A DNA stretch of 29,370 nucleotides from a virus (taxonomy: Duplodnaviria > Caudoviricetes): IMG/VR virus record IMGVR_UViG_3300045557_000079, positions 1-29,370 of that record, one strand, 5' to 3'. The number at the start of each line of letters is the position of its first letter. Within the stretch, counting starts at the first letter, position 1. Below the pieces are notes generated by a model. The model worked only from the letters and a program-made list of their open reading frames with translations. It searched no databases and had not been told where the DNA came from. The position numbers were made by a program, and so were the translations under genes. Positions 1 to 29,370 of this stretch are shown here, one piece after another.

Positions 1-612
1 TCATCCCATTCCCTCCAGTTCTGCGCGCAGCCGTTTCAATTCGCCGTTAAATTCAACCTGCCTATTAAACTGCTTCTCGCGCAGGATTTTCTTTTCTAAT
101 GTAGCAATATCGCGTTCGAGTTTTTGCCGCTGTTTATCTCGATCTACTGCATCAGCGATATCTCCTTCAACGCCGAGCCGCCCTCCTGAAATCTGTCGTG
201 CTAAGTTTTCATACACAGTGTCAAGATTCAGCCCCTCAAACTTTAACGTGAACCCGTCAAGTAAGAACCAGTCCGTATTGTAGAACGTGCCGGACGCTTC
301 CATCCAGGACTGTGCCTCATCACCGAAAGTCAAAACAAATAGAATTTTATAAGGTATTGCTTTGGCGATTGCAGGCAGAACACGCTTGTCAAGCCCACGC
401 TGACGTATAGCTACCTCGAATACCTGAATTTCTTTCACGGTCTCTCCAGCAGCAACAGCTACCGTGCTATCGGCCAGTTTATTTCTCCAAACGACCGATT
501 CTATCTGGTCTTTTATCAAATCACGCAACTGGGTTGTCAGCGTCGCATTAGCATAAAGCTTTTCTTTAGCCACACGACGGTTTACCTCAGTCGATCGGGG
601 TAATCCTAACAT
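1..612 (-). CDS. DUF4391-like protein (partner of SNF2 helicase / type III RM-like loci)
   Basis: 203 aa ORF 7 bp after the helicase stop. N-terminal 'MLGLPRSTEVNRRVAKEKLY', 'EIQVFEV', 'IAKAIPYKILF' and the C-terminal coiled coil 'EKQFNRQVEFN' match my recollection of DUF4391. Confidence 0.75.
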   Translation of the reverse strand: MLGLPRSTEVNRRVAKEKLYANATLTTQLRDLIKDQIESVVWRNKLADSTVAVAAGETVKEIQVFEVAIRQRGLDKRVLPAIAKAIPYKILFVLTFGDEAQSWMEASGTFYNTDWFLLDGFTLKFEGLNLDTVYENLARQISGGRLGVEGDIADAVDRDKQRQKLERDIATLEKKILREKQFNRQVEFNGELKRLRAELEGMG

Positions 613-619
613 ATTATCG

Positions 620-3600
620 TCACCTCACCACAAGGAAGCAAATCATCTCAAAGTCGTCCAATCCGCTAATTTTGGTATTTAGGGCAGACGTGCCGCCCAG
701 ACTGAACAGGCTGTCGATGTCGCTTTCCGCTTTCACATCAATGATAGAGTTTATCGCATCCGTGAGCAGTGAAGACACACTCCGCATATCCCTCCCATCC
801 TTCGTCTCGGCATTGAACTCACGGCAAACATCCATCACAGGCGAGTCCTTACCTTTACAAAGTTGGCGGGTCTTATCGAGCAGTTCCTTGGGTGAAAGGT
901 GATCGCAGACGACTTCGCCGTCCGTACCCACATATACCATATAAAATGGATGAAGTCGGTTCTGCATATCGATGTTCACGCTGTTGTTAAGGTTCTTTAG
1001 AACAAACACCACACCCGGCGGGCAATCCTCTGAAGATGGCACCACAGCGTGAAGTCCAAATGGAACCGTGTCCATATCTCCGTTTCGCTTTACGTATTCA
1101 AGCAAGTCGAGGCGGAACTCGTTCAGTCCCAAATCCATAATAGAGATGCCTGACTGCATATCCTCAATATCCACAACCTCCTCCTGAAGCCGTTTCAGTT
1201 GCGCTTTACGGTATTCAAGATCGCCTTGTTCCTCTGCGTTAATAAGATCGTCGTCACCCGTGGCGGTCATCACAGAAATGCGCATTCTTGTTTCTACACG
1301 ACCTTTAAGGGAAAGGTACTCATCCAAATCCACGTCCGGCCAGAAATTTACAAGCTGAATGACCGCATTGCGGCTGCCAATACGGTCGATTCGCCCAAAT
1401 CGCTGGATAATCCGCACGGGATTCCAATGAATATCATAGTTCACACAATAATCGCAGTCCTGGAGGTTCTGACCTTCTGAAATACAGTCCGTAGCAATCA
1501 GCACAGAGATATCGTCCTGGTTGTTCGGCATCAGCAGGTCCTTATCTTTTGAAATCGGAGAGAACAATGTCAGGGCATCGTTCATTGACGCCCGTTGCCC
1601 TTTAATGGTTGTCTTGCCGTCCACGCTTCCAGTAATCATCGCCGTGTCAAGTCCGAATCTCGACTTTACGAATGTGCTCACGTTCTCGTAAAGGTACTCC
1701 GCCGTATCTGAGAACGCTGAGAAAATAAGAATTTTGCGGTTGCCGTCATTAATAGGGCTGGTCAACTTGCTCTCGATTAGCCCAAACAGAGTTTGGAGTT
1801 TGGTGTCGTGTTTTGGCGTGATATCGTCTATCAGCATTTTCAGGAGTCCCAGTGTGTCAGCATCTTCAGAGAGCCTGTCCCGCCAAGTCTTGAAGTCCAT
1901 ATCAGCGAGGTCAATTTTGATGCTGTGTTCGGCAGCGAAGTAGTCCGTGTTGCGGTCGTCGTCATCAAAGTCCACATCATCGCCTACAAGTTCGCGGCCC
2001 TTTATAACCGAACCTTCGCCAGCGATGAATGCATCTATCTCAGCAATAGTATCATCAATCAGCTGCTTGACACGCCCGATGGTTAAGCGGAATGATTCCA
2101 CCGAACTTTCAAGTCGTTTCAAGAGGTTAATGCTCATCAAACGCCGTATACCCATTTCACGCCCGGCGCGGTTAATGTTTATTGATGTATCAACATACTT
2201 TCCGAGTTGGCTTGGGAAGATGAAGTCGGTTGGGATATATACTGAGAGGTTCAGCCTCATCAATTGGGCATAAATTTCGCTGTAGTTAATCGCGCTCTCC
2301 AAGTCGCTAAGACGGGGGCGCAATGACATCGGTTTCAATCGCTCTGGGAACTTTCCGATTTCCTCCATGTTATAGTATTTTTCGATATGTTTACGGGATC
2401 GGGCAATAGTTACACTATCCAGCACTTCAAAAAAGTCAAAATCCAATGCCTTTAAAAGATTTTCAGTAGTTCGTTCGCTCTCTTCTTTGATATTCCATCG
2501 ATTGAAAGCAATTTGAGCATTACGGAATATCTCATCTATTGATCGCTTAGTTCCCAGCTTATCATCTATCAAATCTGGGTTTCCTTCGTATGCAAGTTCA
2601 AGTTGGTTACGCAAGTCAATGAAACGATTATTCACCGGCGTTGCTGATAGCATTAAAACTTTAGTTTTTACCCCGGCACGAATGACCCGGTTCAATAAGC
2701 GAAGATAACGGTTCTCCCTGCGGTCTTCCCCATATACCTGCCCGCCGTTTCTGAAGTTATGGGATTCATCAATGACGATTAGGTCATAATTCCCCCAATT
2801 GAGCCTATTTAAATCAAGTCCGTTTGATTTGCCTCGTTCTCTTGAAAGGTCCGTATGGTACAACACGTCATACCTTAAACGGTCGGCGGCTATCGGATTA
2901 TTTATATAGTTATCCTTAAAAGTGTTCCAATTGTCTGATAGCTTTTTGGGGCAAAGCACAAGCACAGATCGGTTACGGTTCTCATAGTACTTTATGACCG
3001 CAAGAGCAGTGAATGTTTTGCCAAGTCCGACGCTATCCGCAAGGATACACCCATTGTAAGATTCAAGTTTGTTTATAATCGCCAAAACCGCATCCTTTTG
3101 AAATGTATAGAGTTTATTCCAGATTTTGCTCTCTTTAAATCCGGTCGCCTCGTTTGGAAGCACATCCTCAGAAATGTCCTCCAAGAATTCGTTAAAGATG
3201 TTATATATCGCCACAAAGTAGATAAATTCCGGCGCATTTTCGTTGTAAGCGGCGGTAATGCCATCAATGACCTGCTCGGTCACGTCCTGCATCAGGCTTT
3301 TGTCATTCCATATCTGATTAAACATACGAACGTACTCGCTCGAAAGAGGCATAAACATTTTATTGACGGGATTGATAATGTTATTCCCACGTTCACACCC
3401 AATATCGGCTGTAGTAAATCCGTGGAGCGGCATATATGTCGTTTCCTCTTCGCCAGTAACGTTCATAAAACCACTGATATTGCCTCCGGTCAAATTAGAG
3501 CGGAACTTGACTTTCTTGCGAATCCAATCGGCACATTCACGGGCGATAGCCTTTTGGGTCAGTTCATTGCGAAGTTTGACCTCGAACTCGGTTCCGTAGA

Positions 3601-3853
3601 GGGATCTCTCGCGGTCAAGGCGAGGTATGTAGAACTCCCGCTTTTCTTTAGGTGCTTTCTCTTGCAAAAATGTCGGTGAGGTAAAAATAAAGCGCAACTC
3701 ATCAATGCCATCAAGCTGCTTCTTGAGGGCTTGATAGGCATAGATTGAGAAACACGCCGCCGCCACGGACAGCTTGTCGCCCTTCTTAATAGTGACTGTC
3801 AAATCGTCTTTGACAGTTTTGCTCACATTGTCGAACATTTCTGGCATTTGCAT
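620..3853 (-). CDS. SNF2/RapA-like SF2 helicase with a long N-terminal (PLD-like-fold?) domain
   Basis: Motifs LADSVGLGKT (I), IVIDESHNFRN (II, DExH), LSATP (III), LIFSAFSDT (IV), ATDCISEGQNLQ (V), QRFGRIDRIG (VI). SD AAGGAG 8 nt upstream of the ATG at 3853. Confidence 0.9.
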   Translation of the reverse strand: MQMPEMFDNVSKTVKDDLTVTIKKGDKLSVAAACFSIYAYQALKKQLDGIDELRFIFTSPTFLQEKAPKEKREFYIPRLDRERSLYGTEFEVKLRNELTQKAIARECADWIRKKVKFRSNLTGGNISGFMNVTGEEETTYMPLHGFTTADIGCERGNNIINPVNKMFMPLSSEYVRMFNQIWNDKSLMQDVTEQVIDGITAAYNENAPEFIYFVAIYNIFNEFLEDISEDVLPNEATGFKESKIWNKLYTFQKDAVLAIINKLESYNGCILADSVGLGKTFTALAVIKYYENRNRSVLVLCPKKLSDNWNTFKDNYINNPIAADRLRYDVLYHTDLSRERGKSNGLDLNRLNWGNYDLIVIDESHNFRNGGQVYGEDRRENRYLRLLNRVIRAGVKTKVLMLSATPVNNRFIDLRNQLELAYEGNPDLIDDKLGTKRSIDEIFRNAQIAFNRWNIKEESERTTENLLKALDFDFFEVLDSVTIARSRKHIEKYYNMEEIGKFPERLKPMSLRPRLSDLESAINYSEIYAQLMRLNLSVYIPTDFIFPSQLGKYVDTSININRAGREMGIRRLMSINLLKRLESSVESFRLTIGRVKQLIDDTIAEIDAFIAGEGSVIKGRELVGDDVDFDDDDRNTDYFAAEHSIKIDLADMDFKTWRDRLSEDADTLGLLKMLIDDITPKHDTKLQTLFGLIESKLTSPINDGNRKILIFSAFSDTAEYLYENVSTFVKSRFGLDTAMITGSVDGKTTIKGQRASMNDALTLFSPISKDKDLLMPNNQDDISVLIATDCISEGQNLQDCDYCVNYDIHWNPVRIIQRFGRIDRIGSRNAVIQLVNFWPDVDLDEYLSLKGRVETRMRISVMTATGDDDLINAEEQGDLEYRKAQLKRLQEEVVDIEDMQSGISIMDLGLNEFRLDLLEYVKRNGDMDTVPFGLHAVVPSSEDCPPGVVFVLKNLNNSVNIDMQNRLHPFYMVYVGTDGEVVCDHLSPKELLDKTRQLCKGKDSPVMDVCREFNAETKDGRDMRSVSSLLTDAINSIIDVKAESDIDSLFSLGGTSALNTKISGLDDFEMICFLVVR

Positions 3854-3885
3854 AATGCTGGCTCCTTATATGCGACAGTTTTATT

Positions 3886-4008
3886 TCAATTCTTTAATGT
3901 TGAAATAGAAATCAACCCTGAATCAGTCTTATTGACATCATCAAAAAAGCCCACGCGAAGAGAGCTCAAAAAAAATAAAACCAAAATTAATTTTACACTA
4001 GTATTCAT
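3886..4008 (-). CDS. putative 40-aa peptide with hydrophobic N-terminus (MNTSVKLILVLFFLSSLRVGFFDDVNKTDSGLISISTLKN)
   Basis: Translated by hand; too short for the ORF track. GGGGGG 5 nt upstream of the ATG, downstream of a good promoter, ending just before the helicase RBS. Confidence 0.3.
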   Translation of the reverse strand: MNTSVKLILVLFFLSSLRVGFFDDVNKTDSGLISISTLKN

Positions 4009-4042
4009 CCAAGCCCCCCAGCTCAAAATTTATTCCTCTTAT

Positions 4043-4071
4043 ATTTTAAAGATTTATTCAACTTTCTGCAA
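4043..4071 (-). promoter_or_regulatory. sigmaA-type promoter facing the helicase operon
   Basis: Minus strand TTGCAG-17 nt-TAAAAT. The -35 overlaps one arm of the inverted repeat CTGCAAGG(4066-4073)/CCTTGCAG(4095-4102). Confidence 0.55.
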
Positions 4072-4214
4072 GGCATTTTTCTTGAAGTCGCCTTCCTTGC
4101 AGGTTATATTACCATATTTCGCACAGTAACTGCCCTTTCTCTTATTGCAATAAAAGAATAAGCGCAAATATGAAACGCCAATCGGCATCTTACATCTACG
4201 CTTTTTAGAGTACC

Positions 4215-4239
4215 AAAAAGAGCCCCCTTTCGGAGGCCC
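4215..4239 (-). terminator. intrinsic terminator ending the phage late/lysis operon
   Basis: Minus strand GGGCCTCC-GAAA-GGGGGCTC-TTTTT just after the stop of the last phage gene. Confidence 0.8.
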
Positions 4240-4243
4240 AATC

Positions 4244-4438
4244 CTATGAAAACAATATGGAAACAACAACCCCGCCAACCGCCGTCCCTATAAAAACCAT
4301 AATCCCAATGATCAAGTTCAGCTTGGTGTTTATGACAGCGAAGTTTGTGGAAGCCTTGGCAAGTTCCTCTCCATGCTTTTTTACCTCCTGCTGAAGCTCC
4401 TTTAATGCCTCACAGGGGGATTCATGCTCTGCAATCAT
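4244..4438 (-). CDS. XhlA-like lysis-associated membrane protein
   Basis: 64 aa: coiled coil followed by a single C-terminal TM (LIIGIMVFIGTAVGGVVVSILF). SD GGGAG. Located in the lysis cassette. Confidence 0.6.
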   Translation of the reverse strand: MIAEHESPCEALKELQQEVKKHGEELAKASTNFAVINTKLNLIIGIMVFIGTAVGGVVVSILFS

Positions 4439-4454
4439 CTTGTCACTCCCTTCT

Positions 4455-5102
4455 TCATCTTAGCAGCCACTTGGCCACGTTCTCCTTTTTAGCGTAATTA
4501 ATCTTCACCCAGGGCCGTCCCTTGCTATCGAGTTCCGTTTTAAATACCGGCACCTTGGTACCTCTTGGGATTTTCCGAAGCACCGGCCCCCAGATTCCTT
4601 TTCTCACATTGAGCGCAGAGACCCTTACAACCATGTGCGGGATTTTCAGATATTCCGCAAAGGTCAAGTTATGCCGGTTCAGAAAATAGTAACCGCTTAC
4701 TGTCTCATCCATACGGTTTTCATACCTGGTATCGATATGGGTGGCGTTATGCATCATTCCAATGCTCCACTTCCAGCCAATCCCTTCCAGGTAGAGGCAA
4801 ACCTTCTTAGACGGGACAATCTTTCCTGTTTTGTCTTTTACAACAACGTCTGCGGCCTGGCCGTAGAGATGAGCACTGTTTGATCCTCCGCCTACCTTAG
4901 CGTTGTGTGCTGGTGTCCTATATCCGGAATTAACAGTGATGCCTCCCCCACCAAAAAAGGCCCGCAGTTTTTCGAGCCTTGCAAGAAGCGTTGTGGAGTA
5001 CTTGACCATATCGCTCCCGGAGCAGGCGAATTCACCTAGGGTAAAATGCTCCGAAATCCTATAGTCTCTACCGACCTTGGATATATACTTTGTCTTAATC
5101 AT
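4455..5102 (-). CDS. endolysin, peptidase M15 (Zn) domain + C-terminal SH3-like cell-wall-binding domain
   Basis: HFTLGEFAC, NSGYRTPAHNAKVGG, SAHLYGQAAD and HID motifs; C-terminal 'VSALNVRKG...WVKI'; next to the holin. Confidence 0.85.
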   Translation of the reverse strand: MIKTKYISKVGRDYRISEHFTLGEFACSGSDMVKYSTTLLARLEKLRAFFGGGGITVNSGYRTPAHNAKVGGGSNSAHLYGQAADVVVKDKTGKIVPSKKVCLYLEGIGWKWSIGMMHNATHIDTRYENRMDETVSGYYFLNRHNLTFAEYLKIPHMVVRVSALNVRKGIWGPVLRKIPRGTKVPVFKTELDSKGRPWVKINYAKKENVAKWLLR

Positions 5103-5105
5103 GTC

Positions 5106-5336
5106 TTATCCCTCCGCCTCTGCATCTTCCTCTTCCTCAACCACTTCCGGAAGTCCGGCAAGGGATGTCAGAAGAGACGCCAGTGCCGCCATGACAATGA
5201 CCGAGCCTGCAATGCGCCAATCTACATCTCCAAGGAGGACCTTGGTACCAAATAGCCCGAGAGCCGCTTGAGCCGCCGTTTTTATGGCCCTTGTTCCTGC
5301 TGCAAGCCACCATTTCTTTGAAATCAGTTTATTCAT
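5106..5336 (-). CDS. holin (r1t-like family)
   Basis: 'KKWWLAAGTRAIKTAAQAAL...LASLLTSLAGLPEV', two TM segments, acidic tail, upstream of the endolysin. Confidence 0.9.
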   Translation of the reverse strand: MNKLISKKWWLAAGTRAIKTAAQAALGLFGTKVLLGDVDWRIAGSVIVMAALASLLTSLAGLPEVVEEEEDAEAEG

Positions 5337-5512
5337 TTTTGTTCTCCCTTCACTTCTTCAGATTCTTCATCTGCCATCTTGTTTACCACGTCTATGGTTT
5401 CTCTAAGTAAAAGTAACGACTGTGCCATCGCGATGCTGTCGTCACCTGTAACTTTTATGCGCATTAAATTTAAATGCACATCCCTAAGGGAATTCAGTAA
5501 TTTGGATTTCAT
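5333..5512 (-). CDS. 59-aa hypothetical protein between tail fibre and holin (MKSKLLNSLRDVHLNLMRIKVTGDDSIAMAQSLLLLRETIDVVNKMADEESEEVKGEQK)
   Basis: Hand-translated and absent from the track. SD GAGGTG, ATGA overlap with the holin start, fills the gap. Confidence 0.75.
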   Translation of the reverse strand: MKSKLLNSLRDVHLNLMRIKVTGDDSIAMAQSLLLLRETIDVVNKMADEESEEVKGEQK

Positions 5513-7862
5513 TTTCCACCTCCTCTAACCTTGTAAATAGCTCCTGCACTGCCGCAACAATCGGCGCGATGAGCTCCTCATTGCGGATACCGTACCTGAC
5601 TGCATCATCAGGCAAGTCCTCCGAGTAAGCCGCCTCATCTAAGAGTGGCGAGCGAATATAGGCTGCGCAATCTGGGATACCTACTTTTGTCATAGCCGCT
5701 TTTAATTGCTGCGCCGTAAACCCGTAATGATTCCGGCCGCTTTCCCCGTCAATCAGCTTGAACTGCACCGGGTCCAGCGCACGAATAAGCTCCGAAGCCT
5801 TCTCAATAATCCTCACATCCGTTTTCTCCCTGGCATCGGAAGTATTGATGGTGGCCGTACTGCAATAAATGAGGCCCCACCGGTAGCTCGGGGAGCCAAA
5901 TCTGTAGTTGTTATCAATGCTAGGCCTAAAGTAGTTATAAGTGCCGGAATCATAAAGGTTCACTGATCCGCTGGGGTGCGCCAGCCCCCACCAGTTTGAA
6001 TGTACATCTAAAACAGTCAGATTCCCATCTGCCGAGAAGGTATACTGATTGGCACCATCGTCGAAGGAAATGTAGTCAGGTGTAGCACTTCGGCTTCCCA
6101 TGTAAAGTTTCCCATACATATTGATGTCCCGAAAACGCTGTCCTTCATCCCCAAGGTCGTAGCTATTATCGTTTGCGGGATAGAGTGAGGTTTCCCCCAC
6201 CACCACTTTCTGGTACCGCAGCCCATCTGCGCTGTCTTGGATGTAGAATTTAATGCCGCCAGTGTCCTTGGCGTATAGGTTGCAATTATCCTCGCAGCCG
6301 TAATTAATCAGCAGGGAATTAGAGCTCCCGGACATGCTGAGTACGCCGATGCTGACCGCATTCCGATCCGTCATGTAAAGGTTGTTACTGCTGGTGTCAA
6401 AATATAGGCTGCCTGTGCCGGCAAGGTGTACATCGCCATTAAACTGTGCGTCCCAGTCTATTTCCAGACCTTCGTTTTCTGCCACTTTGCCAATCGCCAT
6501 CCCAAGCCCGCCAGCAAGAAAATCCATCACAACGCTGGCCGTAGAAATCTCAACGGTCTTCAGCGCCGTAGATACTTTGTCCTGAACGCTCCCTTGCACC
6601 TCGTAGGTATATGAGGCCGACGCTTCCCGGATATATGACTGATCCACCGAGTAGTCCGTTAGCCCCGAGACATCAACAGGCGTCCAGGTTTCCTCTGTGG
6701 TTTTCTTAAACTGCAAGGTATAGATCTTGTTGTTGTCATTATTCACAGGAGAGATGCTGCCCTGAAACCGGATTTTGATGTAATCCCCATTTGGATCAGT
6801 GTTTCCCAAAGCATCGCACCGTTCCCCGGTTACAGTAACAGATGGCGACGCGTAAGGATAAACCGTAATCTCCTGGCTATATAGCGCAGAGACTCTTCCC
6901 CTGCTGTCTTTGACCTTCAGGGCCACATACATGATCCCAAAATATCCAAGTACGGCAGAGATGAAGGTCGCATTCTGGTACAGAGCCGGAAGCGCCGTAA
7001 GGCTTGGGGTGATGTACCAGTAGTAGGTTGCCGTCGTGGCGCTGTACTGGTTTGTGATGGTGGATCCTGTTGCCTGCACCTTTGAGATGCCCTTGGCGTA
7101 AACATTAAACGGGTCTCCCGCCAGATACCTGTTAAAGGAAATGCCCGTTACTACCGGTACTACGCTTTCAGGAACGACAATCGTAAAAGAGCCGTCCACA
7201 TACCCCAGGTTATTCCCATCTCCGTCATAGGTTGTGACCCGGCAATTTGCAATGCCGGAGGTGGCGTTTGGAATGGCATTCAGCCAGCTCATGGGGATAG
7301 TGTAGCTCTGGCTTGTTCCGACAGAGTAATAGCTCTGAGAATATGCGCCAATACTGAATTTCACTGTGTGGTAAAAAGTCGATGATGCCCTGCTAATACT
7401 TACTGCCATAGCGTTTGTCCCATCTACAGTCACTGAACCAGTCAAGGAGGCGATGGAGGACTTTCTTGGGATCGTCGGCAGTGCCACGTTATAGGCAGTC
7501 TGGTTATAGGTTCCTGCTCCGACTCCTGTTGCGCAGTAGCCTTTGACATCGATTTCCTTTGATCCATCTGTATCATGGTATACTTTGATACCGGTCTTAC
7601 TTAGGATGGTGTACCAGGTTCCGGTCACAAAGCTTCGAAAGTCGATGGTGTCATCTGTGACCTTCACAGAGCCATCCACGGACAAATACAAATTTGCACC
7701 GCCCAAGTTATATGACGATGCGTTTGTTGTTTCCCGGGCCCTTAAAACCAGATTGATGATAGAATAATTTCCGGAAACGGATTGGCTGTCCACCTCAATT
7801 CCGATTTCACCCTCATGCCAGCCGCCGGAAAAAGCCGCTATTTTGTAATATGTGTAAGACAT
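5484..7862 (-). CDS. tail fibre / receptor-binding protein: DUF859-like N-terminus, C-terminal peptidase S74 intramolecular chaperone
   Basis: 'LPTIPRKSSI' and Ser/Thr/Tyr-rich beta domains; C-terminal 'TSDAREKTDV...HYGFTAQQL...YGIRNEELIAPIVAAVQEL'. Confidence 0.8.
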   Translation of the reverse strand: MSYTYYKIAAFSGGWHEGEIGIEVDSQSVSGNYSIINLVLRARETTNASSYNLGGANLYLSVDGSVKVTDDTIDFRSFVTGTWYTILSKTGIKVYHDTDGSKEIDVKGYCATGVGAGTYNQTAYNVALPTIPRKSSIASLTGSVTVDGTNAMAVSISRASSTFYHTVKFSIGAYSQSYYSVGTSQSYTIPMSWLNAIPNATSGIANCRVTTYDGDGNNLGYVDGSFTIVVPESVVPVVTGISFNRYLAGDPFNVYAKGISKVQATGSTITNQYSATTATYYWYITPSLTALPALYQNATFISAVLGYFGIMYVALKVKDSRGRVSALYSQEITVYPYASPSVTVTGERCDALGNTDPNGDYIKIRFQGSISPVNNDNNKIYTLQFKKTTEETWTPVDVSGLTDYSVDQSYIREASASYTYEVQGSVQDKVSTALKTVEISTASVVMDFLAGGLGMAIGKVAENEGLEIDWDAQFNGDVHLAGTGSLYFDTSSNNLYMTDRNAVSIGVLSMSGSSNSLLINYGCEDNCNLYAKDTGGIKFYIQDSADGLRYQKVVVGETSLYPANDNSYDLGDEGQRFRDINMYGKLYMGSRSATPDYISFDDGANQYTFSADGNLTVLDVHSNWWGLAHPSGSVNLYDSGTYNYFRPSIDNNYRFGSPSYRWGLIYCSTATINTSDAREKTDVRIIEKASELIRALDPVQFKLIDGESGRNHYGFTAQQLKAAMTKVGIPDCAAYIRSPLLDEAAYSEDLPDDAVRYGIRNEELIAPIVAAVQELFTRLEEVENEIQITEFP

Positions 7863-7865
7863 GGC

Positions 7866-9296
7866 TTATCCTTTCCAGACAAGGCTAACATTACCGTTGT
7901 CCCTTGGCGCATAGGCAAAATCGTTAAAAAACAGGTTAATAAGGCACCGGAGGTTTTCCGCATAAACGACCGCATCCCCCGGGTTTCCAGTTGGGTTCGA
8001 TAAATACAGGGGCTTTGAAACAACCCCGTCTACCGATTCCAAAAAGGCGTATTCCGAATTGGACTGCTGGGTCTTAATGTCGCTTCCGCTCTCGCCCATC
8101 TCTATGATGCCCCCGGCAAATCGGATATATCGTTCCCTACCTGCAATCTCTTCTCCTAGGCTGATCCCTTGGGTTGTAAGTGCGGTGGCAAGGTCGTTGA
8201 TGGTCAGCGTGACTTTCTCCTGGTTTTTCTTGTTCACATCCGTCAAGGTTCTTACAGACTGTCCCAGGGTAATCACCGTATTGGCCGGATTTGTAATTGC
8301 AAGTTCCAGCTTTGTTAGCAGATATTCATCAAGGAGGTTATGCACTTCCGATGTGACTTTGATGTATTCACAAAAACCAAAAGAATCGATACTGGCGCCG
8401 GTGTAGGCCAGATCAAGGGCGGTGATTGCCAGAGTAAGCACAAGACCCTTATGGGAATCCAGGTACTCCTGGGCCTGGGCAAGAAGCGTGGGAGCCTGGG
8501 TAACTTCGTCCCAGGTGGTTTCAGCTACCGGTGCATAAATAAGCCCGTAGACTTCTGCCGCGTCCTCATCGATAATGTAGTCCACCCCTTTGATGCTTTC
8601 TACGGTAAGCCGCTCACTTGTTTCCGCTCCGTTTTCATCTTCCAGCTTGGCCCCAAGAGGAATGCAGGCGGTATAGAGCTCTTCTGCGGATAGTTCCCGG
8701 GAGAGATCCAAGATATTTTCCCCCAGGGCAATCTCCTGGCTCGCCTGTGCGGTAAAATCGCTGACCCAGTCCAGATAGTCGCCATCTTCTTCGTAGCGAA
8801 AGGATAGGTACCCTCCCTTGCTTCCCACCAGATCCAAAATCCGGCTTAATGATGTTTCGTAGTTTTCAAGGGCCCGGTAAATATCTCCTGTGACGTTTAT
8901 TGTCCCCGCCTGTATTTTTTGAACGTCCGTACACTGGGCATTGTGCCTGGCCAAGTAGGATGCAAGCACAGCGCCCGCCGCACCGTCATAGATTGCAGGC
9001 CTGATATAGGTATCTTCCAGTACCTTGAGCTTTCCCTCGCAGTAGATGGACCTGGTCTGATCAAGATTCAAAACATCATCAACAATCCGCCCTTTCCAAA
9101 TGGTGCTTCCGCTTTTCTTTACCACAATCTCCGGTTTTAGTTTGGCCAGGACGCTTGCATTCGGATGGGTTGGAAGAATCAAAAAGCGCAGGCTGCCTGC
9201 TGTGTTTACTTCCATAGTTAAAAGCACATCCAAAAGCTGGTAATCGGCCACGTCGCTATGAAGAAGATAATCATCGCAAAATATGGTGTACATCAA
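7866..9296 (-). CDS. tail tip / baseplate hub (Tal-like, prophage tail endopeptidase family)
   Basis: Position after Dit; 'EVNTAGSLRFLILPTHP', 'IWKGRIV', 'YCEGKL', 'TACIPLGA', 'TWDEVT'. Confidence 0.8.
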   Translation of the reverse strand: MMYTIFCDDYLLHSDVADYQLLDVLLTMEVNTAGSLRFLILPTHPNASVLAKLKPEIVVKKSGSTIWKGRIVDDVLNLDQTRSIYCEGKLKVLEDTYIRPAIYDGAAGAVLASYLARHNAQCTDVQKIQAGTINVTGDIYRALENYETSLSRILDLVGSKGGYLSFRYEEDGDYLDWVSDFTAQASQEIALGENILDLSRELSAEELYTACIPLGAKLEDENGAETSERLTVESIKGVDYIIDEDAAEVYGLIYAPVAETTWDEVTQAPTLLAQAQEYLDSHKGLVLTLAITALDLAYTGASIDSFGFCEYIKVTSEVHNLLDEYLLTKLELAITNPANTVITLGQSVRTLTDVNKKNQEKVTLTINDLATALTTQGISLGEEIAGRERYIRFAGGIIEMGESGSDIKTQQSNSEYAFLESVDGVVSKPLYLSNPTGNPGDAVVYAENLRCLINLFFNDFAYAPRDNGNVSLVWKG

Positions 9297-9916
9297 AGCG
9301 CCCCTTCCTGCCAGGTAAAGGTGATATCGCCAGTCCCCGTGATCGTCAGCTCGTTTTCCCCCTCATAAAGGGGAATCGCCGTTTGCTGATCGGAGACTGC
9401 ATCATAGGAGTAAATCACGCCATCTTTTTCAATGGTCATGGCAGCGGTTGTCGTAATCCTTGGGTAGGCCGTTTTGCGATCATTAACAAGAGTCACCGCA
9501 GCGGAAGTGGTAATGGATTCGGACTGCTCTGTCAGCTGGGTCTTGTATTTATATGGCTCACATAACAAAGAAACCTGGACATTTCCAAAGACCTCTCCTT
9601 TGCTGTAAGATACTGCGGCCCTGCCACGGTAGTAGTAGCCGGGATCCTTTGCAAAGGCAACCGTGGCCACCTTTCCGTGGACGGCTCCTGCAAAAGAGGT
9701 CATGACGGTTTCGAGAGTATCTTTATTCAGCGTTTTAAATTTCAGCTCCATTTTCCGATCAGCGTATTTGATCTCCCCCAGGGCTTCGGATAAGTCCGCG
9801 CTCCCATCACCATAGGGAATATTGATATAGTTTGTCTTGGGCTCTGGTTTTTCTATTTCCGTGGACTCCAAAATGAGGCCCCACACCTTGGCATTTATAT
9901 CATTAAAAGTAATCAT
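9293..9916 (-). CDS. distal tail protein (Dit)
   Basis: Directly after the TMP; 'PEPKTNYINIPYGDGSADLSEALG..Y.DR', 'DPGYYYRGR', 'CEPYKY', 'GENELTITG'. Confidence 0.8.
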   Translation of the reverse strand: MITFNDINAKVWGLILESTEIEKPEPKTNYINIPYGDGSADLSEALGEIKYADRKMELKFKTLNKDTLETVMTSFAGAVHGKVATVAFAKDPGYYYRGRAAVSYSKGEVFGNVQVSLLCEPYKYKTQLTEQSESITTSAAVTLVNDRKTAYPRITTTAAMTIEKDGVIYSYDAVSDQQTAIPLYEGENELTITGTGDITFTWQEGAL

Positions 9917-12016
9917 TTATCCCCTCCGAGCCAGCAACGCAAGTTCCCGGTTCAGCTTCGGCGCCAGCTTTCCAACCAAGGTCCCATCGCTTAGCACGAT
10001 GATGTGCTCTCCGTTTTTTGCGATTGTTTGAAGTGCCTCAAGAATGGCAGAAGATACGTTTGCACCAGAGCTTAAGAGTCCGCCGGTTACGGATTTTGCA
10101 TCCACCGCCATTTTTGCGCTGACATTTAAATCATCAAAGCTAGTTGGGATTGCCTTTTGCATATCCTTTTCTGCAGCGTCCATTGCCTCGGTAAAACCAA
10201 CGCCAATTCCTGCGCCCATGTTCTTACCGATTCCAGCAAACACCGTCGAGGGGGAATGGATCCCAAGAAGCCCTTTGACATCGGAGACGATACCGGATAA
10301 AAACCCGCTAACTTTGTCCTTGATCCAAGTGACCATAGAGCTGATTCCGGACCAAAGCCCCTCTATGATATTTTTGCCAACGTCCTTAATGGGGCCAATG
10401 CTGTCTTTCAAGCCCTTTACAATCCCGCTGATGATTTTAGGCCCTGCTGCAATCAGCTGGGGGATCGCCCGAATGAGCCCCGCTGCAAGGCCAACGATGA
10501 GAGTTAACGCTGCAGGGATCAAAAGGTCTATATTATCAATAAGGCCGTTCACAATCGCCATGACCGCCTTCACCGCCTCTGGAATGAGCTTTGGTAATGC
10601 TGCACCGATGCCAAGAGCAAGTGCCACGACAAGCTGCACCGCACCGTCCATGAGAAGAGGAAGATTTTCAACCAAGGCACTTACTATGGTCAATACCGCT
10701 TCCACAACGGTCGGGATCAGGCCAGGAAGCATCCCCGATATGGAGGCAACCACCTGGGTAAACAGGCTTGAAATTGCGGTAAGAAGCGTAGGAAGCAAAG
10801 TCCCTGCCGCCACCACCATGGCATCAATTGCAGTTGGCAGGGCCTCTACCAAGTTTTGAATAATAGGCGTAATGTTTTTTACAACATTTTGAAAGGCGCC
10901 CACTAGATTTCCTGTAAGCATGCCAATATCCGCATCAGAATTTCCAAGACCTGCCACCAGGTTCCCCCAGGCCGACTGAAAGGAGCTTAGGGAGCCTGCA
11001 ATGGTTTCTTCCGCTTCCTTTGCCGTCGTTCCCGCAATCCCCATGCTGTCTTGAATCACATGGATCGCAGACACCACATCCGCATAGGAGGACACATCAT
11101 AGGTGATTCCAGAGATGGCACTGGCGTCCGCAAGTAGCCGCTCCATTTCTGTTTTCGTGCCGCCGTAACCGAGCTTTAGGTTGTCCAGCATGGTGTAGTT
11201 CTGTTTGGCAAAGCCCTGGTATGCATCCTGGATGGAGCCCATATCCGATCCCATTTTATTGGCGTTATCCGACATGTCTGTAATGGCCATGTCCGCATAC
11301 TCGGCCGCCTTCTTGGTGTCTCCACCAAGGGACTGGATTAAACTTGCCGAAAATGAGGTGACGGTTTCCATGTAATCATTGGCAGACAGCCCCGCCGTCT
11401 TATATGCATTCGCGGCATACTCTTGGAGCTTTCCTGAAGATTCCTGAAAGAGGGTGTCAACGCCTCCCACAAGCTGCTCGTAATCCGAATAGGCAGAAAG
11501 GACCGACTTCACAAGGGCGACGGAGGTCGCAGCGGCCGCAATGACAACGGCGCCCATAGCTGCTCCCATCCCTTTTAATACGCCGCTAAGCCCTTCGAAT
11601 TTCCCTTTGGATTCCTCTGCAGCATCTCCGGAGTCACTAAGTTCATCCCCCATTTTATCTGCAGCGGTACCCGAGCTTGCAAGCTCTCTCTCCATGTTGT
11701 TTAGCTCGGCTTTCGCGTTATTTAGCTGCACCGCCCAGTTCTGGGTCCGTTTGTCGTTTTCACCAAAGGAATCCGAGGCGTTTTTGAGGGCACTTTCCAA
11801 GGTCAGGATTTTGCTTTTCTGGGCCTCGATAGATTTATTTAAAACCTCATTTTTGGCAGACAACGCCGTCACGGACTTGTCGTTTTTATCAAATTCTGAG
11901 GTGACCAGTTTCATCTCAGAGCCCAAGACCTTAAAGGACCTGTTCATATCTGAAAGGGCACTTTTAAATTGCTTTTCGCCTTCTATTCCTACTTTGAGTC
12001 CTACATCGGTAGCCAT
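9917..12016 (-). CDS. tape measure protein
   Basis: 699 aa, N-terminal coiled coil, 'AYQGFAKQNYTMLDNLKLGYGGTK', Ala/Leu-rich amphipathic repeats, 'LGIHSPS'. Confidence 0.92.
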   Translation of the reverse strand: MATDVGLKVGIEGEKQFKSALSDMNRSFKVLGSEMKLVTSEFDKNDKSVTALSAKNEVLNKSIEAQKSKILTLESALKNASDSFGENDKRTQNWAVQLNNAKAELNNMERELASSGTAADKMGDELSDSGDAAEESKGKFEGLSGVLKGMGAAMGAVVIAAAATSVALVKSVLSAYSDYEQLVGGVDTLFQESSGKLQEYAANAYKTAGLSANDYMETVTSFSASLIQSLGGDTKKAAEYADMAITDMSDNANKMGSDMGSIQDAYQGFAKQNYTMLDNLKLGYGGTKTEMERLLADASAISGITYDVSSYADVVSAIHVIQDSMGIAGTTAKEAEETIAGSLSSFQSAWGNLVAGLGNSDADIGMLTGNLVGAFQNVVKNITPIIQNLVEALPTAIDAMVVAAGTLLPTLLTAISSLFTQVVASISGMLPGLIPTVVEAVLTIVSALVENLPLLMDGAVQLVVALALGIGAALPKLIPEAVKAVMAIVNGLIDNIDLLIPAALTLIVGLAAGLIRAIPQLIAAGPKIISGIVKGLKDSIGPIKDVGKNIIEGLWSGISSMVTWIKDKVSGFLSGIVSDVKGLLGIHSPSTVFAGIGKNMGAGIGVGFTEAMDAAEKDMQKAIPTSFDDLNVSAKMAVDAKSVTGGLLSSGANVSSAILEALQTIAKNGEHIIVLSDGTLVGKLAPKLNRELALLARRG

Positions 12017-12032
12017 CTGCGCCCCTCCTTTC

Positions 12033-12245
12033 TTAATCCAGTCCCAGCGGCATCACATCATCAATAAAAACGGTACTCTTTGGATTTGACATTCCATGGT
12101 ACTGCTTGTGGCATTCCCAAAGATCGAGTAGAAGCCCCATTGGCATGAGCCAGGTCTCTTCCTCTGTCCTTCGAAGGTGTACCGTTCCGTAATATAAAAG
12201 CCGGGTAAATAACTCTGCGTCACTTACCTGGCTGATACGTTTTTT
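12033..12245 (-). CDS. tail assembly chaperone 'T' segment reached by -1 frameshift (gpGT-like)
   Basis: Open -1 frame (KKRISQVSDAELFTRLLYYGTVHL...WLMPMGLLLDLWECHKQ...LGLD*) beginning at the slippery A AAA AAC (12245-12239), just upstream of the TMP. Confidence 0.8.
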   Translation of the reverse strand, partial: KKRISQVSDAELFTRLLYYGTVHLRRTEEETWLMPMGLLLDLWECHKQYHGMSNPKSTVFIDDVMPLGLD

Positions 12246-12610
12246 GATGGTTCCTCTTCGCTTTTTATGTTTCGTGCCGTGCCTTTTTTCATGGCCTCCA
12301 TGATTGCCTCCTTATACTCCGACAGCTCAAGGGGCGAGGTCATAAGCTCCACATATTCTTCTGTAAGAAGCTCCTTTTGATCCCCGCTATTTTTCAGGTT
12401 ATGAATTAAAATCGCCTGATTCGCAAGGATTGTCACAAGCCATATCACAGAATCAAGCGCCACCTCAAAATTTTCTGCGCCCAAAAGCTCATCTCCAAGC
12501 TTTTCAAGGCCGCCGTATCTCTTGGCAATTTCCTTGGTGGCTCTTGTTGTCAGGATCATTTCATATTCCTGGCCATCCATCGTTATTTTCGCGCTGCGTT
12601 CCTGCTCCAT
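12224..12610 (-). CDS. tail assembly chaperone (gpG-like)
   Basis: 128 aa between the major tail protein and TMP genes, ending ...PSKNVSAR over the slippery site. Confidence 0.8.
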   Translation of the reverse strand: MEQERSAKITMDGQEYEMILTTRATKEIAKRYGGLEKLGDELLGAENFEVALDSVIWLVTILANQAILIHNLKNSGDQKELLTEEYVELMTSPLELSEYKEAIMEAMKKGTARNIKSEEEPSKNVSAR

Positions 12611-12626
12611 CTTCTACTCCTTTAGC

Positions 12627-13214
12627 TTATACCGGATATACAGGTTCATAGACCGCTGTAAACCAGCTGGTGATTGTGGCAGCAAGGACGCCCGTTCCAT
12701 CCTCATCCACAAGGGACCTCCATGGATAGCGGCCTTCATCATCCGGTTCGTGCCGGCGCACCACCGTTCCCACGATTTCCCCCGTCTTGAACGCAATGCT
12801 GTCACCTTTGGTTTCGTAATCTTCATCAGGAATTCCAAACACCGCCCGATAAAGCCACACGTAACGGTATTTGCCGTTTGCCTTCTTTGCGCGAAATCCG
12901 ATTGCAACTGCCGGCGCACTATCTCCTGATGCGGACACCAAAACGCCGTTATCATCAATCACTGCCCCAGTCAGGGCTGCTGCCATCTCCTGCCCGATAT
13001 CTTCAACGCCTAATGTGATGGTGCCGCTTTTAAACTCCTTGAGCGCATGGGCGACTCCGTCATCTGCATAAAGCATCCCTTCCGCAATTTCAACAGACAG
13101 CTTGGCTGAGATTGCCTTTGCTAAAAGTGCAGGGGTCCCGTACGTTTCGTATCCGGTTTCAGCTGCATCTGTGATAGTTGCGTAATAGAGCTTATCTAGT
13201 CCTATTGTTGCCAT
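12627..13214 (-). CDS. major tail protein (phi13-like family)
   Basis: 'MATIGLDKLYYA', 'LYADDG', 'VAIGFRAKKANGKYRYVWLY', 'TKGDSI'. Confidence 0.9.
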   Translation of the reverse strand: MATIGLDKLYYATITDAAETGYETYGTPALLAKAISAKLSVEIAEGMLYADDGVAHALKEFKSGTITLGVEDIGQEMAAALTGAVIDDNGVLVSASGDSAPAVAIGFRAKKANGKYRYVWLYRAVFGIPDEDYETKGDSIAFKTGEIVGTVVRRHEPDDEGRYPWRSLVDEDGTGVLAATITSWFTAVYEPVYPV

Positions 13215-13225
13215 AACTTACCTCC

Positions 13226-13645
13226 TTAAAGTAGTTTCTTCAGTTCTTCTTCCATGACCTTTGCCATTTCGTTTTTTGCCTTGCTCCGGGCAGCATTCAG
13301 CGCCGGGCGGATAAAGGGCTTCTTGCTTTGACGCGAGGTCCCGCTTTCCAGCGCTCTTGCTTTAAGCTGATTGGGCACTCCCTTTTTGTCATATCCATCA
13401 AACCCCAGGTGGGCATTTAAGTTGCCGTTTTTATCTTCTAAGATGGGCGTAATCCCAAAAGAAGCAGCCAGTTCCCCGGTTGCCTCTTCGGATACGACCC
13501 CTTCTAAATTGGACTTGATTTGATCCGCAATGATTCTGGAGCCGGCGTAGATGGCCTTTTTTGAAATTTCATCTGCACGGGACGCCGCTTTGGAAAGCTT
13601 GAGCGCAAACTCCTCTCCTGCAAAAACCCTTACTCCCGCCATCAA
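13226..13645 (-). CDS. HK97 gp10-like tail/neck component
   Basis: 'ALESGTSRQSKKPFIRPA' motif and position. Confidence 0.8.
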   Translation of the reverse strand: MMAGVRVFAGEEFALKLSKAASRADEISKKAIYAGSRIIADQIKSNLEGVVSEEATGELAASFGITPILEDKNGNLNAHLGFDGYDKKGVPNQLKARALESGTSRQSKKPFIRPALNAARSKAKNEMAKVMEEELKKLL

Positions 13646-13959
13646 ACCACCTCAAATGCCCATTCATAATGGATATATTCTGTCTCTCTTTCATGCTGCA
13701 CCGAGTTCAGGCGAAAGGAGATTCCCGCATTAAGTAGCGCAGTCTGAAGCTGGTCAATTACCGGGTCACCTTCTATTTTTGTAAAATAGTCTATGGTTCC
13801 TGTTATGACCTGGGACTGGAGTCTCCCATCAGCCCAGATCGCCTCCGCCTCGCCATCTTCCGCCCATACAATGTAATTTCCTGTCGCTCCTGAGGCGTCA
13901 AAGTGATAAACCTTCAGTGATACCGTCAGAAGCGCCGCCTTAACATCAGCTAATGTCAT
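13642..13959 (-). CDS. putative tail terminator / head-tail joining protein
   Basis: ~105 aa in the neck cluster ('YIVWAED', 'GTIDYFTK', 'YIHYEW'). Start chosen at ATG 13959. Confidence 0.6.
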   Translation of the reverse strand: MTLADVKAALLTVSLKVYHFDASGATGNYIVWAEDGEAEAIWADGRLQSQVITGTIDYFTKIEGDPVIDQLQTALLNAGISFRLNSVQHERETEYIHYEWAFEVV

Positions 13960-14278
13960 ACGCATCACCCAGCCTTTCCAGGGACAACTCCATGACCCTA
14001 AGTCCGTTGTCGTCTAATTTCAGTTGCACCTGTTCCACCCGGTACTGCTGATTATCAATCACGCATACTTGATCTGCCGTAACGTCCGCAGAATACCAAA
14101 TCCGAATGAGCCGCTCTATTCTGACCCTGTTTGCAAGGTGCGAGTTGTACCGGCTAAATCCGACAATACGCTCTTCAAACCAATGGGAAGAGCTGAGGAC
14201 AAGCATATATTTTGGCTTATCCCCAGCTTCCGATATGTTAGTCAGTGAATAAATAATGCCCTTTCCACTATCAAACAT
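13946..14278 (-). CDS. head closure / head-tail adaptor protein
   Basis: 110 aa after the connector; 'CVIDNQQYRVEQVQ'. Confidence 0.65.
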   Translation of the reverse strand: MFDSGKGIIYSLTNISEAGDKPKYMLVLSSSHWFEERIVGFSRYNSHLANRVRIERLIRIWYSADVTADQVCVIDNQQYRVEQVQLKLDDNGLRVMELSLERLGDAYDIS

Positions 14279-14555
14279 CCTCGGTCACCTCCATGATTTG
14301 AGAGACCAATTTGTTATTCAGCTCGCGTTGTAACATCTTGGTCAGTGCGCTATTCGGGTTTGCCCTTTGTCTGTATTTGCATGCGGCGTATGAAACAACA
14401 AGCCCAATGTCTTCATAGCCCTCGCCAAGAGTGATGCCCATCCGGGCAATCAACTCTTTGGCTTGAGCAATCAGAAAAAGTAGGTACTCTTCGTTATCAC
14501 TATGCAGGATTTCCAGGTCCTGCTTCAGCATGTTCAGAATCAATTCATCCTGCAT
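14271..14555 (-). CDS. head-tail connector (gp6/gp15-like)
   Basis: 94 aa directly after the capsid gene; 'LKQDLEI...EYLLFLI..A'. Confidence 0.7.
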   Translation of the reverse strand: MQDELILNMLKQDLEILHSDNEEYLLFLIAQAKELIARMGITLGEGYEDIGLVVSYAACKYRQRANPNSALTKMLQRELNNKLVSQIMEVTEDV

Positions 14556-14569
14556 AGCCTACCTCCTTA

Positions 14570-16225
14570 TCAGGCTTTGGGTATGGAAATAACTTTCCCG
14601 GATTTGATGACCTTGCTTGCAGCATCAAGCTCAACTACGGTAATCATCTTGCCGGCTTCCGCTGTGATCTGAGTGGTTCCAGATTCCAACGCAGTGTATC
14701 CAACAACGCTCATGCCCGTTGTAATGGTGTAATCACCAATCTTGTACTTCAGGGTCGTACCGGAGCTTTCCGTTCCGGTTACCGTAAGAACAGTATCACC
14801 AGACAAAGTTCCCGCTGCCGCTGTTACGCCAAGGACGCCAAGCTCAGTATTTGCGTAGTCGGTTTCAAAGGACTTCACCGTTACCGCAGAAGCGTTATTG
14901 ATATTCACAATGACAAATCCTGCTCCGATGACCGGTGCCCCGTCATATCTTGCAGTGCCTTTATATACCGTCTGGTCCTGCAGGAACCTCACATGCTCGG
15001 ACATGGCAAGCTGGGATCCTTCCCTCTCTACAAGAAGATACAAGGATCCAAATCCGCCGATGATATCGTTGTCCGGGATGAAGTCAAGCTCCACAATCTC
15101 GCCCCCTTCAATCGGCATCGTTCCCATTTGCCCGGCCACAATAGCACCGGAGGCATTAAAGGTGATGGACTTAGAAAGGATGGTCATTTTTGTCTTCCGG
15201 TTCATAGCCCAAAAGGTTCCGCCGGAGGCATAGTTCGGCGCTGCTACACCAAGGTTTAATACCAGAGCAGCAAAGAAGGCTTCCGGCGTCATACCGCTTG
15301 GATCAATCTTTAAAATGTTAGAGGTATGAAGGTCCGTCCACTCCGGTGCATTAAGACCCCAGGTCTCTGGCTTACTCGTTTGGGCGAGCCTTGTGGCGAT
15401 GCCAAGAGGCATCTTGGTGCCGGTTCCATAAAGGATTGCCTTGTCGATGGCAAGACCAATAGCTTGTCCCAGGGCGTCCATGATTTCAGAGGAAAGATTC
15501 AGATCGCTGTCCGCCAGAGTGGAATTGGGGATGGGAATAAACCCGCCGACTTTATAACCGTCCACCTCAATCTGGTGAAAGACAATCTCAAGCTCATTGA
15601 GGCTTGCAATGGCTTCCATCCAAACGCCCTCAGGCACAGTGCCGGAGATATTTTGTCTTGCTTTTCCCGTTACCGGTTTTAGCCTTATTTTAGTAATGAG
15701 CTTACTGTAGCGGTACATGTTGTCCCTCAGAAGCTCCAGTATGACTTCCGGAATCCCCAGCTCCGCTCCGGTAACGCCTCTACTTTGGGATCCGCCGAGC
15801 TCTCTTGCTCTTGCCAAAAATTCCTTGACGTCAGCTCTTTCAATAAAGGCATCCCGCTCCTCAGGTGCCATCCCGAAAAACTTTCTTGTGTTCATGCTTT
15901 TATGTTCTCCTCTCTTTGTGGCGATACGATCTGCGATGCGTTCAGGCCTTGTGGCACTTCGCTCCAGATCTTCGATTTCCGTTTCGATTCCCTTGATCTC
16001 ATTTTCAAGGGCGGTTGCCGCCTCTTCGCTGGCTTCCTTTTCCTGTTCAAAACTTGTGACAGCATCTTCCACCGCTTTCTTTTCTTCTTCGGTTTCTGCT
16101 TCTTCAATGGACTTTTCAAGTTCCGCTTCCCGGGCCAAAAACCCTTCCGATGTCTTTCGCAGGTCCGAAAGTTCCTTATTTTTTTCGCCAAGCTTTTTTC
16201 TCAGCATTAAAACTTTTAGAGCCAT
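14570..16225 (-). CDS. major capsid protein, HK97 fold, with N-terminal coiled-coil scaffold (delta) domain and extra C-terminal beta-rich domain
   Basis: 'IPEVILELLRDN', 'YKVGGFIPI', 'DKAILYGTG..MPLGI', 'DQTVYKGTARYDG', followed by ~110 extra Thr/Gly-rich residues. Confidence 0.92.
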   Translation of the reverse strand: MALKVLMLRKKLGEKNKELSDLRKTSEGFLAREAELEKSIEEAETEEEKKAVEDAVTSFEQEKEASEEAATALENEIKGIETEIEDLERSATRPERIADRIATKRGEHKSMNTRKFFGMAPEERDAFIERADVKEFLARARELGGSQSRGVTGAELGIPEVILELLRDNMYRYSKLITKIRLKPVTGKARQNISGTVPEGVWMEAIASLNELEIVFHQIEVDGYKVGGFIPIPNSTLADSDLNLSSEIMDALGQAIGLAIDKAILYGTGTKMPLGIATRLAQTSKPETWGLNAPEWTDLHTSNILKIDPSGMTPEAFFAALVLNLGVAAPNYASGGTFWAMNRKTKMTILSKSITFNASGAIVAGQMGTMPIEGGEIVELDFIPDNDIIGGFGSLYLLVEREGSQLAMSEHVRFLQDQTVYKGTARYDGAPVIGAGFVIVNINNASAVTVKSFETDYANTELGVLGVTAAAGTLSGDTVLTVTGTESSGTTLKYKIGDYTITTGMSVVGYTALESGTTQITAEAGKMITVVELDAASKVIKSGKVISIPKA

Positions 16226-16806
16226 TATTTCCCTCCTAGTTTCTTGCGCGTATCTTCACGCCATTTTTCAAGTTCTCTTCTTTTGATTTCTTCGTAGTCC
16301 CGCCTTCTTGCAGAAACGGTGGTCTCCTGATAGGCCGGGAATACGCAGGGTGAAATTTCCCATAAGGGGTTTACTTTTCGGATGGTCCAGTGACAGGTAC
16401 CGTCGCCGTTGTCACGAAACTCCTCGCTTTCTATGTCAAATCCAAAGGAGCACTGAGTGACATCACCGCGCTGGATGCGCGAATAAGCGTTCATGGCGTC
16501 ACTGTCTGCCCGATTGATTTTGATTTTTCCATATAGGCCGTAGCTGTCTTCCCGTAGTTCCACCGTCGCTGCAGACGTCCGGCCGAGAACGATGTTTTGG
16601 TCATGGTTATACAGCGCCCGCACATCCCCGGCAAGGGAATCCGAAAAGGCGCCTGGCGCGATGCTTTCAGTGGCACCGGGCCATAATTCGTAGATAGAAT
16701 TAAAGACCGCAAAATACCCTTCAAGGTATAAATCCCCTTCGCCGGTATCTTCCCTTTTTTCAATTTCCATGTTCAGGTTTCGTATTTGAAACTTGCTTCT
16801 TTCCAT
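16225..16806 (-). CDS. prohead maturation protease (HK97 family)
   Basis: 'LEGYFAVFN', 'ESIAPGAF', 'ALYNHD..VLGRT', 'CSFGF', 'EISPCVFPAY'. Confidence 0.92.
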   Translation of the reverse strand: MERSKFQIRNLNMEIEKREDTGEGDLYLEGYFAVFNSIYELWPGATESIAPGAFSDSLAGDVRALYNHDQNIVLGRTSAATVELREDSYGLYGKIKINRADSDAMNAYSRIQRGDVTQCSFGFDIESEEFRDNGDGTCHWTIRKVNPLWEISPCVFPAYQETTVSARRRDYEEIKRRELEKWREDTRKKLGGK

Positions 16807-17990
16807 TACGTTCCTCCGTTCTGATTCAATTTCTTCTGTTCAGAGATCATCCCGATGGGGATAAAGTTTTCCAAAATCACCAGCTCATCAAGCCCCGCCA
16901 TGGGCGGCATTCCAAGCCAGCCTCTTGCTTCATTTCCTGTCATGATTCCCCGCACAAAAAGCTCCTGGGCCACGCCGGATAAATCCTTGATGTCGTATGC
17001 GTAAAGGGCTCTTGGGTTAAATCTGAAATATAGATCCGGGGAGATTAATAGCTTGCGGGTCAGCTCCTGCTCAATTTCCTTTGCAATGGATAAGATGATG
17101 GTGTTTATAAAGTTGTTGTACTCATCCTTGTTGTAATCCCCGGCGCCCACCACAAAGGGCGGGACGTTAAAGATGCCGGCAACCGTCTTTTTATCCAGCG
17201 TCACCGCATCGTTTATGGCAAGGTCCTGAAGAGACAGAGGTGTCACCGTCTGGACATCGAGTAGCTCTGCAGGAATGACCCAGGGCTCCCCTGCCTCCTG
17301 GGAGGCGATGTACTCTTCCAAAAACTTTGATCGGCCCGTTTTTCCGGAAAACTCATCAGCCAGGGCATCTACCCGGACAATCACAGATGGCTTCCACTTG
17401 GACTCCATGAATCCCTTTTTGGTCGCAGCCGCCTGCTTCAGGTTTTGGACAATGTCCTTTAACACGACTCTGTTTCCCTGGCCCAGCCATGCCCTCTCCG
17501 GATCAGGGTTCATGACAAAGTGAAGAAGGTTCATAGGATCAAAGGTGTCGCTCCCGTAGCGAATCCGGTACGAATCTCCCCTTTCCAAAAAGCTCACCCG
17601 GGAGGGTTTCATTGGCACCAGGCTCTCAATCAGACCCTTGTCTGTTTTGGGATAAACTACGCAGTTTCCCTCAAGGAGTAAGGTCTTTACAATGCCATAG
17701 ATAAAGGTCTTACGGGTCATATCTAAATTAGGCGAAATGTCTATCTTCTTTGAGAGTTCATTTTGGATCCGGATATCCCCATTGGCCGTATTTTTCATCA
17801 GGTGAATCGTCATGGAAGATACCAGGTCCGCTATTTTGCCTACCGCCATCTGCACTTCCGGATTATCCGAAAGCCGGGTATAGCCGTTTACACAAAGGGT
17901 CTCGTAGGCGTCAGAGGTGGTAATCCATGATGAAATCGTTTCTCTTTTTTGGCTGGGCTTGGCCCTACTGTTATTTGGTCTTTTTTTCAT
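16806..17990 (-). CDS. portal protein (HK97 family)
   Basis: '[22 protein letters not shown]', '[13 protein letters not shown]', '[11 protein letters not shown]'. Start moved to ATG 17990 (SD GAGGAG). Confidence 0.92.
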
Positions 17991-17994
17991 GTAA

Positions 17995-19704
17995 TCACTC
18001 CTCGTCAAACCACTCTTTGGACTTTTGGGTTTTTTCCATGTCAATCATCATCTGCTTTGTGGCGACCACATCAGCGTCAAACAGGTCAATTCTCTGGGTC
18101 TTTTGCACCTTTTGGAATTTCACAAAATCGTCGCTGTCTTCTATTGCCATGACATTTCCGATGCAGTATTCGTAGGCTTTGTTGTGGAGGTGGTAAAACT
18201 TCTTTTGCTTGATCTGTTTTTCAATCTCCCGGAAGGGCTCTGTCTTTTCCACATACCGCTGGGACTGGTCCCTCACCTTAAAGCCGCTGCTTTTCATTTT
18301 CGCGATAAACTCTCTGGAATAACGCCTGTCATAGCCGACCCACCGAATCCGAAAGCCCATCTCCCGCATGCTCTGAAACCACTTGACCACGTCGTCATAG
18401 TCGATGACCTCACTGTTACAAAGGGTCAGCCACCCCTGCTCTTGCCACCAGAAGAATGGAATATTATCTTCCGTCGCCTTAAGCTGCGCCATGACAACCG
18501 GGATAAAGCCGTGGGTGATGGCGATATCCACACCGTTATACCTTCCGTGAAGGGCGGTGCCGGAAAGGTCATGAAGCCTGGATAAATCCGCGCCCCCGTA
18601 CCATTTGATTGGCAGTTTCGCCAGCTCCTCTAGGGTCCAGCTATATGAATCATCTGATGCCTGGACTTCAAAAATATCAAAGTAGGTGCCTAAGACGTTG
18701 GTGTAGACATTTAAGGACTTATTCAAAAACTCGCTTCGGCCGCTGGGATCGTTTTGAGCCTGCAGGGCCTCGTCCATAATGTCCTGGGGCCGGATCGTGA
18801 CCCGGTAATTGGGATTTGCCTTTTCGTGCTCTATGGGGTTTGTGTAATCTTCCGGATGGTCCGCCATGCAGATAAAGATGAAATACTGATCGTCCGCAAC
18901 CGTACCCCGAAGGACGCTTTGACAATAAATGAGCCTCTGGTAGCAGAAACTGCTCATGTTCTCGCCTGCTGTGGTGATTCCAATCAGGAGCTTATTGATA
19001 TACGCCTTCATCGCCTGCTTATATACAAAGTATTCATTGGCGCTTTTGTATGCGTGCATTTCATCCAGGATGACAATGTTGGCGTTTAAGCCGTCAGCCC
19101 GTTTAGAATCGCTTGCCAGTGCCTGGATTTTCATGGCGCCGGTCTTTTCCCCTTTGCTGCCATAAAAGACCCTGCTGATGCTGTGCTCCGAGTTATTATC
19201 CAGGACCTTGAAGTTACTCCGCTCCCCCATGTACTCGATGTTTTCCCGAATATTTTCAAAAGCCTCAAGTGCCCTATCAAGCTTCGTCGCTATGATATAT
19301 AGGACCGAGTAGTACTTCCGGTCAAGCAGCGACAGCGCCCAGGCAAGGGCGGAAGCGAACAGGGTCTTGCTGTTTTTCCTGGGAATAAAAATAAAGGCCT
19401 CTTTAAAGCGCCTCTCGTTAGTGTCTTTCAAATAAAAGCCCGCGATGTTATAGCAGACGAATTTCTCCCAGGGCTCAAGCAGAAACGGCTTTCCCCTGGC
19501 CGGCCCTTTGATATGCACAAAGGTTTTTTCAATGATCCGTACAACAAACTCCGCGTCACTTGGCCGAAAGTCCCACTTGTCGTTTTCAAGATCAGAAAGA
19601 AAGCGCTGGCAGGAAAGCACCCTATCTTCGTTGGCGATGATATCCCCTGAGATAACTCCCGCAGCGTAGCCCATCACTTCATCAAAGTGTATGCTCCTAC
19701 TCAC
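17995..19704 (-). CDS. terL: terminase large subunit
   Basis: 'LEPWEKF', Walker A 'IPRKNSKT', Walker B 'ILDEMH', 'ITTAG', nuclease 'GADLS', 'RID'. Start at GTG 19704 (SD GGAGG). Confidence 0.95.
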
Positions 19705-20071
19705 GACGAATAGCCTCCATGACTTCATCCAGTTTGGATAGTTTGGCCGGCTGCGCATTTCCCTCTTGGTTGATTCGTTTTAGGCCTGCAGGGGTAAGGC
19801 CCAGCTCTCTTGAGTAAGTGATAATGTCGTCTCTTAGTTTTTCGATTGCCAGGTACAGGGGGTTTTTCACTGCGTTGGTGGAGCCGTTTTTGTTGGTGTG
19901 CCTTACGATGATGTTCCCTCCGGTTGCTTGAAACTGCCCCGTTGTCTTTTCGTAGTCTGCAAGGACCTTGGCAAGGGTGTCGATGGTGTAGATAAAGCTG
20001 ATGTTGTAAGTCCCGACATTTTTCATTTTCTTTATGATTTCTTTTTTGTAACCTGCTGCCTCTTTATCCAC
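19697..20071 (-). CDS. terS: terminase small subunit (P27 family)
   Basis: 'HTNKNGSTNAVKNP', 'ELGLTPAGLKRI'. Start at GTG 20071 (SD GGAGG). Overlaps terL. Confidence 0.9.
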   Translation of the reverse strand: MDKEAAGYKKEIIKKMKNVGTYNISFIYTIDTLAKVLADYEKTTGQFQATGGNIIVRHTNKNGSTNAVKNPLYLAIEKLRDDIITYSRELGLTPAGLKRINQEGNAQPAKLSKLDEVMEAIRRE

Positions 20072-20097
20072 CCGCCGCCCCTCCTTTCCTTGCAACG

Positions 20098-20122
20098 AAA
20101 AAAGGACCTGTTACAGTCCTTA
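20098..20122 (-). terminator. intrinsic terminator between the DUF6329-like gene and terS
   Basis: Minus strand AAGGAC-tgtaacag-GTCCTT-TTTT. Confidence 0.6.
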
Positions 20123-20137
20123 TTGGTTTTCTATTTT

Positions 20138-20452
20138 TTAGTCTTCCAGATAAGCCGCGTATCTAGCGTATTCGTAGCCTTCGCTTTCAATCAGAATGCC
20201 GCTTCCCCTCCCCTGCTCCTTCACAAGGATGCAGTGGCGGATGCCGCTTTTATCCACCCGCATCAACTCCATATTTTCCTTGATGAAATCCTGATCGGCA
20301 AAGAGGTCACCCGCAAAGCTTTCAAATTCAGCCCTGCCAAGTTCAATGGTTTTTTCAATCACAAACCAGCTTCTTTGTTTTGCGGCTTTATCCCAGCGGA
20401 TGAGTTCTTCGATATGGCCGGGCTTTCTTATAAAGGCAGCGTTTTTCATCAT
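20138..20452 (-). CDS. DUF6329-like protein
   Basis: 'FIRKP', 'IEKTIEL', 'DFIKENMELM..D..G.RHCILV', 'GILIESEGYEYARYAA'. Confidence 0.65.
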   Translation of the reverse strand: MMKNAAFIRKPGHIEELIRWDKAAKQRSWFVIEKTIELGRAEFESFAGDLFADQDFIKENMELMRVDKSGIRHCILVKEQGRGSGILIESEGYEYARYAAYLED

Positions 20453-20673
20453 TTTTCTTCCACCTTTCTGTAGTGGTCAATCCCATAAACAAGGCCAAGG
20501 GAGGATCCTTTTTCCCAGGAAACAAAGATGGTTCCGGTATCGTCGATGCCGGTGACTGTTCCCTGATCTCCCGAGAGCAGCGCCGTGTACGGGTCATTCA
20601 TGGACAGGAGCTCTACTCGCGTTCCCGCTGGATATCGTTTCCTTAGGCCCTCTAGGGCAGTTGATGTAATCAT
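20449..20673 (-). CDS. DUF4314-like small protein
   Basis: 'RYPAGTRVELLSMNDPY..L..GDQGTV..IDDTGTI.VSW..GSSLGL..G.D'. Start ATG 20673 (SD AAGGAG). Confidence 0.85.
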   Translation of the reverse strand: MITSTALEGLRKRYPAGTRVELLSMNDPYTALLSGDQGTVTGIDDTGTIFVSWEKGSSLGLVYGIDHYRKVEEK

Positions 20674-20704
20674 GCGGTTTTCTCCTTCTGCTTTTCGTAC
20701 TACC

Positions 20705-20733
20705 ATGTACCCTCTAAAGCCTTAAAAAGTCAA
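20705..20733 (-). promoter_or_regulatory. putative internal promoter for DUF4314-DUF6329
   Basis: Minus strand TTGACT followed by a poor -10 (GTACAT/TACATG) in the gap after the methylase stop. Confidence 0.35.
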
Positions 20734-20739
20734 GAGAAT

Positions 20740-21933
20740 TCAGTCCACTAGCTCCGCCTTTTCCCCGGTGAGTTCTTCCCACCTTCGAATGATGACGTCG
20801 CAGTATTTTGGATCAAGTTCCATCATAAAGCATCTTCTTCCGGTCTTCTCCGCAGCAATTAGGGTGGTCCCGGATCCGCCAAAAAGGTCTAAGATATTGC
20901 TCCCAGGCCCAGAGCTGTTTTTGATCGCACGGGCCACAAGCTCAATAGGTTTCATGGTGGGATGCTCATCGCTCTTTGACGGCCGATCAAAATCCCAGAC
21001 ATCGCTTTGCTTACGATCCTGCAGAGGGAAGTTTCTTGGCGCCCCATCTTTCCAGCCGTACCAAATGGGTTCGTACTTGGTATGATAGTCTTTCCGGGAT
21101 AATACCAGCCGGTCCTTATTCCAGATGATCGTTGAAGACCAGTGGTAATCATTATCCGATAAGGCAAGCATGACGTTCCCCCATTCCTGGGCCGACATCA
21201 CTACATAGGTCATAGCCCCAGGCTCAGACGCCTTGCTCATGCAGGAGAAAGCCTGCTCCATAAACTCCCTGAAATCCTCCGTGTCCATAGAGTCATTCAT
21301 GATTGTCCTGGGCTTATACCCTTGGGCATTCTTTTCTTCCACCGCGCCGTAATTCACATTCCAGGGCGGATCGGTAAAGACCATGCAGGCCAGCTCTCCC
21401 CCCATCAGTTTCTCCACATCTTCCCGCTTGGTGCTGTCTCCGCAAAGGAGCTTATGATTTCCAAGCTTCCAAGTCTGTCCGAGCTTCGTAAAGGGCTCAT
21501 ACCCGTCTCCTTCAATTTCAGCAATGGCCTCGTCTGCATCAAAGTCATCTTCGGTAATCTCCCCCATCCTCTCAAATCCAAAAGGGAGCATATCAAAGTC
21601 AAATGCCTCAAGACCCGCAAGCTCGACTGCTAAAAGATCCATATCCCACTCTGCAAACTCGGCGGTCTTGTTATCTGCAAGCCGGTAAGCCTTTACCTGT
21701 TCTTCACTCAGATCTGCTGCAAAAAGCACAGGCACTTCCTTCAGGCCTAGCTTTTCTGCAGCTTTGAGTCTGGTATGGCCTACGATAATAACGCCGTCCT
21801 TATCTGCGACAATGGGCTGCTGAAAGCCAAATTCCGCAAGGCTGGCCGCTACTTTCTCCACCGCTTTTTCATTGATTCTTGGGTTGTTTTCGTATGGTTT
21901 TAGCTTGGAAATGGCTGTATTTTCAACCTTCAT
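20740..21933 (-). CDS. ParB/Srx N-terminal domain fused to N4/N6 DNA methyltransferase
   Basis: 'LKPYENNPR', 'FGFQQPIV', 'GHTRLKAA', 'RLADNK'; MTase motifs 'FTDPPW', 'HPTMKP', 'DLFGGSGTT', 'ELDPKYCDVI'. Confidence 0.92.
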   Translation of the reverse strand: MKVENTAISKLKPYENNPRINEKAVEKVAASLAEFGFQQPIVADKDGVIIVGHTRLKAAEKLGLKEVPVLFAADLSEEQVKAYRLADNKTAEFAEWDMDLLAVELAGLEAFDFDMLPFGFERMGEITEDDFDADEAIAEIEGDGYEPFTKLGQTWKLGNHKLLCGDSTKREDVEKLMGGELACMVFTDPPWNVNYGAVEEKNAQGYKPRTIMNDSMDTEDFREFMEQAFSCMSKASEPGAMTYVVMSAQEWGNVMLALSDNDYHWSSTIIWNKDRLVLSRKDYHTKYEPIWYGWKDGAPRNFPLQDRKQSDVWDFDRPSKSDEHPTMKPIELVARAIKNSSGPGSNILDLFGGSGTTLIAAEKTGRRCFMMELDPKYCDVIIRRWEELTGEKAELVD

Positions 21934-21959
21934 GGTATTTCCCCCTTTTTCTAAAAATG

Positions 21960-22030
21960 CCGCGTAGTCGGAAGAGCAAACCCCCGCCAGTCATTTTTCG
22001 TTGAAATTCCAACGTTTTATAGGGGGGGTA
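21960..22030 (-). other. putative cos (packaging) region
   Basis: Between HNH and the packaging genes. Minus strand C7 run, short inverted repeat (CGTTG..CAACG, 21999-22014), then ACTGGCGGGGG (21991-21981), a layout typical of HNH-assisted cos phages. Confidence 0.55.
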
Positions 22031-22051
22031 TGATTTTTCTATCCGTTTATC

Positions 22052-22080
22052 TTGATATTTTTTCGTAAATGCTGTACAAT
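22052..22080 (+). promoter_or_regulatory. sigmaA promoter for RNA unit 1
   Basis: TTGATA(22052)-17 nt-TACAAT(22075). Confidence 0.75.
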
Positions 22081-22087
22081 TATATTT

Positions 22088-22198
22088 GAACCAATTATGG
22101 GCAATTGGAGCCTATGGCTCCTCTCCCAGTATGCGGTTCCGACATCATCCACATTGTTGACCAATTGGAGGTCAGGAATCACTGAGATGGTGTTTTTT
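22088..22198 (+). ncRNA. putative structured small RNA, unit 1 (~110 nt)
   Basis: Starts ~7 nt after the -10. Two nested-stem domains, ends in a stem + T6, no SD-led ORF. Confidence 0.6.
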
Positions 22199-22200
22199 AT

Positions 22201-22229
22201 TTGACAGCTTTAAACGGCTGTGATATATT
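22201..22229 (+). promoter_or_regulatory. strong sigmaA promoter for RNA unit 2
   Basis: Consensus TTGACA(22201)-17 nt-TATATT(22224) with extended -10 TG at 22221. Confidence 0.8.
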
Positions 22230-22235
22230 TGCATC

Positions 22236-22315
22236 AGATAAGGCGCCCCCTAACTTGAAAACCCACATTTTGCTTATGTAAATTGGTCGGGATGATTGGG
22301 GGGTCTTGTTTTTTT
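22236..22315 (+). ncRNA. putative structured small RNA, unit 2 (~80 nt)
   Basis: 5' AGATAAGGCGCCCCCTAA pairs with 3' TTGGGGGGTCTTGTTT to form one long irregular hairpin ending in T7. Confidence 0.6.
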
Positions 22316-22583
22316 ATTGTCCTCGTTTCATAACCCTTTGGCATCTCAAGCTCTTCGTTCCCTTCTCAGGATGAGCCTTGGCATGGCAGGCAGCGCAAAG
22401 ACTCTCAAGATTGCTGCTGATATAGCCAAGCTCCGGATATTCTTCAACCGGCTTGATATGATGGACGATGGTGGCCTCTGTGATTCGTCCATATTTCTTG
22501 CACTCGACGCACCGGTAGTTATCCCGGGCCAGGATTGCCGCACGTTTCTTTCTCCACCTGGTGCTTTTATATATATCAGCCAT
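22314..22583 (-). CDS. HNH endonuclease (terminase-associated, HK97 gp74-like)
   Basis: 'RDNYRCVEC', 'ATIVHHIKP', 'NLESLCAACHAKAH'; upstream of cos/terminase. Confidence 0.92.
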   Translation of the reverse strand: MADIYKSTRWRKKRAAILARDNYRCVECKKYGRITEATIVHHIKPVEEYPELGYISSNLESLCAACHAKAHPEKGTKSLRCQRVMKRGQ

Positions 22584-22704
22584 GGACTTCCCTCAGGGCC
22601 TTTCTCCCACAGGCAGCGCAATATCCTTTGCTACCTTCGCCTCTTGTGATGATAATCCTGACATCCTTTCCGCATTTGCAGCATCTTTTTGGTTTCTTTT
22701 TCAT
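22576..22704 (-). CDS. 42-aa basic zinc-ribbon-like protein (MKKKPKRCCKCGKDVRIIITRGEGSKGYCAACGRKALREVHG)
   Basis: Hand-translated and absent from the track. SD GAGG, CxxC..CxxC, overlaps the HNH start by 8 nt. Confidence 0.65.
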   Translation of the reverse strand: MKKKPKRCCKCGKDVRIIITRGEGSKGYCAACGRKALREVHG

Positions 22705-22719
22705 GGGTTTTCCTCAACG

Positions 22720-22744
22720 AAAAAACCGCCATTTCTGACGGTCT
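22720..22744 (-). terminator. terminator-like hairpin in the late leader
   Basis: Minus strand GACCGTCA-GAAA-TGGCGGTT-TTTT. Confidence 0.65.
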
Positions 22745-22785
22745 GTTCGGGTTTCTCTATCTCTTTAATAGTTTCCTATGCTATC

Positions 22786-22794
22786 ATAATAACA
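22786..22794 (-). promoter_or_regulatory. putative late promoter (extended -10, activator-dependent)
   Basis: TG-T-TATTAT without a good -35, directly downstream of the late activator gene. Confidence 0.55.
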
Positions 22795-22847
22795 CATTAT
22801 TTTTGGAATTATGATGCATCTTTGTTTTTGGAGAGTTTTTTTAGGTG

Positions 22848-23216
22848 TCAGATTAAAAGCAGTTTTTCCGCCAAGTGCCTGATTATCTTCGCTTTCCACC
22901 GGACGAAGGTGACCCGGTGAGCGTAGTCCGGATAGGGCGTGCGCTTAACGATGTTGTCCCTGATTGCTTGCCGGTATTCTTCCGGCACCCTGCCAAAGGC
23001 CTCATCCACTGCATTGAGTTTCATGGACATTAAGGCACGCTGAACGGCCGCCCGCTCCGTTGGGTTTCCCGGGCTATTCGCCCGGGGCATTCCAGTAAGA
23101 GCAGATTGATTCCCACATATCAGGCTCTCGTACTCCTCCCTGGCTCTGTCATAATCCCTTATGATTAAAATGCACTCCCGCCAGATTTCTTCCGGTATGG
23201 CGCTTACTCTTCCCAT
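22848..23216 (-). CDS. late transcriptional activator (RinA/ArpU-like)
   Basis: Last early gene; 'IIRDY', 'GMPRANSPGNPTERAA', 'AVDEAF..VPEEYRQ', C-terminal HTH-like 'RVTFVRWK'. Confidence 0.7.
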   Translation of the reverse strand: MGRVSAIPEEIWRECILIIRDYDRAREEYESLICGNQSALTGMPRANSPGNPTERAAVQRALMSMKLNAVDEAFGRVPEEYRQAIRDNIVKRTPYPDYAHRVTFVRWKAKIIRHLAEKLLLI

Positions 23217-23235
23217 AGCTTTCTGTCACTCCCCG

Positions 23236-23589
23236 TCATAACATGTCTCTCAGCTTTTGCCTTAGTTCCTCAATTTTCATCTGCCGCTCTTCTTCACTCA
23301 GGTAATCCGGTTCATGATCAGGAAGCTGCGGAGCAAGTCCTTTATTCATCCGTTGGTTTCGCATTACCACATCAAGATTTCGTTTCAGACCAGCCGGCGT
23401 GGGATTTTTTTCTATCTCCAGCATGTATTGCTTTAGCGCTGACAGAATGGCATTCACATCGTATTGATGAAATAGGTCAAAGTATAAAAGCGCCACTTTT
23501 TTCAATTCGTCTTTGGTCATAAAAGCAAAGGTGTTTGGATATCCGGCACGCAATAGCTCCAAGACTTTTTCCGTTTCACTCATCTTCAT
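23236..23589 (-). CDS. replicative helicase loader/inhibitor (G39P-like)
   Basis: Follows the initiator; 'KVLELLRAGYPN', 'ALKQY', 'PTPAGL'. Confidence 0.65.
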   Translation of the reverse strand: MKMSETEKVLELLRAGYPNTFAFMTKDELKKVALLYFDLFHQYDVNAILSALKQYMLEIEKNPTPAGLKRNLDVVMRNQRMNKGLAPQLPDHEPDYLSEEERQMKIEELRQKLRDML

Positions 23590-24283
23590 ATTCGCTTAGT
23601 ATCCCGATAAATGATCGGTCCTCTCCTTTCTCCTGTTTTTTGGGGTAAACACTTGCCCAGCCTTTTTCCGTGGATTCCTCAAGTAGTGCAATGCATTCTT
23701 CAGTGTTTCCTCCAGTAAGGGTATTGAGCTTTTTAAGCAGCAGCTCCCTTGCCCTCTCTGTCATGGGGTTTCGCTTTTTCTTTCTCATCTCTTCGAAATC
23801 CAAAAGGGCAGATACCAAAGCCGGCGGCAGCTCGGCATATATATTCTTTTCATTCTTTACATTCTTTCTTTCTTTACATTCTTGTAATGTGGTCACTTGC
23901 CGGTCACTTGCCGGTCGGTTGCCGGTCACTTGCTGGCTGTTTTGCCGGTCATCATATTGGTACTTAGACCAGTTAACGATTGTAATCAGTGAACCTTTGG
24001 CGCCTCTTTGCCGGTCAATTTGCCGGTCATTTTCGAACGCATCCAGCACTCTTCTTGCTTTGCTCTCTGAAATGCTCAATTTCTCTGCAATGATTTTTCG
24101 CCCGGTAATAAGCTGCCCAGGCTCTAATGTCACTTTCTCCCCATTAAACAATTTGCTTCGCTCCTTGTGGGTCGCTTCAAGCAAGAGATAGGTCCATATG
24201 GCAAGATGGTCAGCGTCTTTGCAGGTAACCGGGTTATTTAGCATAGCGCGATACATTTTAATAAACCCATTGCCCTCTGACAT
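23576..24283 (-). CDS. phage replication initiator (replisome organiser)
   Basis: 'GFIKMYRAML', 'IWTYLLLEATHK', 'LEPGQLITGRK', 'LITIVNWSKYQ'; internal iterons. Start ATG 24283 (SD AAGGAG). Confidence 0.85.
   Translation of the reverse strand: MSEGNGFIKMYRAMLNNPVTCKDADHLAIWTYLLLEATHKERSKLFNGEKVTLEPGQLITGRKIIAEKLSISESKARRVLDAFENDRQIDRQRGAKGSLITIVNWSKYQYDDRQNSQQVTGNRPASDRQVTTLQECKERKNVKNEKNIYAELPPALVSALLDFEEMRKKKRNPMTERARELLLKKLNTLTGGNTEECIALLEESTEKGWASVYPKKQEKGEDRSFIGILSEYEDE
23838..24030. repeat. replication origin: TTGCCGGTC(A) iterons plus adjacent AT-rich tract
   Basis: TTGCCGGTC at 23897, 23908, 23919, 23942, 24008, 24020, a degenerate copy at 23930 (11-bp period), and an AT-rich TCTTTACATTCTT repeat at ~23838-23887. 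Confidence 0.85.
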
Positions 24284-24285
24284 AT

Positions 24286-24846
24286 TCAAGTCTCCTTTAC
24301 AGGTTCGTGCTTTCCGCTCTCCAGATATTCTTTTAACTCGTAATATAAAATGTCTTTGATCAGTTTTCCGGTTGTCTCTTTTTTGCACAACCGAAGCTGA
24401 AGGTTGTATCTTGAAGACCATGCATGAAGGGATGAGGTCATGGCCTTTGGGCTTAGTTTGCAGCGAAACTTCTCTCCGCTTCCGTACCGGCCGGCATAGA
24501 TTTTTTCCCAGGATTCATCTTCCACTACAAGGTACAATCTGGCACCGGCTTCCTTGGCCCGCTCAAACTCCCGGACAAACCGCCCTCTCTCCCTGCCAAA
24601 GCATAGCCCCAGCTCATTGGCGTCCATCTTTCGCTCTATCGCTACCATGTGGTCCATTTTCTCTGTAACACCGGACAGATTGGTAAAAGCGCAGGAATAA
24701 TCCCCGAAGTCGAGTTTGTCGCGCTCAAAGGGGCAGCAAAACCCCTCTGAACGTTTCTCAAACTCCCGGCCCGGATGCTCCCTTGTGTCTACCAAAATGA
24801 TCATGGAATCCAGCATTTGGTTTACTTCAAGAGGTGCGTACTCCAT
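24286..24846 (-). CDS. ERCC4-domain nuclease
   Basis: 'ILVDTREH', 'KLDFGDYS', 'IERK', 'RFVREFERA', 'LYLVVE'. Confidence 0.88.
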   Translation of the reverse strand: MEYAPLEVNQMLDSMIILVDTREHPGREFEKRSEGFCCPFERDKLDFGDYSCAFTNLSGVTEKMDHMVAIERKMDANELGLCFGRERGRFVREFERAKEAGARLYLVVEDESWEKIYAGRYGSGEKFRCKLSPKAMTSSLHAWSSRYNLQLRLCKKETTGKLIKDILYYELKEYLESGKHEPVKET

Positions 24847-24855
24847 GGCCGCCAC

Positions 24856-25419
24856 CTAAAGGAAAGGGATGTCTTCATCCCTAACTGGGCCGTACTCCGG
24901 ATAGGTCTCCGCTTTTCGCTGCAGCATCTTTGGTTCCGGCATTTTGAAGTTACCACTGCGGACTTTTTCAAGATCCATGAATTTAAAACACTCCGTGAAA
25001 AATCCGCTCTTGCCTTCAAACTCGTACTCCTTGTCCCGAAAGAGTGCGCCGCATACCAGGCCTTTGAGGGAGTTTTCATCCCAGTCCCAACGGTAGCCGC
25101 TGTTGCTGTCTTCCAGGGCCAGCATATTTGTTTTGAGGCTTCGAAGGGTCCAGTTGTCCTGCTCAGTGCCATCCTCCTTGGGAAGGTTTACCCGGAGGTT
25201 TCCCTTCCACTTCCGATCTTCCTGGGTCTGTGCAAGGTAGCTCTCCTTGAAAAACTCCTTATGTTCTCCTTCTGAAATGTCAAACTGAATGATCAGGACG
25301 TCCCCCCAATCCATGCTTTCCACCTTTGCCGCCTTGATTAAAATGGGGTAACCCCCTGCCGGCAGCCTCTCCTGGTCTGTGTAGGGCTTTGCCTCCTTGT
25401 AGCCTTTTGGTTCTCTCAT
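24856..25419 (-). CDS. putative single-stranded DNA-binding protein (DUF669-like)
   Basis: Follows the Sak4-like gene; 'LPAGGY..I'; acidic 'DEDIPF' C-terminal tail. Confidence 0.7.
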   Translation of the reverse strand: MREPKGYKEAKPYTDQERLPAGGYPILIKAAKVESMDWGDVLIIQFDISEGEHKEFFKESYLAQTQEDRKWKGNLRVNLPKEDGTEQDNWTLRSLKTNMLALEDSNSGYRWDWDENSLKGLVCGALFRDKEYEFEGKSGFFTECFKFMDLEKVRSGNFKMPEPKMLQRKAETYPEYGPVRDEDIPFL

Positions 25420-26051
25420 TTCGTTTCTCCTTTCATGTTGTTTGTAATTTGGTAATATTCCCTTATTTTTTCATCGACAAATTTAAGATCGTTTTCTATT
25501 TCCACATCTTCAAACATGCCGATGGGGCTTTTCACTGTATCTTTCCCATTGGTTTGGGTCCGGAATTTATATTGACCGTCTGTGACCTTGGTCTTAAGGA
25601 CAATTGTGAACATCCCTTCAACCGTAATCTTCTCGTCCAAGAGTTTTCCGATGGTCTTTGCCTTTTCGTTCCCATCCAGGTCCCTCTCAGTGTGGAATAG
25701 GAAATAGACGATGGCATCTTCCGGGAGTTCCCTGATGACCAGCTGAACCAAAGCCCAGAAGTTCTTTCCGATATCTGTGAATTTTTGAAACCCGGTCTCA
25801 TCGGACCTTCTCATGAATTCATAGGAAAGCAAATATTGCCCGTCATCAATGACAATCGATTTTGATGTTGCCTTCCGAAGCACTTGCTCAATTTGCATGT
25901 AATCATCGCTTCTGAATGTTTTCAGATCTGACTTAAAGGGCATTGGTTTCCCGGAGACATTGATGACCCCGACTTCCCCATTTTTGAAATTCCTCATGGA
26001 GGCGGATTTTCCAGATCCACTCTCCCCCATGACCATAACCGCAATTCCCAT
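25416..26051 (-). CDS. Sak4-like AAA ATPase / phage recombinase
   Basis: Walker A 'GESGSGKS', 'IVIDD.QYL', 'KAKTIGKLLDEK', 'KSPIGMF'. Confidence 0.85.
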   Translation of the reverse strand: MGIAVMVMGESGSGKSASMRNFKNGEVGVINVSGKPMPFKSDLKTFRSDDYMQIEQVLRKATSKSIVIDDGQYLLSYEFMRRSDETGFQKFTDIGKNFWALVQLVIRELPEDAIVYFLFHTERDLDGNEKAKTIGKLLDEKITVEGMFTIVLKTKVTDGQYKFRTQTNGKDTVKSPIGMFEDVEIENDLKFVDEKIREYYQITNNMKGETK

Positions 26052-26061
26052 GTTGCTCCTC

Positions 26062-26526
26062 CTACTTGATTTGAATATTGTTCTTGGTAACCAGTTCTGC
26101 TCCGGGAATTAAAACTCCCGCCTTGAGGTCCTTTTTCATAAGCGTCTTATCTGCTCTGGGCTCAGCACAAACAAGGTATTCTTCTGGCAGCGCCGCACCA
26201 TCAGCAATATTCACACTTTCGCTTTTTCGCCAGGAGACTAAGATTCTTGGTGTTTCAAACCGTTCCCCATGAAGGGCTGATCCGAGATACCCCATCAAAG
26301 ATTCCACCTTGTTTTCTTTGACCCTTTTTCTCTCTGTCAGGGTTTTAATCTCCGCCGCCAGCGCCGACGTCTCCGAAGCCAGATTCTTGATCCAAAGACC
26401 GACGTTTTCCAGTTTCTCTTCCCGCTTAATCTGCAGAGCCTCCAACGCTTCCTCATCCAAGATCTCCCCAGATTCCAGGTCGATGCAGGACAGGATTGCC
26501 TCATTGATTTCATAGAGTGTCGCCAT
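26062..26526 (-). CDS. Siphovirus Gp157 family protein
   Basis: 'MATLYEI', 'KLENVGLWIKNL', 'SWRKSESV', 'LPEEYL', 'IPGAELV..NIQIK'. Confidence 0.9.
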   Translation of the reverse strand: MATLYEINEAILSCIDLESGEILDEEALEALQIKREEKLENVGLWIKNLASETSALAAEIKTLTERKRVKENKVESLMGYLGSALHGERFETPRILVSWRKSESVNIADGAALPEEYLVCAEPRADKTLMKKDLKAGVLIPGAELVTKNNIQIK

Positions 26527-26554
26527 GTTGTTTCTCCTTTTTTCTTTGTACCTA

Positions 26555-26583
26555 TTTACTTTTTGGTATATTTGATATATAAT
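26555..26583 (+). promoter_or_regulatory. antisense sigmaA promoter inside the early operon
   Basis: TTTACT(26555)-17 nt-TATAAT(26578), plus an overlapping TGgTATATT at 26565. Confidence 0.55.
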
Positions 26584-26597
26584 ATTTATTAAGTTAT

Positions 26598-26626
26598 TCG
26601 TCCCAAAGGGGCGATTTTATTTTTTT
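26598..26626 (+). terminator. terminator right after the antisense promoter
   Basis: TCGTCCC-AAA-GGGGCGA-TTTTATTTTTTT. Confidence 0.6.
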
Positions 26627-26632
26627 GTCCTG

Positions 26633-26944
26633 CTAGCACGTGGTCACTTCCATGAGCCCCTGGATTTCCTCCGGGCAAAACAGGACCGCCAAGAGCTGCT
26701 GCTCATTTGCAAGAGCCGAGTTATATGCAGCATTGATCTTATAACGGTATCCCCCTGCTTCGATTTCCAGCCATTCGTTTGCGAAGTATTTTGTGGGGTC
26801 ATCCAATCGGTTTCTGATTTCGTATTGGTAGCTTGCGGATTTCAGTTTCTTTCCTACCTCCGTCTGCTGCCTCATGATTCCTGCAAAACCCTCAAAGTCT
26901 TCTTTCTTCTCCTCACAGAGCATGAATTTTTCATCCATTGTCAT
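26633..26944 (-). CDS. hypothetical early protein
   Basis: 103 aa with SD GGAAGAA and ATGA overlap with the upstream gene. Confidence 0.7.
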   Translation of the reverse strand: MTMDEKFMLCEEKKEDFEGFAGIMRQQTEVGKKLKSASYQYEIRNRLDDPTKYFANEWLEIEAGGYRYKINAAYNSALANEQQLLAVLFCPEEIQGLMEVTTC

Positions 26945-27132
26945 TTTATTTCTTCCTTCCTGCTTGCCCTTTCATCCTCGTTTTTCCTCATGGTTTTTAA
27001 GACTTCCGAAAGATCAAAGCGCATCGTGCTTCCCATCCTATAGTGAGGGAATTTCCCTTCTCTGGCGTTGCGCCAGACAACTTGGGTATTCACATTAAGC
27101 TCTTCAGCAAGCTGCTTCGCTGTCAGTAACAC
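26941..27132 (-). CDS. excisionase-like HTH DNA-binding protein
   Basis: 'LLTAKQLAEELNV...VWRNAREGKFPHYRMG..MRF'. Confidence 0.8.
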   Translation of the reverse strand: MLLTAKQLAEELNVNTQVVWRNAREGKFPHYRMGSTMRFDLSEVLKTMRKNEDERASRKEEIK

Positions 27133-27156
27133 CTCTCACACCTCCCTCGTCGATTC

Positions 27157-27366
27157 TCAATCGTCAATTCTTTCAAACAGATATTCCAGGGATAGCTCCG
27201 GGAAAAAAGTATCCCTCACAGCCTGGACTTCTGAAAAAGTAAAGTCTGTTTTCCCGCAGAGTTTGTTCCGAAGCGTCCGCATATTGATTCCCAGTGCTGC
27301 AGCAACATCTTGCTTCCTAATCCTGCGGCGTGCCATTTCTGCATTAATATTTGCGCTATAGCCCAT
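27157..27366 (-). CDS. Cro-like XRE HTH regulator
   Basis: 'NINAEMAR', 'DVAAALGI..RTLRNKLCGKTDFT', 'LEYLF'; divergent from cI. Confidence 0.88.
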   Translation of the reverse strand: MGYSANINAEMARRRIRKQDVAAALGINMRTLRNKLCGKTDFTFSEVQAVRDTFFPELSLEYLFERIDD

Positions 27367-27393
27367 TTGTATTCTCCTTTCATCTCTTCAATC

Positions 27394-27510
27394 GTTCCTT
27401 ATCTGGAACTCTTGGGCAAACAATACACCCTCATTAGGAACTTGTCAATAGCTAATAATTCCTTTTTTGAAACTTTTATAGTTGCATTAATTCCTAATTA
27501 GGAGTATTAT
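27394..27510. promoter_or_regulatory. genetic switch: divergent promoters and four RTTCC-N6-GGAAC-like operators
   Basis: Leftward TTGACA(27448)-17-TATTGT; rightward TTGCAT(27482)-17-TATTAT(27505); operators at 27394, 27426, 27458, 27490. Confidence 0.8.
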
Positions 27511-27535
27511 CTTGTTTACAGGGAGGTGCAAACAG

Positions 27536-27919
27536 ATGTCAGCACTTAAATTAAAAGAGATCATGAACGATAGAGGTATCGGAAACAAGGAATTGGCAGA
27601 GCAATCCGGGGTGCCACTAGGGACCTTAAATAAAATCCTTTATGGGGACACTCCGAATCCGGGACTGGAAACCATGAGAGCACTGGCAGCGGTTTTGGAC
27701 TGTACTCTTGATGACTTCATAGAAAGGCCAGGCCGTAGTTCTTACGTGGGTAGCCTAGATCAGGAGACACTGGATTACTTGGACGAACTCAAAAACACCC
27801 CGGGTATGAGAACTCTGTTTTCAGCAGCAAAAGGCGTGCCCAAAGAAGATTTAGAGCTGGTAGCTGAGATGATAAAACGCATGAAAAAAGACAGCGGATT
27901 TGACGGATTTGACGATTAG
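27536..27919 (+). CDS. CI/ImmR-like repressor (XRE HTH)
   Basis: 'ELAEQSGVPLGTLNKILYGDTPNPGLET..ALA'. Start ATG 27536 (SD GGAGG). Confidence 0.9.
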   Translation: MSALKLKEIMNDRGIGNKELAEQSGVPLGTLNKILYGDTPNPGLETMRALAAVLDCTLDDFIERPGRSSYVGSLDQETLDYLDELKNTPGMRTLFSAAKGVPKEDLELVAEMIKRMKKDSGFDGFDD

Positions 27920-27981
27920 TGTGCTACCTATCGTAAGTAGCATTTTATACAATAGTGTTACTTCGCAAAGGTGGTGAATCA

Positions 27982-28182
27982 ATGGACAATGTTTTTGTAA
28001 GACTTGCGGATATGTCTGGAAAAATAAAAGGATATGTAGTTCTGGATGCGAATGGGGATTACAACGTGTATATCAACAAGGATCTGAACTACGAGCAGCA
28101 GATGGCTGCATTAGCTCATGAAATCTTACATATTGATAATCAGCATCTTAGAGTAAACCTGCCCATAGAGCAATGTGAATGA
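27982..28182 (+). CDS. short ImmA/IrrE-like metallopeptidase (antirepressor)
   Basis: 'YNVYINKDL', HExxH 'AHEILH'; located between repressor and integrase. Confidence 0.75.
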   Translation: MDNVFVRLADMSGKIKGYVVLDANGDYNVYINKDLNYEQQMAALAHEILHIDNQHLRVNLPIEQCE

Positions 28183-28209
28183 TACTTAGTACGAAAGGAG
28201 GTGATTGGA

Positions 28210-29370
28210 ATGCCCGGCAGTATACGAAAAGGAAAAGGGAAAGACACATACTATCTGGAAGTGTTTGACCGTAGAGATTATAAGGGTGATCGGATCAGGT
28301 ATTTCAAGACCATCACCGCGGCTAATGCCAGGGATGCAAAGAAGCAGCTAGAGAAATTCAGTGTAGAGTGTACTGAGGGAAAGATCCGAAGGGCCTCTAA
28401 TCTCAAAATGAACGAACTCATCGGTCTGTTCCTGGAGCAGTACGCTGAGCCCACCATGAAAGTATCCACTCTGAACAGTGTCAGGGGAATTATCCAGCGA
28501 ACTATCCGGCCGACATTCGGCAAGGCAAAGGTGGCATCGATGAAGAAAATACATATTCAGTCGTGGGTCAATGACTACCGAACCAACCATTCAGCCAAGA
28601 CTGTAATGAATGCCTATTCCCTGCTACGAAACATGTTCAACTGGGCTAACCAAATGGACCTGACTGACAATAATCCCTGCCGCGACATCATCCTGCCGCG
28701 TGCCCAAAAAAAAGAGGCCACATACTTCAACAAAGAAGATGTGGCTGCATTATTAAAGGCCCTGGAAAATGTACCGAAAGAAAAGATTTCCTACAAAACT
28801 GCAATTTATCTTCTGCTCTTCTCCGGAATTCGAAAGAGCGAGCTCTTTGGTCTAAACTGGTCGGATGTAAACATGATGACCGGAGAACTGACGATTCAAA
28901 GGACCAGACAGATAGAAAGACAAAAATACAAGATCTATGAGGATGTACCAAAAACCTATAACTCCACCCGCCGGGTTACGGTCCCATCCGAAGTGATCAA
29001 CCTGATGCTACAGCTGAAGGAACAGCAAGAAGGATACCAGAAGATTCTTGGGGGCGAGTGGCTAAATAGTGATGCACTCCTAAAGGGCCCTGTGGGCCAG
29101 CCCATGTATCCAGAACTGCTTCATCGGTGGTTCTCTCGGTTCTTAAAAGAACAAGGCTTAAAGCACATCAGTCTCCATGGCCTAAGGCATACCCACACCG
29201 CGATGCTTGCCTACATGAATGCAGATAAGATGCTGATCAGCAAGCGCCTAGGCCACTCACAGCTTTCAACCACCATGAACATTTACACCCATCTGTTTGA
29301 GGAGAAAAACACAATAGCCAGCGAATTATCTGAGCAGTTTCTCAAGGCCCCAAATCCAATTCAAAATTAA
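28210..29370 (+). CDS. int: tyrosine integrase
   Basis: Catalytic 'GIRKSE', 'PKT', 'HGLRHT', 'RLGHS', 'IYTH'; N-terminal arm-binding region; SD AAGGAGG before ATG 28210. Confidence 0.95.
   Translation: MPGSIRKGKGKDTYYLEVFDRRDYKGDRIRYFKTITAANARDAKKQLEKFSVECTEGKIRRASNLKMNELIGLFLEQYAEPTMKVSTLNSVRGIIQRTIRPTFGKAKVASMKKIHIQSWVNDYRTNHSAKTVMNAYSLLRNMFNWANQMDLTDNNPCRDIILPRAQKKEATYFNKEDVAALLKALENVPKEKISYKTAIYLLLFSGIRKSELFGLNWSDVNMMTGELTIQRTRQIERQKYKIYEDVPKTYNSTRRVTVPSEVINLMLQLKEQQEGYQKILGGEWLNSDALLKGPVGQPMYPELLHRWFSRFLKEQGLKHISLHGLRHTHTAMLAYMNADKMLISKRLGHSQLSTTMNIYTHLFEEKNTIASELSEQFLKAPNPIQN

Follow-up and report, generated by a model that had tools for sequence, protein, structure and literature searches.

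Candidate orphan antitoxin-like hairpin RNAs beside the putative cos site of a temperate phage, with relatives nested antisense behind predicted RNase domains of polyvalent proteins

The cassette at positions 22052 to 22315 of the viral DNA analysed here (IMG/VR record IMGVR_UViG_3300045557_000079, 29,370 nucleotides, hereafter the window) can be read, with a probability that we put at roughly 0.55, as a set of captured orphan hairpin-RNA genes acting as antitoxins or decoys towards RNases that rival elements bring in. Sequence comparison places the home of the hairpin family in an antisense promoter-hairpin-terminator unit that is written in codons directly behind the MuF_C domains of polyvalent proteins.

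The window carries a small temperate tailed phage, annotated with an integrase, a repressor, replication genes, an HNH endonuclease, a ParB-methyltransferase, terminase, an HK97-type portal, protease, capsid, tail and endolysin genes, and was classified as a provirus with a completeness of 82%. A Clostridia host is suggested by the closest genome match of the ParB-methyltransferase (87%), which comes from an Anaerovoracaceae MAG (L340); BLASTN of the window against annotated phages gave nothing beyond short chance matches. The cassette is an accessory insert between a cos-like site and the HNH gene. Its left flank is a conserved stretch without assigned strand (21941..22039, with a run of seven G at 22022-22028) that is kept at 88% identity over 99 nt in the related phage L001 and is recognisable in L340, and it is from this 99-nt conservation that we infer a putative cos position and role. 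The right flank is the HNH endonuclease gene, of the cos-associated type (22314..22583, minus strand; PHROG 144, E 4.6e-25), which converges on the second RNA of the cassette, its stop codon overlapping the second U-tract. The packaging module starts with the ParB-methyltransferase gene (20740..21933, minus strand; PHROG 498, E 1.9e-146), which served as the anchor for finding relatives. Elsewhere in the window, genes for DUF6329 and DUF4314 proteins (20138-20706) lie between the ParB-methyltransferase and the small terminase, and a terminator-like hairpin (22723-22744, minus strand), similar in L001 and L340, stands between a late-activator-like gene (22848-23216) and the HNH gene. At the contig end (1-3853) lie a gene for a DUF4391 protein and one for an SNF2-type helicase of 1077 aa; both probably belong to the host or to a defence island next to the prophage.

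A first-pass annotation of this DNA had reported two near-consensus promoters, each followed by a fold and a U-tract, and our scans bear these positions out. Promoter 1 (22052..22080, plus strand) is a sigmaA-like TTGATA-17-TACAAT site scoring 10/12, with a promoter in the same slot of L001, and promoter 2 (22201..22229, plus strand; TTGACA-17-TATATT) has an extended -10 TG and scores 11/12; only five sites of at least 10/12, these two among them, occur on both strands of the 29-kb window. RNA1 (22086-22202) folds at -43.9 kcal/mol (z -4.67), a value reached by none of 200 shuffles, and RNA2 (22235-22320) at -26.3 kcal/mol, with a modest z of -2.08 that was reached by six of 200 shuffles; the reverse strands fold less well (z -2.38 and -0.55, respectively). 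The U-tracts start at 22193 and 22309, and neither terminator was listed by a simple terminator scan because both are long closed hairpins. No protein gene follows either RNA, as had been claimed, the convergent HNH gene being found there instead, and promoter 2 begins 2-3 nt past U-tract 1, in agreement with the earlier picture of stacked modules.

RNA1 itself, which had been described as a single unit, is made of two hairpin modules, each with an AAUUGGA loop. Hairpin 1 (22088..22139, plus strand), whose family core GGGC-AATTGGA-GCCT spans 22099-22113 with the loop at 22103-22109, has an exact 16-nt match to an embedded MuF_C hairpin, whereas hairpin 2 (22141..22198, plus strand; loop AATTGGA at 22163-22169, U-tract at 22193-22198) is marked by compensatory pairs with respect to hairpin D of L001, the copy in the chromosome G110 and the embedded copies, and has a G.G mismatch beneath the apical stem; we read both as orphan MuF_C-type modules. 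RNA2 (22235..22315, plus strand) is a single long closed hairpin ending in a U-tract (22309-22315). The design of promoter, long closed hairpin and U-tract by which we judged family membership is present in the window units, and it is on this shared architecture that RNA2 is provisionally placed with the others; the 7-nt loop of the AAUUGGA type on an apical stem is present in hairpins 1 and 2 but not in RNA2. Two short motifs had been proposed as common to both RNAs. AATTGG does mark the family loops at 22103 and 22163, but its copy at 22281 lies outside such a loop, and the hexamer occurs nine times on the plus strand of the window; CCACATT lies within stems, is not kept in L001 and is probably a chance coincidence.

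On the minus strand a vestigial open frame (22039..22182), read as a captured coding linker and not taken as a gene, encodes IPDLQLVNN at hairpin 2 and RLQLP at hairpin 1 within one stop-free frame, to be compared with IPGLQLPDN and RLQLP behind MuF_C. Both units are stop-free in the linker-peptide register of the promoter, a property reached by 401 (RNA1 unit) and 916 (RNA2) of 5000 shuffles, and the reverse strand of RNA2 has 37 stop-free codons in that register; these stop-free registers give modest support to a capture from coding DNA. Searching Rfam with the window returned no match at gathering score and four unrelated, chance-level matches at E<=10, and ARAGORN found no tRNA in it. Several other identities were considered and set aside: the 35-codon plus-strand ORF in RNA1 has no SD sequence; the overlapping minus-strand ORFs (20-47 aa), considered with a type I toxin-antitoxin system in mind, are not hydrophobic by inspection; the GGA that a CsrA sponge would display is not conserved in L001 hairpin D and others; and mimicry of a tRNA anticodon, for which the loop lacks the U33 register, remains speculation.

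Variation of unit number in the HNH-cos interval, which the first-pass annotation had put forward as a check together with covariation among homologues, is indeed observed. In L340 the cos-like stretch continues directly into the HNH gene end, leaving an empty site with no hairpin, against three hairpins in the window and four, with one promoter, in the same slot of L001 (ParB-methyltransferase 84% identical). Compensatory stem changes are found as well: the alignment of hairpin 2 with hairpin D of L001 is gap-free, and 7 of 20 pairs are changed on both sides among the three sequences formed by hairpin 2, L001-D and L001-C. Hairpins B and C of L001 lie at L001:3600-3865, C keeping the lower stem of hairpin 2 with a different loop. 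A model built from those three sequences (R1) gave matches in two of 151 family genomes, the one in G110 being real and the other lying inside a coding gene. The G110 locus (L445:1320-2120, corresponding to about 50300-51100 of G110:C13) is a chromosomal array of four stacked promoter-hairpin-U-tract units between feoB and the gene for a 249-aa HExxH protein without Pfam match; one unit has the AAUUGGA loop on a different stem, a repeat of ~50 nt is present twice, and one unit only is assignable to the family. Less specific searches were dominated by noise: loose DNA patterns run on viral contigs gave 23, at least 120, 116 and 9 matches judged to be chance, only L001's own contig being real in the set of 116, family-level BLASTN over 301 genomes gave nine weak matches, and a pattern search of 401 genomes gave 22 matches, one of them real, with a similar count in the control.

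The home of the family was reached with a 25-nt search pattern built from hairpin 2, L001 hairpin D and the G110 copy, which retrieved 13 matches from metagenomes at 12 loci (about nine distinct, four near-identical). Every match forms a stem of 6 bp, a feature not demanded by the pattern, and a promoter match accompanies 11 of the 13; for one of these 11, on a truncated contig, the promoter site is shifted. The strand opposite the hairpin core encodes IPG[VL]Q[FL]P[ND]N, and in L479, L484 and L490 this peptide comes directly after a Pfam MuF_C domain; the hairpin units of L480, L481, L486 and L488 lie between ordinary genes. At L490:230-700, in a conjugative-element setting, a stack of at least four near-repeated promoter-hairpin units stands between the MuF_C domain and an ArdC N-terminal domain that comes after it.

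MuF_C domains selected by HMM, and not chosen by loop, amounted to 16 matches in 14 of 200 scored Clostridia genomes, a set from which G506 was left out here and in the LPD3 and PBECR searches. Behind every one of them, at a distance of 60-142 nt, there is an antisense TTGAC[AT]-17 promoter; a U-run is present in 15 of the 16 units, and the family loop in 11, the remaining five having other loops. Tiling 11 of these genes gave the background for this promoter: it occurred in 12 of 261 tiles on the sense strand and in 23 of 261 on the antisense strand, where the units themselves are counted too. When each unit was recoded 100 times with synonymous codons, so that the protein stayed the same, 14 of the 16 native sequences folded better than 97 or more of the recodings, the exceptions being L494 and the broken L502. 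Codon usage in the 11 units with the peptide motif is equally constrained, Gln being CAA in 10 of 10 cases (background 39%) and Leu being TTG in 10 of 10 (background 15%); the codon listing held 17 copies, and the six extra ones, picked by loop pattern, were excluded from these counts. Covariation of the apical stem is seen among the 17 embedded copies, with 16 double changes, a level reached by none of 500 shuffles, and again in a nine-row set that includes hairpin 2; sequence relatedness can inflate such counts. The same hairpin stands behind MuF_C in the giant gene vb_24B_48 of the E. coli Stx phage 24B (L536:776-852), where its promoter is weaker, and in an Acinetobacter element (L537:779-855); 187 phage records match the MuF_C domain. 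The study of 24B_1 reportedly concerned another region of this phage. Taken together, these comparisons indicate that stem and loop are conserved at the RNA level. They also correct the expectation, drawn earlier from type III systems, of an RNA in front of a toxin gene, the homologues being instead nested antisense inside the gene.

According to Iyer et al. 2017 (PMC5512222), MuF-C is a predicted RNase of the PBECR group that phages and mobile or conjugative elements deliver, and as many as 26% of polyvalent proteins contain PBECR domains. Our own inspection agrees with this classification of MuF_C, the PBECR-site His and Ser/Thr being visible in 12 of 12 aligned domains. A structure model of the domain (pLDDT 83) retrieved ten matches at Z>=5, all of them BECR-fold toxins at middling values of only 5-6, the best being BrnT (Z 6.0, rmsd 3.2, 75 aligned), CdiA-NC101 (5.8), RelE (5.8) and colicin D (5.3). 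Foldseek with the same model returned no match at E<=0.001, and the MuF_C profile nothing significant among PDB sequences.

The hairpins of the window are taken to be orphans because no MuF_C, LPD3 or PBECR3 domain was found in the phage; the search, made for these three domain families, covered the window at its 82% completeness, the L001 record (95%) and G110, and gave no match. Their divergence from the embedded copies is considerable. A model built from the embedded copies only scores the G110 copy at 49.5 bits, and its best match in the window is hairpin 1, a weak one (20.1 bits, E 0.22); hairpin 2 is not listed, and it is linked to the family through the 25-nt pattern, L001-D and the G110 copy. 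The minimum-energy fold of hairpin 1 differs from the family fold (-23.0 versus -12.6) and buries part of the loop, so that this module could be decaying. Hairpin 2 has stem pairs changed on both sides and a broken peptide motif, with the loop retained. For RNA2 no convincing homologue or partner emerged, a DNA pattern giving eight chance matches in viral contigs and another search 0 of 251; a likeness to LPD3-type hairpins seen by eye was not supported by the scores. A search of the presumed host genome, G001, found no cognate target.

Nested units are not restricted to MuF_C. An antisense unit follows 9 of 10 LPD3 matches and all four PBECR3 matches located inside long frames, and none of the 13 solo or C-terminal PBECR2/3/4 domains. 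Over 11 whole genes (64 kb), promoter-like sites number 24 on the antisense and 5 on the sense strand, and we read 19 of the 24 antisense sites as driving closed hairpins. Within a single 3268-aa protein, units are found behind MuF_C, LPD3 and PBECR3 and none behind LPD23 or the peptidase, and in another protein one unit follows each of two MuF_C domains and none the ART domain. Just behind six of eight solo or C-terminal PBECR2/3 genes (L552, L553, L559, L560, L561 and L562) lies the Rfam skipping-rope RNA, and the drum RNA is in front of the PBECR4 gene at L549, one of four PBECR4 loci scanned; from this placement both would be candidate PBECR antitoxin RNAs. They had been tied to nearby proteins with no function assigned, and judged to be biochemically demanding (Weinberg 2017, PMC5737381).

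The cassette would then be an array of promoter-to-U-tract modules captured from behind MuF_C/PBECR-type domains and driven by promoters that we suppose to be constitutive. In the home gene each RNA would neutralise its own domain, the 7-nt loop on its stem acting as a substrate mimic, and the orphan RNAs would bind such RNases whenever a rival phage or conjugative element delivers them. The orphan copies would in this manner extend immunity to the lysogen, or to the phage early in infection, the latter being proposed because the insert would sit at the presumed first-ejected end. That the RNA has a fixed loop on a covarying stem, is present once per predicted RNase domain and persists in orphans lacking that domain points above all to an antitoxin or decoy that would bind a protein. 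Yet the home position is also perfectly antisense to the mRNA, and antisense regulation, in which the RNAs would base-pair with the mRNA of the polyvalent protein, leading to its cleavage or stalling behind each RNase domain, and the orphans would silence the gene of incoming rivals, deserves consideration even if we regard it as unlikely. Such superinfection exclusion has a precedent in STnc6030, an RNA of 500-786 nt from the Salmonella prophage BTP1 that is antisense to an injection-protein gene, blocks superinfection and is sequence-specific to its own phage; the passages of that report used here mention neither a family of repeated hairpins nor orphan copies (PMC7067206). Hairpin 1 would allow antisense action: it has an uninterrupted 14-16 nt in common with several embedded copies, giving duplexes down to -55 kcal/mol, and its loop could seed pairing. 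Hairpin 2 argues for structure over base pairing, since its longest uninterrupted match to any of the 17 embedded copies is 9 nt and its two-sided stem changes lower complementarity, to duplexes of -27 to -39 kcal/mol against a cognate-pair median of -144. Besides, a cis-antisense RNA needs no fixed loop, yet the loop here is shared by Clostridia and by elements of E. coli and Acinetobacter; the units track RNase-like domains only; and with the target lying behind the domain, a cut mRNA would still encode the RNase.

The one-to-one pairing of RNA type with domain and the strong conservation of the loop could also mean that the hairpin serves the PBECR domain as a cofactor, guide or favoured substrate, activating or programming it; the orphans would then act on a nuclease from a helper element or the host, or jam a host defence nuclease of the same fold, the latter being the anti-defence idea of the first-pass annotation. 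The judgement of skipping-rope and drum as biochemically demanding and tied to nearby proteins (PMC5737381) fits that idea too, which we nonetheless consider rather improbable, given that no variable guide segment is evident and that orphan copies in genomes whose search yielded no such domain are easier to reconcile with immunity than with activation. More prosaically, the predicted misfolding of hairpin 1, the weak scores of the embedded-copy model, the overlap of U-tract 2 with the HNH stop codon and the persistence of vestigial open frames could mean that the insert is a neutral leftover of decaying promoter-terminator scraps, or an insulator blocking early-gene read-through into the packaging module. 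Compensatory changes within the orphans themselves make this improbable, as do the different arrays held in the same slot by two related phages, the independent orphan arrays in the G110 chromosome (four units) and in L490, and the precision of a capture that runs from promoter to U-tract and leaves the domain out. The antitoxin or decoy reading can be widened into a proposition that we hold tentatively and would not quite back at even odds: each RNase domain of polyvalent proteins would be guarded by a nested antisense, in-frame RNA antitoxin, toxin and antidote shuffling together as a module, orphan arrays in unrelated phages and chromosomes would represent an RNA-encoded acquired immunity, and skipping-rope and drum would be intergenic members of the class.

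Stand-alone phage RNAs without a partner protein, such as pseudo-ToxI, Racr and rAcrVIA1, are thought to act by mimicry and counter host ToxN or Cas proteins, and rAcrIIA1 is reportedly a further orphan mimic of this kind. The window RNAs are likewise orphan phage small RNAs; they differ in stemming apparently from effector genes of other mobile elements and in being stacked modules, and no Rfam CRISPR-DR match was found in the window. Orphan immunity-gene arrays, captured without the toxin and stacked, are also familiar from polymorphic toxin systems, where, unlike here, the units encode proteins. By analogy, the closest working example for the antitoxin reading is RCd22, which neutralises AbiF in trans through direct binding and needs its stems to do so (PMC12373285). 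AbiF/RCd22 and ToxIN share with our units the order promoter-structured RNA-terminator, repeated hairpin motifs and an RNA tied to an RNase toxin (PMC12373285); their toxins are HEPN/AbiF or ToxN, whereas the partner domain here has a predicted BECR fold, and their RNA is upstream on the same strand, whereas ours is nested antisense in the coding sequence behind the domain. The type III antitoxin models of Rfam (ToxI, CptI, TenpI, abiF) have no match in the window, and the position where such systems carry a same-strand toxin gene downstream is occupied by the convergent HNH gene. The first-pass proposal of orphan antitoxin-like or decoy RNAs is supported in part: variable unit number, stem covariation and the tie of the homologues to predicted RNase domains speak for it, and it is abandoned as regards ToxN, AbiF/HEPN or reverse transcriptase as partners, the partners of the homologues being MuF_C/PBECR-type domains. 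Its anti-defence role would, since those domains belong to polyvalent proteins, more probably be a protection against rival mobile elements than against host defence.

Skipping-rope (RF02924) and drum (RF02958) resemble the window RNAs in being conserved, in having 3' terminators and in lying near protein genes (PMC5737381), but they are intergenic and of different structure, and the window RNAs match neither model. In the literature covered, in which subscription papers are thinly represented, we found no account of nested hairpin RNAs following MuF_C/PBECR domains, nor of their orphan arrays. The word 'antisense' is absent from the main text of PMC5512222, and the portions of that paper covered here describe no associated RNA or self-protection; no such description occurs either in the portions covered of PMC10910872, PMC11806420, a 2026 BECR preprint and a 2026 ncRNA-mining preprint. 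If the proposition is true, a nested RNA antitoxin per domain would explain the free shuffling of PBECR domains, a BECR-fold branch would be added to the RNA-antitoxin systems, and skipping-rope and drum would gain a suggested function; in the orphan arrays one would have a new currency in mobile-element conflict and a read-out of the effectors that a phage meets. A domain of 150 aa and an RNA of 70 nt would suffice to put the hypothesis to the test. In L515, L517, L519 and L525, segments without Pfam match are followed by additional antisense promoter-hairpin units, which may mark unrecognised nuclease domains.
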